Shown here: positions 1 through 64,000 of the stretch, piece by piece | How the letters are laid out: the number at the start of each line of letters is the position of its first letter | Position numbering within the stretch: the first letter of the stretch is position 1 | Source: Staphylococcus phage BSwM-KMM1 | Sequence record: OP902294.1 | Reading direction: 5' to 3' (one strand) | Length of the DNA stretch: 64,000 bases | Made by a program: the position numbers and the translations under genes | Notes under the pieces: generated by a model | What the model was told of the DNA's origin: nothing | The model's database searches: none | The model's input: only the letters and a program-made list of their open reading frames with translations

Positions 1-13
1 AAAAGAAAAGGAA

Positions 14-274
14 ATGATAAACATGAAAGAACAAATCAAACAATTTGAAAGAGAACTTGAAAGAGCAGTAAACAACTTATTCGTATTACATGATTGCGGA
101 GTATCACAACTAGAGATTGAAGAACAGAATCAAAAAGTTGTATACCTCAAAGCTATTGTAGAGAACATGAAAGCTTATGCAGAAGTTAGAGTTGAGCCAA
201 AGAGTGAAGAACAATTTTTCAAAGAGCTTGAAGAAGAACTTGAAGAAGAAGAAAAAATATTAAAAGGAATTTAA
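14..274 (+). CDS. hypothetical protein, last gene inside the terminal-repeat side of the boundary
   Basis: 86-aa ORF followed by hairpin plus T-run; lies left of the CCCAGGTACTTA repeat-boundary motif. Confidence 0.5.
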   Translation: MINMKEQIKQFERELERAVNNLFVLHDCGVSQLEIEEQNQKVVYLKAIVENMKAYAEVRVEPKSEEQFFKELEEELEEEEKILKGI

Positions 275-276
275 GA

Positions 277-306
277 GGAGGGCAAACGCCCTTCTTTATT
301 TTTATT
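277..306 (+). terminator. rho-independent terminator
   Basis: 7-bp stem GGAGGGC/GCCCTTC with 4-nt loop then TTTATTTTTATT. Confidence 0.5.
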
Positions 307-388
307 CTATTATATAATTTTTTATATTATACGGGGGCAGGGGTAAAATGCCACTCAATGGGGGTGGGTCTACACAGCTACCCCTCTA

Positions 389-400
389 CCCAGGTACTTA
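389..400. repeat. terminal-repeat boundary motif CCCAGGTACTTA
   Basis: exact 12-mer that flanks long terminal repeats in staphylococcal Twort-like phages, in a GC-rich island 330-400. Confidence 0.6.
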
Positions 401-435
401 TTTTTGGGGAAAATTATGAAAATAAATATTCTAAA

Positions 436-536
436 AGTCAACACCTCCTATAGTAAGTCAACATTACAACCCTACCCTATAAGTCAACAATTTATAATAT
501 AAATAGATAGCCCTTAAATATAAAGTCAACATATCT
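436..536. repeat. four direct copies of AAGTCAACA spaced 25-36 bp
   Basis: aaagtcaaca, taagtcaaca, taagtcaaca, aaagtcaaca read directly; minus-strand TTGACT boxes mostly lack good -10 elements. Confidence 0.5.
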
Positions 537-601
537 AAAATAAAAAAGTAGAGGGTATCCTCTACTCTTCTTTACTCCTCGTTACTCTTCATTACTCTAC
601 T

Positions 602-886
602 CTACCCTACTCTATCGTTTAAGTCTTGTTCTATAGTATTCATATGCTCCCATACCTCAATCCAGTCTACTCTTGAGTCATCATAGTAAAGGTGGTAGTC
701 CTGAGGGTTTTCTAAGTACTCTTCTAGTTCATCAAAGTATAATACTTCGAAAGCTGTATCGTCAAGTCCCATTTGAATCTTTAGTATATCCTTATACCCT
801 AATTGTTTATTACCGCAATAAGCTGTGTCCTCTAATCTCTTCTCTAGTTTATTAAATAGTGTTTGTACGCCTTGTAATTCATTCAT
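602..886 (-). CDS. hypothetical protein
   Basis: 94-aa ORF with RBS AGGAGGTAA upstream. Confidence 0.55.
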   Translation of the reverse strand: MNELQGVQTLFNKLEKRLEDTAYCGNKQLGYKDILKIQMGLDDTAFEVLYFDELEEYLENPQDYHLYYDDSRVDWIEVWEHMNTIEQDLNDRVG

Positions 887-985
887 AATGTATTACCTCC
901 TAATTGATTATATACTTAGTATAAAGGATAATAATTAGAATATCAATAGTTTTATGTAAAAAAGAGAAAGAATATTATTCTTCCT

Positions 986-1270
986 CTATTCTCTATAGTC
1001 ATCATATATTTCTAGGTAAGGTGAAAATGGTGAGTCACCTCTAGTATTGATAATAACTTCACCTTCATGTTTACTTATCTCTGTAAGCTCTTCTAGGCTA
1101 TTAATTTCTACACACCATCGTTCTAGTGTAAAGGGATTACCTTTTTGGTCTACAAGTTCTAGTTTCTTTATATAGGCACCCTCTATAGGCTTTTTATTAA
1201 TGGTGCTTGTTCTGTCTATAAAAATTCCATTAGTTTTCCTCCTTATATTCTTTATAACTTTTAATAACAA
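986..1270 (-). CDS. hypothetical protein
   Basis: 94-aa ORF. Confidence 0.5.
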   Translation of the reverse strand: MLLKVIKNIRRKTNGIFIDRTSTINKKPIEGAYIKKLELVDQKGNPFTLERWCVEINSLEELTEISKHEGEVIINTRGDSPFSPYLEIYDDYRE

Positions 1271-1712
1271 TCTTACAGATACCTCTATTAACAGCTAAAA
1301 ACAATAAAAATGATAACAGAGTTATAACTGCTCTAGTATCTCCTGTGAAAGGTAATACTTTAAATAGTAAAACACTTTCTAAAACACTTGTAGCTGTGAT
1401 AATTGTGAGATATAAGATAGATAATAAGTAATCCTTTAATTTTAGTTTAACAAAAGGTTTTTTATTATCTTGTGTTCTTGTTATACCGTATAGAATTATA
1501 AACCATTCTACAGTTACGAGCATAGTTATAAAGTAATTATTTATGTCTAATGCATATAAACCATAAATGATACCCGCAGGAATACCTATAATGAATGCTA
1601 AAAATACAGAGAATATAATTAGCATTATAGGAAGAGCTACAAGGAATCCTAAGCCTTGTTTTGAGTACTCTAATGTATTCTTTCCTAAGGATTTAAAGAA
1701 TGTTTTATTCAT
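1230..1712 (-). CDS. membrane protein (about 4 TM helices)
   Basis: 160 aa, hydrophobic segments, RBS GGAGGTAGC. Confidence 0.55.
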   Translation of the reverse strand: MNKTFFKSLGKNTLEYSKQGLGFLVALPIMLIIFSVFLAFIIGIPAGIIYGLYALDINNYFITMLVTVEWFIILYGITRTQDNKKPFVKLKLKDYLLSILYLTIITATSVLESVLLFKVLPFTGDTRAVITLLSFLLFLAVNRGICKIVIKSYKEYKEEN

Positions 1713-2002
1713 CTGCTACCTCCTTATTTAGTATGCTATCCTTTCCTGTAAATCATCTAAAACTTCATAATATAGTATCTCCCCAAAACTTAAGTTTTCA
1801 TTCTTATACTTTTCTTTTATATACTCATAGTATTCTTTAGAACTATTCATAAATAATTCTCCTTTTTAAAATTTAATAACTACTTCTATTTTTACTTTAG
1901 GCTCTTTCTTTTCTGATAGTTGTTTTGCAATTAAATCTTTATTTTTTAATTCTTCTTGTATTTGATATAAAGACTTCATTCCTATTCCCCTCTATATTCT
2001 CT

Positions 2003-2497
2003 TTATTTAAACCTATTATATACGCAATGGACTCGAACATCTTCCATTACTTTTCCTAACAAATTCTGACCTTTCCAGTTAATTTCATCTAATATCTCAG
2101 GGTCATTTGCTTTAAGCCCTACTCCCCATATTTTATCATAAGGTGATGCTTCTACGAAATCTTTACGTAAATCTGTATCTAGTATTTTTTGTTTTAAGTG
2201 TGTAGTCATAAATTTATCTTTAACCACTTCTACCATAATGTCATATCTCACCTTATTCCATTGCTCTTCATTAAAATTACGAACTTTACGACCTAGACTT
2301 TTAGCATGGTTCGGATTCTTAGCATTTAATATTTCTCCTGCTATTTGCCAGTCTTTAAAATATTGAGCTTTACGCCACATAAAGGCTTGTTCTGAGTTAT
2401 TAAATGTTCTTCCTTTGTGTTTAAACTTTATTGGGTAAAAGTTAGAATAGATATCTTCCTTACCCCAAAACATAATGTATTCTTTAGTCTCTCTCAT
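2003..2497 (-). CDS. NADAR (YbiA-like) ADP-ribose-processing domain protein
   Basis: motifs SNFYP, F.NSEQAFMWRKAQYF, AKSLGRKV, EQWNKVRYDIM and DKIWGVGL match the NADAR/DUF1768 fold. Confidence 0.7.
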   Translation of the reverse strand: MRETKEYIMFWGKEDIYSNFYPIKFKHKGRTFNNSEQAFMWRKAQYFKDWQIAGEILNAKNPNHAKSLGRKVRNFNEEQWNKVRYDIMVEVVKDKFMTTHLKQKILDTDLRKDFVEASPYDKIWGVGLKANDPEILDEINWKGQNLLGKVMEDVRVHCVYNRFK

Positions 2498-2645
2498 TTA
2501 TTCTTACCTCCTTATACATATTTATCTAAAGTACTAACCATTTTATTAAGTTGTTTTTGCTTCTCTATCTTTAATTGGTTTGATTTATCACATTCTTCTT
2601 TGTTTGATTCTCTGAACTCTCCTTTATACTCGATGTACTCATCTC

Positions 2646-2963
2646 TTAATTGAATAAGGGTTTTAAAAAATCATCATAAGTATTTGGTATACGTTTACTT
2701 ACATATCCCCTTAAATAACCTGCTAATAGACAAAGTTCAATATCATCATTACCATAACCTTCAAAAGAGTTGAGTTTAACAATAATTGTGAAAAAGTTTT
2801 CAAATTTAGGTGTTTTAAAATCAAAGTGTATAGTATGACCTTTACTATCCTTATCCTGACGATATGCAGGCTCTAAAGCTATAAAATTATCTTTATTAAG
2901 TTTATTTAATGTTTTTGTATCTTTGAATAATTCTAGTAATCTCCCTAAAGTTACTGTTTCCAT
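2646..2963 (-). CDS. hypothetical protein
   Basis: 105-aa ORF tightly packed upstream of NADAR. Confidence 0.5.
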   Translation of the reverse strand: METVTLGRLLELFKDTKTLNKLNKDNFIALEPAYRQDKDSKGHTIHFDFKTPKFENFFTIIVKLNSFEGYGNDDIELCLLAGYLRGYVSKRIPNTYDDFLKPLFN

Positions 2964-2965
2964 AC

Positions 2966-3676
2966 TTAATCCTCCTCCAATTTAATAAGTGGTAAATCTA
3001 TATCTCTAAATACAGCACCTACATCACATAGCAACATATCATTATGTTCTTCTACTTCTCCACTAATTGTAGGTGTGTGCCCGCATACGTGAATAAAACC
3101 ATCATTACGTGGTTGGAAATCTCTTGACCATATTAATTGGTCTTTGGTTTGGTTTTTAGCTTGTTTCCAACTAACCCCTCCTGAATGCGTAAACTCATAC
3201 TTACCTTGCTTATATATAGTAGCACAGTTATGCATTAGTATCTTAAACTTTCTATAGTCTTCAGACTCTTTGAATTCCTTAATTTCTGCAACGAATTTAT
3301 CGAAGTATTCTCTATAAAACTCATTTTGATTTAACTCAAAGCTCTTTAATGGTGTTGTGTCAATACCATATGACTCTAGTGTTTCTATACAGTATCTTGC
3401 AAACCATTCAACATTATATATGTCCAGTTTATCAATATTTTCTATACTATGCCAAAATGCATCATCATGGTTACCTAGTAATGGTATAATGTCATCATCG
3501 TTTGAGACTCTTTCAAAAACGTAATTAACTACCTCTCTAGATTTTTCACCTCTATCAATATAATCCCCTAAAAATACTATAACATCTCCAGGTTGTCTTT
3601 CCTTATCTATCTTATTCATAATTGTTATTAGTTTTTCATATTCTCCATGAATATCAGGTACTACATATATAGCCAT
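2966..3676 (-). CDS. Ser/Thr protein phosphatase (calcineurin-like metallophosphoesterase)
   Basis: motifs VVPDIHGEYEKL, GDYIDRG and GNHD; 236 aa. Confidence 0.8.
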   Translation of the reverse strand: MAIYVVPDIHGEYEKLITIMNKIDKERQPGDVIVFLGDYIDRGEKSREVVNYVFERVSNDDDIIPLLGNHDDAFWHSIENIDKLDIYNVEWFARYCIETLESYGIDTTPLKSFELNQNEFYREYFDKFVAEIKEFKESEDYRKFKILMHNCATIYKQGKYEFTHSGGVSWKQAKNQTKDQLIWSRDFQPRNDGFIHVCGHTPTISGEVEEHNDMLLCDVGAVFRDIDLPLIKLEED

Positions 3677-3697
3677 TTAATCTCCTCCTTATTGTAT

Positions 3698-3732
3698 ATA
3701 ACTATCTTACCATACTTATTTATAAATGTCAA
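3698..3732 (-). promoter_or_regulatory. sigma-A type promoter for the phosphatase operon
   Basis: minus strand TTGACA, 17 nt, TAAGAT, then RBS AAGGAGGAG. Confidence 0.4.
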
Positions 3733-3762
3733 CAAAAAACACCTATTAATTAAAATAGGTGT
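3733..3762 (-). terminator. rho-independent terminator ending the tRNA transcript
   Basis: CACCTATT/AATAGGTG hairpin followed by U-run on the minus strand. Confidence 0.5.
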
Positions 3763-4020
3763 AGAAAGAACTCCTATATACATTAGAGTTCTCTAAATAA
3801 TCATTATGTAACGTGTGCCTTGAACTCATAAACTCCGGCACTCCCTAAGTTTTGGGAATAGTTTTGTTTACTTGAGGACATAATATAGCATCTGTAGCCT
3901 TATGTATAACATACCGACTAACCTGTTACTGTGGCATGTGTAGGCTCTAGAAACCCTAGTTTTTATATCTTAACCTTTCATTAGATATATCAGGTACTTT
4001 TAATATGTAATTATAGATAA

Positions 4021-4093
4021 TACTGGAAGGATTTGAACCTACGCCACAAAGACCACTGTCTCCTGCTCTACCAAACTGAGCTACATGTATTAT
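4021..4093 (-). tRNA. tRNA-like gene, anticodon arm aberrant or unresolved
   Basis: D-arm GCTCAGTTTGGTAGAGC and T-loop GGTTCAAATCC on minus strand; acceptor and anticodon stems imperfect, possibly from homopolymer errors. Confidence 0.4.
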
Positions 4094-4105
4094 CTATTAA
4101 TTTCA

Positions 4106-4197
4106 GTGGGAAAGTTGGTATCGAACCAACATTTTATCTCGGTGCATACCCAAGACGTGTAGAGTATACCTCTCTACTGCCTACCTAAGGTTCCCCA
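4106..4197 (-). tRNA. tRNA-like gene with long variable region, possibly Tyr-GUA
   Basis: acceptor TGGGGAA/TTTCCCA and T-arm GTTGG-TTCGATA-CCAAC; about 92 nt with extra hairpin; loop AGGTATA. Confidence 0.35.
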
Positions 4198-4341
4198 CTA
4201 TGTATTAGCTCACACCTACGTAAGGCAATGAGCTTAGTTATTTAGATACTGGAGTTGGAAGGGTATTACCACTCAGAATTAGCAGTCAGATACAAAGCCT
4301 CTGCCGGGCAACATACGGTATCTCTCGTACATCACTATTAC

Positions 4342-4370
4342 AGTATACCACAAAGTATATTCCGTGTCAA
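4342..4370 (-). promoter_or_regulatory. consensus sigma-A promoter driving the tRNA cluster transcript
   Basis: minus strand TTGACA, 17 nt, TATACT; TTAACTTGACA...TGGTATACTGTA shared with promoter at 25039-25067. Confidence 0.6.
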
Positions 4371-4409
4371 GTTAATTTATCAATTTAATATATAAATTCT
4401 CCCTATATA

Positions 4410-4625
4410 TTACTCCTGAACACCGATAAGATTTTTAAGTTTGGCTATAACTTCCTCTTCTGTTTGGTAAGAAAAGACTCCTGTAATGTGTTCATAGTTA
4501 CCTACAATCTCATAATAACCTTCATAATAATCTACTAAATACGAGTTATTAAGTAAATTTAATCCTCCATCTCTATAACTAAAGTTAATGTTATAGTCCA
4601 TTAAAAACGCTACAATATTCTTCAT
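4410..4625 (-). CDS. hypothetical protein
   Basis: 71-aa ORF. Confidence 0.45.
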   Translation of the reverse strand: MKNIVAFLMDYNINFSYRDGGLNLLNNSYLVDYYEGYYEIVGNYEHITGVFSYQTEEEVIAKLKNLIGVQE

Positions 4626-4788
4626 TTATTTAACCCTCTTCCATTGTATTCTTTTGTCAGAAATTCTACTGTTCTATCTTTTAAAGATTCTTCAACTAAG
4701 TCCATAGCAATTTTGTAGTGTCTCATACTAGACTCATTTTCTTTTAATTTTTCTTTAACTTCACTAATAACTGGTTCAACTTTATTAA

Positions 4789-5370
4789 CTAGGTCGTCTC
4801 TTTTTCTATACTTACATTACTTCTCTTATTAGTTAAAACATCTACTGGCATATATTTTACTTTTGCAAAGTCTTTATAGCTGACCTGTAGATTATCTAAA
4901 TCATCTAATAATTCATTATAATAGTTTAAATGGTTATAGAACGTATAGAATTTAACTAAGTCTTTCCCTGTTAATTCTTGCTTTTTAAGAATACTATTTA
5001 TATTTCCCATTACTGAGTAAGCTAAAGTTTTAAAATTAGCTCTTACATAAGTCAGAAATATAAAATCATCATAAAATAAATCTAAAACTTCTTTATTGAA
5101 TCTAGTATTTTCAGCCTGCTCTAATTGAGCACACAAGTTTAGAACATTATCAAAACCACTTTTCAGTATTAGATTTATAAACCTCTCTACAGAATAGTAC
5201 CTTGACTCTTCTGTATGCTTACTAGACTTCTCACTATTACGGAAAATTGTGTCAGATAGGGGTTGAACTACTAAGCTCATATAATCCCTATCTGAGTGTT
5301 CATCTGCAGTACCTTGATAAGTACTGCCAAATTCTATTTTAGATAATAAAACACATTTTTCTAAATTCAT
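4789..5370 (-). CDS. hypothetical protein
   Basis: 193-aa ORF with RBS AAGGAGGTTAC. Confidence 0.55.
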   Translation of the reverse strand: MNLEKCVLLSKIEFGSTYQGTADEHSDRDYMSLVVQPLSDTIFRNSEKSSKHTEESRYYSVERFINLILKSGFDNVLNLCAQLEQAENTRFNKEVLDLFYDDFIFLTYVRANFKTLAYSVMGNINSILKKQELTGKDLVKFYTFYNHLNYYNELLDDLDNLQVSYKDFAKVKYMPVDVLTNKRSNVSIEKETT

Positions 5371-5506
5371 TAATGTAACCTCCTTTATTGTTAACTTAAT
5401 TATACCATATCAATATCGTCTTGTCTATACTTAATACACTCATATACTCTAAATAAAATAATTCCTAATACTACTAGTCCTAAAATATATTTCATATTAA
5501 CCCTCC

Positions 5507-5755
5507 TTAATATCCATGTTTAGTTACCCATCCTGCTAAACCATCCATAGCCATATCATATTCTTCTTCATTTATTATATTTATGATACTCTCAATCTCT
5601 TCTTTTGCCTGGGAAGATGATAGGAATGCAACATCTACATCATCTAAATCAGTATACTGTATATGTTCCTTGATAAATTCTCGTTGGTTAGGTGTTATAC
5701 TATTCACTCTAGAGTTTTCTTGGTTCAAAAATTGGTAAAAATCCATATTATTCAC
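5507..5755 (-). CDS. hypothetical acidic protein
   Basis: 82 aa. Confidence 0.5.
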   Translation of the reverse strand: MNNMDFYQFLNQENSRVNSITPNQREFIKEHIQYTDLDDVDVAFLSSSQAKEEIESIINIINEEEYDMAMDGLAGWVTKHGY

Positions 5756-6134
5756 CTTCTTTTAAACAGTCTGCCATGTCTTTTAATACGTTAAGTACAT
5801 ATTTTAAATCTCTGTAGTGGTCGTCAGAAGAATAAATAGTATAGTAAGGTACCATATCACTATAATGGGCACAATCAAAACCTAATACCCTGTAATCACC
5901 TTTATGTTCATCATACGTAATACCTCCATGGGAATGGTCTTCTATCTCATTAAACTGCTCCTCAGTTATATTAGTAGGTACATTAATATACCCATTCAAA
6001 TGTCCCATTTCAGGGTGACGTTTAACAGTTAATTTTATACCTTTATAATCTATATTTAAAGTTAAGCTCTCTCCTAATATATTATTCTCTTTCTCAATAG
6101 TTTTCATAACATGTTCCAGTGCTTTTTCAAACAT
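5748..6134 (-). CDS. hypothetical protein
   Basis: 128 aa, RBS AAAGGAGGAATTG. Confidence 0.55.
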   Translation of the reverse strand: MFEKALEHVMKTIEKENNILGESLTLNIDYKGIKLTVKRHPEMGHLNGYINVPTNITEEQFNEIEDHSHGGITYDEHKGDYRVLGFDCAHYSDMVPYYTIYSSDDHYRDLKYVLNVLKDMADCLKEGE

Positions 6135-6153
6135 AACAATTCCTCCTTTTTAC

Positions 6154-6182
6154 TTATACCCTTACTATACACTACTTTTTCT
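6154..6182 (-). promoter_or_regulatory. consensus sigma-A promoter
   Basis: minus strand TTGACA, 17 nt, TATAGT upstream of RBS of gene ending 6134. Confidence 0.6.
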
Positions 6183-6210
6183 ATTTTGTCAACAAAAAAG
6201 ACTACTAATT
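6183..6210 (-). terminator. rho-independent terminator
   Basis: AGACTACT/AGTAGTCT hairpin followed by U-run on the minus strand. Confidence 0.5.
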
Positions 6211-6229
6211 AAAGTAGTCTTAAAATTAA

Positions 6230-6403
6230 TTACTTGGCTTTATATTTCCATTGCCAGTAACCATTTTTCTGTGAGAATTCGAAGTGGAAACCATCATAGT
6301 CAAACTCAATGTCATAATCTCCGTCTTGAAGCGGTTTTGAATTTAGTACCGGACTATTACTTTTTGCTAACTCTGCTAGAAACTCATGATTTACCTTTTC
6401 CAT
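6230..6403 (-). CDS. small hypothetical protein (57 aa)
   Basis: ORF below the track threshold with RBS AGGAGGAATTAACC; product starts MEKVNHEFLAELAKS. Confidence 0.4.
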   Translation of the reverse strand: MEKVNHEFLAELAKSNSPVLNSKPLQDGDYDIEFDYDGFHFEFSQKNGYWQWKYKAK

Positions 6404-6443
6404 ATGGTTAATTCCTCCTAATTATTCTTACAGTATTAATATA

Positions 6444-6926
6444 TCACAGGTCTTTTTCTAGGTCAGTTTTAAAATTTTCTTCATAGGAACTTGCATAGGT
6501 AACCTCATATCCTACTATTTTATTACTTGTTATGTGTAATGTTTTGTATTCGTCTTTTACTTTTATATCCTCTGATTGTTCTAAGTTATTTAAAACTTCA
6601 TCTAGTATATCTGAAGAATAGTGTACATTAGTTACCTTTATTGTTTCTCCGTACGTGTATATATCAATTTCTTGTATCATCATTTCATCCTTTTGATTAT
6701 TCATTATTTGATTATAAGTTTCTAAATCATCAATGTTATCTGTATCTGAGCCTTTCACTAACCACTCTCCTCTCTTCTTAAGGAGGTCATCAAACTTCTC
6801 ATGCTCTTTAATTATCTTCTCTACTTCACTTGGTATTAAGACAGCCCTAGCATAGTTTATATGCCACATAGACATATTATCAATAAGATAATTAACCATT
6901 CTTATAAGTTCCTTTTCGTTTGCCAT
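6444..6926 (-). CDS. hypothetical protein
   Basis: 160 aa, RBS AAGGAGGTTGG. Confidence 0.55.
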   Translation of the reverse strand: MANEKELIRMVNYLIDNMSMWHINYARAVLIPSEVEKIIKEHEKFDDLLKKRGEWLVKGSDTDNIDDLETYNQIMNNQKDEMMIQEIDIYTYGETIKVTNVHYSSDILDEVLNNLEQSEDIKVKDEYKTLHITSNKIVGYEVTYASSYEENFKTDLEKDL

Positions 6927-6950
6927 ATACCAACCTCCTTATATATACTA

Positions 6951-7500
6951 CTAATATAAGAGAAAAGCAGACCTATTAAAGGTCTGCTTCTTCTTTAATC
7001 CTATTCTTCTATCTTTAGTGAAAGGTATAGATAATCTATCACCTGTTAATAGGGATAACTCTCTAGCCTTTTCTTTAGATAAAGTTACTAACCCATTATA
7101 ATTATCTACTTTAGCATTATATTGCTTTACTAAAAGTTCTATTTCATCTGCTATACATTCTAATTCTCCTGATTTACCTGCAAGTAATTTTCTGTACATT
7201 TCATAATCTTTAGAGAGGGTTTCTACTTTATCCTTCGATAAAGAATCATAAACAGCTTGTAAATTACCCTCTTCAATAAGTTTAAAGTTATGCTCACCTA
7301 CAATTAATTCTTCCTCCGAAGAATCTAATGTTACTAAACCACTAGTTGTATAATCTTCTGTAACGTTTATAACAACACCCTCAGTAACTTTCTCCCTAAT
7401 TCAATAGTTCCGTCTTCATTTTCTTTAAACTTACGAGCATCGTATACTTCTACTTTATCTCCTAGTCTTAAATCTTGAGTTAAATTGTGTTTACCGGTAA
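6951..7500 (-). CDS. hypothetical protein, two fragments joined across an apparent frameshift near 7395
   Basis: N-terminal piece MGRITGKHNL...IELGRK runs into ORF 6951-7199 after a -1 shift at an A-run. Confidence 0.4.
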
Positions 7501-7509
7501 TTCTACCCA

Positions 7510-8043
7510 TTAGGCATTCTCTCCTTTATTAATAGGGTCTTGTGTTAAAAACATTTCTAAATTATCTTTTGTAATAGGGAACCAAAAATACTGACTGTCC
7601 GGAGTTGAAACTGTGTAAAAGTCCTCTCCCTCATTTACTACAATATTTACTGGAATGAATTCATCTTGCATTAACCAATGAGTAACAACTATATCATAAG
7701 AACCATCCCCACTATAACTTAAGTCTAGTCCATGTTTATACGCTAAATCTTCTAAATATTCTAATAAATCGTTTTTCGTATCAAATTTCTCTACTACAGT
7801 ATTATCTTTAATAGGATTAATTAGCTCTGTACAAACGATACCATATAATTCTCCTTCTGTAACTTCATAATTATTTTCGATTAGTACATCTTGTAGCTTA
7901 TTAATAGAGTTTGTAACTACTTTTCCATATTCCTCTTCTGTAAATTTACATTTATCTAAATCAGCCTCTGTAATTAGTTCTGAAGTCCATTTATTTAAAA
8001 TTGATACCGCCATTGTTCTAGAAATAATATTATCATATAACAT
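7510..8043 (-). CDS. hypothetical protein
   Basis: 177 aa, RBS AAGGAGATTAAATA. Confidence 0.55.
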   Translation of the reverse strand: MLYDNIISRTMAVSILNKWTSELITEADLDKCKFTEEEYGKVVTNSINKLQDVLIENNYEVTEGELYGIVCTELINPIKDNTVVEKFDTKNDLLEYLEDLAYKHGLDLSYSGDGSYDIVVTHWLMQDEFIPVNIVVNEGEDFYTVSTPDSQYFWFPITKDNLEMFLTQDPINKGENA

Positions 8044-8236
8044 ATTTATTTAATCTCCTTGTTTAGGTGAATATGGTCTTCTAATGAGAAATCAAAAGGT
8101 GCTTCACCATTTCTTTTATTATTTTTTCTTTTTAAGTATAACACATGCTAGTGGAAAAGTCAAGACAGTTGTTATTAATATTATTGAAATTTTATTTAAC
8201 TTCTTCATAACTATTCTAACTCCTTAAGTTTATTCC

Positions 8237-8485
8237 TTACTTTATCTTTATCATACTTATAATCTTTTTCAGGTGTGTTTTTTCTTCTTCCTCATTAATC
8301 TCTCTATACTGAGCTTCTTCTACTTGTTGTTCTTCTTTACTATCTTCCTTATATTCCTTTACCTCTTGAACTTCCCCTTCGTTACTGGAACCTCCAACTT
8401 TTTTCCTAAAAAGAAACCAAAGTATCAATAGAATAACTAATAAAATGATGATACTTAGTACTACCGCCCAAATATTGTTAATCAT
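8237..8485 (-). CDS. small membrane protein with acidic C-terminus
   Basis: N-terminal TM helix IWAVVLSIIILLVILLILWFLF. Confidence 0.5.
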   Translation of the reverse strand: MINNIWAVVLSIIILLVILLILWFLFRKKVGGSSNEGEVQEVKEYKEDSKEEQQVEEAQYREINEEEEKTHLKKIISMIKIK

Positions 8486-9329
8486 TATAGTCTACCCCCA
8501 AATAATTTTTTTACTTCTCTTAAGTTTTCTGATGAATCATTGTTTATGTTAATTCCTGTACTTGAATCAAAGATTACAGCATTATCAAGTAAATGTTCTT
8601 TAAGTTTATTTTCATAACTATCTTTTCCGGTTACACTACCATAACCACCCTGTGTTAAATCAGTCATATCAGGTTCAACTTCTAATACTCTAAACGAAAT
8701 TCTACGTAAAAATGAAGGGTTTACTAAGTAAAACGATGATTTAAAAACATTTAATCTTTGATAAGAGTGTTTTATATTGACAACAAATCCAGTAAGTTTA
8801 TTACTACGACCTGAATTTGATAGTTTACCTAAGTACAAATTAATACTATAACCTTTTGTTTCCAACGTTTGTATGGCACTTAGAAGTATAGCACCTCTAT
8901 ACGCAAGATTCTCAGGGTCTTCCATCCAACTTATACTAGAATTATAGAATACATCAATAACTTTCTTCTCTGCTTTGACTCTCTGTTGAGACATCATAGA
9001 ATTAGGTAAACCTTTTATAGCATTAGGTACATGAGGTTGGTAGCCTTCAGGAGCTATAACTGGTTTTCTTTTACAGATGTATCCATTCTGAATAAGGCAT
9101 CTGTCATCTTTTTAAGTTTAACAACCATATCATATGACTCTCTATCTCCTTTAACCATTAAGTTATATGCTTCATTAAAGCTATGAGTACCTGTGAAGTC
9201 ATAGTTACCTGTATCTGATGAATTGTCTCTACCTGAAACTCTATTCTTTTTTAAAGCAGAAAAGAAATCAGGTAGACCATCATATTTAATTACATTTAAT
9301 TCTGAGTTATCTATTAATCGTCTACCCAT
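8485..9329 (-). CDS. hypothetical protein (about 280 aa) split by frameshift near 9000-9055; possible partner of the adjacent AAA ATPase
   Basis: ORFs 9054-9329 and 8485-8997 are collinear and abut; sits immediately downstream of the MoxR-like ATPase. Confidence 0.45.
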
Positions 9330-9341
9330 TGTTTTTTCCTC

Positions 9342-10469
9342 CTATTCTAATCCTAGTTTATCCATAATAGTGTTGAAGTCCATTGAATCACTAGATGAAC
9401 TTTGAGTTTTTCTTGGCTCTTGCTTAGGTTCTTGTGTGATTCCTAAAAGATTTCTTGTTGCTTCTGTATATCTATTATCTTCAGGTAAAGAACTAATAAA
9501 TTGGTTAATCTCATCTTTTGGTACTGATTTGAAGATGATACTTTCTACAACAAACTCATCGTCCATTACTCCATCTAATTTACTTCCGTTAATAATTGCA
9601 CGCATTGAGAAAACATAAGGTAATCCTTTTTCTTCGTTTTCATATCTTAATTTCTGTACAAAGTTTACTAAGTCTTCATTACTTGATAATTGGTGTTCTA
9701 CTTTATTATCGTAATCAAATTCCACCTGAGCAAAACGGTCTAATGTAGCTCCATCAAGTTGCTGTCTACCTACATAAATGTGGTCTGCTCCTGTTCCCAT
9801 AGTATTACCTGCTGATACTACTCTAAAGTCTTCATGTGCTGATACACGACCAGTAGGGAAGTCGAAGTATTTATTTGCAATAGCTGAGTTAAGAATTAAT
9901 AATACTTCAGGAATAGAAGCATCCATTTCATCTAAGAAGAATAATCCTCCGTTTGTAAATGCTTTATAGAACTGAGTTTCATGAAACTTACCGTTTGCAT
10001 CAATAAATCCTGTTAATTTAAATTCTTGAGTGATTGCATTACTGAAATAGAAGTCTAGGTCTAATGCTTCTGCTACTTGTTCCAATACATGGTTCTTACC
10101 TGAACCTGCTCCACCTTTTAAAAATACTGGAATGTTTTGATTAACTAATTTTAGTATATCTTGATATCTGTAATGGAAGATTCCTGAGATGTCCTTAATT
10201 GTTTTTCCTTCTTGTTGTAATTCAATTTTAACTGGTAAATTATTAAGTTGCTCTTCTACATATGATTCAATTTGTTTTTTAACATCTGTAATAATGATTT
10301 CTCTACTTTCAGTTCCTGCTTTCTCAACAATTGCATCTACAATTGCTTGTTCATAAGGATTAGAGTTCTTCTCTCCTAGTTTTTCTGCTAAGTCTTTTGT
10401 TGTTTCCATTTGTTGTTCTACCAATTTCTCTAATCTTTCAATAGTATCTTGCTTTGCCATAATTATCAT
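9342..10469 (-). CDS. AAA ATPase, MoxR/CobS-like (AAA_5)
   Basis: Walker A GGAGSGKN, Walker B FFLDEMDA, sensor VVSAGNTMG. Confidence 0.75.
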   Translation of the reverse strand: MIIMAKQDTIERLEKLVEQQMETTKDLAEKLGEKNSNPYEQAIVDAIVEKAGTESREIIITDVKKQIESYVEEQLNNLPVKIELQQEGKTIKDISGIFHYRYQDILKLVNQNIPVFLKGGAGSGKNHVLEQVAEALDLDFYFSNAITQEFKLTGFIDANGKFHETQFYKAFTNGGLFFLDEMDASIPEVLLILNSAIANKYFDFPTGRVSAHEDFRVVSAGNTMGTGADHIYVGRQQLDGATLDRFAQVEFDYDNKVEHQLSSNEDLVNFVQKLRYENEEKGLPYVFSMRAIINGSKLDGVMDDEFVVESIIFKSVPKDEINQFISSLPEDNRYTEATRNLLGITQEPKQEPRKTQSSSSDSMDFNTIMDKLGLE

Positions 10470-10493
10470 TCTCCTTTAATTTGTTATACATTT

Positions 10494-10522
10494 ATTATAA
10501 TACAAGTATTTATATTTGTCAA
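10494..10522 (-). promoter_or_regulatory. consensus sigma-A promoter
   Basis: minus strand TTGACA, 17 nt, TATAAT then RBS AAAGGAGAATG. Confidence 0.6.
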
Positions 10523-10610
10523 CAACTTTCTAAAACTTTTTTTAGTTGTTAATAAAAAAATACCTTACACCTATAACTTAACATAGGGTAAGGTAATTGT
10601 CAACAATTTT

Positions 10611-10952
10611 TTAAGAATATCTTGAATTAAAAAAGTCATCTATATATTTAGTATCGTGTGTATCTATATCATACATAAACATACAATTATATGTATGATT
10701 ATTCAATATTTCTAGCATGTTATGCATAGAAGTTGCATTATCTAATTCTTCTAAATCAATAGTTATCGTAAGTTCTTGTCCTTCATAAAGTATGTTTGCT
10801 ATATAATATGTTTTAACACCTTCCATTGTCCCATGCAAGGTTTCATTATGATTAAGAACTTCTATATCTAATGAAGGTAAATACTCTGAAAAATAATATC
10901 TACAGAAATATATAAAATTGTCTGTTCTTTTAGACACGAGTACTATCACCAT
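10611..10952 (-). CDS. hypothetical protein
   Basis: 113 aa. Confidence 0.5.
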   Translation of the reverse strand: MVIVLVSKRTDNFIYFCRYYFSEYLPSLDIEVLNHNETLHGTMEGVKTYYIANILYEGQELTITIDLEELDNATSMHNMLEILNNHTYNCMFMYDIDTHDTKYIDDFFNSRYS

Positions 10953-11346
10953 ATTTTATATTTCTTTCTAATCTTACATAATAGGTTTTAATCTTTTCTA
11001 CTTCTTTTTCAACCGCATCTTTTCTGCCTAAACGAGTAGTGTATTTTACAATGTTGAAAATCATCGAGTCTACAAAACCATCATATGAGAAGTGTTCTTC
11101 TAAGAAGGATATAACGTCCTTGCTACCTTTATAATGCTCAGGTAAATGTGCATCAACAGTTATATCGTAATAATCTTCTAGTAGGCTTATACTCTCTCCT
11201 AAGCTAGATAAAGCATACTCTAAGTCATTTGAGTCATTAGACCATTCTTTAGATACAGATAATGCATCTTCTATAATTGTTATCTTTAATTTATCTAAGT
11301 AATCATCAACCTGTTTTTGTGTTTTCATAAATTCTTTTGCGTTCAT
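10930..11346 (-). CDS. hypothetical protein
   Basis: 138 aa, RBS TAGGAGGGTATT. Confidence 0.55.
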   Translation of the reverse strand: MNAKEFMKTQKQVDDYLDKLKITIIEDALSVSKEWSNDSNDLEYALSSLGESISLLEDYYDITVDAHLPEHYKGSKDVISFLEEHFSYDGFVDSMIFNIVKYTTRLGRKDAVEKEVEKIKTYYVRLERNIKYGDSTRV

Positions 11347-11471
11347 TTAATACCCTCCTAAATTATATATAAAAAAACACCCTGCTTGAGTACAAGCAAG
11401 GTGAAAAGGAAAGATATTATGGAAGTGTACTATCTAAGTACACCTCATAATATAACAGTTTTCCTTGCCAG

Positions 11472-11780
11472 TTATTCCTTATTTTTAAGGTCTTCTTCCT
11501 TAACAAATACACCATTTACAAGTTTACCTTTGCGGTCTTTTATTTCATCATATGCCATGTCAATACACTCTTCGATATCAATATCTAATTGTAAGCACAG
11601 TACTGTCAGTACTACAAAAATATCTCCTACGCTATCTCGTGTTACATGGTCATTACTCTTAGCAATACCTGAAGCTAACTCTCCTGCTTCCTCTAGTAAT
11701 TTTAGCATCTGACCTGCAGGTTCTCCTGTTTGTAAATTTCTGTCTTGTGCCCACTGTTTAATAAGTTCTACTTTTTCCAT
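11472..11780 (-). CDS. MazG-like nucleotide pyrophosphohydrolase
   Basis: LKLLEEAGELA...GDIFVVLTVLCLQLDIDIE fits the MazG helical NTP-PPase signature. Confidence 0.7.
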   Translation of the reverse strand: MEKVELIKQWAQDRNLQTGEPAGQMLKLLEEAGELASGIAKSNDHVTRDSVGDIFVVLTVLCLQLDIDIEECIDMAYDEIKDRKGKLVNGVFVKEEDLKNKE

Positions 11781-11968
11781 TATTCAATATCTCCTTTAAT
11801 TTCTGTATCTTTAATAATTAAGTTATCAGAGTCACTAGTTATATTTATATTATCTTCAACTAGTTCATGCAGGTTATTAGTTATGTCTTCTTCAAACCTA
11901 TAACCTACACGTACGTATGCCTTTACTCTAATATCTATACTTACATAATCTTCCTGGAATTTTTCCAT
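11780..11968 (-). CDS. hypothetical protein
   Basis: 62 aa overlapping the start of mazG-like gene. Confidence 0.45.
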   Translation of the reverse strand: MEKFQEDYVSIDIRVKAYVRVGYRFEEDITNNLHELVEDNINITSDSDNLIIKDTEIKGDIE

Positions 11969-12012
11969 TTCTAACTTCCTTTATTATATCATATTATTGA
12001 CGTATTGTCAAT

Positions 12013-12173
12013 TATTCTGCGTAATTTCCCTTAGCAAGCTGATACTTTTTGTGTAATTCTTCATATAATTTTGACATGTCTTTATAATTCTTGATATCTT
12101 GTTCATGATGACTTAGATATTCTATTAATATCTTAGCTTCTTCCGGTTCTAAAGTTATAACTGGTTTAACCAT
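12013..12173 (-). CDS. small hypothetical protein (53 aa)
   Basis: ATG overlaps stop of the upstream 683-aa gene (TAAATGG); RBS AAGGAGGTTGCC. Confidence 0.4.
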
Positions 12174-14225
12174 TTAGGCAACCTCCTTAAATTCTTCTTT
12201 ATTTATTTTCTTAATATCTTTTTCTAATGCTTCTTTTAATTCATTAGGTAATTTATAAGCACCAATTGATTGTTGTTGACCTAATACATAACCATTATCT
12301 GTAATACGTATTTCCACTGTAAACCATGAATTCTCTAAATCTTCTTCTAATCTTGCTAATAATATTAAACAGCTATTCTTCAGAATTCTATTAGCATATC
12401 CTCCAACACAATGAGATAACATTCTACCTTCATCTTTTAATTTACTTACAGTATCTGCAGGAAGGAATTTTACTTTCCTACCGTCCTTTAATTTATAAGT
12501 TTTATCAATTATTTTTTCTAACTTATTATCATACTTAGCTTTAAGTTCTGCATCATCTAATTGTTGTTGTATAGATTGCTTCTCATCAGTAACAATATCA
12601 TGCTCTAGCTTCAGTGAAAAAGGCGTTAAGTTAACACTATCTAATGTTCTATACCCTTCTCTGATTAGTATTGATAAATCCTGTAAATAGTCAAGGTAAT
12701 AACTATCTAATACGTGTCCTGTTATACGTTGTCTATCCTGGGCATCTACATCTAAATAGTGAGTCATCTTTTTGTAGTTAGCAAAAGATATAGATAATAT
12801 TTCATTTACAATAGGTTTTACTTTTAAAGCATCTGTAACATTTCTTACATCCTGAACCATTAAAAATGTATCATCAAATAGTTGATGTAAATTAACCTCA
12901 TTGTGTAAATGATTATAGTAATTGTATAAGGTATATGAAAATCTTAAGTAATTACCTTGTTCAAATTTATTTAAAGTTAATAATTTTTTATAAGTCTGTT
13001 TTGTAAGATTGAAAGCTTCATGAACTTTCCATTTAGGATTTTTAGGTATATTAAATAGTAATGAATTTCTTTCAAATAATCCAAATTCCTCTAAGTTATT
13101 TATTTTATCAATATTTTTAACAACCTCTGCTAAGGTAGTTAAGTAGTTAGAAGTTGCTTTTTCCCCTTCGAGTGTTCTATATTTATTTCCTCCATAATTT
13201 ACACTACTATATACATCAAAATCATCAGGGCACCAACTAGAAAATCTAAAATCATTATTTCTTAGTGTTTCATCAATTATTTTAACAATAACATATTTAC
13301 TTAAATTAGGTGTTGAGTAATTTTTTAAAATAACATTTAATAAAACATCTAAACTTAATTCATTTTTATACTCACTTTTACTAATATCGTCTTTGTATAG
13401 ATTTAAAGTTAGTTCTTTATTAACAAGGCTATCTGTTAAGAAAACTTTAACTTCCCCTGTTTTAACATCGAATGAACTTTTATTTTCTAAAACCCATTTA
13501 TTACCCATATTATATTTATTTCTGATATGTTTAACTTTAAGACCAAAGGATGAATTATTCTCAGTACCTGGATGCATGTACCAAGCACTGCTATACAATG
13601 ATTCTGACATTTCCTTATAATACTTACTAGAGCCTTTTTCTGTATCTTCATTCATATAAGAAGTAATAGATGATTTTATTAAACCGTACTTACCTTGGTC
13701 TAGAATATCCATGATATCATCATTTAAATTATCCGCTACTTCTCTATACTCATCTAATTGTCTAGACTCATACCCCCATAATCGGTTTTCATTTTCTAAT
13801 TCTTTAATTTTTTCTTCTACATAACCTTTAGATTTTATTTGTCTTCTTCTCTTACTACCATATAAAGGAAATTCTTTTCTTTCTTCTCTACTGGATTCAA
13901 TATATTCTTTGTAACCTCTTTCTTTATTTTCTTCAATTACACCTTCAACTAATTTCTCAACTGTTTCATAAGGATTACCTGAAAAGTTTGTTACTTCTTT
14001 ATTACCGCATAATGCTAAGAATAAATGTATTTCTGTGGCAGTATCAAAATTAAATATATTATGAATATCTCTGAATAATTCTTTAGAGCCTAAATTAATT
14101 ATATTATTTTTCTTCTTCTTAAGAAATACGTCTTCATCTCCAATGTAGATACAGCCTTTATTGACTTTAGGTAAATTAATAATTTCTTGTTCTGTTAATC
14201 CTTTTTGTTTATATGTTATTGCCAT
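12174..14225 (-). CDS. large hypothetical protein (683 aa) with a possible PcfJ-like C-terminal domain
   Basis: long uninterrupted ORF; C-terminal motif LSHCVGGYANRILKNSCLILLARLEED..WFTVEI looks like the PcfJ family as I recall it. Confidence 0.55.
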   Translation of the reverse strand: MAITYKQKGLTEQEIINLPKVNKGCIYIGDEDVFLKKKKNNIINLGSKELFRDIHNIFNFDTATEIHLFLALCGNKEVTNFSGNPYETVEKLVEGVIEENKERGYKEYIESSREERKEFPLYGSKRRRQIKSKGYVEEKIKELENENRLWGYESRQLDEYREVADNLNDDIMDILDQGKYGLIKSSITSYMNEDTEKGSSKYYKEMSESLYSSAWYMHPGTENNSSFGLKVKHIRNKYNMGNKWVLENKSSFDVKTGEVKVFLTDSLVNKELTLNLYKDDISKSEYKNELSLDVLLNVILKNYSTPNLSKYVIVKIIDETLRNNDFRFSSWCPDDFDVYSSVNYGGNKYRTLEGEKATSNYLTTLAEVVKNIDKINNLEEFGLFERNSLLFNIPKNPKWKVHEAFNLTKQTYKKLLTLNKFEQGNYLRFSYTLYNYYNHLHNEVNLHQLFDDTFLMVQDVRNVTDALKVKPIVNEILSISFANYKKMTHYLDVDAQDRQRITGHVLDSYYLDYLQDLSILIREGYRTLDSVNLTPFSLKLEHDIVTDEKQSIQQQLDDAELKAKYDNKLEKIIDKTYKLKDGRKVKFLPADTVSKLKDEGRMLSHCVGGYANRILKNSCLILLARLEEDLENSWFTVEIRITDNGYVLGQQQSIGAYKLPNELKEALEKDIKKINKEEFKEVA

Positions 14226-14255
14226 TTAAAATCACTCCTCATTTGTTATGTACTA

Positions 14256-14284
14256 ATCATATCATAGTAATTAATACTTGTCAA
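14256..14284 (-). promoter_or_regulatory. consensus sigma-A promoter
   Basis: minus strand TTGACA, 17 nt, TATGAT then RBS AGGAGTGATTTTAAATG. Confidence 0.55.
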
Positions 14285-14301
14285 CAAAAAAGAAGAACTT
14301 T

Positions 14302-14571
14302 TTAAAGTCCTTCTAGATGAGTTTCGTATATAACCTTTTGAATTTTATTTAACGGTTCTAAATCTAAATTCCTAATAAGTTTTTCATACTTCCTTGAATT
14401 CTTGAAGTTAATGGTATTAGGCATAGCAAGAGCCTCATCAACGTCTTTAGTATAGCTTACAACATCTGAATAGATGTCTACTTCCTTTACATACAGACCT
14501 TGTGTTAAACTCCTGAATACTACCTCATTATGTGCTATAACTTCTTCTTTCTTTTCTATGCTCATTTGCAA
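14302..14571 (-). CDS. hypothetical protein
   Basis: 89 aa, RBS CAGGAGGTTTG. Confidence 0.5.
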   Translation of the reverse strand: MQMSIEKKEEVIAHNEVVFRSLTQGLYVKEVDIYSDVVSYTKDVDEALAMPNTINFKNSRKYEKLIRNLDLEPLNKIQKVIYETHLEGL

Positions 14572-14581
14572 ACCTCCTGGT

Positions 14582-14755
14582 CTATTCTACACAAACAAGT
14601 ACGTAATCTAAATTAGTCAGAGAAACTGATTTAATATTGTTTAATTCTTGCAATTTCTTAATATCTACATCATAGTTCTTACTTATAGTCCATAATGTCT
14701 CCCCTGCTCTTACTTTGTGATAATATTTATTCCCCTCTTTTATAAGGTCATTCAA
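14582..14755 (-). CDS. small LysM-domain protein (TTG start)
   Basis: YHKVRAGETLWTISKNYDVDIKKLQELNNI is a LysM motif; RBS GGAGGT 8 nt before TTG; below the ORF-track cutoff. Confidence 0.4.
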   Translation of the reverse strand: MNDLIKEGNKYYHKVRAGETLWTISKNYDVDIKKLQELNNIKSVSLTNLDYVLVCVE

Positions 14756-14761
14756 TATTAC

Positions 14762-15339
14762 CTACCTCCTTGAGTAATAATTAGCTTGTAGATAACATAT
14801 AAGTATAAGAACAAAGTTTACAAATTCAGTAGCTATAATATGAACATAGGTATGTGTTAAAACCATACTTGCAATTAGTGAAGCTAATCCTAATCCAATA
14901 ATAAGGAATAGAAATCTGTTTGTCCCTTCTGCACTTTTAGTTTTATAGAATGTTGTTATCTGAGTTACATACGCAAGGATAATAGTAATAGTTGCTACAG
15001 TTTGTGTCAAGGCTGTAAAGTCACCTAATAAAAATAGTAACAATGAGAACACAATAATAAAAGGGATAGAGAAATAATCCTTTTTCTATATGAAGCTACT
15101 AATAAGCAAACAATACCTAGAGTTAAATTAAGACCAACTGAAACTACTTGAAACATTGAAGCCTCAGTTAGTAATAAATTGTAAAAACTAATACCTACAG
15201 TAGCTACAATTAAATACCAAAAATAACTACTAACACCTTTAACACTGTCTGATTTAACTAAAGCTATTAGACCTGGTATATAACCTACTGTAACTAATAT
15301 AGCATACACTATGCTTAAATAATGTGATAAATTATCCAT
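14762..15339 (-). CDS. polytopic membrane protein, two ORFs joined across a frameshift near 15040
   Basis: ORFs 15025-15339 and 14762-15052 are both multi-TM and overlap out of frame. Confidence 0.45.
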
Positions 15340-15955
15340 TTTTCTCTCCTAATTTCTCTAATCTGTTAAGGACTTCTTCCCAAGAAATAAATCCTTCTCC
15401 ATTTGTTAATTCCAAAACCATACCATATACAAATTGGTTTGTACTAAACTCTGCTCTATCCGGGTCACTGTAACCTTTACCATGCCCTTGACGAATGTCT
15501 GAACAGTAAATTAAAACAGGTTTGTCTAATATTTTTTCTAATTCTTCAATTTCATCTTGTAGTGTATCATATTCATCTGTCTCATTACCATCAAAATCGA
15601 ACCTTACAATATCTGCTGTCTCGTCTAGTTTATTAATTGTTTCTTGTGCTTGGTGTTTAATACCTAATAATATGCCTAACTCTGCAATTGTCCCTAATCC
15701 TTCATTAAGGATATCAAACACAAAAATATCTGATTCTTGCATAGCTTTAAAGTCATTGTTTAATATACGCTCTGCTAGTTTAGTTTGTTCTGCGTTAGCT
15801 TTGTCATTAATTGACTTATCTTTGTGTGGGCTATAAGGAGTGACTCCTACAATACCTTCTACTTGTTTATGTTGCTTGTCTCTGTAATCTACCATTGCAT
15901 CATTTAAAATATGACCACCCATATATATTACTTTATCGTTAATTTTATTTACCAT
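15332..15955 (-). CDS. nucleoside 2-deoxyribosyltransferase-like protein
   Basis: IYMGGHILND...SDIFVFDILNEGLGTIAELG resembles the NDT family. Confidence 0.6.
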   Translation of the reverse strand: MVNKINDKVIYMGGHILNDAMVDYRDKQHKQVEGIVGVTPYSPHKDKSINDKANAEQTKLAERILNNDFKAMQESDIFVFDILNEGLGTIAELGILLGIKHQAQETINKLDETADIVRFDFDGNETDEYDTLQDEIEELEKILDKPVLIYCSDIRQGHGKGYSDPDRAEFSTNQFVYGMVLELTNGEGFISWEEVLNRLEKLGEKNG

Positions 15956-15957
15956 TA

Positions 15958-16182
15958 TTATTTTTCCTCCTTATAATTATGTACAATTGAAAATAAAATA
16001 AGACTTACGCTTGCTAAAAATGCTAATATTACTAAACCAGGTAAATTAAGTACTGTTGATAAAAATAATGATACCGCACTTATAACATAAACTAAACCAC
16101 TCAAAATTAGAGTCAGTAGCACAATAGTTATAAGTTTTACCAACCAATTATTATTAATAAATACCTTAGCTAAATAATTCAT
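15958..16182 (-). CDS. small membrane protein
   Basis: 74 aa, two TM helices. Confidence 0.5.
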   Translation of the reverse strand: MNYLAKVFINNNWLVKLITIVLLTLILSGLVYVISAVSLFLSTVLNLPGLVILAFLASVSLILFSIVHNYKEEK

Positions 16183-16209
16183 AAAAATCCTCCTTAGTTA
16201 TTATAAAGT

Positions 16210-16238
16210 AAGTATACCATAACTAAAGAGGTTTGTCA
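16210..16238 (-). promoter_or_regulatory. consensus sigma-A promoter
   Basis: minus strand TTGACA, 17 nt, TATACT. Confidence 0.55.
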
Positions 16239-16247
16239 ACATATTAT

Positions 16248-16988
16248 TTTACCATTTAAAATTGTCTGCGTACTGAGCTAATTTAGAACGGAAATTAACT
16301 GTAAAACTATGGAATACTGCACCTTCGTATTTTTTAAAGTACTCCATATAATCCCCAAAACCTGATTTACTTTCATTTTTTAAATCTATTTGTTTAAAGT
16401 TTCCTTCTACTATTACTGTTGAATTATTTGTATGAACCCTTGTAAGAACTTTTTAAGTTCACTTCGTTTAAAGTTTTGGGCTTCGTTTATAATTATAGTA
16501 GCATCCCTTAGGTTACCGCCTCGTAAAAACAGATGAGATATCTGAGACACCCAACAATTACCTTCTTTATCTTCTTTAACATTGTCTTCCATCATTAACA
16601 TTTCAGTAATTACTTGTTCAGGTCTCATATTAAGTTCAATAATAGCATCATGTAACCCCATAAAATAAGCCATTTCTTTTTCTGTCTGATTACCTGGTCT
16701 TGAACCTAAATCTTCTGATACTGGTGAAATTATAAATACTAGCTTTCTATTTTTGTTAAGGTAATCTGCATAGGCACAAGCCACTGAACACATTGTTTTT
16801 CCTGTACCTGCTTGACTCTCGTTCCAAAGTATTTCAACATTATCATTGAAGAAATCTTCACAAAAATCTAATTGTTCTGTTGTAGCCATTTCTAAAAAGT
16901 CATTAAATACTAAATGTTCTCCCATGTTATATCTTACTTTAGGATAATCTTTTAACTTAAAGTCTAATTCTTTTAGTTGTATTGCCAT
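16248..16988 (-). CDS. PhoH-like ATPase, frameshift near 16415
   Basis: Walker A AGTGKTMCSVACA; the C-terminal region VEGNFKQIDLKNESKSGF continues in another frame after an A-run. Confidence 0.65.
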
Positions 16989-17041
16989 ATTTTAAAGTTC
17001 TCCTATCTATAAATAGTTTTACTCTCTTTTAATATAGTACT

Positions 17042-17623
17042 CTAAACAAGTTCTCCTGTTTCCGCACAGAATCCGAAGCAATCACAATCTACGCCACATT
17101 CTGCTTCCTCAGGTTCCTCATCATCCGATGCAAGCTCAACAATTGCATTCTCTGTGTTACCTTTAGATAAACCTGTATAAATAATATCATTTACAGAATC
17201 CCAATCATTATCTGCTAAATAATTTACACTATCTGATACTGATTCATTTTCAGGTAAATAAACAGAATCATCTGTAAACTTAATTAAAATATCTCCTTGA
17301 GGTAATACATCATTAAGTAAATCAATTTCTGTTTCCTCCTCAATCGTAAATACAGTTCCTTCTAATTTTTCCGGAGTAGTATGTGTTAAATGTTTAACAT
17401 CTTCTCCTGATTCTTCATAGAAACCTACTGCGTTCAATTCTTTGTTATATTTTGCAATAAATTTACCATTATCACTGACTAAGTATTGACTACTTGCATT
17501 ATAATCTTCTGCATCTTCTAAAGTCATAGGTGGATTATGGTCTCTGACATAATAACTAACCTTCCTAACATCCGTTGTTTGTACTTTTTACCTTCACCTT
17601 TGATTACTGAATTAATTTTCTTC
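17042..17623 (-). CDS. acidic protein with C-terminal Cys cluster, frameshift near 17575
   Basis: CGVDCDCFGFCAETG at C-terminus; N-terminal piece MKKINSVIKGEGKKYKQ joins after a shift in an AAAAA run. Confidence 0.45.
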
Positions 17624-17640
17624 ATAATATTTTCTCCTTT

Positions 17641-18066
17641 TTATATTCCTATAGATTTCTTTGCAAGCACATCAGCGTGTTCATTCCATTTATTACCAGT
17701 ATGAGCTTTTACTTTTACAAAATTAATATCTATTGACTTTTGATACTCTCTTACCATCTTAATATATGTCTGACTTAAAATATTTCTTGCTGACCAGGTA
17801 CCTTCATACCAATGAATGAGCCCTATATAGTCTATATAAACAATTGCTTGTTTATAACCTAACTTAATAGCCTCCTCAATACCGTAACAACAAGCTAATA
17901 TTTCACCTGCAACATTATTATACTTTATTAATCCTGGTTTGTCAACACTTTTACTAATTTCCGATATAATATTTTCATCTGTACTTACTAATACAGCTCC
18001 TGAACCTACCTTGCCTTTATTATAGGAAGAACTACCATCAGTGTATATATTTACTCTATCCTGCAT
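17641..18066 (-). CDS. rnh: ribonuclease H
   Basis: YTDGSSS...GSGAVLV...AHTGNKWNEHADVLAKK catalytic motifs; likely start at MQDRVNIYTDG. Confidence 0.75.
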   Translation of the reverse strand: MQDRVNIYTDGSSSYNKGKVGSGAVLVSTDENIISEISKSVDKPGLIKYNNVAGEILACCYGIEEAIKLGYKQAIVYIDYIGLIHWYEGTWSARNILSQTYIKMVREYQKSIDINFVKVKAHTGNKWNEHADVLAKKSIGI

Positions 18067-18247
18067 ATTTATAATCCTCCATGAAGTGAGGGAAATCACA
18101 GTCAGAATAAATATCTCTACAAAATGATATAGAAATAGAATCAAAATCAAAACATTTAAAACAATGTTCTTTTACCTCTACCTTATTTCTAGCAACTACA
18201 CTAAATTTAAATCCATCTGCCACTACAGTAAATAATCCTCTTTTCAT
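18056..18247 (-). CDS. small Cys-rich protein
   Basis: 63 aa with CFKCFDFD and C..C pairs. Confidence 0.45.
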   Translation of the reverse strand: MKRGLFTVVADGFKFSVVARNKVEVKEHCFKCFDFDSISISFCRDIYSDCDFPHFMEDYKYAG

Positions 18248-18269
18248 AAAACAAATACCTCCACTAAGT

Positions 18270-18599
18270 TTATTTTAAATTAATAACTAACTCAATAAAT
18301 GATTTAATCGTTTTGTTTTTACCTTCATCAATATCTGAGAAGAAGTTACTTATACTAGTGTCTTCATCAAATAAATCTTCCACATCATCAAATTTATTTA
18401 GAATATCAATAACACCATAACCTTTTTCTGTTATATATTCATATAGGTCTTCACCGTCTTCTGACAGAGTAGCTTCCATTTTACCATTTTTACTTTCAAT
18501 TAGATATAAAGTATTAAGTACTTTAACTGAGTCTACAACTACACTATAATTGCTTAGTGTCGGGTACTCAGTATATAGAATTTCAATATTAGTATTCAT
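18270..18599 (-). CDS. hypothetical acidic protein
   Basis: 109 aa. Confidence 0.5.
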   Translation of the reverse strand: MNTNIEILYTEYPTLSNYSVVVDSVKVLNTLYLIESKNGKMEATLSEDGEDLYEYITEKGYGVIDILNKFDDVEDLFDEDTSISNFFSDIDEGKNKTIKSFIELVINLK

Positions 18600-18604
18600 A
18601 TAAC

Positions 18605-18901
18605 TATCAATTACAGAGTTTACTGTATCTCTTTTAACTCTGACACGTTGTTCTTTCTTATAGTAGGGAATGCGTCATCGTACTCTACTAATGAGTTTCT
18701 ATCTGTATTTAATAATTTATCTAATGAAGATAATAAAACTATCTTGTATTGATTATCGGGTAAACTATCTGTAATTTCCATAATAGTTAAAAAGTATCTT
18801 CACCTAAAACATTATTTACGTCTTGTAACTCGAAAGAATCTACCATTTCAATAGTGTCGTCTATATCTTCTGTAGTCATCAAGAAGTTAACTAAATTATT
18901 A
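18605..18901 (-). CDS. hypothetical protein disrupted by frameshifts
   Basis: N-terminal reading MENNNLVNFLMTTEDIDDTIEMVDSFELQD breaks at homopolymers. Confidence 0.3.
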
Positions 18902-19129
18902 TTTTCCATTGTCTTCCTCCAATTCTTTAAACAGGTCTTTTCCTGGGGTATCTAATGCTTTTTCTAATCTTATTAAATTAGCACTTCTAGGTTTCTTTTT
19001 ACCATACTCCCAATAAGATATAAGAGAGTAGTGTACTCCTATTTCAGAAGCTAAACTTCTTAATGTATGTCCTTTATCTACCCTGACCTTTTGAAGATTT
19101 AGAGGTTTATTTTCTTTATTTTCACCCAT
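18899..19129 (-). CDS. XRE-family helix-turn-helix transcriptional regulator
   Basis: LRSLASEIGVHYSLISYWEYGKKKP HTH motif. Confidence 0.7.
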   Translation of the reverse strand: MGENKENKPLNLQKVRVDKGHTLRSLASEIGVHYSLISYWEYGKKKPRSANLIRLEKALDTPGKDLFKELEEDNGK

Positions 19130-19144
19130 AATTTATTTCTCCTC

Positions 19145-19373
19145 TACTTTTAAAAATTTAAAATCCTCAGATGCTTTTGCATTTTTGAGTATATACTCAT
19201 GTGATTTATCCCTTGCCTCTGCTTTACTTTTAGCATGAACCTCTATATGAAATACATGAGATTTTTTAAATTAGGTGTCTCATATCTCCAATAAACTTTA
19301 AAAAGTAGTGTTTCCTTTTTAATACATTAATTCTAATCCACCGTTTAAGTCTATTCATTTTTTATCCTCCCTT
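19145..19373 (-). CDS. small hypothetical protein disrupted by frameshift near 19262
   Basis: MNRLKRWIRINVLKRKHYF... continues in another frame after a T-run. Confidence 0.3.
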
Positions 19374-19466
19374 ATTAATTGTTAAATACAGTATATCACA
19401 CTTATATAGATAAGTCAACTATAATATACAAAAAGACTAAGAAATTAATCTTAGTCTCATTTTAAC

Positions 19467-20158
19467 TTAATAGTAATTATTAGCATCGTGGAAGCTTAAA
19501 GCTCCTGATGTTGAACCATAACGGTCAATCATATATTGTTTAGCACCTTTAGTTTGTTCTGCTATAGAACCTCCACTCCATGATTTACCTAATCCTTGGA
19601 ATAGTCCTTGAGCTCCTGAAGATGCATTAACTGCATTAGGATTCATTGTAGATTCACGCATAGCAATTTCAATCATTGCTTCGTCTCCGCCTGCTTGTCT
19701 AATTTGTTCTGCTACAGAACCACCTGATTTACTTGTAGATTGTGTTGGTTGTTTAGTTTCTTTTTGAACAGGTGCTGATGTTGGTTGTACTTCTTTTTAG
19801 TATCTTGTTCATTTTGAACATCAAATTGAGCTTGTTGTTGGTCTACTTTTTGTTCAGGTGTTTGTTCTTCACCTGCTAATCTAGATACTGTATTATCTAC
19901 TTGAGTTGAGCCTGAGTGGTACTCGTAACCAAAGTTACCATTATAATTATAGAAATGGTAAGTAAACTCTTCATCACTAAATGAGAAGTCGTAGTTACCT
20001 TCTTGAATTGGTTTTGTATTTACTTCTACTGAATTTGATTTAGCTTGTTCAGCTAATTTATTATAGTCAATTTCATCTGCACTAGCTTCGTTTGTAGTAA
20101 TACCTCCAAAAGTAATAACTGTCCCTAATGCTAATGTCGCAAAAATTGTTTTCTTCAT
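19467..20158 (-). CDS. secreted transglycosylase-like protein (IsaA/SLT-like), frameshift near 19795
   Basis: signal peptide MKKTIFATLALGTVITFG...ASA; C-terminal AIAMRESTMNPNAVNASSGAQGLFQ motif. Confidence 0.6.
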
Positions 20159-20323
20159 AAATTTAAAACTCCTTAAATAATTTTTTAGATTTGTGTTTTC
20201 TTAAAACAACATAAGTAATCATAACATATATCTTTTAATAACGCAAGTATAATATAGCACTATTTAGTGTAATAATATTAAGGTTATGTTACAATTGTTA
20301 CTGTTGTCAGATAATTAAAACAT

Positions 20324-20350
20324 AAAAAAAGAGAGGTATTAACCTCTCTC
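20324..20350 (-). terminator. rho-independent terminator
   Basis: AGAGAGGT/ACCTCTCT hairpin followed by U-run on the minus strand. Confidence 0.55.
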
Positions 20351-20354
20351 TCTA

Positions 20355-21148
20355 TTATTTACCTGTTACATCTACGATAGTTCCGTCCCCACCAATTTGA
20401 ATAGGTTGTTTACCATTCCATTTTTCAATTAGTTGTTGTTGTAAAACTTCATCTGTTAATGATTCACTTCTGATATCATTAGCTTTCTTCTCACCTTTTG
20501 CTTCCACTTCTTTTTCTTAGCATTTTGTTCTGCAATTTGTTTATCAACTTTAGTACGTTCTAATTCCTGATTAGCTTTGACTCTCTCATCAATTGCTTTT
20601 TGTGTATTTTTGTCAGCTTTAGGACTAGATAGAGCTATATCATCAATAATAAAACCTTGTTTCTGTAAGTTTTTATTTAACTTATCTAGGGTATCTTGTT
20701 TAATTTCACCAGTTTTAACACCGAATGCATCAATTACTGAGTATTTAGATATAGCTTGTCGTACATTGTCTTGTACTCGTGAACGTAAGTATCCTTTTTC
20801 TAACTCTTCAATATCTGCACTACCAAAACGGTTAAATAAATCTACAGCTTTAGTTGCGTCTACTTTATAAGAAACGTCAATATCCATTGCTAAATTTTTA
20901 CCATCACTCGTTGCTACATTTAAATCCTTATATTTATGTGTTTGCGTTTTAGTTGGGTATTTATTTACTTTATCGAACGGAGCTGTTAAATGCCACCCTG
21001 GTGATTTAGTATCTTCCTTGACTCCGTTTACTGAGTATACAACTCCTACATGTCCTTGTGGAATCTTTGTGATACACATTAATAAAATAATAAATCCTAT
21101 AATTGCTAAAAATCCTATTACTCCTGAAATTACGACTGACTTTCTCAT
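20355..21148 (-). CDS. SPFH/band-7 (prohibitin-like) membrane protein, frameshift near 20500
   Basis: N-terminal TM then HVGVVYSVNG...LSSPKADKNTQKAIDERVKANQE band-7 pattern; true C-terminus continues to stop at 20355. Confidence 0.65.
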
Positions 21149-21456
21149 TACATTTCTCCTTTTTCTATTTCTTTTATTAAGCTATTTAAAGCTTTTTCCT
21201 CTTTGTCTATTTCTAGTTTATCTGCTTTGGTAACAAGAGATTGTCTACGGTCATTCAAAAACTGTTTTTTGTTTTTGATATACTGCTCTAACTCATAGTC
21301 ATTTAATCTACCTTGTCTAACCATTTCCCTGTACTGTCTTCGTATATTACTCTTATGTTCTTTCATAGCTAGAAAGTCAAATAGATAACTTATACCAAAA
21401 CCTACAAGGACTAAGAAAACAATAAAAATAGATAATATTGTTAAAAATAATGCCAT
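21148..21456 (-). CDS. small membrane-anchored coiled-coil protein
   Basis: 102 aa with N-terminal TM helix. Confidence 0.5.
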   Translation of the reverse strand: MALFLTILSIFIVFLVLVGFGISYLFDFLAMKEHKSNIRRQYREMVRQGRLNDYELEQYIKNKKQFLNDRRQSLVTKADKLEIDKEEKALNSLIKEIEKGEM

Positions 21457-21487
21457 GCAATTCCTCCTTTATTTGATTACATATATA

Positions 21488-21516
21488 ACTATACACTATG
21501 TATTATGATTTGTCAA
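21488..21516 (-). promoter_or_regulatory. consensus sigma-A promoter
   Basis: minus strand TTGACA, 17 nt, TATAGT. Confidence 0.55.
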
Positions 21517-21527
21517 CAATTTTTTGC

Positions 21528-21556
21528 AAAAAATAGACGGATTTTAAATCCGTCTA
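21528..21556 (-). terminator. rho-independent terminator after the endolysin
   Basis: AGACGGATT/AATCCGTCT hairpin followed by U-run on the minus strand. Confidence 0.55.
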
Positions 21557-21567
21557 AATTATAATGT

Positions 21568-23051
21568 TACTTGAATGTACCCCAGGCAACACCAGGTATA
21601 TGGTTTGGTGGAACACCTTGACATGTTCTAACAGGGCAATATACTCTGTTACCATTATAAGCGTTATAACCAATCCAAATATGACCTGCTTGAATACAAA
21701 CTTCGTCATATACAATTGTAGCTCCTGCCGGTAAGTTACCTCCTACTGGAGCGTTTAAGAATGGGGAACCTATTCTAGTTACTATAGGTTGGTTACCATT
21801 AACAAACGTTGCCGATTCCGGTTTGTACCAAGTTCCGAACTGGTTCTTTTTCCAAGAACCTGTAACTGGTCTAGTTGCCGGTGTACTTGCACTACTTGTT
21901 TTACCTTTTTAACTACAGTAGAACTTGAAGTTCCGTTACTCATGTAGTTTTTAATTTGTTTAATGAAATAATCTTTTAATTTATTCATTATTGCTTGAGA
22001 TGGTCTACCTTGAGTTACTGGATTGAATCCTGTATGAAGAACCATTGAACGGTGGGGACAAGCTGTAGGAACGAACTCCATGTGTAATCTTACAGTCTTA
22101 CGGTTAGGAGTAAGACCCCATTCTTTAAATTTCTCCGCAGTAAATTGGAATACTGCTTGTTCGTTTTTAAGGAATTGAGCATCACTAGCACTCATTGATT
22201 GACAGACTTCAATACCTGCAAATCTAAAGTTACCTGAGTTAGCTCCTGTTCCATCACCTGTATGCCAAGCAATTTGATTCTTAGCATCTATTGCTTCCCA
22301 TACATAACCTTCTGAACCATAGTAGTGAGCAATACCATTAGCGTATCTAGCATAACCGGCTTTAGCTAAAGAGTTTTCATATTGTTGTCCTGAAGAACGA
22401 CCCGCATCGTTGTGTATTACCATTCCTTCAGGTTTCTTACCACGTTTATCCATTGTATAGTTAATATGGTTCTTAGAAACTTTTAGTGTTGCTTTCTTTT
22501 TAGGTGCAGGAGTTTTACTTGCACTTTTCTTAGCTGTTTCTTTTTAATAGTAGTTCCTGCTTTTACAGGTATCTCTATAAAGTGAGTTAATCCATAATAA
22601 TTATCTACACGTTTTGTAGGCTTTTTGTTAGCATAACCATTCCAGTTTTGCTCCAAAATAGTAAATGTAGAAGTATTACCTCCATCATATACAATACCTA
22701 TATGACCCCACTGTTGATAACTACCTTCTGTATAAACAGCAATCCAACCTTTTTAGGTACTGTAGAAGGTTTATTTTCATGTATTTTAAACCCTGTACCA
22801 TAGTTCTGTTTAATTTGGTCTTTAGCGTTACCCCAAGTTCTTACTTTATTATCTGTTAACCATAACACATAATCAGTAATTAAGTCTTGACATTGTGCGT
22901 GATAATATTTATCTACATCAATTGCCCCTGCTTCCATTACACCAAATGAAGGGTCATAACTCGTTGCTTTCTTAACTCTATAGGGACTATCTACTGTTCC
23001 TTTTGCGTAAGCGTCTAGGCGTTTATTTATTTCTGCTTGAGTCTTAGCCAT
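21568..23051 (-). CDS. lysK: endolysin, LysK-like CHAP-amidase_2-SH3b, intronless but with at least 3 single-A homopolymer deletions
   Basis: [28 protein letters not shown]... and [20 protein letters not shown]...GVAWG read as near-identical to LysK; breaks near 22750, 22515 and 21905 are each one missing A. Confidence 0.85.
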
Positions 23052-23554
23052 TACTTAACTTCCTCCTCCGCAAATACTTTACCATGTTCTTCAGTATCTT
23101 CTTCATCTTGAGAAGGTGCTGAGCCACCATCAATCTCATCTTCGATAGCAAGTACTTCATCACTATCATCAGAATCAGGCTCTGCATTGTTTTCGTAGTT
23201 GTCTAATTCAAAAGTACTAGCTGTATTTGCATTTGCTTGCCACTGAACAAATTCATTAGGGTCTTTACTATCACGAGGTTTAACGTAGTCTGTTTGAACG
23301 ATTTCACTGTCTTTAAGACCTTTAGTATTATTATCAACAATAATACCTAAACCTGCTAATAATGTTAGTATAGAACCTATGATATTTACACCTTGCTCAA
23401 TTTGAGCTGAGTAATCTAAACCAAAAGCACCTGTAATTTGATTAGCAAATAATGCTACTGCTGATATAATTGCTACCCAAAAAGTCTTACTCTTAGTTCT
23501 TGTGCTAAGGTTTATTCCTCCAACAACTTTAGGTTGTTTAGTTTCATTAGCCAT
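23051..23554 (-). CDS. hol: holin
   Basis: [36 protein letters not shown]... two TM helices and acidic C-terminus, like the phage K holin. Confidence 0.8.
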
Positions 23555-23640
23555 TAAAAAACCGACCTTTCTGTTTATTATTTATTTCTAACAATAATAT
23601 AACAGTAGGTCGGTCATGTTTAACTATATTAATTTAACAC

Positions 23641-23826
23641 TTACTCATTAATTTGATTTAATTTTTTGATAACTTCAGACATTTGTTTATTATCTAAATC
23701 TTCTAGTTTAGTATCAGGAAGTAGCTCTAACTTATCCCAAACTTCTTCTTTGTTAGAAACCTTATTGTTAATAACAGCTTTTCCAACTAAACTCTCTGTA
23801 TAGTATATTTGTTTTGCTGATGCCAT
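23641..23826 (-). CDS. hypothetical protein
   Basis: 61 aa, RBS AAAGGAGAGATATAAATG. Confidence 0.5.
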   Translation of the reverse strand: MASAKQIYYTESLVGKAVINNKVSNKEEVWDKLELLPDTKLEDLDNKQMSEVIKKLNQINE

Positions 23827-23867
23827 TTATATCTCTCCTTTTGAATTCTAAGATTGCATTTATGTAA

Positions 23868-23938
23868 CACACCCTCTAAGAATCGAACTTAGACTAACAG
23901 GTAAAAGACCTGACGTGCTAACATTACACTAAGGGTGT
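23868..23938 (-). tRNA. tRNA, anticodon loop TCTTTTA (UUU-Lys?)
   Basis: perfect acceptor ACACCCT/AGGGTGT, D-arm GTGT..GCAC, T-arm CTAAG-TTCGATT-CTTAG. Confidence 0.55.
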
Positions 23939-23945
23939 TAATTTA

Positions 23946-24019
23946 CGACTCATACGAGATTCGAACTCGTACTCTCTGCCGTGACAGGGCAGTATGTTAA
24001 CCAGTTACATCAATGAGCC
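23946..24019 (-). tRNA. tRNA-Asp (GUC)
   Basis: acceptor GGCTCAT/ATGAGTC, anticodon stem CTGCC/GGCAG with loop CTGTCAC, T-arm ACGAG-TTCGAAT-CTCGT. Confidence 0.7.
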
Positions 24020-24900
24020 AAGAAAATACTATACCCTAACCCTTACCTTGGTGTATAGTAGGTTTTTATATAGGTTCAAAGCAACGTCTTTTATTACCAC
24101 TTACAAATAAAATATAACGAGGAGAAAGGGAAATGAACAAATAGTGGTAATTGGTACCTATATAGGAAATATGTATAATCTACAGGGAGGGAGATATTCG
24201 TTTTTAAAGGAGTGTGAATAATCTATAACATGAAAGAATGAAATTAAACTCCCTGTAGATTCTTTTAATTATCAATAAAAGGAGGAAACTGATAATTGTT
24301 AATAATAAACTATAAAGAGGAAAATATTTATAGTCACATTCTGATATAATGCAACTAAACATCCAAGCATAGCCCTTCTCACAGGGAACGTATGTATAAG
24401 ACCTGTTATTAAGTGAATCACTACGATTGACTCTATTAAGGAGCTACCTTAAGTCCATCTCACGCAATCCAAAAGGATAATGTGATACTAACATATTAGT
24501 TAATAACTTTCACACGGTACGAAGAATTAAATTATGTGGATATCATTATTTTTTCCAACATACCAAATATCTTTTAGTTCTGTAGATTTGTGCTACTTAT
24601 ACTGAGAACCTCTATTATCAAACACATTTCTGTGCTCCAACTACAGTTAGTCTTTACAGCGTATCTTTATAGGATTCCGCTAAGACCCTATAAAGAAGTT
24701 AAACCCTAGCTGTTCTCATACTCTACAGACCTTATACATAAGTACCAAGTATACCAATCATATCTAACGATACTAATGACGACCTATCCTACCGATTGAC
24801 TAACCCGATAAGTTTTAGTTCGTTTGATTATCTTGTACCTTATAGCTACCAAACTATTGTTCAGTCACTATGCTCAGATGTTTAGTTGTATTATTTATAT
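24020..24900 (-). ncRNA. about 0.9 kb ORF-free transcribed leader between two strong promoters and the tRNAs; putative structured non-coding RNA
   Basis: no ORF of 60 aa or more in any frame; two TTGACA-17-TATACT promoters point into it; 13-bp inverted repeat AATCTACAGGGAG/CTCCCTGTAGATT at 24176-24265. Confidence 0.35.
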
Positions 24901-24904
24901 ATTA

Positions 24905-24933
24905 AGTATAACATAATATATATTATTTGTCAA
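24905..24933 (-). promoter_or_regulatory. consensus sigma-A promoter
   Basis: minus strand TTGACA, 17 nt, TATACT. Confidence 0.6.
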
Positions 24934-25038
24934 GTTAATTTAATAAAAAATTTTAAAAAACATTGTTATTATTTGAACTGGAAAACAATGTAATGAAAAA
25001 ACAGTGATGTGTAAGGTATTTGTTTTATTGTTAAATAC

Positions 25039-25067
25039 AGTATACCATAAACTGATACCTTTGTCAA
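25039..25067 (-). promoter_or_regulatory. consensus sigma-A promoter
   Basis: minus strand TTAACTTGACA, 17 nt, TATACTGTA. Confidence 0.6.
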
Positions 25068-25092
25068 GTTAATTTTATACTTTTTTATATTA

Positions 25093-25320
25093 TTATTTAT
25101 CTTTTGTTAATTCTTCTTGAATAGCATCCCATCTTCTTTCTGCTTCACTACGATTATCTTCTATATGTTTTGTAGTTTCACAACATTTAATACAGTATAT
25201 ATCTTTGATGTGTCCTTCTTCTCTTTTATTTGCTCTTTTTCTTGGTACTTTAAATACATTACCACATTCTTTACATACTAAACTTGAGTAAAACATTTTT
25301 TGTCTTTTCATAATTATCAA
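25093..25320 (-). CDS. small zinc-ribbon protein
   Basis: CKECGN...CIKCCETTKH two CxxC pairs; RBS AAAGGAATTGATAATTATG. Confidence 0.55.
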   Translation of the reverse strand: MIIMKRQKMFYSSLVCKECGNVFKVPRKRANKREEGHIKDIYCIKCCETTKHIEDNRSEAERRWDAIQEELTKDK

Positions 25321-25349
25321 TTCCTTTTCTTGTTTTATTTGATAGTTTA

Positions 25350-25378
25350 ACTATATACTATATTGATAAATAAGTCAA
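25350..25378 (-). promoter_or_regulatory. sigma-A promoter
   Basis: minus strand TTGACT, 17 nt, TATAGT. Confidence 0.55.
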
Positions 25379-25413
25379 CAGTTTTATATAAAAAAGTTTA
25401 ATATTTTTGAAGA

Positions 25414-25645
25414 ATCCTTTCATATCAGTACTTACAGAGAAAAAGTACGTATTTAGAAAATAAGGAGTACTCCTATTAAATATATTTATATTCTGATATT
25501 AGTAATTAATAATATTAAATATATAATTATAATTAACAAGAACAGAAAAACTATTATTCTGAATAAGTATCAAATATATTTAAAGTAAAATCCTTTCATA
25601 TCAGTACTTACAGAGAAAAAGTACGTATTTAGAAAATAAGGAAGT
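25414..25645. repeat. two about 55-bp near-identical direct repeats (25414-25469 and 25590-25645) flanking AT-rich tracts
   Basis: ATCCTTTCATATCAGTACTTACAGAGAAAAAGTACGTATTTAGAAAATAAGGA occurs twice 176 bp apart; each holds the inverted repeat AGTACTT..AAGTAC; (AT)n tracts at 25650-25720. Confidence 0.6.
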
Positions 25646-25769
25646 CCCTTATATCTATATATATATATATTACTATTAATAATTATTATCTATATTATAT
25701 ATATATATATTTAACGTTGGAGTCAACAATGATATAAATAAAAAGTGACTACTTAAAGTCACTCAATAA

Positions 25770-25979
25770 TTAAAATACTAATTTAAAAGACTCAATTCTT
25801 TTCGGATTAATATAAACCTGAGGTGAAGTATTACTACTTTCAGTAAATACTTTAATTGATATAGAATCAGCACCACTAATCATATAATCTATATCTTGTC
25901 TACTAAATTTCTTTTCATCAGTAGATACTAAATAATACTTAGCTCCACTTGACATTGTTATTTCTACATGTTTTGACAT
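25770..25979 (-). CDS. hypothetical protein
   Basis: 69 aa, RBS AGGAGAGATTGTAGATG. Confidence 0.5.
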   Translation of the reverse strand: MSKHVEITMSSGAKYYLVSTDEKKFSRQDIDYMISGADSISIKVFTESSNTSPQVYINPKRIESFKLVF

Positions 25980-25991
25980 CTACAATCTCTC

Positions 25992-26324
25992 CTATGCAAA
26001 TTTGTTAAAGACAAAGGATAATATAGCTCCTAGCACAAGCAAAAGAACTTTTTCCGTAGTATCCTTTTTCTTGGTATCTTTAGTTTTTGTACTCTCAGCA
26101 AGTTCTGAAATCTTCTCATCAAGTCTTTCTAACTGGACGTAAATTGCTGATTGTTTTTCACTATTGACAGCTACATCTTTATCTATACTGACTATCATTT
26201 TCCTTAGTTCAGCTACATCAACTTCTAAATCTTTGAAAGTCCCTCTATCTATATAATTACCTTCTTGTATCTTAGACTTAATTGTTTCTACTTGAGAAAC
26301 CAGGTTATTTATTTCCTTATCCAA
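25992..26324 (-). CDS. coiled-coil protein with C-terminal TM anchor
   Basis: 110 aa. Confidence 0.5.
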   Translation of the reverse strand: MDKEINNLVSQVETIKSKIQEGNYIDRGTFKDLEVDVAELRKMIVSIDKDVAVNSEKQSAIYVQLERLDEKISELAESTKTKDTKKKDTTEKVLLLVLGAILSFVFNKFA

Positions 26325-26336
26325 CTAGAATCACCT

Positions 26337-26792
26337 CTAAGGTTTAATCGTTTCAGACTCAGAATGAACATCATAATTTTCTAAGAAATCATTGATAATA
26401 TTCATATAATCATCTGTAACAATTTTTCCATAGGATGTTTTAACATCTATCTCAAATCTAAGTTTACCAAATTGTTGTAAATCAAGTTCTTTTATAACAA
26501 TATTAGGGTCTTCGGAAGGTAAGTAGTAGTAATCAAAGTATATGATGGAACCATTAATAAGGAGTCTATTTATTCTATACATATGGAAAAATTTTCTATC
26601 TCTTTTAAAATGGGATAGTGAATCTTTAAACTCTAACTTAAGGATATCTTTATATTTAGTCAAAGTGGTAACCTCCTTACTATTAATTTTTAAATTTACT
26701 TCTTTTGTGGTATAATAGTTATGATAAAGGCAGTTATTATAATTATGTTTAGGATAATGATAATAATTATTTTTTCTGTAAAAATAAGCCAA
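26337..26792 (-). CDS. hypothetical protein (true start probably downstream of the annotated Met)
   Basis: 151-aa ORF with low-complexity Y/N-rich N-terminus. Confidence 0.45.
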   Translation of the reverse strand: MAYFYRKNNYYHYPKHNYNNCLYHNYYTTKEVNLKINSKEVTTLTKYKDILKLEFKDSLSHFKRDRKFFHMYRINRLLINGSIIYFDYYYLPSEDPNIVIKELDLQQFGKLRFEIDVKTSYGKIVTDDYMNIINDFLENYDVHSESETIKP

Positions 26793-27099
26793 ATACTAAA
26801 AACAGATAAAGCATAGATAGCTGATAGATATACTATATTAATAGTTACCTTACTTTTATCTTTTTATAGATAGAATAACCTAAAGATGTTGTAACACCAC
26901 TAAGTATAAAATAATAGAAACAAAAAAGAGGTATAGACAGAAAAAAGATACGATAATCATCATTAAAACACCTATTTCTTTTGACCTATTATTTATAGAA
27001 CTTTTAGATTACACCACTAATATAACATTAAAAGACAGTCATAAAAGTCAATTGTTAGATTAATAATATAATAAAAAAGACAATAGGAGGTTAGAGTGG

Positions 27100-27555
27100 T
27101 TGAATAATAACATAGCTAAATTCATATTTAAAACACTAGTTATCATTATATTCTTACTACTAATTTTGTCTGTTATTAATTCCTTATCCCTTATTTATTC
27201 AATAAGACCAGGTGTAGTTATGACATACTTTATCTTTGGTGGTATTGTTTCATATGTTGCACTTACTATCATAGATAAGTTCTTACTGAAGAAAGAAGAC
27301 CCCTTACCTGAGTATATTCTTAAAGAAGTAGAGTTAACTAATAAAGAGGTAAAAATAATGAAGAAAATAATAGAAAGTAGTTATGGTATAACTTCAGAAG
27401 AGATAAAAGTAAGAGCAAAAGCACAAAGAAGAGTAGATGAAGATACTCAAAAGGAAGAGACGGATGAAGACAAAAAGCAAATTAAAGAACAAAGAAAAGA
27501 ACTAAAGGATGGTGCTAACTCTATTTCCTTAGTAAAAAAGGAGATAAAAGAATAG
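27100..27555 (+). CDS. membrane protein with charged C-terminal tail, first gene of the rightward module
   Basis: two N-terminal TM helices; TTG start. Confidence 0.5.
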   Translation: MNNNIAKFIFKTLVIIIFLLLILSVINSLSLIYSIRPGVVMTYFIFGGIVSYVALTIIDKFLLKKEDPLPEYILKEVELTNKEVKIMKKIIESSYGITSEEIKVRAKAQRRVDEDTQKEETDEDKKQIKEQRKELKDGANSISLVKKEIKE

Positions 27556-27738
27556 TTAGTGCTAGTCGTATTTGTAGTCTTTGCGGTCAGCAATTATCAG
27601 GATTAAATTACACTAAAGGTAAAGCACTATCAAAAGTTAACCATTTTCATTTACAGTACTCTAAGTATATTTATTTTGATATTTGTGCAGATATTAATAA
27701 TTGTTATAAAAATTTAAGAAAAAGAGGTGAAATGGATT

Positions 27739-28146
27739 GAGTGCAGATAATATTAGAGATATAATTAACAAGAAAAAGTTAGAAGAAGAAGATACAAGAA
27801 AGTATATAGCTGATGGATTTATGAATGGTATCGGTAAATTAATGTATGAGTTTAATAAAAAGTAGATAATAAAGAAATAGAAGTTAAAGACCCTAACGAC
27901 TTATATAAACTATTCGTTATATTCTCTCAAATGCAAAATATGGTTAATGAGACTTCTGAGGGAGGAGCAATACCTCAATTGTCTAGACCACAACAAGAAT
28001 TATTTGAAGAGATTACAACAGAAGATAGTAATGGGGAATCTACAGTTGATTTACAAAAGATATCAGAAATGACAGCGGAAGATATTACAGCAATGATTTC
28101 TGAAAAAGAGAAAGTAATGAATGAGGAAAATTCCGAAACATTCTAA
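27739..28146 (+). CDS. hypothetical acidic protein upstream of terL (terminase small subunit candidate), frameshift near 27865
   Basis: MDWSADNIRDIINKK... and MQNMVNETSEGG... fragments are collinear; position just before terL. Confidence 0.35.
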
Positions 28147-28160
28147 GGAGAGATAGATGT

Positions 28161-29976
28161 ATGGATGGAAAAGAACTAATTAAGATAGCACAAGAAACAT
28201 TTCAAACAGAAAAAATAACAAGGGAGCAGGTAGACCATATAATTAATATGTTAAACCCTTCTACCTATATGCTTAAGTACCATACTTTGAGGGGCACCCT
28301 ATTACTTTTAGTATTCCTAATAGGGATAGAAGTAAAGCACAAGCACATAGACCGTGGCAAACTAGGATTGTAAATGATACTCATCCTAATAAGGCTGTAA
28401 TAAAATCACGTCAGTTAGGTCTTAGTGAAATGGGTGTAATGGAAATGGTTCATTTTGCAGATATGCATAGCTATGCTAACGCAAAGTGTCTATATACATT
28501 CCCTACTAACGAACAAATGAAAAAATTTGTTCAGTCACGTTTGAACCCTGTTTTAGAAAAAGAATATTTTAGAGATATCGTTGATTGGGATAAAGACTCA
28601 TTAGGTTTTAAAAGATAAGAAACTCTAGCCTATTCTTTAGAACAAGTTCTAAAGCAAGTACTGTAGAGGGTGTAGATATTGACTATTTATCCTTAGATGA
28701 GTATGATAGGGTAAATTTATTAGCAGAGTCATCTGCATTAGAGTCAATGTCTTCATCACCTTTTAAGATTGTTAGAAGATGGAGCACACCTTCAGTACCT
28801 GGAATGGGTATTCATAAACTATACCAACAATCAGACCAATGGTATTATGGTCACAGATGTCAACATTGTGATTACTTAAATGAAATGAGTTATAATGATT
28901 ACAACCCTAATAACCTTGAAGAAAGTGGAAATATGTTATGTGTTAATCCGGATGGAGTAGATGAACAAGCTAAAACAGTTCAAAACGGTAGTTATCAATT
29001 TGTATGTCAGAGCTGTGGTAAACCATTAGATAGATGGTATAATGGTGAGTGGCATTGTAAGTACCCTGAACGTACGAAAGGTAATAAAGGGGTACGAGGA
29101 TATCTAATAACACAAATGAACGCTGTATGGATATCTGCGGATGAATTGAAAGAAAAAGAAATGAATACAGAATCTAAACAAGCATTCTATAATTATATTT
29201 TAGGTTATCCCTTTGAAGATGTTAAACTTAGAGTTAATGAAGAAGATGTTTATGGTAATAAATCTCCAATTGCAGAAACACAATTAATGAAACGAGGTAG
29301 ATATTCTCATATAGCTATCGGTATAGATTGGGGAAATACTCATTGGATAACTGTTCATGGTATGCTTCCTAATGGTAAAGTAGATTTAATAAGACTATTT
29401 TCTGTTAAGAAAATGACTAGACCTGATATGGTAGAGGCAGATTTAGAAAAAATAATTTGGGAAATTTCTAAGTATGACCCTGACATTATAATTGCAGATA
29501 ATGGAGATTCAGGTAATAATGTTCTAAAACTTATTAATCATTTTGGTAAAGATAAAGTATTTGGATGTACCTATAAATCGTCTCCTAAATCTACAGGACA
29601 GCTAAGACCTGAATTCAATGAAAATAATAATAGGGTTACAGTAGATAAGTTAATGCAAAACAAAAGATATGTCCAAGCACTTAAGACAAAAGATATTAGT
29701 GTTTATAGCACAGTAGATGATAGTTTAAGAACTTTCTTAAAACATTGGCAAAATGTTGTTATTATGGATGAAGAAGATGAGAAAACAGGAGAAATGTACC
29801 AAGTAATTAAACGTAAAGGTGACGACCACTATGCACAAGCAAGTGTCTACGCTTATATAGGATTAACGAGAATAAAAGAATTATTAAAAGAAGGAAATGG
29901 TACAAGCTTCGGTTCTACCTTTGTTTCTACTGATTACAACCAAGAAGGAAATAAACAATTCTACTTTGATGAATAG
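28161..29976 (+). CDS. terL: terminase large subunit, intronless, at least 2 homopolymer frameshifts (about 28290-28340 and 28615)
   Basis: Walker A-like VIKSRQLGLSE; Walker B DIDYLSLDEYD recovered in alternate frame; C-terminal nuclease domain 409-aa ORF. Confidence 0.8.
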
Positions 29977-30415
29977 AGGTGAAATAGACTTGACAGATAA
30001 ATTATTTTATGATACAATTAATAATGAAGAAATTAATAAAAGTGTATTGAATTTGTTGTTAGGTGAGGAACTATCCTTAGATTATGTTTCTAAAAATAGT
30101 GATGAGTTAGATACTAAGTATAGTCATATTTATAAATCTTTAGGATTTGAAAACTTCTTTGATTGTTTCTTGTATGCTACTAGAGAGCCTGAGGTAGTTC
30201 ATAAAGGTGGAGATAAAAACCTAGGAGGACTAAATAAGGTTAAAAGAACTGTTGTTAGAAATGGCAAAGAAATGCAAATGACCGTTTACGAAGATGGTAA
30301 TGGAGATAACGACAGTAAAGAGAAACAAGAAGGCAAAGAAGAAGTTAGTAGAAGTGCGGTAGGAGCAAGAGCTATTTCTAACGGTGAAGAAGGAAAGGTA
30401 AACCCTAAAAAGTAG
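29969..30415 (+). CDS. hypothetical protein
   Basis: ATG overlaps terL stop; 149 aa. Confidence 0.5.
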   Translation: MNRGEIDLTDKLFYDTINNEEINKSVLNLLLGEELSLDYVSKNSDELDTKYSHIYKSLGFENFFDCFLYATREPEVVHKGGDKNLGGLNKVKRTVVRNGKEMQMTVYEDGNGDNDSKEKQEGKEEVSRSAVGARAISNGEEGKVNPKK

Positions 30416-30480
30416 CAAACTCATTATCTAGTTTAAGTAGTAAAGGTGCTGATGTATCTCACGTTAGTACGAACTCATCT

Positions 30481-30753
30481 TTGTACAAAGAGTTTGTTGA
30501 TGAGAACGGTGATACACTAGGCATTACATCTTTTAAAAGAACTGAAAATGATATAATATTAGATTCTTATGCAAGTTCACCTGATTCAGATGGTGTAGGA
30601 GCTAGAGCTATTATGGAATTACTCCGTTTAAGTATTAAAGAAAATAAAAATGCAGTTGTATATAATATAGAGTTACCTGAAGCTATAGAGTATTTAAAAA
30701 CTTTAGGATTTAAACCTAATAAAGATGGATACATCTTAAGAAAAAAGATGTAA
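30481..30753 (+). CDS. hypothetical protein
   Basis: 90 aa. Confidence 0.5.
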   Translation: MYKEFVDENGDTLGITSFKRTENDIILDSYASSPDSDGVGARAIMELLRLSIKENKNAVVYNIELPEAIEYLKTLGFKPNKDGYILRKKM

Positions 30754-30765
30754 AACAATTCTTAG

Positions 30766-30948
30766 GTGATTATAGTGATTTTATTTAGCACTATAATCAT
30801 CTATTCTATTGTTTTCATACTATATATTATAATAAAATTAGTTTGTATTAACACAAATATGAACAGAGTAGATAATACAACTGAATTACTACAGATATTA
30901 CAGGAAGATATTGAAAGTAAGATAAAAAAGGAAGGAAGAAATAAATGA
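30766..30948 (+). CDS. small membrane protein
   Basis: 60 aa, one TM helix. Confidence 0.4.
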   Translation: MIIVILFSTIIIYSIVFILYIIIKLVCINTNMNRVDNTTELLQILQEDIESKIKKEGRNK

Positions 30949-31424
30949 CTTTAGAAGAAAATAAATTAACATTAGAAGAATCAATTACCCCGCTTAGCAA
31001 AGAGGAAAAGGAAGAAAGTATTAAAGAATTCAGTATCTTATTATGTGAAATGGTTAATAGATTATATAAATCTTATAACGTATTTAGACAAGACCCGATG
31101 GACGAAACACAGCGTTTAGACGGTTCACTTATGGTTTTTCAAAGTAGATTAAATGACCCATTAACTGGGGATTTACATGATAAGATGTATAAGCTTGCAT
31201 TCTCTAAACGTATTGACATTTTTGAAGCTAATAAGCAGTTTAGAAAAGATGTTGAAGCAGGAAAAGCAATTGAGTTAGGTGATGTTGCTATTACTGATAC
31301 AGCACTAAGTAATATACTTTCAGGTAATGAGTTCCAAGGAAGTATTTCATTTATGCTTAGAAAAGATTTTGAAGAAAAAGAAAGAATTAGAAAAGAAGAG
31401 GAAGAAAAACTTAATAATTTATAA
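30945..31424 (+). CDS. hypothetical protein
   Basis: 159 aa, start overlaps previous stop. Confidence 0.5.
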   Translation: MTLEENKLTLEESITPLSKEEKEESIKEFSILLCEMVNRLYKSYNVFRQDPMDETQRLDGSLMVFQSRLNDPLTGDLHDKMYKLAFSKRIDIFEANKQFRKDVEAGKAIELGDVAITDTALSNILSGNEFQGSISFMLRKDFEEKERIRKEEEEKLNNL

Positions 31425-31464
31425 AGGGAAAGAATTATGAGACTATAAAAATGAGGTATCGTAA

Positions 31465-32792
31465 TTGAAAAAGAAATCAAAAGGTAATGAGGTAATAATA
31501 ACCATAATTACGGTTATGATAGCAATATTCATAGTTATTATGACCGTATTTTTTGATAAATATCAAGATGTTAAAGAAGATAGTGATAGATATCAAAGAA
31601 TAATAGAGATATATAAGAAATCAGATGATAATAATGGTGATACTAAAAAGGACTATGTAAAACGATTAAATAAAGCTGAAGAAGAACTTAAGAAGGTTAA
31701 AAAGAAACAAATTATAAAGGTTATAATGATAAATCAAAAAAGAAAAACAAGAATCAGATAAAGAAACTAGAGAAAAATATATGATGCAGATAGTGATGAT
31801 GATTTAATAGTAGTAAAAAACAATATTGAGTTTAGTGATAGTGTAGATAAACCTGAAATATTAATTAATGAAGAGGGTGTCGGTACTATAACTGTACCTG
31901 TAGGCAGTGGATATGAAGAAAAAACAGTAGGCTCTATAATAACGAGTGTATTGGGTTCACCCTATTTATCTTCCGATTTACCAAGTATAAGTGATGGAGG
32001 ATTTTCTGAGGATAATATTTATACAGGTACAGTAGAGAGTATAATAGGAGATGTTACTACAAGTAGTATAAATACTGAACCTAGTATTCCTAATACTACG
32101 AATACTATAATACCTGATGAATCTAGTGCTACAAACCCTACAAACCCTACAAACCCTACAAACCCTACAAACCTTATATTACCTAGTGAACCTAGTGAAT
32201 CTATTACTACAAACCCTACATTACCAAGTGAACCTAATACCCCGATAGAAAATCAGGAGGAGCCACTAGTACCTGATAACAACCAAGAGGGAACGGATAA
32301 CCCAAATCCTCCGCCTCCAGGGTATACAGATGAAGAAGGTGGAAGAGGTTCAGGTGGAGGAGGAAATGTTGAACAACCTCCAACAGAAGAGCCTTCAGAT
32401 AATGGTAATACTGACCTAGGTGAAGAGGAAGAAAAACCTGACCTAGGAGAAGAACCATCAGATAATGATAATAATAATGAAGATAATGAAGAAGGTAATG
32501 AAGAAGAAGTAACCCCTGAACCTGATAATACCCCTTCTGAGTCTGAACAACCTAATGAAAACACTGATGAAGATAAAGAAGAAAACCATCTGACAACTCA
32601 GAAGAAAATGAAGAACCAGAAACAGAACCAACAGAACCAACAGAACCTGATAAACCTTCAGAACCGGACGATAAAGTGGACGAAGAGGGTAAAAATGAAG
32701 AAACTCCAGGGGATAAACAGCCAATAGAACAACCGGACGATAAAGCGGACGATAATAACATAGGTAATGAAGATAAAACTGAAGAGGAGTAA
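31465..32792 (+). CDS. membrane-anchored, very acidic Pro/Thr/Glu-rich protein with tandem PTN repeats (about 440 aa), reconstructed across at least 3 frameshifts
   Basis: N-terminal TM helix VIITIITVMIAIFIVIMTVFF; (PTN)4 repeat, GGRGSGGGG and long D/E/N tail; fragments 31465-31761, 31771-32727 and tail to 32792 are collinear; no RBS before the internal TTG. Confidence 0.5.
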
Positions 32793-32808
32793 CTACTCCT
32801 CTTTTTTG
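32783..32808 (+). terminator. rho-independent terminator
   Basis: AGAGGAGT/ACTCCTCT hairpin followed by TTTTTTG. Confidence 0.55.
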
Positions 32809-32843
32809 TTTGCTATATTAAATAAGAGCTAAGTATAAAAAAA

Positions 32844-33233
32844 TTGAACATTGCGGTGGTGGAAACTTTGTTAGAACCAAATATTATAACGTCACTATCA
32901 GTAGTATTAACCTGTTTAAGTCTTTTAATTTTAATGGTTTTTGTTCATAGTAGATTCTCTAGTAAAAACGTTTTTGTTTTGTATGTAATTTATGCTATAA
33001 TAGGTGTAGGTTCATATGTAGCACTAACTATGTTCCAAACAACGTCTGTATTAATAAAAAATGATGTTATAGATTCTATAGAAAATACCGAACACTATGT
33101 AGGATTTAATGACCCTGTAATAATATTTACTATAAGTTTTATAGGAGCTATACTGGGTGGTATATGGTATAAGGCTATGAAAATCGTTAAGAAAAGTAAC
33201 TTTAAAGATAAAAAAGAAAAAGACGGTGAATAG
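32844..33233 (+). CDS. membrane protein (3-4 TM helices)
   Basis: 129 aa. Confidence 0.5.
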   Translation: MNIAVVETLLEPNIITSLSVVLTCLSLLILMVFVHSRFSSKNVFVLYVIYAIIGVGSYVALTMFQTTSVLIKNDVIDSIENTEHYVGFNDPVIIFTISFIGAILGGIWYKAMKIVKKSNFKDKKEKDGE

Positions 33234-33501
33234 GTTGATATTCTCTAAAGATAAAAAATGGGATGAAGCAAAAGACTTTATTAAAGGTCAAGGTATGCAA
33301 GATAATTGGATAGAGATTGTAGATTATTATAGGCAGATAGGTGGAAAACACGTAGCTGTTTTTATTGCTTTAGATAGAGTAAAATATATGATTTTAGAAG
33401 CTACTAGGGATGATAAAGTAATACTAGTAGACAAAGATAATAATATTTTATTAGAAGACTATAGTATTGTAATGGAAAGTAAAAAATGTTTTATTATATA
33501 G
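33226..33501 (+). CDS. hypothetical protein
   Basis: 91 aa. Confidence 0.5.
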   Translation: MNRLIFSKDKKWDEAKDFIKGQGMQDNWIEIVDYYRQIGGKHVAVFIALDRVKYMILEATRDDKVILVDKDNNILLEDYSIVMESKKCFII

Positions 33502-33608
33502 AAGAACCTTTCGAGGTTAAAATAAATATACCTCAACATATAAGAGAGGTAACATATAATAATACTGTTGTACTAACCACAGTAAGAGGGAGTAGAGGTG
33601 ACTAATAA

Positions 33609-35291
33609 TTGGCAGATTTATTTAAGCAATTTAGATTAGGTAAGGATTATAGTAACGATACTATTGCACAAGTACCTATTGATGAAGGATTACAAGCTAA
33701 CATAAAGAAAATAGAACAAGATAATAAAGAATACCAAGATATAACTAAGTCCTTATATGGTCAGCAACAAGCTTATGCAGAGCCATTTATTGAAATGATG
33801 GATACTAATCCTGAGTTTAGAGATAAAAGAAGTTATATGAAGAATGAACATAATTTACATGATGTTCTTAAAAGTTTGGTAATAACCCTATTCTTAATGC
33901 TATCATACTTACACGTTCTAATCAAGTAGCTATGTATTGCCAACCGGCAAGATATTCTGAAAAAGGTTTAGGATTTGAAGTTAGGTTACGTGATTTAGAT
34001 GCTGAGCCAGGCAGAAAAGAAAAAGAAGAAATGAAGAGAATCGAAGATTTTATTGTTAATACAGGAAGAGATAAAGATGTAGACAGAGATTCTTTCCAAA
34101 CATTCTGTAAAAAAGTTGTAAGAGATACTTATATATATGACCAAGTTAACTTTGAGAAAGTATTCAATAAAAAAATAAGACTAAATTAGAGAAATTTATA
34201 GCTGTAGACCCTTCTACTATATTCTATGCCACTGATAAAAAGGTAAAATTATTAAAGGTGGAAAACGTTTTGTTCAGGTCGTAGATAAGAGAGTCGTAGC
34301 TAGTTTTACCTCTAGAGAATTAGCAATGGGGATAAGAAACCCAAGAACAGAATTAACATCGTCAGGGTATGGACTATCCGAAGTAGAAATAGCTATGAAA
34401 GAATTTATTGCATATAATAATACAGAATCTTTTAACGATAGATTCTTCTCTCATGGTGGAACTACTAGAGGTATTTTACAGATACGTTCAGACCAACAAC
34501 AATCACAACATGCCCTAGAGAACTTTAAGCGTGAATGGAAGTCTAGTTTATCAGGTATTAATGGCTCATGGCAAATTCCTGTGGTAATGGCAGACGATAT
34601 TAAATTTGTCAATATGACACCAACAGCTAATGATATGCAATTTGAGAAATGGTTAAACTACCTTATTAACATTATATCTGCTTTATATGGTATTGACCCT
34701 GCAGAAATAGGCTTCCCTAATAGAGGAGGAGCTACAGGTTCTAAAGGTGGTTCAACTTTAAACGAAGCTGACCCAGGTAAAAAACAACAACAATCACAAA
34801 ATAAAGGATTACAACCTTTACTTAAATTCATAGAGGATTTAGTAAATAGACACATAGTATCAGAATATGGAGATAAATATACTTTCCAATTTGTTGGTGG
34901 AGATACTAAGAGTGCCACAGATAAACTTAATATCCTTAAACTTGAAACTCAAATATTTAAAACAGTAAATGAAGCTAGAGAAGAGCAAGGTAAGAAACCT
35001 ATTGAAGGCGGAGACATTATTTTAGATGCTTCATTCTTACAAGGAACAGCTCAACTACAACAAGAGAAACAATATGATGACGGTAAACAAAAAGAACGTT
35101 TACAAATGATGATGAGTTTACTAGAAGGAGATAATGAAGACTCCGGAGAAGAGCAATCACAAGGTTCCGATAGTGATAAAGAAATAGGAACAGATGCTCA
35201 GATAAAAGGTGACGATAATGTATATCGTACACAAACATCTAATAAAGGTCAAGGAAGAAAAGGAGAAAAATCTTCTGACTTTAAACATTAA
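33609..35291 (+). CDS. portal protein (about 561 aa), 2 frameshifts (about 33925 and about 34190-34320)
   Basis: three collinear ORFs; position before prohead protease; size fits the roughly 563-aa phage K portal as I recall it. Confidence 0.7.
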
Positions 35292-35296
35292 TAACT

Positions 35297-35332
35297 AAGC
35301 CTAGTTTTATGCTAGGCTTAATTTATTTTTTG
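35297..35332 (+). terminator. rho-independent terminator
   Basis: AAGCCTAG/CTAGGCTT hairpin followed by T-run. Confidence 0.55.
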
Positions 35333-35471
35333 TTAATTTAATTTTGATAAAGATAATAATTATGGTATACTATATGTAATTGATATTAATGTTAAATACA
35401 TAAAAATATTAATATTTCACTTACAAGTTATAATTGTTATATTATTAACGTAAAAGTAAATAAAATAACAA

Positions 35472-36254
35472 ATGGAGGTGCAACCACCTTTGGAAGAAAT
35501 GAAATTTAAAGCTTTTATGAATGTAGATGTAGAGAAATCCACTACTACAGAAAATAAAAGCAATATTATAATTAAAGGTATGGCATCCACTGGTTCTTTG
35601 GACTTAGGTAACGATATAGTAGACCCTAAGGGTATAGATATCAGTTATTTTGTTGACCATGGTTACATAAATGATAACCATGATAAGAATAAAATTATCG
35701 GATACCCAACTAAGAATTGTAGTGTTACCCCTGAAGGTCTTTATGTAGAAGGTGAGCTTTTTAGAGATAATGAAAATGTTCAGAAATACATGGAGCTTGC
35801 AGATAATTTAGAGAAATCTAATAGTGGTAGGAAAGTAGGAATGTCTATAGAAGGTTCTGTGAGAGCTAGAAATAGAAATGATAATAGAGTTATAGAAGCT
35901 ATCCTTATTACAGGATTAGCTTTAACTCCTAATCCTATGAATACTACAGCAACGATAGATACAGTAATTAAATCTTTCTTAACAGGTCATGGTACTTCAC
36001 CTGACACTCAAGAGGATGCAGGAGCTTTAAGAAGAGAAGAACTAGCATCTAGTATTACAAACTTAGCATATGTTACTAAGATTAAAGATTTAAAAGAGTT
36101 TAATGATGTATGGAATGGTGTTGTTGAGGATTTGAGTAAATCTAATAGTATGGGGTATGAGGAATCAGTCCTTACACTACAACTAGCTAAAGGTTTATCT
36201 CGTAAAGATGCAGAACTAGCAGTAATGGATATAAACAAACAAAAACTAGAATAG
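35472..36254 (+). CDS. prohead protease
   Basis: 260 aa between portal and scaffold/MCP; C-terminal segment shares a motif with the MCP N-terminus. Confidence 0.65.
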   Translation: MEVQPPLEEMKFKAFMNVDVEKSTTTENKSNIIIKGMASTGSLDLGNDIVDPKGIDISYFVDHGYINDNHDKNKIIGYPTKNCSVTPEGLYVEGELFRDNENVQKYMELADNLEKSNSGRKVGMSIEGSVRARNRNDNRVIEAILITGLALTPNPMNTTATIDTVIKSFLTGHGTSPDTQEDAGALRREELASSITNLAYVTKIKDLKEFNDVWNGVVEDLSKSNSMGYEESVLTLQLAKGLSRKDAELAVMDINKQKLE

Positions 36255-36273
36255 GTAAGGAGAATACATTCTA

Positions 36274-37209
36274 TGAGTAAAGAAATGAAAAATATTTTAG
36301 AAGAGTATGACAAGTTAAATGCTCACGAGGAAGTTTCGAAATCTGTAGATGAAGATGAAAAAATACAGTAGAAGCTACCGAAGAACAAGTAGCAGAAACA
36401 ACTGAGGAGCCTGCTAAAGAACCTGAAAAGGTTACTGAAGAAGATGCTAAAGAAGCACAAGAGCAAGGTGAAAAAGTTGAGTCTGAAGAGGTGTCTGAAG
36501 AAGACGTTGAGAAATCAACTAAAGAATCTAAAGACCCAGTAGACAAAAAGATACTAAAACAGAAGATAAAGACAACGAGAAACGTAAGAACAAGAAAGAT
36601 AAAGATTCTGACGGAGACGAAGAAGACGAAGATAACGACTCTAAAGATAAAAAAGAAGATAAGAAAGAAAAAACATCTAAATCAATTTCTGATGAAGATA
36701 TCTTAGTCGGATTTAAAACTATTTTGAAATCTTTTGAAAATTTAAATGAAGAGAAAAAGAGTTTGCTACTAAATCTGAAGTTGAAGAATTAAGTAAATCA
36801 ATTAAAGAATTATCAGCTAAACTTGACACTCAAGATAAAGAAGATGTTTCTAAATCAGTAGATAATGCTGAAGATGAAGCTGTAGAAAAATCAGTTACAT
36901 CTACAAATGGGGAACAAGAAAAAGTAGAAGGTTATGTTGCTAAGTCAGTAGATGCTGAAGAACAAGCTGAAACTGGAGAAGCAAAATCAGAAGAAGCTGA
37001 AGCAGTACAAGAAGATAACACATTTAAAGGTTTAAGTCAAGAAGAGAGAACTAAGTTCATGGATGCTTATAAAACACAAGCTAAAGACCCTAGAGCATCT
37101 AAGCATGACTTACAATCAGCATACCAATCTTATTTAAATGTTAACACTGACCCTACTAATGCATCAGAGAAAGATATTAAAACTGTAAAAGACTTTGCAC
37201 AAATTTAAT
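36274..37209 (+). CDS. scaffolding-like highly charged protein (about 310 aa) with multiple frameshifts
   Basis: E/K-rich coiled-coil reading MSKEMKNILEEYDKLNAHEE... continues through several frames to stop at 37209. Confidence 0.5.
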
Positions 37210-37323
37210 TAACATACAAAGTTGTGTTATATTATACGGTGTAACTAAAGAATATAAATAGGGTACATTTTACTGTACCCTACATAAAATAAAAAGAACA
37301 CAAATGAAAGGTGATAAATTTAT

Positions 37324-38715
37324 ATGACTATCGAAAAGAACCTGTCAGACGTTCAACAAAAGTACGCTGACCAATTCCAAGAAGACGTAGTAAAGTCATT
37401 CCAAACTGGTTATGGAATCACTCCTGACACACAAATTGACGCAGGAGCTTTACGTAGAGAAATTTTAGATGACCAAATCACAATGTTAACATGGACTAAT
37501 GAAGACTTAATCTTCTATCGTGATATTTCAAGACGTCCTGCCCAATCAACAGTAGTTAAATATGACCAATATTTACGTCACGGTAACGTAGGTCACTCTC
37601 GTTTCGTTAAAGAAATTGGAGTAGCACCAGTATCTGACCCTAATATCCGTCAAAAAACTGTATCAATGAAATACGTTTCTGATACTAAAAATATGTCAAT
37701 TGCATCAGGTTTAGTAAATAACATTGCTGACCCATCACAAATCCTTACAGAAGATGCTATCGCAGTTGTTGCAAAAACAATTGAGTGGGCTTCATTCTAC
37801 GGTGACGCTTCATTAACTTCTGAAGTTGAAGGTGAAGGTTTAGAGTTTGATGGTTTAGCTAAATTAATTGACAAAAATAACGTGATTAACGCTAAAGGTG
37901 AACAATTAACAGAACGTCACCTAAATGAGGCGACGGTTCGTATCGGTAAAGGTTTCGGTACAGCTACAGATGCTTACATGCCTATCGGTGTACACGCAGA
38001 CTTCGTTAACTCAATCTTAGGTCGTCAAATGCAATTAATGCAAGATAACAGCGGTAACGTTAATACTGGTTACAGTGTAAATGGTTTCTACTCATCTCGT
38101 GGATTCATTAAATTACATGGTTCTACAGTAATGGAAAATGAATTAATCTTAGATGAATCATTACAACCATTACCAAACGCTCCACAACCTGCAAAAGTTT
38201 CAGCTACAGTTGAAACTAAACAAAAAGGTGCTTTCGAAGATGAAGAAGACCGTGCAGGATTATCATATAAAGTAGTAGTTAACTCAGATGACGCTCAATC
38301 AGCTCCTTCTGAAGAAGTAACAGCTACAGTATCTAACGCTGACGATGGTGTTAAATTAACAATTAATGTTAACGCTATGTACCAACAACAACCACAATTC
38401 GTATCTATCTACCGTCAAGGTAAGAAAACAGGTATGTACTTCTTAATCAAACGTGTACCAGTTAAAGATGCTCAAGAAGACGGTTCAATTATTTTCGTAG
38501 ATAAAAACGAAACATTACCTGAAACAGCAGACGTATTCGTTGGTGAAATGTCACCACAAGTAGTTCACTTATTCGAATTACTTCCAATGATGAAATTACC
38601 ATTAGCTCAAATTAATGCTTCTATTACATTTGCAGTATTATGGTATGGTGCATTAGCATTACGTGCTCCTAAAAAATGGGCTCGTATTAAAAACGTTCGT
38701 TATATCGCAGTTTAA
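37324..38715 (+). CDS. major capsid protein
   Basis: 463 aa intact ORF, strong-codon bias, position after protease/scaffold; matches my recollection of the phage K major capsid protein size. Confidence 0.85.
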   Translation: MTIEKNLSDVQQKYADQFQEDVVKSFQTGYGITPDTQIDAGALRREILDDQITMLTWTNEDLIFYRDISRRPAQSTVVKYDQYLRHGNVGHSRFVKEIGVAPVSDPNIRQKTVSMKYVSDTKNMSIASGLVNNIADPSQILTEDAIAVVAKTIEWASFYGDASLTSEVEGEGLEFDGLAKLIDKNNVINAKGEQLTERHLNEATVRIGKGFGTATDAYMPIGVHADFVNSILGRQMQLMQDNSGNVNTGYSVNGFYSSRGFIKLHGSTVMENELILDESLQPLPNAPQPAKVSATVETKQKGAFEDEEDRAGLSYKVVVNSDDAQSAPSEEVTATVSNADDGVKLTINVNAMYQQQPQFVSIYRQGKKTGMYFLIKRVPVKDAQEDGSIIFVDKNETLPETADVFVGEMSPQVVHLFELLPMMKLPLAQINASITFAVLWYGALALRAPKKWARIKNVRYIAV

Positions 38716-38746
38716 TAGAATAAGAAAAACTGAATACAAAAGAATA

Positions 38747-38776
38747 GGGATAAACTTAGGGTTTATCCCTTTTTAT
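38747..38776 (+). terminator. rho-independent terminator after the capsid gene
   Basis: GGGATAAAC/GTTTATCCC hairpin followed by TTTTTATT. Confidence 0.6.
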
Positions 38777-38805
38777 TAAAATAAATTTGAAGGGACGCAA
38801 TAAAT

Positions 38806-39039
38806 ATGTTATACTATAAGAAACTAATAGGTAAAAAAATGGCTACCGTTTATGGTACAGTAGAAATTGACAAAGACGGTGTAGTTAAAGGGTTAACTAA
38901 AGAACAAGAAAAAGAATTTGAAAATGTTCCTGGTTTTGAATTAGAAGAAGAAAAGAAAGCCTCTACTAGAAAAACTACAAGTACTACTAGAAAATCAACA
39001 GCACGTAAAACAACAGCCAAAAAAGATGAAAATAAGTAA
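38806..39039 (+). CDS. hypothetical basic protein
   Basis: 77 aa. Confidence 0.5.
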   Translation: MLYYKKLIGKKMATVYGTVEIDKDGVVKGLTKEQEKEFENVPGFELEEEKKASTRKTTSTTRKSTARKTTAKKDENK

Positions 39040-39051
39040 AGGGTGAATTAA

Positions 39052-39958
39052 ATGGTTAACTCAATGTTCGGAGGGGACTTAGACCCTTATGAGAAATCAT
39101 TAAACTATGAATATCCTTATCACCCATCAGGTAACCCTAAACATATAGATGTAAGTGAAATAGATAACTTAACATTAGCTGATTATGGATGGTCACCTGA
39201 TGCAGTTAAAGCTTATATGTTCGGTATCACAGTACAAAATCCTGATACAGGACAACCTATGGGTGATGAGTTTTATAATCACATATTGGAAAGAGCAGTA
39301 GGTAAAGCAGAGAGAGCTTTAGATATATCTATATTACCTGACACACAACATGAGATGAGAGATTATCATGAGACAGAATTTAATAGTTATATGTTTGTAC
39401 ATGCATACAGAAAACCTATTTTACAAGTAGAAAACCTACAACTACAGTTTAATGGGAGACCTATATATAAATATCCTGCTAACTGGTGGAAAGTAGAGCA
39501 CCTAGCAGGACATGTACAGTTATTCCCAACAGCACTAATGCAAACAGGACAATCAATGTCATATGATGCTGTATTTAATGGGTACCCACAATTAGCAGGT
39601 GTATACCCACCATCAGGAGCAACCTTTGCACCTCAGATGATACAGTTAGAATATGTATCCGGAATGTTGCCACGTAAAAAGCAGGAAGAAACAAGCCATG
39701 GGAAATGCCCCTGAATTAGAACAATTAGTTATAAAATATGCACTGAAAGAGATATATCAAGTATGGGGTAACCTAATTATTGGTGCCGGTATTGCTAATA
39801 AAACATTAGAAGTAGATGGCATTACAGAAACAATTGGTACTACACAATCTGCCATGTATGGTGGGGCTAGTGCTCAAATACTTCAACTCAGTGATGATAT
39901 AAAAGAAATACTAGAGGGATTAAGAGCTTATTTCGGATATAATATGATAGGATTATAA
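39052..39958 (+). CDS. capsid/connector-associated protein (about 300 aa), frameshift near 39680
   Basis: two overlapping ORFs collinear across an A-run. Confidence 0.5.
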
Positions 39959-39971
39959 GGAGGGTTACGAA

Positions 39972-40478
39972 ATGGAAAAACCATATATGCTAGGAGCCAC
40001 TTCTAACCCTAATATTATTAATAAGTCAACGTCATATAATACTATAACACAAGCAGATGAACAGGATAAACCTAAGTATACTACTAGATTAGAGTTTGAT
40101 ACTATTGATATGATTAGGTTTATTAATGACCGAGGTATAAAAGTATTATGGGAAGAAGCATATTTCTGTCCTTGTCTTAACCCTGATTCAGGTCACCCTA
40201 GGGTAGATTGTCCTAGATGCCACGGTAAAGGCATTGCCTACTTACCTCCTAAAGAGACTATAATGGCAATACAATCCCAAGAGAAGGGTACTAATCAATT
40301 AGATATAGGAATACTTGATACAGGTACAGCAATCGGCACAACTCAATTAGAGAAAAGAATATCTTATAGAGATAGGTTTACTGTTCCTGAAGTGTTAATG
40401 CCTCAACAAATGGTATACTTTGTTAATAAGGATAGAATAAAAAAGGTGTACCTTTATACTACGATGTTCAAGAAGTGA
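39972..40478 (+). CDS. structural protein (head-tail joining region)
   Basis: 168 aa with CxxC...CxxC. Confidence 0.5.
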   Translation: MEKPYMLGATSNPNIINKSTSYNTITQADEQDKPKYTTRLEFDTIDMIRFINDRGIKVLWEEAYFCPCLNPDSGHPRVDCPRCHGKGIAYLPPKETIMAIQSQEKGTNQLDIGILDTGTAIGTTQLEKRISYRDRFTVPEVLMPQQMVYFVNKDRIKKVYLYTTMFKK

Positions 40479-40849
40479 CTTATATTACCACACAAGATGG
40501 TACAATATATGAGGAAGATTATAAAATTGAAAATAATAGGTTATATCTAAATGAGAAATATGAAAATCATACAGTATCGTTAAAAATACTTATGACTTTA
40601 AGATATGTAGTTTCAGACATACTAAAAGAAAGTCGTTACCAATATACTAAATTTAATCAGCCTAAAACTAAGTTTGAGAACTTACCTCAAAAACTACTTC
40701 TTAAACGAGAAGATGTTATTGTATTACCTGCCCCTTATAAAGTAAATGATGGTATAGAAAAAGACCTAGAAATTCAAGTAGAAGACCCTAAAGCTTCTGC
40801 ATCTAACCCAAGTAATTTAGGTGGATTCTTCGGAGGTGCATTTAAATAA
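40475..40849 (+). CDS. structural protein
   Basis: 124 aa, start overlaps previous stop. Confidence 0.5.
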   Translation: MTYITTQDGTIYEEDYKIENNRLYLNEKYENHTVSLKILMTLRYVVSDILKESRYQYTKFNQPKTKFENLPQKLLLKREDVIVLPAPYKVNDGIEKDLEIQVEDPKASASNPSNLGGFFGGAFK

Positions 40850-41468
40850 TGCCAGTTCATGGAAAAAGACCTAACTTATTTAAAAATAAAAACTATAAGC
40901 AGGTAGGTAGAAAAACAATTGATGGTATGCGTTCAGAGGTACTAGATAAATTACAAGCAACAGCTCAACAAGTAGAAAACACTAGTATTAAACGTATGCC
41001 TACTTACCTCCAAGTCACAGAGAAGAAACTTGAAAATGATGGAGTAGTAGACCTTAAAAAGCGTTTGCTCATTCATCTAAAAAGAAAACTAGTAAAGATG
41101 GCGGATGGTACTTAACTGTACCAATACGTATTAAAACTAGTAGAATGAATAATAGTACCTATCAAGACATGAGAAAACTAAAGGTAGATACAAATACTGG
41201 TTCAGTTTCTAAGATAACAGATTATCTAGAAGGAAGAAGAAAAAATGTAAGTAATCCTTCTATGAAACCGGAGCCTATGACACATAACATGACTAAAGTT
41301 AAAAGAGGTAAACAATCCTCCTACTTCATTTTCCGAACAGTTTCTAGTAAATCACCTGCAAGTTCTTGGATACTAAATAGAGATAAAGTTAATGGAAATA
41401 ATTTCTCTAAAACAACCTTGAAAAATGTTAAACAATTAATGAATTGGAAAATGAAAAACTTAACTTAA
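40849..41468 (+). CDS. structural protein (about 205 aa), frameshift near 41115-41145
   Basis: ORFs 40849-41115 and 41145-41468 are collinear. Confidence 0.45.
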
Positions 41469-41488
41469 AAGGAAAGAGGAATTACTAA

Positions 41489-42325
41489 ATGGCAATAACA
41501 TCAGTTGATTCATATTTATTATCAGAAATAAAGCCTAGACTGAACACTGTGCTAGAGAATTGTTATATTATAGATGAAGTTTTAAAAGACTTTGATTATC
41601 AAACTAGAGAGAGTTTTAAAGAAGCTTTCTGTGGTAAGAATGCACAACATGAAGTAACTGTAGGATTTAACTTCCCAAAATTTAAAAATAACTATGAAGC
41701 TCATTACTTGATACAATTAGGTCAAGGACAAGAGACAAAAAACTCTTTAGGGAGTATTCAGTCATCTTACTTTGAGGCAACAGGAGATACCTTAGTCGAA
41801 TCTTCTACAGCAGTAAGAGAAGATGATAAGTTAGTTTTTACTGTTTCTAAACCAATAGGAGAGTTAATAAAAGTAGAGGATATAGAGTTTGCCAAGTATG
41901 ACAATCTTAAAGTAGAAGGTAATAAAATTTATTTTAGATACCAATCTAACGAGGATTATGAAAATTACAATGCAAACATTATATTTACTGAAAAGAAAAA
42001 TGATTCTAAAGGTTTAGTAAAAGGGTTTACAGTTGAAGAGCAAGTAACAGTTGTTGGTTTATCATACAATGTAGATGTTGCAAGATGCTTAGATGCTGTA
42101 CTAAAAATGATTTTAATATCTATGAGAGATAGTATAGAAGAGCAACAAACCTTCCAATTACAAAACCTCTCTTTTGGTGATATAGCTCCAATCATAGAAG
42201 AAGGAGACTCAATGATTTTTGGTAGACCAACAATTATTAGGTACACAAGTTCTTTAGATTTGGATTACACTATTACACAAGATATTAATAAGCTAACTTT
42301 TAAAGAAAGAAAGGATTGGAAGTAG
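41489..42325 (+). CDS. structural protein
   Basis: 278 aa. Confidence 0.55.
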   Translation: MAITSVDSYLLSEIKPRLNTVLENCYIIDEVLKDFDYQTRESFKEAFCGKNAQHEVTVGFNFPKFKNNYEAHYLIQLGQGQETKNSLGSIQSSYFEATGDTLVESSTAVREDDKLVFTVSKPIGELIKVEDIEFAKYDNLKVEGNKIYFRYQSNEDYENYNANIIFTEKKNDSKGLVKGFTVEEQVTVVGLSYNVDVARCLDAVLKMILISMRDSIEEQQTFQLQNLSFGDIAPIIEEGDSMIFGRPTIIRYTSSLDLDYTITQDINKLTFKERKDWK

Positions 42326-42326
42326 G

Positions 42327-42540
42327 ATGGCTAGAAAAAGACACCTGAAAATAACACTCCTAAATTTAATGGTTATGTTCATATAGATACATTCCTTGAT
42401 ACTGCAAAAACCCTTTTAACATGAAGGAGTCACAGGTAGCAGGATTTAAAGCCTATATGGAAGGTAGTCATTATTTGTTTAGTGAGCAAGAGTTCTTACC
42501 TTCATTAGAGAAATACCTAGGTAGGAAATTAGATATATAA
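42327..42540 (+). CDS. small hypothetical protein disrupted by frameshifts
   Basis: MARK.. then KKTPENNTPKFNGYVHIDTF.. then MKESQVAGFKAYMEG.. as collinear fragments. Confidence 0.3.
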
Positions 42541-42566
42541 TAACATTCAGATAAGGAGAATTAAAT

Positions 42567-44378
42567 ATGGCAGTAGAACCATTCCCAAGAAGACCTATTA
42601 CCCGCCCACATACATCTATTGAAGTAGATTCATCAGGTATCGGTGGTTCAGCAGGGTCTAGTGAAAAAGTTTTATGTCTTATCGGACAAGCTGAAGGCGG
42701 AACACCAAATGAAGTCGTTAAATTACGTAACTATGCACAAGCTAAAAGATATTTCCGTTCAGGAGAATTATTAGATGCAATTGAATTAGCATGGGGTTCA
42801 AACCCTACTTATACAGCAGGTAAAATTTTAGCTATGCGTATTGAAGATGCTAAACCTGCTTCAGTAGAAGCCGGTGGATTAAAAATTACATCTCAAGTAC
42901 ACGGTAACGTTGCTAATAACATCCAAGTAGGACTAGAAAAGAATACACTAAGTGATTCTTTACGTTTAAGACTAGTTTTCCAGGAAGACCGTGTAAACGA
43001 AGTTTATGATAACATCGGTAATATCTTCACAATTAAGTATACAGGTGACCAAGAGAGTGCAACTTTCTCTGTAGAACACGATGAAGAAACTCAAAAAGCA
43101 AGTCGTTTAGTATTAAAAGTAGCAGACCAAGAAGTTAAATCTTATGACTTAACTAGTGGTGCTTATGATTATACTAACGCTATTATAACAGATATTAACC
43201 AACTACCTGATTTCGAAGCTAAATTATCACCTTTCGGAGATAAAAATTTAGAATCTAATAAATTAGACAAAGTAACAGATGTTGACGTTAAAGATAAAGC
43301 TGTTTATGTAAAAGCTGTTTTCGGAGACTTACAAAAACAAACAGCATACAATAGTCTTGTAACTTTTGAACAACTTACTACAGAAGGTCAAGTCCCAAGT
43401 GATGTAGTAGTAGAACCTGGGGAAGAATCAGCAGAAGTAACTGCTACTTCACCTATTCAAACTATCGAACCTTTTGAGTTGACAAAACTACAAGGTGGTA
43501 CTAATGGAGAACCACCGGCTTCATGGGCAGATAAATTAGATAAATTTGCTCATGAAGGTGGATACTACATCGTACCATTATCAGCTAAACAATCAGTTCA
43601 TGCAGAGGTATCAGCGTTTGTTAAAGAACGTTCAGACTCAGGAGAACCAATGAGAGCTATTGTTGGTGGAGGATTTAATGAGTCTAAAGAACAGTTGTTT
43701 GGTAGACAAGCATCATTATCTAACCCTCGTGTATCATTAGTAGCTAACTCAGGTACATTCGTTATGGACGATGGACGTAAGAACCATGTTCCTGCTTATA
43801 TGGTAGCAGTAGCATTAGGTGGACTTGCAAGTGGTTTAGAGATTGGTGAATCAATTACTTTCAAACCATTACGTGTAAGCTCATTAGACCAAGTATACGA
43901 GTCAATTGATTTAGATGAGTTAAATGAAAATGGTATTATTAGTATCGAGTTTGTTCGTAACCGTACTAATACATTCTTCAGAATTGTTGATGACGTAACT
44001 ACATTCAACGATAAGACAGACCCAGTTAAAGCTGAAATGGCTGTCGGAGAAGCTAATGACTTCTTAGTAACTGAGCTTAAAATACAGCTTGAAGACCAAT
44101 TTATTGGTACTCGTACTATCAATACAAGTGCTTCAATCATTAAAGACTTTATCCAATCTTACTTGGGTCGTAAGAAACGTGATAATGAAATTCAAGACTT
44201 CCCTGCTGAAGACGTACAAGTTATTGTTGAAGGTAACGAAGCAAGAATTTCAATGACAGTTTACCCAATCAGAAGCTTCAAGAAAATTTCTGTTAGCTTG
44301 GTTTACAAGCAACAAACATTAGAAGCCTATCTAGGTTACGGAGTACCTAGATTGGGTACTCCTATTAATATAATTTGA
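42567..44378 (+). CDS. tail sheath protein
   Basis: 603 aa intact ORF, strong-codon bias, directly upstream of tail tube. Confidence 0.8.
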   Translation: MAVEPFPRRPITRPHTSIEVDSSGIGGSAGSSEKVLCLIGQAEGGTPNEVVKLRNYAQAKRYFRSGELLDAIELAWGSNPTYTAGKILAMRIEDAKPASVEAGGLKITSQVHGNVANNIQVGLEKNTLSDSLRLRLVFQEDRVNEVYDNIGNIFTIKYTGDQESATFSVEHDEETQKASRLVLKVADQEVKSYDLTSGAYDYTNAIITDINQLPDFEAKLSPFGDKNLESNKLDKVTDVDVKDKAVYVKAVFGDLQKQTAYNSLVTFEQLTTEGQVPSDVVVEPGEESAEVTATSPIQTIEPFELTKLQGGTNGEPPASWADKLDKFAHEGGYYIVPLSAKQSVHAEVSAFVKERSDSGEPMRAIVGGGFNESKEQLFGRQASLSNPRVSLVANSGTFVMDDGRKNHVPAYMVAVALGGLASGLEIGESITFKPLRVSSLDQVYESIDLDELNENGIISIEFVRNRTNTFFRIVDDVTTFNDKTDPVKAEMAVGEANDFLVTELKIQLEDQFIGTRTINTSASIIKDFIQSYLGRKKRDNEIQDFPAEDVQVIVEGNEARISMTVYPIRSFKKISVSLVYKQQTLEAYLGYGVPRLGTPINII

Positions 44379-44401
44379 ATACTTTAGGAGAGTGAATACA
44401 G

Positions 44402-44827
44402 ATGGCATCAGAAGCTAAACAAACCGTCCATACTGGTAATACCGTCTTACTTATGATTAAAGGTAAACCGGTAGGAAGAGCACAATCAGCATCAGGTACT
44501 CGTGAATACGGTACAACTGGTGTATACGAAATCGGTTCTATCATGCCTCAAGAACACGTATACTTACGTTATGAAGGTACAATTACAGTAGAACGTTTAC
44601 GTATGAAAAAGAAAACTTTGCAGATTTAGGATATGCTTCACTAGGTGAAGAAATTCTTAAGAAAGATATCATTGATATTTTAGTAGTAGATAACTTAACT
44701 AAACAAGTTATCATTAGTTACCACGGATGTAGTGCTAACAATTATAATGAGACTTGGCAGACAAATGAAATCGTAACAGAAGAAATTGAGTTTAGTTACT
44801 TGACAGCAAGTGACAAAGCACGTACTT
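44402..44827 (+). CDS. tail tube protein (about 141 aa), frameshift near 44625
   Basis: MASEAKQTVHTGNTVLLMIKGKPVGRAQSASG... continues as ...DLGYASLGEEILKKDIIDILVVDNL... to stop 44827. Confidence 0.7.
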
Positions 44828-44835
44828 AATATATT

Positions 44836-44864
44836 AGACCAACTAAAAAAGTTGGTCTTTTTTA
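44836..44864 (+). terminator. rho-independent terminator after sheath-tube
   Basis: AGACCAACT/AGTTGGTCT hairpin followed by TTTTTT. Confidence 0.65.
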
Positions 44865-44893
44865 TTGACAATATGAAAATTAAATGCTACTAT
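44865..44893 (+). promoter_or_regulatory. sigma-A type promoter inside the tail module
   Basis: TTGACA, 17 nt, TACTAT. Confidence 0.5.
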
Positions 44894-45048
44894 AAGAATA
44901 TCAAATAAAAAGGAGATGTACTAAGTGGCAAATAAAAGAAAAACAATAGGTAAAATGAGTAATACCAGGGCAACATGGAATATTAACCCTGTAACTAAAG
45001 TTAAGAAAGATAAAACTAAATATTCTAGAAAAAATAAGCATAAAGGTA

Positions 45049-45077
45049 TTGACAACTATAATTAAATACAGTATACT
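45049..45077 (+). promoter_or_regulatory. consensus sigma-A promoter inside the tail module
   Basis: TTGACA, 17 nt, TATACT then RBS AAGGAGGGGGATTATATG. Confidence 0.6.
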
Positions 45078-45107
45078 AAGAGTATAACAAATAAGGAGGG
45101 GGATTAT

Positions 45108-45560
45108 ATGACTACATTTTGGTCAAAAAGAAGAACAACTGGTAAACATAGACAAGTAAAGAAACATTATACTCAAATGACTTTACAGGAAAAGAAACAA
45201 TGTGTTAAACTATTACAAGATACAGTTAATACACACAAATATTTAGAACTATCAAGTCATTGTAAAACTAAAATTAAAAATGAAATTAATTTCAGTAAGT
45301 TAGTAGGATTTATATTCAAGAGTAATAACGCACCATTTAATATTATTGAATATAATATTACAGACTTCCATGGGGAAAAACAAAGAAGAATAATTTTTAA
45401 AAGTCCTACTATTGTAACTATAGAAGGAGTAAGTAGTTATCAGTATTTAGTTATTAACTTAGAAGATGGTACAATAATAACTACATACTATAATGGTATT
45501 ACAGATACACATAAAACATTAGATTTATATTATTATGATAAAGGCTTGACAATTCAATAA
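45108..45560 (+). CDS. hypothetical basic protein
   Basis: 150 aa. Confidence 0.5.
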   Translation: MTTFWSKRRTTGKHRQVKKHYTQMTLQEKKQCVKLLQDTVNTHKYLELSSHCKTKIKNEINFSKLVGFIFKSNNAPFNIIEYNITDFHGEKQRRIIFKSPTIVTIEGVSSYQYLVINLEDGTIITTYYNGITDTHKTLDLYYYDKGLTIQ

Positions 45561-45573
45561 GGAGGAATTATAA

Positions 45574-45813
45574 TGGATAATATTAAAGGAATAATTGTAA
45601 CAACAACATGTGCAAACTTTAAAGAGGGGAATTTTAATTATTAATAAAGACTCAACTAGTCTCCCTTTAGAGGAAGCTTTAGATAGAATAGAGATAGGTT
45701 TAGAAACTAATAGTAATATTAAATTGCCTCACAGAGACAATAAAGGATACTCAATAATTTTACCTAGTTCTATCGTAGGGTATGATGTTCATATAGAAGA
45801 GGAGGGGTTATAA
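45574..45813 (+). CDS. hypothetical protein, frameshift near 45640
   Basis: MDNIKGIIVTTTCANFKEG then ...INKDSTSLPLEEALDRIEIG... Confidence 0.35.
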
Positions 45814-46005
45814 TAGGTATTACAGTAGTTAATATATATTTTATTCTATCGAGTATCTTATTTATCGTATTAAGTATATTAAACGGTAAAGGTACAGTTA
45901 CTAAGGAATCACTAGCTATGAGTAAAGCTTTAATGGTAATAACAGCAGTTCAATTTTTAGCATTTTTAATTATTAATGGTATTTATTACTCATTAAAATA
46001 TATGT

Positions 46006-46034
46006 AATAAAAGTATTGACAAATTAAAACTAAT
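46006..46034 (+). promoter_or_regulatory. consensus sigma-A promoter inside the tail module
   Basis: TTGACA, 17 nt, TATAAT then RBS AAAGGAGAATG. Confidence 0.6.
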
Positions 46035-46068
46035 AAATTATAATAAAGGTATAACAAATTAAAGGAGA

Positions 46069-46389
46069 ATGATAATTATGGCACAAGATAAATTAAGAGC
46101 AGTTTACGAAGAGATGAAAGTAGAATTACACAAATTCCCGAAAGAGATTGATGTAACAAGTAAATCAACAGCAATTGCAATCAATCAGATTTTAGATAAA
46201 TTCAAAAAATTAACAGAGCAAGCAGGTAAAATTACTAAAAAGTATTTAGAAGGTCAAGAGATTTTAACAATCAACTATGAGTACTACGATTCTTTAAATG
46301 AATACTACGTTTATTTATTAAGAAATAGTGATAAGATTAAACAAAGTTTAGAGGAGATTTTAACAAGCACAGAGAAATACGTAAAGTAA
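46069..46389 (+). CDS. hypothetical protein
   Basis: 106 aa. Confidence 0.5.
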   Translation: MIIMAQDKLRAVYEEMKVELHKFPKEIDVTSKSTAIAINQILDKFKKLTEQAGKITKKYLEGQEILTINYEYYDSLNEYYVYLLRNSDKIKQSLEEILTSTEKYVK

Positions 46390-46426
46390 TTTTGATTTAA
46401 AAACAAAATATGCTATACTATATTTA

Positions 46427-46490
46427 AAGTAGTAAGCCTACACTAGTCCGTGTTATATTAATAATGAATCGGATAAGCGTAGGCTTTATT
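46427..46490 (+). terminator. long hairpin (AAGCCTAC...GTAGGCTT) then T-rich run
   Basis: 8-bp perfect stem closing a 38-nt region with internal pairing. Confidence 0.4.
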
Positions 46491-46520
46491 AATATTTAAA
46501 AAGGAAGGTACATCATATTA

Positions 46521-46982
46521 TGGCTGAAGAAATTAAAAAGAACAAGAAGTACAAGAGCAAGAAACTACGAAAGAAGATAAAAAGATGTTAGTAAAATGAC
46601 ACCTGAAGAAATAGATGAATTAAAATATCAAGATAGAAAAGAAAAAGAAAAAGTTATTAACAAAGTTATCAAAGGTGTTAATGATACTTGGGAAAAAGAG
46701 TATAACTTCGAAGAATTAGATTTAAGATTTAAAGTTAAAATTAAATTACCTAATGCACGAGAACAAGGTAACATCTTTGCATTACGTTCTGCTTACTTAG
46801 GTGGTATGGATATGTACCAAACAGACCAAGTAATTAGAGCTTACCAAATGTTAGCTACATTACAAGAGGTAGGTATTGAAGTTCCTAAAGAATTCCAAGA
46901 CCCTGACGAAATTTATAACTTATATCCTTTAACTGTTATGTATGAAGATTGGTTAGGTTTCCTAAACTCCTTTCGTTACTAA
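46521..46982 (+). CDS. tail assembly chaperone candidate (about 150 aa), 2 frameshifts near 46540-46600
   Basis: MAEEIKK... then KMTPEEIDELKYQDRKEKEK...; located just before the TMP. Confidence 0.45.
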
Positions 46983-47025
46983 TAGTATAGAAACACTAGA
47001 TAAAGATATAGAACGTTTAGGTGGA

Positions 47026-47562
47026 ATGCAGTCCATTGTTAAACAACCTTTATCTAGGAATCTTTGGGCTATTATGAAAGAGTTTAATGTGTTACCTACC
47101 GAACAAAGATTTAAGGACTTAGATGACTATCAAATAGAGTTTATAATTGGTAACATGAACAGAGATGTTTATGAGTATAATAAACAACTTAAACAAGCTC
47201 AAAAAGGTGGAAAATACGACAGTCAATTCGAAGATGATGATAATAGTTGGTGGAATGAATCTCATGAAGACTTTGACCCAGTACCTGATTTCTTAGACGC
47301 AGAGGACTTAGCACAACAGATGGAAGCTAAATTATCTGATAGAGATAAGGAAGAAAGAGCTAAGAGAAATGATGCAGAGTTAAATGATGAAACAGAAGGA
47401 CTTACTACACAACATCTTGCTATGATGGAATACATTAGAAGAAAGCAAGAAGAGTTAGATGATGAAGTAGGAAACGGTAAGACTAGTGAAGACGATGCTA
47501 CTATATCACAGGATAGCGTTAATAAAGCATTAGAAGATTTAGATGATGATTGGTATATGTAA
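47026..47562 (+). CDS. acidic tail assembly chaperone candidate
   Basis: 178 aa, very acidic, immediately upstream of TMP. Confidence 0.45.
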   Translation: MQSIVKQPLSRNLWAIMKEFNVLPTEQRFKDLDDYQIEFIIGNMNRDVYEYNKQLKQAQKGGKYDSQFEDDDNSWWNESHEDFDPVPDFLDAEDLAQQMEAKLSDRDKEERAKRNDAELNDETEGLTTQHLAMMEYIRRKQEELDDEVGNGKTSEDDATISQDSVNKALEDLDDDWYM

Positions 47563-47612
47563 AGGGTGGTAGGTGATACTACCATCCTTATTTTTTAAAT
47601 GGATGGTGAATA

Positions 47613-50600
47613 ATGATGGCAATGAATGACGATTATAGATTGGTCTTATCCGGTGATAGTTCAGATTTAGAGAATAGTCTGAAGGCTATAGAACTTTATA
47701 TGGACTCTTTAGAGGCTAAAGATATTGATGCCCCTTTAGATAATTTCTTGAAGAAATTAAAAGTAATTGCTAAAGAAGTTAAAAATGTACAGAATGCAAT
47801 GGATAAACAGGAAGGTAAATCTGTAGTATCTGCTAAAGATATGGATGAGACCATTAAATCTACTCAATCTGCTACGAAACAAATAAATGAGTTGCAGAAA
47901 GCTTTAGACGACCTTCAAAAAGAAAATATATCTAAAGGTATAGCACCTGACCCTGAAGTTGAAAAAGCATACGCTAAGATGAACAAAGTTGTTAAAGAGA
48001 CTAGTGAAAATCTTAGTAATATGTCTAACCAAAAAATAGGTTCGGATGCTAGTATTCAAAATAGAATTAAAGAACAGAAAGTATTAAATAAAGTAACTGA
48101 AGAATACAATAAAATAAGTAAAGACTCTAGTTCTACCCAAGATTATACTAAAAGACTAAGAGCTAATCGTAACATGACTAGAGGGTACATGGAACGTTCA
48201 GAAGGAACAGGACGTTTAACGTATGACCAAGGAGCAAGAGTTAGAAGTGAATTAGGTAAGGTAGATTCTTATGAAAGTCAAAGAAAACAAAACCAACGTA
48301 ACTTAACACAAGCAAGAGAACAGTATAGTAACTACGGAAATCAACAACAAGATTTGACGAAACGAAGAGCTAATGGTCAAATTAATAAAGCCCAATATGA
48401 GCAAGAACTAGCTTCTATTAAACAAGAAATGAAAGCTAGAGAAGAACTTATAACTAACTATGAGAAATTAGGGGCTGAACTAGATAAAACTATTCAGTAC
48501 TATAAAGGCTCAGTTCAGAAAGATTTTCAAACTAGAGATGTAGACCAACAACGAGGAACATTCGGTAGAATGGTTCAAGAGCGTTTACCATCTATTGGTT
48601 CTCATGCTATGATGGGTACGACTGCCATGGCTACAGGTTTATATATGAAGGGTGCTTCATTAAGTGAGACAAATAGACCAATGGTTACATCATTAGGTCA
48701 AAATTCAGACAATATGGATATAGATTCTGTAAGAAATGCATATGGGGACTTGTCAATTGATAACAAGTTAGGTTATAATAGTACTGACATGTTGAAAATG
48801 GCTACTTCATATGAATCTTCTGTAGGACATAAAAGTGATGCGGAAACGGAAGCAGGAGCTAAACAACTTGCAATAGGGGGTCGTTCATTAGGAATACAAG
48901 ACCAAGAAGCTTACCAAGAGTCTATGGGTCAAATAATGCATACTGGTGGAGTAAATTCCGATAACATGAAGGAGATGCAAGATGCATTCCTAGGTGGGAT
49001 TAAACAATCAGGTATGGTTGGTCGTCAAGATGAACAACTTAAAGCATTAGGTTCTATAGCTGAGCAATCAGGAGAAGGAAGAACTTTAACTAAAGACCAA
49101 ATGAGTAATCTTACCGCTATACAATCTACTTTTGCAGAGTCAGGAAGTAAAGGATTACAAGGTGAACAAGGTGCCAATGCTATTAATAGTATAGACCAAG
49201 GACTTAAAAATGGTATGGATAGTTCTTATGCTCGTATAGCAATGGGATGGGGAACACAATACCAAGGTCTTGAAGGTGGATACGATTTACAAAAACGTAT
49301 GGATGAAGGAATATCTAATCCTGAAAACTTGACAGATATGTCTGATATGGCTACTCAAATGGGTGGCAGTGAAAAAGAACAAAAATACCTATTTAATAGA
49401 AGTATGAAAGAGATAGGTGCCAACCTTACTATGGAGCAATCTGATGAAATATTTAAAGATGCTCAATCCGGAAAACTATCTAAAGAAGAGTTAGCTAAAA
49501 AGCTAAGAAAATGGAAGAAGAAGGTAGTAAAGAAGGGAAGATAATGCCACTGATTATAAAGAATCTAAGTCAGGTAAAAATGACCAAAATAAAGCTAAGA
49601 CCGATGATAAAGCAGAGGATACTTATGATATAGCCCAACCACTTAGAGATGCTCACAGTGCCCTGGCAGGTTTACCTGCACCTGTATATCTAGCAATAGG
49701 TGCAATAGGGGCATTTACAGCTTCATTAATTGCATCAGCAGGTCAATTCGGAGCCGGACATCTAATTGGTAAAGGTGCTAAAGGCATGAGAAACAAATGG
49801 AATGATAGAAAAGGAGGTAACTCAGGAGGCGGGATTGCTCCTGGCGGAGGCTCTCCTAAAGGAGGCGGGTCTCCTAAAGGTGGGGGAACTCGTTCTACAG
49901 GTGGTAAAATTCTCGATGGTGCTAAAGGATTAGGAGGATTCCTAATTGGAGCAGGGGTACTAGAGGAGCTAAAGATACCACTAAAAAGCTTTTGAAGGTA
50001 CTAAAAAGTATTTAATAGAGATAATGGTAGAAAAGCTATGGATAAATCTAAAGATATAGCTAAAGGTACTGGTAGCGGGCTTAAAGATTTATATAGTGGT
50101 AGTATACTAGGTAAAGAAAGAAGACAGAACCTAGGAGAGAAAGCTAAAGGACTATACGGTAAATTTGCTGATAAGTTTGGTGATGGAAGTAAAAATGGTA
50201 TTCTATCACAATCACCTAACGCAGGAGGTAGTGGAATAGGTAAGTTAGGAAAACTTGCCGGAGGATTAGGAAAAGGTGCAGGACTCTTAGGAGTTGGAGC
50301 ATCCGCACTATCTCTTATACCTGCTCTAGCATCAGGAGACGATAAAGCTATAGGCAAAGGCGTAGGCTCTATGGGTGGCGGAATGGCAGGTGCATCCGCA
50401 GGAGCTTCTATAGGAGCACTATTCGGAGGAGTAGGCGCAGTACCTGGAGCTTTAATAGGAGGAGCTGTCGGTTCTATCGGTGGAGGAGCTGTCGGTGAAA
50501 AAGTCGGAGATATGGCTAAAAGTGCAAACACTAAAGATGGGTGGAAATTATGGTCTAATGGAGACAAAGACGGTAAGAATAAATTCCAAGACTCTTTATT

Positions 50601-51594
50601 AGGTAAACCTATATCTAAAGCATGGAGTGGTGTAACAGGTCTCTTTGATAATGACGCTGAAGCATCTGAAGAAGATAGTAAAGATAAGAAAAAGGCGTTA
50701 AAGGTGTTAAAGGAGATACTAAGAAGAAAGAAAAAATGACAGCAGAACAACTTAGAGAAAAGAATAATCAATCTGAAACTAAGAACCTTAAAATCTATAG
50801 TGACTTACTTGACAGAGCTCAGAAAATTATTGAGAGTGCTAAAGGTATAAATATAGACGGAGGAACATCTGATGGTGGTTCTGATAGCGGAGGCTCTGCA
50901 TCTGATATAGGTGGAGAAGGCGCAGAGAAAATGTATAAGTTCCTAAAAGTAAAGACCTATCTGATAATCAGGTAGGAGCTATTATGGGTAACTTAAAACA
51001 AGAATCTAATTTAGACCCCAAAGCTGTTAACCAATCTAGTGGTGCATTTGGTATAGCCCAATGGATGGGAGATAGAAAAGCAGGGTTGGATAAATTTGCC
51101 AAAGAAAAAGGTAAAAGAATACTGACCTAGATGTACAGTTAGACTATCTATGGAAAGAGATGCAGTCCGACTATGAAAGTAACAACCTCAAAAATGCAGG
51201 TTGGAGTAAGGACGCAAGCTTAGAGAAGAATACTAATGCATTTGCTACCGGATTTGAGCGTATGGGAGCAAATGAAGCTATGATGAGCACCCGTGTTAAC
51301 AATGCTAAAGAATTCAAGAAGAAATACGGAGGCTCTGGTGGCGGAGGAGGTGGAGGAGCTCTATCTTCTACTTACCAAGAAGCTATGAGTAACCCTGTAT
51401 TAACTACCGGTTCTAATTATAAAGGCTCTAATGACGCTTCTAATGCCTCTACAACTAACAGAATAACAGTTAATGTTAACGTTCAAGGCGGAAATAATCC
51501 TGAAGAAACTGGAGACATTATCGGAGGAAGAATTAGAGAAGTTCTAGACAGTAATATGGATATATTTGCAAATGAATATAAGAGAAGTTATTAA
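47613..51594 (+). CDS. tape measure protein (about 1330 aa) with Gly-rich repeat region and embedded phage-tail-lysozyme motif; about 6 frameshifts
   Basis: collinear ORFs 47613-49544, 49786-49995, 50038-50739, 50736-50975, 51160-51594; motif GNLKQESNLDPKAVNQSSGAFGIAQWMG at about 50985-51070. Confidence 0.75.
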
Positions 51595-51604
51595 TAATTT
51601 TGTA

Positions 51605-51633
51605 TTGACACAGGAGTAGTATCGTAGTATACT
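51605..51633 (+). promoter_or_regulatory. consensus sigma-A promoter
   Basis: TTGACA, 17 nt, TATACT. Confidence 0.55.
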
Positions 51634-51667
51634 ACTCTTATACATATAAAAAAATAAAAGGAAGTAT

Positions 51668-54100
51668 GTGTATATGCGTAGAATAAGAAGACCTAAGGTA
51701 AGAATAGAAATCGTTACAGATGATAATACATTTACATTACGCTTTGAAGATACAAGAGACTACAGCGGGGAAGAATTTGGAGCTAAGCTTTTAGGTTTCC
51801 AAACTAAAAACTCAATGGAAGATGATAGTTCTGTTTTCCAAATTAATATGGCAGGAGATACGTATTGGGATAAGTTAGTTATGGCTAATGACATAATCAG
51901 AATATTTATTACACCTAATGATGACCCTAACGATAAAGAAGGAAGACAAGAAAGGTTAATTCAAGTTGGAATGGTTTCACAAGTATCAAAAGTAGGTAGC
52001 TATGGAAATGACCAAACTCAATTTAGAATAACCGGTCAATCTTTTGTAAAACCATTTATGAAATTTGGGTTAGGTGTTATTCAAGAGGTTCAAGCTGTAC
52101 TTCCTGAAGTAGGTTGGCTTATTGACGGTGACGGAGATAATGAAGTTAAATTTACAGGTAGCTCGGCTCATGAAGTTATGACAGGTATTATCCGTAGATT
52201 TGTCCCTTACATGAAGTATAATTATACTGAAAAGACATATAATACTATTGATAATTATCTTGACTATGATGATTTAAGTAGTTGGGATGAGTTTGAAAAC
52301 TTGACAGAAGTCTCTGCTTTCACTAATTTTGATGGGACGTTAAAACAGTTTATGGATATGGTAACAGCTAGACCTTTCAATGAATTATTCTTTAAAAACT
52401 CAGAGAAAACACCTGGTAAGGCACAACTTGTTTTAAGAAAAACACCTTTCAACCCTACTGAGTGGAGAGCTCTTGACGTGATTAAAGTCCCTACAGAGGA
52501 TTTTATTGAAGAGGATGTAGGTAAAAGTGATGTTGAAACATACTCTATATTTACAGCTACACCTGCAGGTATGTTAAAAGAACTTAATGGTGATGTATTT
52601 TCTAAACCACAATTTCACCCTGAATTGACTGATAGATATGGGTATACTAAATTTGAAGTAGAAAATATCTATCTTAGTACTAAATCAGGTTCAGCTACTG
52701 AAGACTCAGATTCTTCGGGTGATGATAATGGTACTGAAAGAGGAACTTACTCTAAAATTATGAAAGATTTAAGTAACTATGGAAGAGATAATGTTTCTAA
52801 AGGTATAGATAAGTATACAAGTAAATTATCTTCAAAATATAAAAACTTAAAAAAGCCCAAGCTAAAAAAATTATAGAGAAGTTTGTCAAAGAAGGAAAAG
52901 TAACAGAAAAAGAATACGAGAAGATAACAGGGAATAAAGTAGATGATGAATTAACATCAGATAACAGACCGAAGTTGACAAAAGATAAATTAAAGAGTAT
53001 ACTAAAAGAGGAGTTTAAAACACAAGATGATTTTAATAACTCTAAGAAAAAGAAAAAGCTAAGACAGATGCACTTAAAGAATTGACAACTAAATATCGTT
53101 TTGGTAATAAAACACACGCTACAACTTTGCTAGATGAATATATTAAATACAAAGGAGAACCACCAAATGATGAGGCTTTAGATAACTACTTAAAAGCTAT
53201 TGAAGGTGTAAGTAACATAGCAACGGATACTGGTTCTGACGCAAGTGATAGCCCTTTAGCAATGTTCTCTCGTATGTTATTTAATTGGTATCATGGTAAC
53301 CCTAACTTTTACGCAGGGGATATCATTGTACTAGGAGACCCTAAGTATGACCTTGGTAAGAGATTATTTATAGAAGACAAACAACGAGGAGATACATGGG
53401 AATTTTATATCGAATCCGTAGAACATAAGTTTGACTATAAACAAGGTTACTACACAACAGTAGGTGTTACTAGAGGACTAAAAGATGCTATCCTTGAAAG
53501 TGGTAAAGGTAGTCCTCATAGATTTGCAGGTTTATGGAATCAGTCATCTGACTTCATGGGAGGTCTCATGGGAGAAGATACATCTAAAGAACTTAAAGAA
53601 AAAGGTGTGTCAGAGAAACAACAAAGCGGTGGAGATAAAGATGGTGGTTCTGATAGTGGGGGAGCCCAAGACGGAGGTTCTTTAAGCTCACTTAAGAAAT
53701 TTAATGGTAAGCTACCTAAACATAACCCAAACTTTGTTCAACCAAATAACCGACATTACAAGTACCAATGTACTTGGTTTGCCTATAATAGAAGAGGAGA
53801 GCTTGGTATTCCTGTACCTTTATGGGGGACGCTGCCGACTGGATTGGTGGGGCTAAAGGAGCAGGTTATGGGGTAGGTAGGACACCTAAACAAGGTGCCT
53901 GTGTTATTTGGCAACGAGGAGATAAAGGTGGCTCTAATGCTTATGGTCACGTTGCTTTCGTTGAGAAAGTTTTAGACGGTGGAAAGAAAATATTTATATC
54001 CGAGCATAACTGGGATACACCGAATGGTTATGGAACTAGAACAATAGATATGAGCTCTCAAATTGGTAAAGAAGCCCAATTTATTTACGATAAAAAATAA
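51668..54100 (+). CDS. tail-associated lysin with C-terminal CHAP domain (about 810 aa), 2 frameshifts (about 52855 and about 53055)
   Basis: ORFs 51668-52876, 53082-53876, 53822-54100 collinear; CHAP motifs CTWFAYNRRGELG and GHVAFVEKV; size fits the 808-aa phage K tail lysin as I recall it. Confidence 0.75.
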
Positions 54101-54113
54101 AGGAGGATAAGCT

Positions 54114-55000
54114 ATGGCAACAGATAAACAAGTTAAAGATATTATCGAAAAGTTTATAGATAATGTATTTAGTTTTGATGTACTAACAATGGAAAAGGTA
54201 GCAGAGAAAGACGAAGAAGTCAAAAAATATCTGTTAATGACGTATATAACAAAGTAGTGTATATTAGACCTTATGTAGGTGTTATACAAAGCATGAATAC
54301 TCAACATATACAATATGAGAACTTTTCAAATAATGGTACAGATGCTGAAGCAGTAGTTACTTTTAGAAAAATAAGTTATCCAATAGGTAGAGAGTCTATA
54401 CCAACAGACTCTTTATCTACACTTATTATTAGTTTAGTTGAACGAAATCAAGAATTGCTTATAGATTCATTTGACGAGACGCAGGATGTCCTATACGGAG
54501 CCTACATGGAAGAAGAATATGTATTTGATGAGGATGTTCCTCTGAGTACAATAATTGCACTAGATTTAAGTGATAATATTAAGTCCTTATCAAATATAAA
54601 ATATATGTTTAAAGGAGCCCCTAAAGAGAATCCTTTTGGCACAGACAAAGATGTTTATATAGATACTTATAATTTATTATATTGGTTATACCTTGGTGAA
54701 GGAGAAGAGTTATCTTACCCAATGAATATTAATTACTTCTTTACAGAAGGAAGGTTCTTTACTATATTTGGTAAAGGGCATAAATATAAAGTAGATGTAG
54801 ACCAATTTATAGCGGGAGATATATTATTCTTTGGTAGAAGTGATACTAATATTGGAATATATGTAGGGGACGGGGAATTTATTTCTATGATAGGGAAGTT
54901 CCCTAAAGATGAAACGTCTATAGGTAAATATAAGCTAGAAGATTATTGGAACGAATTTAACGGAAGAGTCATGAGATTTGATGAAGAGGTGTATATTTAA
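54114..55000 (+). CDS. NlpC/P60-like tail protein (about 295 aa), frameshift near 54255
   Basis: C-terminal GDILFFGRSDTNIGIYVGDGEFISM typical of NlpC/P60; N-terminal piece MATDKQVKDIIEKF... joins after a shift. Confidence 0.55.
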
Positions 55001-57893
55001 TGGTAGTAAGATTCCAATCTTCCATGGGAAGAAGTTTAAAAAGAGTAGATTCAGACGACTTAAATGTAAAAGGGTTAGTTTTAGCCACAATAAGTAAAAT
55101 CAATTATCAGTATCAGTCAGTAGAAGTTAAAGTTAATAACTTGACACTAGGAAGACATATAGGGGATGATGGTAGTTTATCTGTACCTTACCCTAAATCC
55201 TTTATAGGTAGAACACCTGAAGGTAGTGTATTTGGAACAAAACCTTTAATTACTGAAGGTTCCGTAGTATTAATTGGGTTTTTAAATGATGATATAAATA
55301 GTCCTATAATTCTTAATGTTTATGGAGATAATGAGCAAAATAAAATGATTAATACCAATCCTCTTGAAGGAGGTAAATTTGATACAGATGACACTTACAA
55401 GTATAGTAGTGCAATATATGAGATACTACCATCTTTAAATTATAAGTATGAAGATGGAGAAGGTACAAGTATTAAAACTTTCAATGGTAAATCTTTCTTC
55501 TCTATGACATCAGGTGAAGAGGAGAAACCACAAGCTTCAGACTTCTATACTGGTACAGAATATCAAGATTTATTTACTTCATATTACGGTAATAAAACAT
55601 TAATTGAGCCTAGAATACAAAAAGCACCTAACATGTTATTTAAACATCAAGGCGTTTTTATGATGATGGTACACCCGATAACCATATAACTACTCTATTC
55701 CTTTCTGAACGAGGGGATATTAGAACATCAGTATTAAATACAGAAACACAACAAAGAACAACACAAGAAATGTCGAGTGATGGGTCTTATAGAGTAATTA
55801 AACAAGACGATGACTTAATGTTAGATGAAGCTCAAGTTTGGGTTGAGTATGGAATTAGTGAAGATAATAAATTTTATATTAAAAATGATAAACATAAATT
55901 TGAATTTACAGATGATGGTATTTATATAGATGAAAAGCCTATGTTAGAAAACTTAGGAGATAGTATTGAAGAATCTATGAAAAACTTAGAAGAGATACAA
56001 AAGAACTTGAAGATATAAATTATCTCTTAGAAGGAGTAGGGAAGGATAATCTAGAGGAACTTATTGCCTCTACTAAAGAGTCTATAGAAGCATCTAACCA
56101 AGCTACTAAAGATGTTCAAACCTTAGGAACAAATATAAATGCTGTAAGTTCTAGAACAGAAGGTATTATAACACAATTCCAAGATTTTAGAGATAGAACA
56201 TTCAAAGATTTTTATGATGAGGTAAATGAATACCTAGCAGGAGAGCATGGCTCGGTTGAAACAATTGTTAATACTGATTTACCTGAAATAAGAAATACTG
56301 AACAAAAGTATAGACATACAACGTTTAGAGACATAAAAATACATGCGGATTTACCCTTTAAATTCCAAGACTATGATAGTATAGTAGCAAATGATAATGT
56401 GACGTATTATTTCCCGCAAGGTATTGCCATTAATAACGGTCAAACCTATATTATACATTCAGCTCCTGAGAGCGGTACTAAAAGACTAATTGTTATCTAT
56501 GATGAGTTTTATAAGTATGTTAATATGTTTTACGCAGGAACAACCGGAGGAGAAGGTCTTCATGTAGAAACAGAAGGAACTAAAACTTACCTCTATGCTA
56601 GAACAAGCAATAATAATATAGGTAAGTTTGATGTAACTAATTCTAGAAATATTGAGGAGAAATCAACGTTACAACCTGTAGAAGAATATAATATAAACGC
56701 ATACATGAATTTCTTTAGAACAGAAAGTGGATGGGGAGTAGAATACAATAACCAAACTAAAGGTGTGTTTTTACAGAGAGATACGGTAGTATTCTTCAAC
56801 AAGGATTTCAGTAAAAAACAGGGTACTTATGGATAAACCCTTCTAATTCTACATTATGGTCAAGTAATTTATTAGAGGGAGTTACAAACCACTCAGCTAA
56901 GAAGCAAGGTATGACACTTATAAATAATACCATCGTACAGACACTAGGAGGTAACTGGAACCCAACTAGAGATATTGAACCACATACTTATCATTTACAA
57001 GGGGTACAAGAGATAAGCCCTAGTGGAGATATTATGAATGATTATACGTACCATCCTTATGAGTTAAGAGATTACCTAACTAAACAAGGTAAAGTTGTCG
57101 ATATGATTGAACATGAAGGTGCGTTCTCTTATAATAATAGACTATTTAGTATTATTGTTTACAAAAGCAGAACTAAATCAGATGCAAATAAACAAGGTGT
57201 ACTTATTGTAGAATACAAACCTAAAGAGAAAGAATACACTTTCAATAAGACAGGGAGCCTTTCTTGGCACCTACAGCTAACTATAACCCTTATAAAACTA
57301 ATATTGATGGTAAGCTTTATAATGAATACACAGGAGAAGAAATAACAAATATTAAAGACCTTGTAAGATATATGGTATCAACGTATCAAAGTAATATTGT
57401 ATTCTATTCATCTAAGGTATCTATGTTAGATTATGAAGGAGTAGCTATACCAGGAGGTATACGAGTAGAGTTAGAGAATTTAAATAACTACACATTCCAT
57501 TTACTGTACAGAGGTAATGCTACTAATGAAGTTTATATAATAAATTATACAGCCTCTACAGATAGCTTTAATATAACTTCACAAGATTCTGATAACAAAT
57601 ACGATAAACTAGATTTAAGTACTATTAAATATAAGATGACAGGGTACGTAACAAATGCTACAAATACACCTACAAGTACTAGACATGGTTATATAGATTC
57701 AAGAAGGTATGGCTCTAATTCTAAATTGTTCTTCTCTCCTTATAATAGTTACAGAAACATATATGAACCTAAATCTAGGGGAGTATGGCAAGGTTGGGAA
57801 AAAACAGGAAGTAACACAGATAACAACAACCCTGTAGTAGTATCTAAAGAAGAACCTGCAGAAGCAGTTATTTGGTTTGAGGTGACTGACTAA
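55000..57893 (+). CDS. large baseplate/tail-tip structural protein (about 960 aa), about 4 frameshifts
   Basis: collinear ORFs 55000-55689, 55770-56018, 56399-56836, 56911-57345, 57264-57893 with junctions at homopolymers; no GDPD HRG motif found. Confidence 0.55.
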
Positions 57894-59001
57894 TGAATAA
57901 GTATTTAATAGTTTTGAAAGATAAGAATAACAAAGAGTTTTTAAACGAGTATGATATTCAAAATATAGAAATTTATATGGGAGTAATTGTTATTGCTTAT
58001 ATGTTAGAAAGTACAGCAAAAGAATTAGAAACACATTCTAACATAGAGAGTATAGAAAAGATGGAGCAGAGCATGTCGATATAGAAGAAGAATCCGATAT
58101 AAGATATGAGACTTCCACAACAACGTATGCCTTTGATATGATGGAAATACAGAAATTCCATAAGGAAGGGTATACAGGAAAAGGTTTTAAGATAGGTTTA
58201 CTTGACACAGGTGTACAGAAGCATGTAAACTTAAACGTAACAGATGGTATAAATGTTTATGATGGTAATTTACCATGGGATAATAGTTTAGCTAACTCCC
58301 ATGGTACTCTAGTAGCAGGGGTTATTAATGCTCAAGGTAGAAACGGAGAGCTTATAGGTATAGCCCCTGACGCAGAGTTATATGCTATTAGAATAGATAA
58401 TGGAAATGGGGCTATTAACTCTACTACATGGAGCTCTCAAATAGCGGGGATGAGTTGGGCTATAGATAATGGAATGGATGCTGTAAACTGTTCCTTTTCT
58501 AGTAGGATAGAATCTAAAGCTAGAAAAATGGCTTTTAAGATAGCAGAAGAAAACGGTATAGCTATATTTTGTAGTGCAGGAAACACACAACCTAGTAATG
58601 ATACAACTACAAATACTGCTAAGTATCCTGCAAAATACCCTTTCACTATAGCAAATGCTAATATATATCCTGATAAGAGAAGATATCCTACTAGTTGTAT
58701 AGGTCAAGGTTTGAATTTCTCAAACGGAGGGGTAAAAGTGGTAACAACAACTACAGCTAAAAACTCTACTGCAGTAAGCACAGCCTACTCAGGAGGTAGT
58801 ACAGGAACCTCTCTAGCATCTCCGGCTACACTAGGTATCTATATATTATATAAACAAAAATACAAAGAATCTAAAGATAAAATATTACAACGAATGGCAG
58901 TTAATGCAGAAAACCTAGGAGACACTTTTTGGTACGGAGCAGGATTACCTAAGTATCCTACAAGTAATTATATAAATATTAATATTAGGGGTAAGAAGTA
59001 A
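57893..59001 (+). CDS. subtilisin-like S8 serine protease with N-terminal I9 propeptide (about 369 aa), one frameshift near 58080
   Basis: propeptide-like MNKYLIVLKDKNNKEF...; catalytic triad motifs IGLLDTGV (Asp), HGTLVAG (His) and GTSLASP (Ser) read directly from the 287-aa ORF. Confidence 0.7.
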
Positions 59002-59002
59002 T

Positions 59003-59473
59003 ATGCAAATGAAGTATAAAGTAGCCGGGCAATTTGAACATATGTATCCAAAAACGCTCGGAGATAATGTTAATCTAAATAATGGTCAAACATTAGAGCA
59101 ATGGAAAAAACAGATAGATGATATTTATAACGATAAAGAAGATTCCGATTTTAACGAAGTATGGAGCGGGGCAGACGTATTAGGAGGGAATTCAGAATTA
59201 ACAATACTAAAGCCTTTAAAAGAGTGTAAGAATGGGTGGATACTAGTATTTAAAGAACCTTCAGGAGCATCAGGTAATATTAACTATTGTTATGTACCTA
59301 GAGTCCATTCCGATTTATATTCTACTTTTGGGGTAAAATTTTTAGTAGGGGTTAGAAGTGGAGGAGTTCGTTCTAAGTTCTTGTTCATTACGGACACAAC
59401 AATAAAAGGACATACTTCCAATGGTACAGGAGGAAATGAAGAAACTACATTAGTTAAAGTTATAAGTTACTAA
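59003..59473 (+). CDS. hypothetical protein downstream of the protease
   Basis: 156 aa, ATG 2 nt after protease stop. Confidence 0.5.
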   Translation: MQMKYKVAGQFEHMYPKTLGDNVNLNNGQTLEQWKKQIDDIYNDKEDSDFNEVWSGADVLGGNSELTILKPLKECKNGWILVFKEPSGASGNINYCYVPRVHSDLYSTFGVKFLVGVRSGGVRSKFLFITDTTIKGHTSNGTGGNEETTLVKVISY

Positions 59474-59486
59474 ATAATAATTAAAA

Positions 59487-59511
59487 GGCTAACTAAAGTT
59501 AGTCTTTTTTT
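59487..59511 (+). terminator. rho-independent terminator
   Basis: GGCTAACT/AGTTAGTC hairpin followed by TTTTTTT. Confidence 0.5.
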
Positions 59512-59585
59512 AGTTGTAATTTAAACTAATTCGTGATATATTAGTAGTATGAGATTTATATACATACTGAAAAGGAGAGGATAAA

Positions 59586-60376
59586 ATGCCACAATCAGAC
59601 GGAATAAGTAGCCTTCATAGAATAGCCTTACGTTTCCCTAAAGAGGGCGGTGGTTATGATATGTACAGATTTAAAGTAAACCCGGAAAACTATACTATAG
59701 ATGCACCTCAACGTACAACAGCAATTAAAACAAAATCGGATATTGTGATAGAAGATTACGGTAAAGACATAGAAGTTATTAACTTCTCAGGTACTACTGG
59801 ATTTAGACCAGTCAGAGAATCAAGTGGTTTGAAAACAGGTAAACAGAAAATGGAAGAACTACAAAGCAGAGTTAAAGAGTATGCAATGCAAGGTGGAAGT
59901 GGTAACGTAAGCGGTTCTTACTTACAATTTTTAACTTTACAGATGATAGTTACTATAAAGTACATTTAGCACCCCAAGGATTAAAAATAACTAGGTCTAA
60001 GGATGAGCCTTTACTCTTTAGATATGAGATAACCTTAGTAGTTATTGGTTCATTAACGGAGTCGGATAGAAGTGCTGTAACAACAGAAGAGTTTGGTAAT
60101 ATTAATCCTAATGCTTCACAGAGAGTTGACGAAGGTATGAAAGAATTAGATAAAAATGCCCGTAAGACTAGAGACAGAAACAATCAAGAAATATCTAGAA
60201 GAGAAAATACAATACCTAAATCTACCGGAGACAACACAAATGAGGGTAATAGACTAAAACAAAGCTTTCCTAGTAGTTCTATATATAATCCTAGACAATC
60301 TACTAATGGATTAAAAGGGAACATTGATAACATGGCTCTAATAATAGGCTATGGTGATGGAGGTGTATCTAGTTAA
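59586..60376 (+). CDS. baseplate component (263 aa), frameshift near 59960
   Basis: ORF 59586-59969 continues in another frame to stop at 60376. Confidence 0.5.
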
Positions 60377-60899
60377 TGAATAATTTTATAGCACAACCAC
60401 AAGGTTTACTTAGATTTTTAAATGCTTTAGATACAGATTTAACTTCTTCTCATATGAATTTACTTGATGAAGAGGTATCATTTGTATCTAGATTTTATAC
60501 CCCACAGCTACAATTAAGTGAATTAGCAAAAACAGTATTGACAAGTATAAAGACAGATGATATACCTGTATTAGAGAGGAATTTAATAATAACACTATTA
60601 TCCATAAAGCAAATGATACATTGTTAAAAGTCCAAGCACCTAGAATGTATATGATTTTACAATCCATTGTACTTGAAGCATATGCTATTGTTAATTGCTT
60701 TGTAGAAAACCCAAGTTCTTTGAAATATTTAACTGAAGATGATGTTAAAATAACACGAGAAAACTTGAATTATGTAGCAGATTATTTAGGTAACTATGAT
60801 GACTACAATAGTGTTGTTCTAGATTTAAGAGATTTAGACTTATGTTTTAGTGCAATAGAATTACAACTACCTCTAATTAAAAAGGAGGCTAATGTATAA
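60376..60899 (+). CDS. baseplate component (174 aa), frameshift near 60620
   Basis: ORFs 60376-60627 and 60621-60899 are collinear. Confidence 0.5.
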
Positions 60900-61603
60900 T
60901 GAGATTTAAGAAACATGTAGTTCAGCATGAAGAGACTATACAAGCAATAGCACAAAGATATTATGGGGATGTAAGTTATTGGATAGATTTAGTAGAACAT
61001 AACAACTTAAAGTATCCATATCTAGTAGAAACTAATGAAGAGAAAATGAAAGACCCTGAAAGGTTAGCTTCTACAGGTGATACACTTATTATACCTATAG
61101 AATCTGATTTAACAGATGTAACAGCAAAGGAAATTAATTCTAGAGATAAAGACGTATTAGTTGAACTAGCCTTAGGGAGAGACTTGAATATTACATCTGA
61201 TGAAAAGTATTTTAATGAACATGGTACTAGTGATAACATACTAGCATTTAGTACTGATGGTAACGGAGACTTAGATACTGTAAAAGGTATAGACAATATG
61301 AAACAGCAGTTACAAGCAAGATTATTAACTCCTAGAGGTTCTTTAATGTTACACCCTAATTATGGTTCTGACTTGCATAATTTATTTGGTCTTAACATAC
61401 CGGAGCAAGCAACATTAATTGAGATGGAAGTCTTAAGAACCTTAACATCAGATAATAGAGTAAAATCTGCTAACTTAATTGATTGGAAGATACAAGGAAA
61501 CATTTATTCAGGTCAATTCTCAGTAGAAATAAAATCTGTTGAGGAATCTATAGAATTTGTTTTAGGGCAAGATGAAGAAGGCATTTTTGCTTTATTTGAA
61601 TAG
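60899..61603 (+). CDS. baseplate wedge protein, LysM-like N-terminus plus gp25/GPW-like C-terminus
   Basis: HVVQHEETIQAIAQRYYGDVSYWIDLVEHNNL (LysM-like) and RGSLMLHPNYGSDLHNLFG...EVLRTL (gp25-like); 234 aa. Confidence 0.65.
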   Translation: MRFKKHVVQHEETIQAIAQRYYGDVSYWIDLVEHNNLKYPYLVETNEEKMKDPERLASTGDTLIIPIESDLTDVTAKEINSRDKDVLVELALGRDLNITSDEKYFNEHGTSDNILAFSTDGNGDLDTVKGIDNMKQQLQARLLTPRGSLMLHPNYGSDLHNLFGLNIPEQATLIEMEVLRTLTSDNRVKSANLIDWKIQGNIYSGQFSVEIKSVEESIEFVLGQDEEGIFALFE

Positions 61604-61617
61604 GAAAGGATTAAATT

Positions 61618-62664
61618 ATGAAAACTAGAAAATTAACCAATATACTATCGAAGTTAATAGATAAGACAATGACAGGTACAAGTAAGATAACAGATTTTAC
61701 ACCAGGGTCAGCTTCTCGTTCATTATTAGAAGCTGTATCACTAGAGATAGAGCAATTTTATATACTAACAAAAGAGAATATTAATTGGGGTATTCAAGAA
61801 GGTATTATTGAGGCTTTTGATTTTCAAAAGAGACAATCTAAAAGAGCGTATGGTGATGTAACCATTCAATTTTATCAACCCTTAGATATGCGGATGTATA
61901 TACCTGCAGGAACAACTTTTACCTCAACACGTCAAGAGTACCCGCAACAGTTTGAAACATTAGTTGATTATTATGCAGAACCTGATTCCACTGAGATTGT
62001 AGTAGAGGTATATTGTAAAGAAACAGGGGTTGCAGGGAATGTACCTGAGGGAACAATTAATACAATAGCATCAGGCTCTAGTTTAATTAGAAGTGTTAAT
62101 AACGATTTATCTTTTAATACAGGTACTAAAGAAGAAAGCCAAGAAGATTTTAAACGTAGATTCCATTCTTTCGTAGAATCTAGAGGAAGAGCAACTAATA
62201 AATCAGTACGATATGGTGCCCTACAAATACCTGACGTTGAAGGTGTTTACGTTTATGAAGAAATAGGTCATATCACTGTATACGCCCATGATAGAAACGG
62301 TAACTTATCAGATACTTTAAAAGAAGATGTAACTAATGCTTTACAAGACTATAGACCTAGTGGTATAATGTTAGATGTTACAGGAGTAGAAAAAGAAGAA
62401 GTTAATGTTTCTGCTACAGTAACAATATCTAATAAATCTAGAATTGGTGATACATTACGTAGACATATTGAAGGCGTAATTAGAAGTTACTTAAATAATT
62501 TAAAAACATCCGATGACTTAATTATTACAGACCTTATACAGGCAATAATGAATATTGATGATGTATTAATTTATGATGTGGCATTTGATAACTTAGATGA
62601 AAACATTATAGTACCACCACAAGGAATTATTAGAGCAGGAGAAATACAAGTAGAATTGAAGTAA
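61618..62664 (+). CDS. baseplate J-like protein
   Basis: 348 aa intact ORF after the gp25-like gene. Confidence 0.6.
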   Translation: MKTRKLTNILSKLIDKTMTGTSKITDFTPGSASRSLLEAVSLEIEQFYILTKENINWGIQEGIIEAFDFQKRQSKRAYGDVTIQFYQPLDMRMYIPAGTTFTSTRQEYPQQFETLVDYYAEPDSTEIVVEVYCKETGVAGNVPEGTINTIASGSSLIRSVNNDLSFNTGTKEESQEDFKRRFHSFVESRGRATNKSVRYGALQIPDVEGVYVYEEIGHITVYAHDRNGNLSDTLKEDVTNALQDYRPSGIMLDVTGVEKEEVNVSATVTISNKSRIGDTLRRHIEGVIRSYLNNLKTSDDLIITDLIQAIMNIDDVLIYDVAFDNLDENIIVPPQGIIRAGEIQVELK

Positions 62665-62685
62665 AGAGAGGTGAGACTTAAGTCG

Positions 62686-64000
62686 TGGCTAATTTTTAAA
62701 AAATCTTCATCCATTATTAAGAAGAAATAGAAATAAAAAGATAATCAAGACCCTAACTTTGCCTTAATTGATACTCTTAATGAGGAAATGAATCAGGTAG
62801 AGAGGGATGCAATAGAAAGTAAATTACAGTCATCTTTAAAGACAGCAACAAGTGAGTACCTAGATAAATTCGGGGATTGGTTTGGTGTCTATAGAAAGAC
62901 AGATGAGAATGATGATGACTATAGAGCAAGGATTATAAAATATTTACTCTTGAAAAGAGGAACTAATAATGCTATAATTGAGGCTATAAAAGATTATTTA
63001 GGTAAAGATGACATTGATGTTAGTGTATATGAACCCTTTACAAATATCTTTTATACTAATAAATCACATTTAAATGGTGAAGACTACTTAATGGGGTACT
63101 ACTATAGATTTGCTGTTATTAACGTTTCTATAGGTGATTACTTCCCTGTAGAGATTATAGATGTAATTAATGAGTTCAAACCTGCAGGTGTAACATTGTA
63201 TGTTACTTATGATGGGGCTTCTACTATTAGAGGTGGGTCAATCATTAAATGGTTGGATGGACTACCTAAAATAGAAACATACCAAGAATACGAAAGATTT
63301 ATAGGATATGATGATACTTTTTATGGTCACATTAATATGAATGAGAGTAAAGATAGTGATAATAGCTCCTCAGACATATTTAAAACGAACCATAGCTTAA
63401 TAAATAGTTCAGATGTTCTAGCAGGCTCTTCTAGTATAGGTAGGCAGTATGTTAACTATGGTTATACAACTTCTTATACCTACAATCCGGATATGACATC
63501 ATCAGTAAACCAAATAAGTGCTAGTACAAACGGAAGAGGTCAGGAAGTACCATATGACTACTATATGTACACTGGTGTACGAAATAACAACACCGTAGAA
63601 CTTGAGATGCAGACATCATCAGGTGTATCTTACTTGTATAATAACTTTAATTTTAGGGACTATATGAGTAAATATAGACCTCAAGTAGATATACAATCAG
63701 ATGAGTCAAGAAAGATAGTATCAGATTATATTAAAGAATTAAGTATTGATTACTATCTTAGTGCCGTAATACCTCCCGATGAAAGTATAGAAATTAAATT
63801 ACAAGTTTATGATTTCTCTATTGATAGATGGCTTACAGTATCAATTAATAATCTATCTTTCTATGAGGAAAATATAGGCAGTAATATTGGTTATGTAAAA
63901 GATTACTTAAACAATGAACTAAATATGTTTACTAGACTAGAAATTAATGCAGGTAGAAGAGATTCCGTAGATATTAAAGTTAACTATTTAGATTTAATGT
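62686..64000 (+). CDS. large tail/baseplate protein, 5-prime part only (runs off window), frameshift near 62700-62730
   Basis: open frame from about 62740 to the window end. Confidence 0.5.

What the first reader, a model, noticed from the sequence alone, without database searches (positions are those of the whole stretch)
2003..3676. Early-gene pair NADAR hydrolase plus Ser/Thr phosphatase: candidate counter-defence module
NADAR-domain proteins are known to remove ADP-ribose from guanine in DNA and thereby reverse DarT-type toxins. A lambda-PPase-like phosphatase two genes away could reverse host kinase-based abortive-infection signalling such as Stk2-type responses. Both sit in the first operon after the terminal repeat and are driven by a strong promoter. 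That position is typical for anti-defence genes.
Basis: inference. Interest (0 to 1): 0.55.

Follow-up and report, generated by a model that had tools for sequence, protein, structure and literature searches.

The report
Phage NADAR hydrolase and phosphatase genes
A Kayvirus-type Staphylococcus phage carries a NADAR enzyme that probably strips ADP-ribose off DNA/RNA bases and a lambda-type phosphatase of unknown target; both genes are real and already annotated in relatives, but nothing shows they act as a pair or are early genes.

Summary
The window is a Twortvirinae (Kayvirus-like) Staphylococcus phage. Both genes exist, on the minus strand. The NADAR lies at 2003-2497 (Pfam E=2.7e-39) and a lambda-NinI-like PPP-family metallophosphatase at 2966-3676. 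One frameshifted gene separates them. A sigma-70-type promoter (3732-3704) precedes the phosphatase. In phage K the orthologous unit (TU14, gp030-gp025) is classed as middle, not early.

The NADAR belongs to the stand-alone NADAR family. Its closest solved structure is 8BAU. All ADP-ribose-binding and catalytic residues are invariant among homologues. It is not the T4 AdfN type or the DarG1 type. Phage NADARs that neutralise DarT1 (AdfN) were published in 2025, so the idea is known but untested for Gram-positive phages.

The phosphatase keeps every lambda-phosphatase catalytic residue. Its substrate cannot be assigned, and the Stk2 link has no support.

The "module" is not supported. Only 3 of 80 diverse NADAR-bearing viral loci have the phosphatase nearby, and all three are Staphylococcus phages. 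The phosphatase also occurs without the NADAR, and the slot between them varies. In other Herelleviridae the NADAR sits among RNA-repair genes, which gives a rival reading. I found no DarT-type partner in staphylococci.

Verdict: ordinary, a new member of a known kind. Interest 0.3.

The parts
3739..3762 (-). Intrinsic-terminator-like hairpin that ends the upstream (tRNA-like/lncRNA) unit
   Evidence: 9-bp stem plus T-run. It sits at the same place as the phage K terminator at 12672-12692.
3704..3732 (-). Sigma-70-type promoter of the transcription unit (TTGACA, 17 nt, TG-extended TAAGAT)
   Evidence: It is homologous to phage K promoter 14 'TTGACT...TGGTAAGAT', which is assigned to gp030 and classed as middle.
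2966..3676 (-). Lambda-NinI-like PPP-family binuclear metallophosphoesterase, 236 aa, with a helical insert at about residues 69-150
   Evidence: PF00149 E=1.7e-18. phrog_246. AF2 pLDDT 96.1. Foldseek top hit is lambda phosphatase 1G5B, E=1.2e-10. D8, H10, D38, R42, N69, H70, H164, R185 and H200 align with lambda D20, H22, D49, R53, N75, H76, H139, R162 and H186.
2512..2963 (-). Frameshifted copy of a conserved 150-aa Twortvirinae gene (phrog_20305). The called ORF105 is 2646-2963, and the C-terminal 48 codons are readable in another frame down to 2512.
   Evidence: All 27 near-full-length homologues are 150-158 aa (26 of them 150 aa; one further hit is a 66-aa fragment). The 1-nt deletion in a T7 run at 2665-2670 is seen against L008 and L168. 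There is no Pfam hit and no significant PDB fold match.
2003..2497 (-). Stand-alone-type NADAR domain protein, 164 aa; predicted ADP-ribosyl-nucleobase N-glycohydrolase
   Evidence: PF08719 E=2.7e-39. 8BAU matches at E=3.3e-23 with the single sequence and 1.2e-37 with the profile. YbiA 2B3W matches at 4.4e-5 and 1e-15. E36, K43, R70, W80, K95, E116, D121 and W124 are invariant in 26 homologues.
1866..1979 (-). Small 37-codon ORF with a Shine-Dalgarno sequence, downstream of the NADAR in the same unit
   Evidence: Read directly from the sequence. Not investigated further.
1230..1712 (-). 160-aa predicted membrane protein (phrog_3619), orthologue of phage K gp025, distal gene of the same unit
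   Evidence: 81% identical to the phage K copy.
963..987 (-). Terminator-like hairpin that probably ends the unit, after ORF 986-1270

Best explanation
The region is part of one host-RNA-polymerase-driven, middle-phase transcription unit of a Kayvirus-like phage. It runs from the promoter at 3732-3704 to the terminator at 987-963.

The unit carries two enzymes that are inherited separately.

(a) A stand-alone-family NADAR. It most likely hydrolyses the N-glycosidic bond between ADP-ribose and guanine, and possibly cytosine, in single-stranded DNA or RNA. It would thereby undo base ADP-ribosylation of phage nucleic acid by a host ADP-ribosyltransferase, in the manner of an AdfN-like 'orphan antitoxin'.

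(b) A lambda-NinI-like PPP-family metallophosphoesterase with a complete catalytic centre. Its physiological substrate is unknown; it could be phosphoprotein, 2',3'-cyclic/3'-phosphate RNA ends, or Np4N.

The two are neighbours because of lineage-specific synteny in a variable accessory-gene arm, not because they form a dedicated two-component system.

Shown here: the domains, the conserved catalytic residues, the fold, the promoter homology, and the distribution. Inferred: enzymatic activity, the in-vivo target, and any counter-defence role.
For: NADAR:
- Pfam, NCBIfam and PDB matches.
- The residues that bind ADP-ribose in 8BAU (E43, K50, R79, W89, E125, D130, W133; PMC11543638) align with E36, K43, R70, W80, E116, D121 and W124, which are invariant in 26 homologues.
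- Every NADAR family tested in vitro removes G-ADPr from DNA and RNA. Stand-alone and YbiA types also remove C-ADPr.
- Phage NADARs from non-T4 clades (Bas32/33, Bas60) neutralise DarT1 and rescue phages.
- The window protein is 29% identical (E=1e-11) to the Bas33 protein and 37% identical to the phAPEC8 homologue.

Phosphatase:
-.

Timing and operon structure:
-.

Independence of the two genes:
- Only 3 of 80 IMG/VR NADAR loci (the Staphylococcus ones) and 3 of 80 bacterial NADAR loci have a phosphatase homologue nearby.
- The phosphatase occurs without a NADAR in PG-2021_29 and in an S. epidermidis SPbeta-like phage.
- Among Staphylococcus phage records, 263 hold the phosphatase and 233 hold the NADAR.
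- The content between the two genes is 0, 1 or 2 unrelated small genes.
- Against phage K the NADAR is 91% identical and the phosphatase 64.5%.
Against: - No guanine- or cytosine-specific ADP-ribosyltransferase defence has been shown in staphylococci.
- S. aureus defence surveys that used PADLOC do not mention DarTG (weak evidence).
- The single staphylococcal plasmid NADAR has no recognisable ART neighbour.
- The protein passes the NCBIfam equivalog-domain model that is named for the riboflavin-intermediate N-glycosidase.
- E. coli YbiA and T4 NADAR are active in vitro yet fail to protect cells from DarT1 on their own. In-vitro-type activity therefore does not guarantee a defence-related role.
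- In Listeria, Lactobacillus and Bacillus phages the NADAR lies among RNA-repair or macro-domain genes. This could mean a different physiological substrate and a real functional tie to a phosphatase.
Confidence: 0.55

Rival explanations
1. First reader's model. The pair is a coordinated early counter-defence module. The NADAR reverses DarT-type DNA ADP-ribosylation, and the phosphatase reverses phosphorylation by an Stk2-type abortive-infection kinase.
For: NADARs do reverse DarT1, and phage NADARs are proven anti-DarTG1 factors. The phosphatase is lambda-phosphatase-like with all catalytic residues present. Kinase-based defences exist: Stk2 in staphylococci and KKP in Gram-negatives. The two genes are co-transcribed from one sigma-70-type promoter.
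Against: The orthologous unit is classed as middle, not early. The genes are not co-inherited outside Staphylococcus Twortvirinae, and the phosphatase occurs alone. I found no paper linking any phage phosphatase to Stk2 or KKP evasion. No DarT was found in staphylococci in what could be searched. The phosphatase is no closer to protein phosphatases than to ApaH or to the Pnkp phosphatase domain.
Confidence: 0.12
2. RNA-damage-reversal toolkit. The phosphatase is an end-healing enzyme (2',3'-cyclic phosphodiesterase / 3'-phosphatase, like the Pnkp phosphatase domain and lambda phosphatase itself). It would prepare RNA cut by host ribonucleases (anticodon nucleases, toxin RNases, Csm6) for the phage RNA ligase. 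The NADAR would act on RNA as well, either removing base ADP-ribosylation or clearing ADP-ribose by-products.
For: In Lactobacillus phage Iacchus, the homologous phosphatase domain is fused into an AAA_33 kinase-Metallophos-Rnl1 ligase protein 2.7 kb downstream of a NADAR. In Listeria LP-125, the NADAR lies between RtcB and an Rnl2-type ligase, with HAD and metallophosphoesterase genes nearby. The window phosphatase hits phrog_8238 'RNA ligase' (E=8e-14) and TIGR04075 Pnkp weakly. The CthPnkp phosphatase domain 4J6O is the 4th structural hit. An AAA_33 kinase is a recurrent NADAR neighbour, in 18 of 80 loci. Phage K encodes an RNA ligase. tRNA-like elements and a nucleotidyltransferase lie just upstream in the window. 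NADARs remove G- and C-ADPr from RNA.
Against: The RNA ligase is about 15 kb away in phage K. No kinase or ligase domain is fused here. NADARs were inactive on phosphate-end ADP-ribosylated RNA. RtcB and RNA ligase each occurred near a NADAR in only 1 of 80 viral loci. The Listeria lambda-type phosphatase (A511 gp28) is not near that phage's NADAR cluster.
Confidence: 0.2
3. Metabolic or small-molecule role. The NADAR acts as a YbiA-like N-glycosidase on riboflavin intermediates or on soluble NAD/ADP-ribose-derived molecules. The phosphatase acts as an ApaH/PrpE-like Np4N hydrolase. Neither touches macromolecules.
For: TIGR02464 'riboflavin biosynthesis intermediates N-glycosidase' is passed with 188.6 bits. 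The best NCBIfam hit of the phosphatase is symmetrical Ap4A hydrolase, and ApaH structures rank high. Nudix (19 of 80 viral loci) and NrtR-like Nudix regulators (14 of 80 bacterial loci) recur next to NADAR homologues. Iyer et al. 2022 argue that phage NADARs mainly target soluble ADP-ribose derivatives.
Against: All ApaH, PrpE and PrpA/B equivalog scores are far below their cutoffs (52 vs 176, 25 vs 340, 33 vs 332). The NADAR is much closer to the DNA/RNA-active 8BAU protein than to YbiA. Phages have no obvious need for riboflavin damage control. Johannesman et al. place most non-T4 phage NADARs outside the housekeeping YbiA branch.
Confidence: 0.1

Closest known systems
AdfN (anti-DarT factor NADAR) of coliphages: T4 gp30.3, Bas32/Bas33, Bas60-62 (Johannesman et al. 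2025, PMC11825919)
   Same: Single-domain orphan NADAR in a large lytic phage. It lacks the DarG1 N-terminal extension, and the catalytic Glu and Lys are conserved (numbered E36 and K43 here, as in T4). It is 29% identical (E=1e-11) to the Bas33 protein and 37% identical to the NADAR of phAPEC8, an E. coli myovirus of about 150 kb.
   Different: There is no detectable similarity to T4 gp30.3 (BLASTP E=1.9). It has Glu where the T4 type has His. The host is Gram-positive, with no known DarT1. Anti-DarT activity is untested.
Stand-alone NADAR family: Phytophthora nicotianae NADAR (PDB 8BAU), S. coelicolor SCO5665
   Same: It is the best solved relative (E=3.3e-23, or 1.2e-37 with the profile). 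All ADP-ribose-contacting residues align. This family removes both G-ADPr and C-ADPr from DNA and RNA.
   Different: The phage protein is shorter, at 164 aa against a 189-aa chain, and lacks a 4-residue insert near the N-terminus. Its activity has not been measured.
E. coli YbiA (PDB 2B3W) / TIGR02464 riboflavin-intermediate N-glycosidase
   Same: It passes the TIGR02464 model (188.6 bits) and carries the YbiA-type Glu (E116).
   Different: It is far more distant than 8BAU (E=4.4e-5 against 3.3e-23). A phage context gives no link to riboflavin synthesis.
DarG1 (DarT1-associated NADAR antitoxin, e.g. E. coli C7, G. lovleyi 8BAT)
   Same: Same superfamily and the same expected chemistry.
   Different: 8BAT was not detected even with the profile at E<=0.01. 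The window protein has Glu, not Asp, at the key position. It has no N-terminal extension of about 50 residues: the catalytic Glu is residue 36 here and residue 88 in E. coli C7. There is no adjacent DarT.
Bacteriophage lambda NinI / lambda protein phosphatase (PDB 1G5B)
   Same: It is the top structural match (E=1.2e-10, TM about 0.6). All metal-binding and phosphate-binding residues are conserved, and the size is similar.
   Different: Identity is only about 20-29%. The window protein has an extra helical insert between the GNHD and HSGG motifs. The 'NGG' motif common in the family reads 'RYC' here. The in-vivo role of lambda NinI is itself unknown (my own knowledge).
Pnkp-type RNA-repair phosphatase domain (C. 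thermocellum Pnkp 4J6O; Lactobacillus phage Iacchus gp086)
   Same: Homologous phosphatase domain (Foldseek E=7.8e-9; phrog_8238 E=8e-14; tblastn 31% identity over 123 aa to Iacchus gp086).
   Different: It stands alone, with no kinase or ligase domain. The TIGR04075 score is 29 against a cutoff of 750.
Phage K TU14 (gp030 metallophosphatase, gp029, gp028 YbiA-like, gp027, gp026, gp025)
   Same: Orthologous unit with the same promoter and terminator layout. RefSeq records of Kayvirus and Baoshanvirus already name the genes 'NADAR family protein' and 'NinI-like serine-threonine phosphatase'.
   Different: The window lacks gp029 and gp027 and carries the frameshifted 150-aa gene instead. The phosphatase is only 64.5% identical, while the NADAR is 91% identical.

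Membership tests
NADAR superfamily (PF08719) | Significant match to the domain model over its full length | tested here: met
   E=2.7e-39, 135.5 bits against a cutoff of 35.1, model positions 2-159 of 163.
NADAR superfamily (PF08719) | Conserved catalytic Glu and Lys (E43/K50 in 8BAU; E88/K95 in E. coli C7) and ADP-ribose-binding Arg/Trp/Asp | tested here: met
   E36, K43, R70, W80, D121 and W124 align to 8BAU and are invariant in 26 homologues.
[quoted passage not shown] | Closest to characterised stand-alone members rather than to YbiA, gp30.3 or DarG1 | tested here: met
   8BAU at 1.2e-37 against YbiA at 1e-15. 8BAT was not found. T4 gp30.3 gave E=1.9. No formal phylogeny was made.
T4-type phage NADAR (AdfN-T4 / Pfam Phage_30_3) | His replacing the conserved Glu (E125 of 8BAU); sequence similarity to gp30.3 | tested here: not met
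   The window has E116 where T4 has His. BLASTP E=1.9.
DarG1 antitoxin | Asp at the catalytic position (D171 in E. coli C7), a basic N-terminal extension, and a gene adjacent to DarT1 | tested here: not met
   Glu at that position. Only about 9 residues precede the first conserved strand. The neighbours are the frameshifted 150-aa gene and small ORFs, with no ART.
AdfN functional class (anti-DarTG1 counter-defence) | Neutralises DarT1 toxicity or rescues phage plating through ADP-ribosylglycohydrolase activity | not testable with these tools
   Only homology to the tested Bas33 (= Bas32) protein, 29% identity, E=1e-11.
YbiA-type riboflavin-intermediate N-glycosidase (TIGR02464) | Score above the curated cutoff | tested here: met
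   188.6 bits against 73.7. The model is an equivalog_domain, and the stand-alone 8BAU-like proteins evidently fall under it too. This does not settle the substrate.
PPP-family / lambda-phosphatase-like metallophosphoesterase | Motifs GDxHG, GDxxDRG and GNH[ED], plus the downstream His, Arg and His ligands | tested here: met
   D8-I-H10-G, G37-D38-Y-I-D41-R42-G, G68-N69-H70-D, H164, R185 and H200 are invariant or nearly so in 41 homologues and align with lambda NinI.
PPP-family / lambda-phosphatase-like metallophosphoesterase | Fold | tested here: met
   AF2 pLDDT 96.1. The Foldseek top hit is 1G5B at E=1.2e-10, followed by Rhilph2, the CthPnkp phosphatase domain, ApaH and PP1/PP5.
ApaH / PrpE Ap4A hydrolases; PrpA/PrpB protein phosphatases; Pnkp | NCBIfam equivalog score above the cutoff | tested here: not met
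   52.1 against 176, 31.6 against 222.85, 25.1 against 340, 33.2 against 332, 26.7 against 326, and 29.2 against 750.
Two-gene functional module (conserved gene pair) | Co-occurrence and adjacency across unrelated lineages | tested here: not met
   3 of 80 viral loci and 3 of 80 bacterial NADAR loci have the phosphatase nearby. The phosphatase occurs without the NADAR in two staphylococcal phages. The spacer is variable.
Early (host-takeover) gene class of Kayvirus | Expression maximum within 10 min in RNA-seq | tested here: not met
   The orthologues gp028 and gp030 and their promoter are classed as middle in phage K. There are no expression data for this phage itself.

The most novel reading that the evidence does not exclude
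In Herelleviridae the NADAR and the lambda-type phosphatase may be two arms of one nucleic-acid damage-reversal system. The phosphatase would heal 2',3'-cyclic/3'-phosphate RNA ends for the phage RNA ligase. The NADAR would remove ribosyl-type base adducts (ADP-ribose, or the product of a DS-32-like phosphoribosyltransferase) from phage RNA or DNA. Together they would counter a staphylococcal ribosyl-transfer or RNase-based defence that has not yet been described.
Probability: 0.15. Interest if true: 0.6.

Novelty: new member of a known kind. Interest (0 to 1): 0.3.

Why it matters
Kayviruses are the main therapeutic phages against S. aureus, so knowing which accessory genes widen or narrow their host range has practical value.

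If the NADAR is an active ADP-ribosyl-base hydrolase, two things would follow. Staphylococci or their mobile elements probably deploy a nucleic-acid ADP-ribosylating defence that has not yet been catalogued. The AdfN principle would also extend to Gram-positive phages.

The phosphatase is a widespread Herelleviridae gene of unknown function. Assigning its substrate would also shed light on the long-unexplained lambda NinI phosphatase.

As it stands the finding adds no new kind of system. Both genes are already named in RefSeq, and the counter-defence idea for phage NADARs is published.

Tried and rejected
1. Function of the gene between the two enzymes. It has no Pfam or NCBIfam hit. The AF2 model of the full-length homologue has pLDDT 76. 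Foldseek against the PDB gave nothing at E<=0.001. It remains unassigned.
2. Looking for an ART or DarT partner.
   - Neighbour clustering in 80 bacterial NADAR loci gave mostly overlapping-frame noise, plus NrtR-like Nudix proteins and prophage genes.
   - The only staphylococcal plasmid NADAR (S. epidermidis pHD75-1_1) has no recognisable ART nearby.
Presence of DarT in staphylococci was therefore not tested directly.
3. Literature on the Kayvirus NADAR or phosphatase. Full-text 'NADAR' hits with Staphylococcus were author names. The transcriptome reviews do not mention these genes.
4. Supplements of the AdfN paper were not held, so the Bas60 protein could not be retrieved. The comparison used Bas33 and phAPEC8 instead.
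5. Rfam and ARAGORN on the upstream non-coding stretch showed only weak tRNA-like elements.
It should be ignored. The residue mapping rests on rows 1-4, which are the window, lambda NinI, EF19G and phage K.
7. The genome-wide promoter scan is not enriched over shuffles (54 against 49.8). The promoter call rests on homology to the phage K promoter, not on the scan.
Full report
**What the window is.**
Megablast of the first 8 kb finds 278 phage records. Of these, 251 are Staphylococcus phages. The best matches are the PG-2021 series at 96% and SAP23 at 94% (genus Kayvirus). Phage K itself matches at only about 80%. The annotated relatives show the end of the long terminal repeat (TreT/TreU genes on the plus strand), followed by a long block of minus-strand genes. 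By the SAP23 annotation the repeat ends near window position 390.

**Checking the observation.**
- All ORFs of the finding are on the minus strand.
- ORF 2003-2497 (164 aa) is a full-length NADAR domain (PF08719 E=2.7e-39; TIGR02464 188.6 bits; phrog_1017).
- ORF 2966-3676 (236 aa) is a calcineurin-like phosphoesterase (PF00149 E=1.7e-18; phrog_246 'NinI-like serine-threonine phosphatase' E=2e-61).
- Between them lies ORF105 (2646-2963), so the genes are one gene apart, not two.
- All 27 near-full-length database homologues of ORF105 are 150-158 aa (26 of them 150 aa). The missing 48 codons are readable in another frame down to 2512.
- Alignment with two close relatives shows a one-base deletion in a T7 run at 2665-2670. 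The gene is therefore frameshifted here, or mis-sequenced.
- Directly upstream of the phosphatase lie a terminator-like hairpin (3762-3739) and a promoter-like site, TTGACA-17-TGgTAAGAT (3732-3704).
- The next minus-strand terminators are at 987-963 and 571-542.

**Promoter, transcription unit and timing.**
- The promoter is the homologue of phage K promoter 14 ('TTGACT...TGGTAAGAT', assigned to gp030).
- In the phage K RNA-seq study that promoter and the whole unit TU14 are classed as middle, not early. TU14 comprises gp030 phosphatase, gp029, gp028 'N-glycosidase YbiA-like', gp027, gp026 and gp025 membrane protein (PMC9241854 supplement).
- A one-gene unit (602-886) lies between this unit and the repeat.
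- The sequence facts are thus confirmed, but 'early', 'two genes away' and 'first operon' are not.

**The NADAR.**
- The nearest solved structure is the Phytophthora nicotianae NADAR bound to ADP-ribose (8BAU), at E=3.3e-23 with the single sequence and 1.2e-37 with a profile of 26 homologues.
- E. coli YbiA (2B3W) is much further away (4.4e-5 and 1e-15). The DarG1-type G. lovleyi NADAR (8BAT) is not detected.
- The residues that Schuller et al. describe as contacting ADP-ribose or needed for catalysis are E43, K50, R79, W89, E125, D130 and W133 in 8BAU. They align with E36, K43, R70, W80, E116, D121 and W124, all invariant among 26 homologues of 45-93% identity.
- Position 116 is Glu. DarG1 proteins have Asp there and T4-type phage NADARs have His.
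- The protein has no BLAST similarity to T4 gp30.3 (E=1.9). It is 29% identical (E=1e-11) to the NADAR of Bas33 and 37% identical to that of phAPEC8.
- It also matches a PADLOC candidate-defence component (PDC-M42C, 116 bits). It matches only weakly the NADAR of the validated NADAR+phosphoribosyltransferase system DS-32 (49.8 bits against a cutoff of 240).

**What is known about such enzymes.**
- All four NADAR families remove ADP-ribose from guanine in DNA and RNA in vitro, and none removes it from thymine.
- Stand-alone and YbiA types also remove it from cytosine.
- NADARs do not act on phosphate-end ADP-ribosylated RNA.
- In cells, only some NADARs protect against DarT1.
- Johannesman et al. 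(2025) showed that T4 gp30.3 and the unrelated NADARs of Bas32/33 and Bas60-62 are counter-defence factors against DarTG1. They named them AdfN. They noted that most other phage NADARs cluster with non-YbiA, non-DarG1 bacterial NADARs.
- That paper does not mention staphylococcal phages, and I found no paper on the Kayvirus protein.
- RefSeq already labels the orthologues 'NADAR family protein'.

**The phosphatase.**
- A 41-sequence alignment shows invariant D8, G11, G37, D38, D41, R42, G68, N69, H70, H164, G199, H200 and D218, and near-invariant H10, W183 and R185.
- Aligned with lambda NinI, these correspond to D20, H22, D49, R53, N75, H76, H139, R162 and H186. The role of those lambda residues is from my own knowledge of the 1G5B literature.
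- The AF2 model is confident (pLDDT 96.1).
- Its best PDB match is lambda phosphatase (E=1.2e-10, TM about 0.6). Next come Rhizobiales-like phosphatase 2, the phosphatase domain of C. thermocellum Pnkp, ApaH, and eukaryotic PP1/PP5.
- No NCBIfam equivalog (ApaH, PrpE, PrpA/B, Pnkp) comes near its cutoff.
- Close homologues are confined to Staphylococcus and Mammaliicoccus phages. Identity then drops to about 35%.
- More distant copies occur in Enterococcus, Listeria and Lactobacillus Herelleviridae.
- The fold and the active site are therefore established, but the substrate is not.

**Is it a module?**
- Among 80 diverse IMG/VR loci with a NADAR homologue (±8 kb), only the three Staphylococcus phages have the phosphatase nearby. 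The recurrent neighbours are a RecD-like helicase (27), Nudix (19), an AAA_33 kinase (18) and an HD protein (15).
- Among 80 bacterial loci the phosphatase appears 3 times.
- A Twortvirinae phage of S. epidermidis (PG-2021_29) and an S. epidermidis SPbeta-like siphovirus carry the phosphatase (66-70% identity) with no NADAR within 5-8 kb.
- Counts in Staphylococcus phage records are 263 for the phosphatase and 233 for the NADAR.
- The interval between the two genes holds nothing (SAP23, S24), the 150-aa gene (this window, PG-2021_10), gp029 (phage K), or both (MCE-2014-like).
- Against phage K the NADAR is 91% identical and the phosphatase only 64.5%.
- All this points to two independent accessory genes in a recombination-prone arm.

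**A different thread.**
- In Listeria phage LP-125 the NADAR lies between an RtcB ligase and an Rnl2-type RNA ligase, with HAD and metallophosphoesterase genes close by.
- In Lactobacillus phage Iacchus a protein combines AAA_33 kinase, a phosphatase domain homologous to the window's, and an Rnl1 ligase. It lies 2.7 kb downstream of the NADAR.
- In Bacillus phage FADO a macro-domain protein is two genes away.
- In Enterococcus phage EF19G the phosphatase is 3.3 kb upstream on the same strand.
- Phage K has an RNA ligase about 15 kb away.
- This supports an RNA-repair reading as a serious rival. It is weakened by the rarity of these neighbours in the wider sample and by the separate location of the Listeria lambda-type phosphatase.

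**The host side.**
- No Staphylococcus genome is among the best 80 of at least 600 bacterial NADAR loci.
- One S. epidermidis plasmid carries an orphan NADAR (43% identity) among small unknown genes, without a recognisable ART.
- S. aureus studies that used PADLOC do not mention DarTG. A 2026 study of MRSA defences against myoviruses names AbiK and Gabija, not ADP-ribosylation or kinases.
- Kinase-based defences (Stk2, KKP) exist, but I found no report of a phage phosphatase countering them.

**Conclusion.**
The most likely picture (confidence about 0.55) is a middle-phase unit with two independently inherited enzymes. One is an AdfN-like stand-alone NADAR that reverses base ADP-ribosylation of phage nucleic acid. 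The other is a lambda-NinI-like phosphatase of unknown substrate. This is a new member of a known kind: the genes are already annotated and the concept is published, while the staphylococcal target is unknown. Interest 0.3.

Noticed in passing
window 2512-2963 (-), frameshift at 2665-2670: The gene between the phosphatase and the NADAR is a 150-aa conserved Twortvirinae gene (phrog_20305) broken by a T7->T6 change in a homopolymer. It could be a real pseudogene, a sequencing error, or a slippage site. The full-length protein models as an alpha/beta domain plus a 54-residue C-terminal helix, with no known fold match.
   Followed up: yes
window 3763-4409 (-): A 650-nt non-coding stretch with raised G+C (0.37) and its own consensus-like promoter (4370-4342). 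Rfam calls a tRNA at 4019-4090 (33.9 bits), but ARAGORN finds nothing at its default threshold. At a relaxed threshold ARAGORN gives a tRNA with a 2-base anticodon and a second tRNA-Pro-like element at 4105-4184. The sequence is unrelated to the tRNA-Met that phage K has at this map position. Phage K's abundant lncRNA 'lnc002' maps to the equivalent place. The fold z-score is -2.2.
   Followed up: partly
L169 (Lactobacillus phage Iacchus) 7794-10157: gp086, annotated 'RNA ligase', is a three-domain protein: AAA_33 kinase, metallophosphatase and Rnl1 ligase. This is a Pnkp-like RNA-repair enzyme. It lies 2.7 kb downstream of that phage's NADAR.
   Followed up: partly
L004 (Listeria phage LP-125) 2463-7840: A cluster of RtcB ligase, NADAR, Rnl2-type RNA ligase, HAD-like protein and metallophosphoesterase. 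It looks like an RNA-repair island with a NADAR embedded in it.
   Followed up: partly
window 2966-3676 versus 2003-2497, compared with phage K (L007): Divergence is strongly unequal within one transcription unit. The phosphatase is 64.5% identical to the phage K copy and the NADAR 91%. This suggests allele replacement by recombination, or faster evolution of the phosphatase.
   Followed up: partly
window 4789-5370 (-): A 193-aa protein of phrog_3464 ('nucleotidyltransferase') with no Pfam hit lies just upstream of the tRNA-like region. It is conserved at 87-95% in Kayvirus relatives.
   Followed up: no
L178 (S. epidermidis plasmid pHD75-1_1) 3075-3560: A 64-kb 'plasmid' made mostly of small hypothetical genes carries an orphan NADAR that is 43% identical to the phage protein. 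It may be a phage-plasmid.
   Followed up: partly
window 1230-1712 (-): The distal gene of the unit encodes a 160-aa multi-pass membrane protein. It has a weak match to the VraH peptide-resistance family (22.6 bits, below the cutoff).
   Followed up: no

What the first reader, a model, noticed from the sequence alone, without database searches (positions are those of the whole stretch)
24020..25070. About 0.9 kb promoter-driven ORF-free transcript upstream of the tRNA-Asp pair; candidate structured ncRNA
Two tandem perfect sigma-A promoters at 24905-24933 and 25039-25067 (TTGACA-17-TATACT) fire leftward into 880 bp with no ORF of 60 aa or more in any frame. The region ends at the two tRNAs. 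It is GC-richer than its surroundings and has a 13-bp inverted repeat at 24176-24265. The second promoter shares the extended sequence TTAACTTGACA...TGGTATACTGTA with the promoter of the other tRNA cluster at 4342-4370, which suggests a dedicated, co-regulated stable-RNA promoter class. The leader could hold degenerate tRNAs, a processing substrate or a regulatory RNA.
Basis: partly seen in the sequence, partly recalled or inferred. Interest (0 to 1): 0.6.

Follow-up and report, generated by a model that had tools for sequence, protein, structure and literature searches.

The report
Divergent ROOL RNA in Staphylococcus phage
The gene-free stretch upstream of the phage tRNAs encodes a roughly 550-base, intricately folded non-coding RNA, already known from RNA-seq as the hugely abundant Kayvirus 'lncRNA2', which I show is a divergent relative of ROOL, an RNA class that assembles into hollow cages and has no known function.

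Summary
A consensus sigma-A promoter (24933-24905, minus strand) drives an ORF-free region that ends at two tRNAs, which are Asp and Lys rather than an Asp pair.

The region has two parts:
- A 547-nt structured core at 24347-24893.
- A 322-nt hairpin-rich trailer.

The core is conserved at the same position in six Twortvirinae genera. Of 139 base pairs, 98% are kept across 13 sequences and 93 show compensatory changes. There is no conserved ORF and no codon periodicity.

The transcript is not new. Three RNA-seq studies of phage K and 515A1 call it lncRNA2, and with lncRNA1 it makes up as much as 27% of reads. Its function is unknown.

What I add is its identity. When only the core is submitted, Rfam's ROOL model aligns to it end to end at 49.4 bits, E = 6e-9. 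That is below the curated cut-off of 99.1 bits. The order of helices, the pseudoknot, the variable linker and two cage-forming contacts (L8 with J6/8, and the palindromic L18 loop) are all retained.

It is best described as a divergent ROOL variant that probably self-assembles into a cage. Its cellular role remains open. Phage K infecting S. aureus is a tractable system for testing it.

The parts
24905..24933 (-). Sigma-A promoter of the structured RNA: TTGACA-17-TATACT with a TGT extended -10. The predicted start is about 24898-24900, 5-7 nt before helix P1.
   Evidence: 11 of 12 positions, TG present. Conserved in the alignment. Equivalent to early promoter p78 of phage 515A1 (PMC7698491).
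24347..24893 (-). ROOL-like structured RNA core, which is Kayvirus 'lncRNA2'.
   Evidence: Rfam RF03087 ROOL hits 24356-24887 at 49.4 bits, E 5.9e-09, covering model positions 1-574 of 574. Of 139 pairs, 98.2% are kept and 93 show double-sided change. MFE is -157.5 kcal/mol, z -5.88.
24868..24893 (-). P1 5' strand. This terminal helix of about 25 bp closes the RNA.
   Evidence: inverted repeat I1; helix 1: 25 pairs, 13 with compensatory change.
24347..24372 (-). P1 3' strand.
24720..24743 (-). P4 5' strand, the second long helix. Its partner is 24388-24414.
   Evidence: helices 8-9 (23 pairs, 15 compensatory). Inverted repeat I2.
24664..24696 (-). P8-like long hairpin. Its loop AGCG (24678-24681) pairs with CGCU (24658-24661) in the junction that follows. 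This is equivalent to ROOL bridge B4 (L8 with J6/8).
   Evidence: paired in 13 of 13 sequences, as AGCG/CGCU, GGUG/CACC (Silviavirus) and AGUG/CACU (Twort). B4 is defined in PMC12286853.
24621..24636 (-). P9 hairpin with a GAAA loop, inside the motif UUGGAG-CACA-GAAA-UGUG-UUUGAUAAU.
   Evidence: helix 14. Aligned to the ROOL consensus UUGAaGccgaGAAAucggCGUAUAAc.
24580..24646 (-). Pseudoknot: CUGUAG (24641-24646) pairs with CUACAG (24580-24585).
   Evidence: helix 13 (4 of 6 pairs compensatory). The same pairing is possible at the same place in ROOL loci: UGUCG/CGACA in pMP118 and CGUC/GACG in L112.
24516..24579 (-). Variable A-rich linker, 43-65 nt in the 13 sequences. It is closed by the stem GCAC (24590-24593) / GUGU (24512-24515) and flanked by GUAUAAGUAGC and GUGAAAGUU.
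   Evidence: (helix 16, C-G / U-A switch 6 versus 7). It corresponds to the disordered internal linker of ROOL (PMC12286853).
24429..24459 (-). P17/18-like hairpin with the palindromic loop UAGCU (24442-24446). This is equivalent to ROOL L18, bridge B6.
   Evidence: (helices 17-18) and 82: a 4-nt palindrome in 12 of 13 sequences, and ZCSS1 UUGCA keeps the palindrome. The 13-mer AAGGUAGCUCCUU is identical to that of ROOL L112.
24021..24346 (-). 3' trailer between the core and tRNA-Asp.
   Evidence: 12 motifs versus 1.8 +/- 1.4 in shuffles; z -2.97. It lies outside the abundant RNA-seq species reported for phage K (PMC11598898).
23945..24020 (-). tRNA-Asp (GTC).
   Evidence: 63 bits.
23868..23938 (-). 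tRNA-Lys (TTT).
   Evidence: 52.7 bits.
24936..25067 (-). Upstream promoter (25067-25039) and its short leader. The leader holds the conserved CCUUACACA and ends in an AT-rich hairpin plus U6 (24951-25000). It is probably a separate short or attenuated transcript.
   Evidence: (inverted repeat I11). Phage K has an annotated terminator here.

Best explanation
The region encodes a divergent member of the ROOL class of large phage RNAs. It is the same RNA that Kayvirus transcriptome studies call lncRNA2.

Shown:
- Host sigma-A RNA polymerase can start at the strong promoter 24933-24905.
- The first roughly 550 nt fold into a closed, flat-type architecture. It comprises a 25-bp terminal helix P1, a small 5' domain, a second long helix, a central domain with a GAAA hairpin and a pseudoknot, an unstructured A-rich linker held by a short stem, and a 3' domain.
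- This architecture is conserved by compensatory mutation in six Twortvirinae genera.
- The RNA is non-coding.
- It aligns over its full length to the Rfam ROOL model.

Inferred:
- Like ROOL, it self-assembles without protein into a multimeric hollow cage, with the linker inside. The two contacts that hold ROOL cages together are kept: the L8 loop with the J6/8 junction, and the self-complementary L18 loop.
- The compact assembly explains why a discrete species of about 540 nt accumulates to a large share of phage RNA, while the 3' trailer and the tRNAs, which are co-transcribed without a terminator, are separated from it by processing. Candidates are RNase P at the tRNA and a double-strand or single-strand endonuclease near P1.

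The cellular role of the cage is unknown for the whole ROOL class. My working guess is that it sequesters or scaffolds a translation-related component, either tRNA or ribosome.
For: Structure:
- Alignment A1 covers 13 sequences from Kayvirus, Silviavirus, Sepunavirus, Twortvirus, Sciuriunavirus and Baoshanvirus.
- RNAalifold predicts 132 pairs, 88 of them compensatory.
- My 139-pair structure with the pseudoknot is 98.2% paired, against 35-41% when partners are slid. It has 93 pairs with double-sided change against 16-25 when slid, and 0 of 500 shuffles reach it.
- The folding z-score is -5.88.

Non-coding:
- No ORF of 60 aa or more.
- No ORF shared across genera, and substitutions fall 110/108/110 by codon phase.

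ROOL relationship:
- RF03087 aligns to 24356-24887 at 49.4 bits, E 5.9e-09, model 1-574 of 574. The next best families score 13-16 bits.
- My own model R1, built only from Twortvirinae sequences, ranks three Rfam-verified ROOL loci as its best non-self hits at the homologous register (17-22 bits, against a best background of 14.6).
- Strings and spacing are shared with ROOL L112: AAGGUAGCUCCUU, GUGAAAGUUAU, and 49 versus 50 nt from GUUGRAG to AGUAGC.

Cage contacts:
- L8 with J6/8 is paired in 13 of 13 sequences, with two covarying positions.
- The L18 loop is palindromic in 12 of 13 sequences, with an AGCU to UGCA switch in ZCSS1.
- Both contacts are defined in PMC12286853.

Context and expression:
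- The gene order Iro, RNA, optional tRNAs, UphA, holin, lysin is the same in all six genera.
- The ROOL loci L070 and L112 are also followed by two tRNAs.
- lncRNA2 makes up 8.4% of CPM in 515A1 (PMC7698491).
- lncRNA1 plus lncRNA2 make up 27% of reads in phage K. lncRNA2 at 38,024-38,566 falls inside my core, 38,006-38,594 (PMC11598898).
Against: - The ROOL score is half of Rfam's gathering threshold (49.4 versus 99.1 bits).
- The hit appeared only when the core alone was submitted. Searches of 1.7 kb, 21 kb and 64 kb returned nothing.
- Only the window's sequence was tested in the sensitive mode.
- R1 failed to detect 23 canonical gut-virome ROOLs.
- A 3'-domain model, R2, gave only background-level hits on ROOL loci.
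- Several ROOL elements are missing or replaced: the outer stem of P2, the third hairpin of the P3 domain, and the ACAAUAGACG / P7 region.
- Cage formation, the intermolecular nature of the two contacts, the mature ends and any function are all untested here.
- Low tRNA read counts in RNA-seq may partly reflect library bias rather than processing.
Confidence: 0.8

Rival explanations
1. It is a structured RNA class of its own, restricted to Twortvirinae. The likeness to ROOL would be convergence or chance, so nothing about cages can be carried over.
For: - The score is below Rfam's curated threshold.
- R1 finds none of 23 canonical ROOLs, and R2 is not discriminating.
- Several ROOL helices are absent.
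- The pattern scan found no members in bacterial genomes.
Against: - The ROOL alignment is full-length at E 6e-9, with the next families at E of 3 or more.
- The same order of more than 10 elements is kept, including the pseudoknot, the linker-closing stem and both bridge motifs.
- Reciprocal best hits fall at the correct register.
- It shares phage context, adjacency to tRNAs and high abundance with ROOL.
Confidence: 0.1
2. It is only the 5' leader of a tRNA precursor. It would be a processing substrate with no function of its own, abundant simply because the promoter is strong.
For: - It is co-oriented with the tRNAs and immediately upstream of them, with no intrinsic terminator between.
- In Silviavirus Remus, tRNA-Ser starts 1-2 nt after P1.
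Against: - Five phages from four genera keep the RNA with no tRNA downstream.
- 93 compensatory pairs show selection on the fold itself.
- The RNA outlasts and outnumbers the tRNAs in RNA-seq (PMC11598898).
Confidence: 0.03
3. The region encodes small proteins, as several GenBank records annotate: Twort gpORF073-076 and JS1 CDS0227-0232.
For: Short ORFs of 25-104 aa exist in individual phages and are annotated.
Against: - None is conserved in position or frame across genera.
- There is no 3-nt periodicity of substitutions.
- Variation is compensatory in helices.
Confidence: 0.01
4. The biologically active part is a base-pairing regulator. The C-rich loops of the trailer, which resemble the anti-Shine-Dalgarno sequence, or the linker would bind Shine-Dalgarno regions of host or phage mRNAs. 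The structured core would act mainly as a stabiliser.
For: - CUCC/UCCC/CCUC motifs are six-fold enriched in the trailer and sit mostly in hairpin loops.
- The enrichment recurs in the non-alignable trailers of other genera.
- From my own knowledge, unpaired UCCC loops are the typical seed of S. aureus regulatory RNAs.
Against: - The abundant RNA-seq species covers the core, not the trailer (PMC11598898).
- Silviavirus has no trailer at all.
- No targets were tested.
- This idea is compatible with the main explanation and does not replace it.
Confidence: 0.06

Closest known systems
Kayvirus lncRNA2 (phage K lncRNA at 38,024-38,566; vB_SauM-515A1 lncRNA2 at 38,000-38,525)
   Same: It is the orthologous locus: about 84% identical to phage K over 911 nt, with the same promoter and the same position between Iro and the tRNAs. 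The published abundance and early-onward expression should therefore apply to it (PMC7698491, PMC9241854, PMC11598898).
   Different: The papers describe only read coverage and BLAST conservation within Kayvirus, and they compare it to ROOL and GOLLD by location and abundance. In the searchable literature I found no secondary structure, no covariation analysis, no conservation beyond Kayvirus and no formal ROOL assignment. This phage carries tRNA-Asp and tRNA-Lys, where phage K carries Asp, Phe and Trp.
ROOL RNA (Rfam RF03087)
   Same: - Size is about 550-600 nt.
- It has a terminal closing helix and a second long helix.
- It has a central domain with UUGRAG-hairpin(GAAA)-GAUAA/GUAUAA.
- The pseudoknot sits just before that motif.
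- GUAYRAGUAGC and GUGAAAGUU flank a non-conserved linker.
- A GGUNGCUCC hairpin is present.
- The L8 with J6/8 pairing is kept.
- A small hairpin precedes the P1 3' strand.
- It is phage-encoded, next to tRNAs, and very abundant (PMC12286853, PMC5643018).
   Different: - It scores 49.4 bits against a cut-off of 99.1.
- It lacks the P2 outer stem, one hairpin of the P3 domain and P7.
- P1 is longer, at 25 bp versus 16 bp.
- It occurs in strictly lytic Staphylococcus myoviruses, at a fixed position upstream of the lysis module.
GOLLD RNA (RF01998)
   Same: It is a large phage RNA near tRNAs, abundant during lysis, and forms cages (PMC12286853).
   Different: There is no Rfam match at E of 10 or below. 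GOLLD is over 800 nt and has an unrelated fold.

Membership tests
ROOL RNA (Rfam RF03087) | Covariance-model score at or above the curated gathering threshold of 99.1 bits | tested here: not met
   The score is 49.4 bits, E 5.9e-09, as a full-length alignment. Larger searches gave no hit.
ROOL RNA (Rfam RF03087) | A terminal helix pairing the 5' and 3' ends, and a second long helix enclosing the central and 3' domains | tested here: met
   helices 1 and 8-9 (48 pairs, 28 compensatory). They align to the ROOL braces.
ROOL RNA (Rfam RF03087) | Central domain with the UUGAaG-hairpin(GAAA)-CGUAUAA motif, closed by P5 | tested here: met
   UUGGAG-CACA-GAAA-UGUG-UUUGAUAAU is present. Helices 10 and 14 support it, with alignments.
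ROOL RNA (Rfam RF03087) | Pseudoknot (P10) next to the central domain | tested here: met
   CUGUAG/CUACAG has 4 of 6 pairs compensatory (helix 13). An equivalent complementarity exists in pMP118, in L112 and in the consensus. The correspondence to 'P10' by name is my inference.
ROOL RNA (Rfam RF03087) | A non-conserved linker closed by a stem between GUAcaAGUAGC and GUGAAAgUU | tested here: met
   The linker is 43-65 nt, 39-51% A and not alignable. The closing stem shows a C-G / U-A switch, 6 versus 7 sequences (helix 16).
ROOL RNA (Rfam RF03087) | Conserved base pairs between loop L8 and junction J6/8 (bridge B4) | tested here: met
   Paired in 13 of 13 sequences, with two covarying positions. 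Whether the pairing is between molecules cannot be told from sequence.
ROOL RNA (Rfam RF03087) | Self-complementary L18 loop (bridge B6) | tested here: met
   The loop is UAGCU in 11 sequences and UUGCA in ZCSS1, both palindromic. Twort has UCGCU, which keeps only the central GC.
ROOL RNA (Rfam RF03087) | Full set of peripheral helices: P2 outer stem, three hairpins in the P3 domain, and P7 | tested here: not met
   The alignment deletes the P2 outer stem, the ggcggaAAAccgcc hairpin and the ACAAUAGACG / P7 region. PMC12286853 notes that P7 is not always conserved.
ROOL RNA (Rfam RF03087) | Encoded by phages or prophages, often beside tRNA genes | tested here: met
   ROOL loci L070 and L112 are followed by two tRNAs.
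ROOL RNA (Rfam RF03087) | Protein-free assembly into a homo-octameric cage | not testable with these tools
   This needs in vitro transcription plus mass photometry or cryo-EM.
Kayvirus lncRNA2 | Orthologous position and sequence to the abundant transcript mapped in phage K and 515A1 | tested here: met
   About 84-89% identity to Kayvirus records. The published phage K coordinates fall inside the core.
GOLLD RNA (RF01998) | Match to the GOLLD covariance model | tested here: not met
   No match at E of 10 or below.

The most novel reading that the evidence does not exclude
The Twortvirinae RNA could be a two-part takeover device. A ROOL-type cage would be made from the core, and a co-transcribed trailer would display an array of loops resembling the anti-Shine-Dalgarno sequence or the 16S rRNA 3' end. 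The conserved zinc-finger 'ribosome-associated inhibitor' gene Iro lies directly upstream. Together they would act on host ribosomes or mRNA start sites, which would give the ROOL class its first function.
Probability: 0.08. Interest if true: 0.8.

Novelty: new variant of a known kind. Interest (0 to 1): 0.55.

Why it matters
ROOL RNAs are among the largest and most ornate bacterial and phage RNAs. They form cages larger than a ribosome. No function has been found for them since their description in 2017.

If the most abundant transcript of Kayvirus phages is a ROOL variant, the question can be addressed in a lytic phage-host pair that is already used for therapy. That pair has time-resolved transcriptomes and can be engineered. 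The natural variation across six genera also supplies ready-made compensatory mutants for the cage contacts.

There are practical consequences too. Rfam's ROOL threshold and default filters miss this branch. Several GenBank records annotate spurious small proteins across the RNA.

Tried and rejected
- Standard Rfam scans of the whole window, of 1.7 kb around the region and of six related loci found only tRNAs. The ROOL hit needed the core alone.
- A 3'-domain covariance model with only 9 base pairs gave background-level scores on ROOL loci.
- R1 did not detect 23 canonical gut-virome ROOLs. Its three cross-hits are therefore supportive only.
- The IMG/VR pattern TGANGNNNNGAAANNNNCGTATAA returned mostly chance matches. 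Two were real ROOLs.
- A scan of bacterial genomes with the Twortvirinae motif gave only chance matches.
- I tested whether the second abundant Kayvirus RNA (lncRNA1, window about 3735-4340) is a paralogue or a GOLLD. There is no R1 hit and no ROOL or GOLLD match at E of 10 or below.
- I looked for targets of the conserved leader motif CCUUACACA. Its complement is not enriched in the window.
- Degenerate tRNAs in the region: none found.
- Pfam and PHROGs searches on the flanking genes added nothing beyond the existing 'Iro / ribosome associated inhibitor A, zinc finger' label.
- BLAST of the L070 ROOL against phage genomes found no cultured relative.

Full report
**What the window is.** The 1.6 kb around the finding matches 245 Staphylococcus phage genomes. 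It is 98% identical to PG-2021_10 and about 89% identical to phages K, ISP and 812. The window is therefore a Kayvirus-like member of Twortvirinae.

**Checking the observation.**
- Both promoters are at the stated places. Each is TTGACA-17-TATACT with a TG extended -10.
- No ORF of 60 aa or more lies between them and the tRNAs.
- The 13-nt inverted repeat is real.
- The long promoter match with 4339-4375 is real.

Some details need correction.
- The two tRNAs are Asp(GTC) and Lys(TTT).
- GC content (0.28-0.37) exceeds only the AT-rich promoter block, not the neighbouring genes.
- The upstream promoter is followed by a weak hairpin plus a U-run at 24951-25000. Phage K has an annotated terminator at this spot.
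- TTGACA-17-TAHAMT promoters occur 13 times in the window, so this is the general early promoter type.

**The transcript is already known.** Three RNA-seq studies report it.
- In vB_SauM-515A1, 'lncRNA2' precedes the tRNA genes, is driven by a typical early promoter and takes 8.4% of normalised counts (PMC7698491).
- In phage K, a long non-coding RNA fills the gap between gp191 and tRNA-Asp. [quoted passage not shown]
- A third study places lncRNA2 at 38,024-38,566. It reports that the two lncRNAs take 27% of reads. It also notes that the downstream tRNAs are much less abundant although no terminator is evident (PMC11598898).

None of these papers gives a structure. My literature searches found no later work that does.

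**It is a large, conserved, structured RNA.** A distant BLAST showed that only the first 590 nt or so after the promoter are conserved beyond Kayvirus. That stretch is found in Silviavirus, Sepunavirus, Sciuriunavirus, Baoshanvirus and Twort. In all of them it sits between the zinc-finger gene Iro and the UphA-holin-endolysin module.
- I aligned 13 sequences (A1).
- RNAalifold predicts 132 pairs, 88 of them with compensatory changes.
- I replaced one local hairpin with a better-supported pseudoknot (CUGUAG/CUACAG) and added the stem that closes the variable linker. The resulting 139-pair structure is 98.2% paired.
- 93 pairs change on both sides. When the partners are slid by 1-3 columns, only 35-41% of cells pair and 16-25 pairs show such change. 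None of 500 shuffles reaches the observed values.
- The window's core folds 5.9 standard deviations better than shuffles.
- No ORF is shared between genera. Substitutions fall evenly on the three codon phases, 110/108/110.
- Five phages from four genera keep the RNA with no tRNA within 1.5 kb downstream. It is therefore not just a tRNA leader.

**It is a divergent ROOL.** Ordinary Rfam scans found nothing.
- To see what ROOL looks like, I fetched the L. salivarius pMP118 lncRNA locus (PMC5643018). Rfam scores it as ROOL at 130 bits.
- Its consensus showed the same elements in the same order as my structure.
- A model built only from the Twortvirinae central domain (R1) was searched without filters. 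Its three best non-self hits were the three verified ROOL loci, at the homologous register (17-22 bits against a best background of 14.6).
- When I submitted only the core to Rfam, the ROOL model aligned from position 1 to 574 with 24356-24887, at 49.4 bits and E 5.9e-09. The next families scored 13-16 bits.
- The earlier misses were therefore a filter effect.

The evidence has clear limits.
- The score is half of the curated threshold (99.1 bits).
- R1 does not detect 23 canonical gut-virome ROOLs.
- A poorly structured 3'-domain model was uninformative.
- Compared with the consensus, the phage RNA lacks the outer stem of P2, one hairpin of the P3 domain and the P7 region.

I therefore call it a divergent ROOL variant rather than a plain member.

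**How it most likely works.** Cryo-EM shows that ROOL forms a protein-free homo-octameric cage about 280 A across, with its non-conserved linker inside. The cage is held together by bridges that include base pairs between L8 and J6/8 (B4) and a self-pairing L18 loop (B6) (PMC12286853). Both are kept here.
- The loop of the long hairpin pairs with the junction just after it in 13 of 13 sequences. The pairs are AGCG/CGCU, GGUG/CACC in Silviavirus and AGUG/CACU in Twort.
- The L18-equivalent loop is a palindrome in 12 of 13 sequences. ZCSS1 switches from AGCU to UGCA, which preserves self-complementarity.
- The linker is 43-65 nt, A-rich and not alignable.

I infer, but cannot show, that the RNA assembles into a similar cage. 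I also infer that the compact particle is what accumulates in infected cells, while the trailer and the tRNAs are cut away. The role of the cage is unknown for the whole class.

**The rest of the region.**
- Its loops are rich in CUCC/UCCC/CCUCC, with 12 motifs against 1.8 +/- 1.4 in shuffles.
- The same enrichment appears in the non-alignable trailers of other genera.
- This may point to pairing with Shine-Dalgarno sequences, but I did not test that.

**Verdict.** The transcript is a known one. Its covariation-supported structure, its spread across Twortvirinae and its assignment to the ROOL class are, as far as I could find, new.

Noticed in passing
window 24936-25067 (minus strand): The upstream promoter drives a short leader holding a motif, CCUUACACA(UC)ACUG, that is conserved in five genera. 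The leader ends in an AT-rich hairpin plus U6. A 5' AACAAU segment could compete with the terminator arm, which would be an attenuator-like layout. Phage K and some relatives carry an extra GC-rich terminator here. This may be a separate small RNA or a read-through control element.
   Followed up: partly
window 24021-24342 (minus strand); also L003 2128-2454, L006 1834-1954, L007 2077-2500, L008 2021-2584: The trailer after the ROOL-like core is six-fold enriched in CUCC/UCCC/CCUCC motifs, mostly in hairpin loops. The enrichment recurs in trailers of other genera that cannot be aligned. Phage K even carries UCACCUCCUUUC, which resembles the 3' end of 16S rRNA.
   Followed up: partly
window 3735-4375 (minus strand): This is the locus of the second abundant Kayvirus RNA, lncRNA1. 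It runs from a promoter at 4370-4342 through about 250 nt, a weak tRNA (4019-4090, 33.9 bits, not called by ARAGORN) and about 280 nt more to a terminator-like hairpin. A second cloverleaf-like element lies at about 4110-4198. It is neither ROOL nor GOLLD (no match at E of 10 or below). There is a sub-threshold YrlA (Y RNA-like) match at 23.3 bits. The folding z-score is -3.0.
   Followed up: partly
window 23868-23938: The second tRNA is Lys(TTT). Phage K and most Kayvirus genomes carry Phe and Trp after Asp, and some relatives carry Asp alone, so the tRNA set after the RNA varies between close relatives.
   Followed up: partly
L004 3446-3535 (Silviavirus Remus): A RAGATH-18 RNA (63.8 bits, above threshold) lies just downstream of a transposase gene that follows tRNA-Ser, close to the ROOL-like RNA.
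   Followed up: no
L006 1407-1891 (Twort), L009 1422-2446 (JS1): GenBank records annotate four to six small 'hypothetical proteins' on both strands across the structured RNA. They are not conserved between genera and are probably annotation artefacts.
   Followed up: yes
A1 columns 442-477: L003, L009, L012 (Kayvirus-like), L004, L013 (Silviavirus): An optional hairpin of about 36 nt is inserted between the hairpin after GUGAAAGUU and the 3' domain in some phages. It is absent from this window. It is a lineage-specific expansion segment of the RNA.
   Followed up: no
L022 2332-2586: A Twortvirinae-like viral contig carries a match to Rfam S808 (Staphylococcus sRNA 808) at 80.2 bits, above threshold. 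No such match occurs in the window.
   Followed up: no
window 25093-25320 (minus strand): The zinc-ribbon gene Iro (PHROG 1257, 'ribosome associated inhibitor A') lies directly upstream of the RNA in all six genera. This fixed pairing could mean a functional link.
   Followed up: partly

What the first reader, a model, noticed from the sequence alone, without database searches (positions are those of the whole stretch)
35960..37470. Prohead protease C-terminus and major capsid N-terminus share a 34-aa near-identical segment
The protease has VIKSFLTGHGTSPDTQEDAGALRREELASSITNL and the MCP has VVKSFQTGYGITPDTQIDAGALRREILDDQITML, about 70% identical, both about 20-55 residues from a terminus. The similarity is visible at the nucleotide level too (CCTGACAC..CA..GCAGGAGCTTTA.G.AGAGAA). 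It probably marks the maturation cleavage or recognition site used both for protease autoprocessing and removal of the capsid propeptide. It could also be a shared capsid-interior targeting peptide.
Basis: seen in the sequence. Interest (0 to 1): 0.55.

Follow-up and report, generated by a model that had tools for sequence, protein, structure and literature searches.

The report
Head protease carries capsid-protein N-arm copy
In this Staphylococcus phage K-like genome, and in every sampled relative in its family, the head-maturation protease carries a roughly 30-residue copy of the capsid protein's N-terminal arm just after a shared cutting site, which probably docks the protease inside the immature head, although that role is untested.

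Summary
Protease aa 165-198 and capsid protein (MCP) aa 22-55 share 23/34 residues (BLASTP E=1e-11 over 49 aa). The pair occurs in all 97 Herelleviridae-type loci examined, and in no other protein class among 1.84 billion representative proteins.

The segment has two parts.

- **Cutting motif.** A short motif, E/D-x-[VIL]-x-K|S, forms its N-terminal edge. PDB 9ROW's MCP chain starts at S25, and phage K virion mass spectrometry finds no peptide from aa 1-24. This K-S is the only one in the 463-aa MCP. The same motif recurs 3-14 times per scaffold-like protein (109 observed vs 10 expected in 15 phages), always without the downstream similarity.
- **N-arm module.** About 30 residues (MCP 26-57) stay on the mature MCP. 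The protease's copy follows its S78 catalytic domain directly and is modelled as disordered.

The two copies co-vary within phages (matched pairs 50.5% identical, mismatched 42.3%, p&lt;=5e-6). Synonymous sites show no excess identity, so selection on the protein maintains them rather than gene conversion.

My best reading is an N-arm mimic that recruits the protease into the procapsid and is followed by release cleavage. The main rival is an extended substrate-recognition element. I rate it a new variant of a known kind, of moderate interest.

The parts
35472..36254 (+). Prohead (head-maturation) protease gene, 260 aa, Peptidase_S78 / herpesvirus-assemblin fold
   Evidence: ORF. PHROG head maturation protease, 1e-139. 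Listeria and SPO1 orthologues pass the Pfam PF04586 gathering score, and many homologues carry a precomputed PF04586 hit. In the AF2 model, residues 29-166 have pLDDT mostly above 90. Top Foldseek hits are herpesvirus proteases and T4 gp21. H70 and S125 (GxSxEG) are invariant.
35523..35540 (+). Candidate N-terminal autoprocessing site of the protease (V18-D-V-E-K22|S23), in the disordered leader before the catalytic core
   Evidence: D19, K22 and S23 are at least 90% conserved in 30 homologues. Residues 1-28 have pLDDT below 50. The site fits the V/I/L-x-K-S motif. Cleavage is inferred.
35958..35975 (+). Protease copy of the cleavage motif (D163-T-V-I-K167|S168) at the C-terminal boundary of the S78 domain; candidate release site
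   Evidence: K167 and S168 are invariant in 30 homologues. The last core beta-strand is 161-166. The corresponding K of the Listeria orthologue (K170) and K159 of HK97 gp4 both map to Pfam S78 profile position 157. Cleavage here is inferred.
35976..36071 (+). Protease copy of the MCP N-arm module (aa 169-200, FLTGHGTSPDTQEDAGALRREELASSITNLAYV)
   Evidence: BLASTP 1e-11 to MCP aa 22-68. The segment HMM scores 70 bits. Residues 168-195 have pLDDT below 50, and a helix spans 188-202. Conservation is 0.47, close to the catalytic core at 0.52 and well above the C-terminal domain at 0.28.
36072..36251 (+). C-terminal helical domain of the protease (aa 201-260)
   Evidence: AF2 models helices 207-222, 229-240 and 244-259 at pLDDT 62-76. 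The LQLxKGxSR motif is conserved. It is the least conserved part of the protein. The function is not tested.
36273..37208 (+). Scaffold-like acidic protein gene (orthologue of phage K gp174, 316 aa). In this window it is broken by three 1-nt deletions. The orthologues carry many V/I/L-x-K-S motifs.
   Evidence: Alignment to phage K. PHROG 1133, unknown function. V/I/L-x-K-S occurs 109 times against 10.2 expected in 15 phages (contexts). Peptides of the K orthologue are detected in virions. The scaffold role is inferred from position, composition and motif content.
37324..38715 (+). Major capsid protein gene, 463 aa
   Evidence: About 98% identical to the phage 812 MCP of PDB 5LII. PHROG major head protein, 3e-219.
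37324..37395 (+). MCP propeptide (aa 1-24), removed on maturation
   Evidence: The 9ROW chain starts at S25. No peptide from aa 1-24 appears in phage K virion LC-MS/MS. It is the least conserved MCP region, at 0.15.
37381..37398 (+). MCP cleavage motif E20-D-V-V-K24|S25
   Evidence: E20 and K24 are invariant in 30 MCPs. This is the only K-S dipeptide in the MCP. The 9ROW N-terminus is S25. It has the same P1/P1' as HK97 K103/S104.
37399..37494 (+). MCP N-arm module (aa 26-57), retained in the mature capsid protein
   Evidence: The tryptic peptide aa 25-44 is one of the three intense MCP peptides highlighted in the phage K virion digest. It is among the most conserved MCP regions, at 0.63. It co-varies with the protease copy.

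Best explanation
The shared segment has two parts.

**Part 1: a short cleavage motif.** The motif is acidic-x-V/I/L-x-K|S and is read by the phage's own S78 (HK97/herpesvirus-type) prohead protease. It occurs once in the MCP (K24|S25, removing a 24-residue propeptide). It occurs at both ends of the protease catalytic core (K22|S23 and K167|S168). It also occurs many times in the scaffold-like protein.

[quoted passage not shown] The protease carries a copy of it immediately after its catalytic domain.

**Most likely mechanism (inferred).** In the procapsid the protease presents this N-arm mimic to whatever holds the real MCP N-arm on the inner shell surface. That partner could be the scaffold protein's capsid-binding end, the MCP spine-helix/P-domain surface, or another N-arm. 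The protease is thereby co-assembled inside the shell. Cleavage at K167|S168 then frees the catalytic core to digest the scaffold and trim the MCP.

**Shown.** The similarity itself, its family-wide conservation and its restriction to these two proteins. The module's retention in the mature MCP. Covariation without synonymous similarity. The motif's enrichment in scaffold-like proteins.

**Inferred.** That the scaffold and protease K-S sites are cut, and that the module is a docking element.
For: - **Real and family-wide.** BLASTP E=1e-11, with PHROG cross-hits. Both copies are present wherever both genes lie within the locus (89 of 97 loci, spanning Twortvirinae, Jasinkavirinae, Brockvirinae, Bastillevirinae, Spounavirinae and Lactobacillus phages). 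There are exactly two carriers per locus and two in the whole 64-kb window.
- **No third carrier class.** A profile of the two window segments, searched against 1.84e9 representative proteins, finds only 29 hits. These are proteases, MCPs, fragments and two repeat artefacts.
- **Retained side of the cut.** The 9ROW chain starts at S25. The aa 25-44 peptide is prominent in virions and none is seen from aa 1-24.
- **The module is not needed to define a cut site.** V/I/L-x-K-S occurs 109 times against 10.2 expected in 15 scaffold-like proteins, with P5 acidic and P3 V/I/L as in the MCP and protease. HK97 gp5 has 4 K-S dipeptides, all in the removed delta domain.
- **Selection on the protein.** Matched protease/MCP pairs are 50.5% identical against 42.3% for mismatched pairs, p<=5e-6 on 17 non-redundant pairs. 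SPO1, Semele and L099 show lineage-specific shared variants. Synonymous codon identity is 140 against 138 expected.
- **Constraint on the protease copy.** It is as conserved as the catalytic core (0.47 vs 0.52), whereas the following domain is at 0.28. It is modelled as disordered in isolation, followed by a helix, as expected for a bind-and-fold element.
- **Precedent.** In 80alpha, P22 and phi29 procapsids the scaffold end contacts an MCP N-arm helix on the inner surface.
- **Independent swapping.** Relative to phage K, the catalytic core between the two K-S sites has been exchanged (52-67% nt identity). The module and everything downstream, including the MCP, stay at 92-98%.
Against: - No structure, interaction or proteomic data for the protease were available. 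Cleavage at K167|S168, and of the scaffold K-S sites, is inferred from motif conservation only.
- In one metagenomic relative (P0179/L099) the protease is already fused to a scaffold-like tail yet keeps the module. That is not what one expects if the module's only job were to bind scaffold.
- The covariation test keeps column composition but cannot fully exclude lineage-specific amino-acid biases or ancient gene-conversion events whose synonymous trace has decayed.
- The AF2 MCP model was unusable (pLDDT 48), so I did not verify the N-arm's conformation and contacts.
- 9ROW's truncated sequence is a depositor's choice, not a direct N-terminal sequence. The mass-spectrometry peptide is tryptic, so on its own it does not prove the N-terminus.
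Confidence: 0.45

Rival explanations
1. Extended substrate-recognition element. The ~30 residues downstream of K|S bind an exosite on the protease catalytic domain. This marks the two precise processing sites (MCP maturation site and protease release site) for efficient or early cleavage, whereas the scaffold's bare K-S sites are merely degradative. The similarity then exists because both are substrates of one enzyme.
For: - The cut site abuts the module in both proteins, and K/S are invariant.
- Covariation would also follow from co-evolution with one enzyme surface.
- The module is kept at the protease/scaffold junction in the fused protein P0179, as expected of a release site.
- In HK97 and D3 the region after the cut site is flexible in Prohead 1, which is thought to expose the site to the protease.
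Against: - The scaffold-like proteins carry about ten-fold enriched V/I/L-x-K-S sites with the same P5/P3 pattern and no module.
- HK97, with the same family and the same K|S specificity, shows no such similarity between gp4 and gp5.
- AF2 gives no confident docking of the tethered module onto the core (pLDDT below 50).
- The catalytic core has been swapped for a variant only 52-67% identical in DNA, while the module and MCP stayed the same.
- Conservation of the module in the MCP is already explained by its structural role in the capsid.
Confidence: 0.3
2. Autoinhibitory pseudo-substrate (zymogen latch). The tethered MCP-like segment occupies the protease's own substrate groove until assembly concentrates the enzyme. 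Trans-cleavage at K167|S168 then activates it.
For: - A substrate-like sequence is covalently attached right after the catalytic domain.
- Prohead proteases must stay silent before shell closure. This rests on established knowledge of HK97 and T4 assembly and was not tested here.
Against: - The AF2 monomer model leaves the segment undocked at low confidence.
- A latch needs only the few residues around the scissile bond, not 30 conserved residues with a helix.
- There are no data on activity of full-length versus truncated enzyme.
Confidence: 0.1
3. Evolutionary relic or sequence homogenisation. A partial duplication of the 5' end of the MCP gene landed in the protease gene and persists, or is kept similar by gene conversion, without a shared function.
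For: - Relative to HK97 gp4, the module looks like an insertion directly after the conserved K-S at Pfam S78 profile position 157.
- The two genes lie about 1.4 kb apart on the same strand.
Against: - There is no excess synonymous identity (140 vs 138 expected), so there has been no recent conversion.
- The protease copy is conserved about as well as the catalytic core across subfamilies whose proteases are only 34-45% identical.
- The copies co-vary at the protein level.
- A duplication origin is likely, but a neutral relic would have decayed.
Confidence: 0.05

Closest known systems
Herpesvirus assemblin precursor (pUL26 / UL26.5 in HSV-1): protease - release (R) site - scaffold - maturation (M) site - MCP-binding tail
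   Same: The catalytic fold is homologous; the top Foldseek hits are HCMV, PRV, KSHV, HSV and EBV proteases. An autoprocessing-type site sits directly after the catalytic domain. The site grammar is similar, with a hydrophobic P3 and Ser at P1' (herpes consensus V/L/I-x-A|S, from established knowledge). The protease enters the procapsid because it shares sequence with another assembly protein.
   Different: In herpesviruses the shared sequence is the scaffold and its C-terminal MCP-binding tail, produced from nested in-frame genes. Here the shared sequence is a paralogous copy of the MCP's own retained N-arm, in a separate gene. P1 is Lys rather than Ala.
HK97 gp4 protease / gp5 capsid protein (Peptidase_S78, K103|S104 cleavage; C-terminal part of gp4 implicated in encapsidation, Duda et al. 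2013, cited but not read)
   Same: The same Pfam family applies, since orthologues pass PF04586. P1/P1' is the same K|S. The K-S at the end of the catalytic domain maps to the same profile position, 157. K-S dipeptides are confined to the parts that are removed.
   Different: HK97 uses a 103-residue scaffold (delta) domain fused to the MCP and has no separate scaffold gene. gp4 shows no N-arm-like module after its K-S. The Herelleviridae MCP propeptide is only about 24 residues long.
Staphylococcus phage 80alpha capsid and scaffolding proteins, which share an N-terminal motif at the Prp cleavage site (also shared with ribosomal protein L27)
   Same: Two head-assembly proteins of one phage share a conserved sequence around a maturation cut. 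The N-arm helix of the capsid protein contacts the scaffold C-terminal helix in the procapsid.
   Different: Cleavage is by a host protease (Prp), at F|A. The shared motif is short and lies mainly on the removed side. The sharing is between capsid and scaffold proteins, not between capsid protein and protease.
Phage T4 gp21 protease with capsid-targeting sequences, and the P1 DarB N-terminal targeting signal
   Same: Short peptides direct proteins into the prohead interior and are removed by the prohead protease. T4 gp21 appears among the fold matches.
   Different: T4 and P1 targeting peptides sit at the N-terminus of cargo proteins and are not copies of a capsid-protein segment. T4 cuts at L/I-x-E (established knowledge).

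Membership tests
Peptidase_S78 (HK97-type caudovirus prohead serine protease; herpesvirus assemblin fold) | Match to Pfam PF04586 above the gathering score | tested here: inconclusive
   The window protein itself gives no Pfam hit even at E<=10. Its Listeria (45% identical) and SPO1 (37% identical) orthologues pass (23.4 and 23.8 bits against a cut-off of 21). Many homologues carry a precomputed PF04586 hit.
Peptidase_S78 (HK97-type caudovirus prohead serine protease; herpesvirus assemblin fold) | Assemblin-like beta-barrel fold | tested here: met
   The AF2 core 29-166 has pLDDT mostly above 90. The top 48 Foldseek PDB hits are herpesvirus proteases (best E=1.8e-4, prob 1.0), and T4 gp21 is also recovered. 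TM-scores are low (about 0.35) because the disordered and helical tails are included.
Peptidase_S78 (HK97-type caudovirus prohead serine protease; herpesvirus assemblin fold) | Conserved catalytic His and Ser | tested here: met
   H70 and S125 (G123-x-S125-x-E127-G128) are invariant in 30 homologues. A catalytic role is inferred from family knowledge and was not assayed.
Peptidase_S78 (HK97-type caudovirus prohead serine protease; herpesvirus assemblin fold) | Gene placed between the portal and capsid genes of a tailed phage | tested here: met
   The order portal - protease - scaffold-like - MCP holds in the window and in 16 of the 17 annotated relatives. In LfeInf the MCP is upstream.
HK97-fold major capsid protein (Herelleviridae / SU10_MCP PF17236 group) | Sequence identity to a structurally solved HK97-fold MCP | tested here: met
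   It aligns full-length at about 98% identity to phage 812 MCP 5LII, and aa 25-463 align to 9ROW; SPO1 gp6.1 (9VEL) matches at 1.8e-52. My own AF2 model was unusable (pLDDT 48). The window protein itself has no Pfam hit, but several homologues carry PF17236.
HK97-fold major capsid protein (Herelleviridae / SU10_MCP PF17236 group) | N-terminal propeptide removed by the phage protease, leaving an N-arm | tested here: met
   This is indirect. The 9ROW chain starts at S25. No peptide from aa 1-24 appears in virion mass spectrometry, while aa 25-44 is prominent. That residues 26-57 form the N-arm is inferred from their position in the fold; coordinates were not inspected.
Shared-sequence protease encapsidation (herpes UL26/UL26.5-like logic) | The protease shares a segment with another procapsid protein | tested here: met
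Shared-sequence protease encapsidation (herpes UL26/UL26.5-like logic) | The shared segment is required for incorporation of the protease into procapsids | not testable with these tools
   This needs deletion or swap mutants and prohead composition analysis, or multimer structure prediction, which was not available.
Shared-sequence protease encapsidation (herpes UL26/UL26.5-like logic) | Autocleavage between the catalytic domain and the shared segment | not testable with these tools
   Only the invariant K167-S168 and the motif match are available. No proteomic evidence on protease fragments was found.

The most novel reading that the evidence does not exclude
Herelleviridae recruit their maturation protease by molecular mimicry of the capsid protein itself. 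The protease carries a co-evolving copy of the MCP N-arm. That copy binds the same procapsid partner as the real N-arm, or pairs with real N-arms. Each protease is thereby placed beside its substrates, and the copy is cut off at the same K|S motif that trims the MCP. This would be a previously undescribed way of encapsidating a prohead protease in phages whose scaffold is a separate protein. It would also offer a portable tag for loading cargo into these therapeutic phage heads.
Probability: 0.4. Interest if true: 0.65.

Novelty: new variant of a known kind. Interest (0 to 1): 0.5.

Why it matters
How HK97-type proteases get inside procapsids is understood for only a few model systems. In HK97 a C-terminal tail binds the delta domain. 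In herpesviruses, lambda and P2 the protease shares sequence with the scaffold.

Kayvirus and other Herelleviridae phages (K, 812, ISP, A511/P100, phiEF24C) are leading therapeutic and biocontrol phages, yet their head assembly is little studied.

A conserved, co-evolving copy of the MCP N-arm on the protease gives a concrete and cheaply testable hypothesis for protease recruitment and release. It also defines the likely cleavage grammar (acidic-x-V/I/L-x-K|S) for the whole family, which helps interpret virion proteomics and cryo-EM maps. If the module is a docking tag, it could be used to load foreign proteins into these capsids.

Tried and rejected
- **AF2 model of the MCP.** A 30-sequence alignment gave pLDDT 48, confident only for the insertion domain. 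It was unusable for the N-arm.
- **Literature on the mature N-terminus.** Look-ups by id for the phage 812 capsid paper (2016) and the Listeria A511 cps paper (1995) failed; neither is held. The 812 neck paper has nothing on MCP processing. The ISP virion proteome paper does not mention the protease. Full-text searches for the PDB codes and for N-terminal peptide strings of K, A511, Twort, SPO1 and LP65-type MCPs returned only the phage K MALDI paper. Duda et al. 2013 is not held.
- **Gene conversion.** Rejected: there is no synonymous excess.
- **A third protein carrying the module.** None was found in the 64-kb window, in 97 loci with flanks of 4-6 kb, or among 1.84e9 representatives. P0182 and P0183 are repeat artefacts.
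- **Similarity of the protease C-terminus to the scaffold-like protein.** This would be the herpes/lambda-style arrangement. None was found.
- **A module in HK97 gp4.** Absent.
- **An internal start codon just before K-S making a separate C-terminal protein.** An M at P2 is common in relatives, but it is I166 in this window, so I did not pursue it.
Full report
**What the window is.**
The region belongs to a Kayvirus-like Staphylococcus myophage (Herelleviridae, Twortvirinae). The best DNA match is Staphylococcus phage PG-2021_19 at 99.1%; phage K matches at 92.8% over 87% of the query. The gene order is portal, prohead protease (35472-36254, 260 aa), an acidic scaffold-like gene (36273-37208), and the major capsid protein, MCP (37324-38715, 463 aa).

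**Checking the observation.**
- They share 23/34 residues. BLASTP extends the match to 49 aa at E=1e-11 for the single comparison.
- Profile searches agree. The protease hits the PHROG major-head-protein family at aa 157-212 (7e-8), and the MCP hits the PHROG protease family at aa 20-58 (3e-15).
- Two details need correcting. The protease copy lies 62-95 residues from the C-terminus, not 20-55. The nucleotide similarity is only what amino-acid identity and codon bias predict: identical codons at identical residues number 13 against 10.9 expected in the window, and 140 against 138 over 16 phages.

**How widespread it is.**
- I fetched 17 annotated relatives across the family: K, 812, Sepunavirus, Silviavirus, Baoshanvirus, a Twort-like phage, Listeria Pecentumvirus, Enterococcus Brockvirinae, several Bastillevirinae, SPO1-like, and Lactobacillus Semele and LfeInf. 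I added 80 IMG/VR loci.
- An HMM of the segment finds exactly two carriers, the protease at about aa 165-230 and the MCP at about aa 20-90, in every locus that contains both genes (89 of 97) and in the whole 64-kb window.
- A profile of the two window segments, searched against 1.84 billion representative proteins, gives only 29 hits at E<=1e-3. These are proteases, MCPs, contig-end fragments and two repeat artefacts. The module is confined to these two proteins of this phage lineage.

**Where the capsid protein is cut.**
- PDB 9ROW/9ROX/9ROZ list the phage 812 MCP as a 439-residue chain starting at S25, whereas 5LII lists all 463 residues.
- In an LC-MS/MS peptide list of phage K virions, the most N-terminal MCP peptide is (K)SFQTGYGITPDTQIDAGALR, aa 25-44. 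It is one of the three intense MCP peptides highlighted in the MALDI spectrum. Nothing comes from aa 1-24, although YADQFQEDVVK would be a good tryptic peptide.
- E20 and K24 are invariant in 30 MCPs. K24-S25 is the only K-S dipeptide in the 463-residue protein.
- HK97, whose protease belongs to the same family, cuts its capsid protein at K103/S104 (PMC10275583).
The true propeptide (aa 1-19) is the least conserved part of the MCP (0.15 mean pairwise identity). The module is among the most conserved parts (0.63).

**A short cleavage grammar, separate from the long similarity.**
- The scaffold-like protein between the two genes carries 6-20 K-S dipeptides in each of 15 phages.
- The motif V/I/L/M/F-x-K-S occurs 109 times against 10.2 expected from shuffles. 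That is 2.3 per 100 aa, against 0.34 in the neighbouring proteins.
- P5 is usually E or D and P3 is V, I or L. This is the pattern in the MCP (E20-D-V-V-K|S) and in the protease (D163-T-V-I-K167|S168; E-S-F-M-K|S in most relatives).
- The protease also has a near-invariant V-D-V-E-K22-S23 in its disordered N-terminal leader.
- In HK97 gp5, all four K-S dipeptides lie in the removed delta domain. In HK97 gp4, all four lie at or after the end of the catalytic domain.
- K159 of HK97 gp4 and K170 of the Listeria orthologue both map to Pfam S78 profile position 157. A K-S at the C-terminal boundary of the S78 domain is therefore ancient.
- None of the scaffold sites carries the 30-residue module, so the long similarity is not needed to define a cut site. 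That these sites are actually cut is an inference.

**The protease.**
- The window protein itself has no Pfam hit. Its Listeria and SPO1 orthologues pass the Peptidase_S78 threshold, and many homologues carry a precomputed PF04586 hit.
- The AF2 model has a confident core at aa 29-166, whose last strand is 161-166. Residues 168-195 are low-confidence, a helix spans 188-202, and a helical C-terminal domain follows at moderate confidence.
- Foldseek returns herpesvirus proteases and T4 gp21. H70 and S125 are invariant.
- The module starts exactly where the catalytic domain ends and looks like a flexible, bind-and-fold element.
- It is about as conserved as the catalytic core (0.47 vs 0.52). The domain after it is not (0.28).
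- HK97 gp4 has no counterpart of the module, so relative to HK97 it looks like an insertion directly after the K-S.

**Co-evolution.**
- On 17 non-redundant protease/MCP pairs, the two copies from the same phage are 50.5% identical, against 42.3% for copies from different phages (permutation p<=5e-6; first pass).
- If the two copies had evolved independently since an old duplication, same-phage pairs should be no more alike than cross-phage pairs.
- Lineage-specific shared variants are easy to see:
  - SPO1: LEAGH..GGGAFRVESL in the MCP and LEAGY..GGDVFRKESL in the protease.
  - Semele: AFVAGTG..DGAALRLESM and AFMAGTG..DGGALRPESM.
  - L091, L066 and the metagenomic L099 (LSTG..GGGALR.ES in both) show the same thing.
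- Synonymous sites show no excess identity. The likeness is therefore kept by selection on the protein, which implies a shared partner or a self-complementary contact, rather than recent gene conversion.

**Mechanism.**
- In 80alpha, P22 and phi29 procapsids, one end of the scaffold contacts an MCP N-arm helix lying against the spine helix on the inner surface. The N-arm re-orients on maturation (PMC12749128; PMC5744158).
- My preferred reading is that the protease presents an N-arm mimic to the same partner and is thereby built into the procapsid. Cleavage at K167|S168 then frees the catalytic core, as the release site does in the homologous herpesvirus protease.
- One further observation points the same way. 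Relative to phage K, the catalytic core between the two K-S sites has been replaced by a divergent version (52-67% DNA identity at 35520-35990). The module, the C-terminal domain and the MCP stay at 92-98%. The module thus travels with the capsid side rather than with the enzyme.
- The main rival is that the module is an extended recognition element for the two precise processing sites. The metagenomic protein P0179 gives this some weight. There the protease core, the K|S site and the module are followed by a scaffold-like tail in one polypeptide, so the module is kept even though fusion to scaffold should already ensure encapsidation.
- A pseudo-substrate latch and a neutral relic are less likely.
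- I could not run multimer predictions, and I found no proteomic data on protease fragments. The mechanism therefore stays inferred. I put 0.45 on docking plus release, 0.30 on recognition only, 0.10 on a latch and 0.05 on a relic.

**Comparison with known systems and novelty.**
- The logic resembles two known cases. In herpesvirus pUL26/UL26.5, the protease shares sequence with a procapsid partner and releases itself at a site after the catalytic domain. In 80alpha, the capsid and scaffold proteins share a motif at their cleavage site.
- It belongs to the HK97 S78 world in enzyme family and K|S specificity.
- The difference is that the shared piece is a paralogous, co-evolving copy of the MCP's retained N-arm, carried by the protease.
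- I rate it a new variant of a known kind, of moderate interest (0.5). It is a family-wide feature that yields a specific, testable model for protease recruitment in an important group of therapeutic phages.

Noticed in passing
window 36273-37208 (about 36362, 36544 and 36762): The scaffold-like gene (orthologue of phage K gp174) is broken by three single-base deletions relative to phage K, two of them in or next to A-runs. They look like sequencing or assembly errors rather than biology. The ORF listing shows only fragments here.
   Followed up: partly
window 33600-35300 (33869, 34174, 34237): The portal gene is split into several ORFs by 1-nt deletions relative to phage K, mostly next to A-runs. 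K itself annotates the portal as two CDS. The window sequence appears error-prone at homopolymers. The protease and MCP ORFs are intact.
   Followed up: partly
window 35520-35990: There is a mosaic block. DNA identity to phage K falls from about 95% to 52-67% across the protease catalytic core, then returns to 92-98% from 35991 onward. The block edges lie close to the two conserved K-S sites (K22|S23 and K167|S168), as if the catalytic core had been exchanged as a cassette between Twortvirinae lineages.
   Followed up: partly
scaffold-like proteins of L001-L017 (e.g. L001:3881-4831): V/I/L-x-K-S motifs, usually with an acidic P5, are about ten-fold enriched (109 vs 10.2 expected in 15 phages). 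This probably defines the protease's cleavage grammar and predicts that the scaffold is chopped into roughly 10-40-residue peptides. Two peptides of the K orthologue were nevertheless detected in virions (PMC5258805, Table S1).
   Followed up: yes
L099:6001-7353 (P0179) and L099:7416-8852: A metagenomic relative encodes protease core, K|S site, N-arm module and a scaffold-like tail as a single 450-aa protein. The MCP gene follows directly, with no separate scaffold gene. Its MCP carries the matching lineage-specific module variant.
   Followed up: partly
L098 (HK97): gp4 aa 20-45 vs gp5 aa 90-118: A marginal similarity (14/31 identical, E=0.018 for the single comparison) links the N-terminus of the HK97 protease to the gp5 stretch spanning the K103/S104 cut (DGKQG...DS.G..I.P). 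It may be chance and was not examined further.
   Followed up: no
window 36129-36146 (protease aa 220-225, D-L-S-K-S-N): A third V/I/L-x-K-S-type site sits between two helices of the protease C-terminal domain. It is conserved in Twortvirinae but absent in the Listeria and Bacillus relatives.
   Followed up: no
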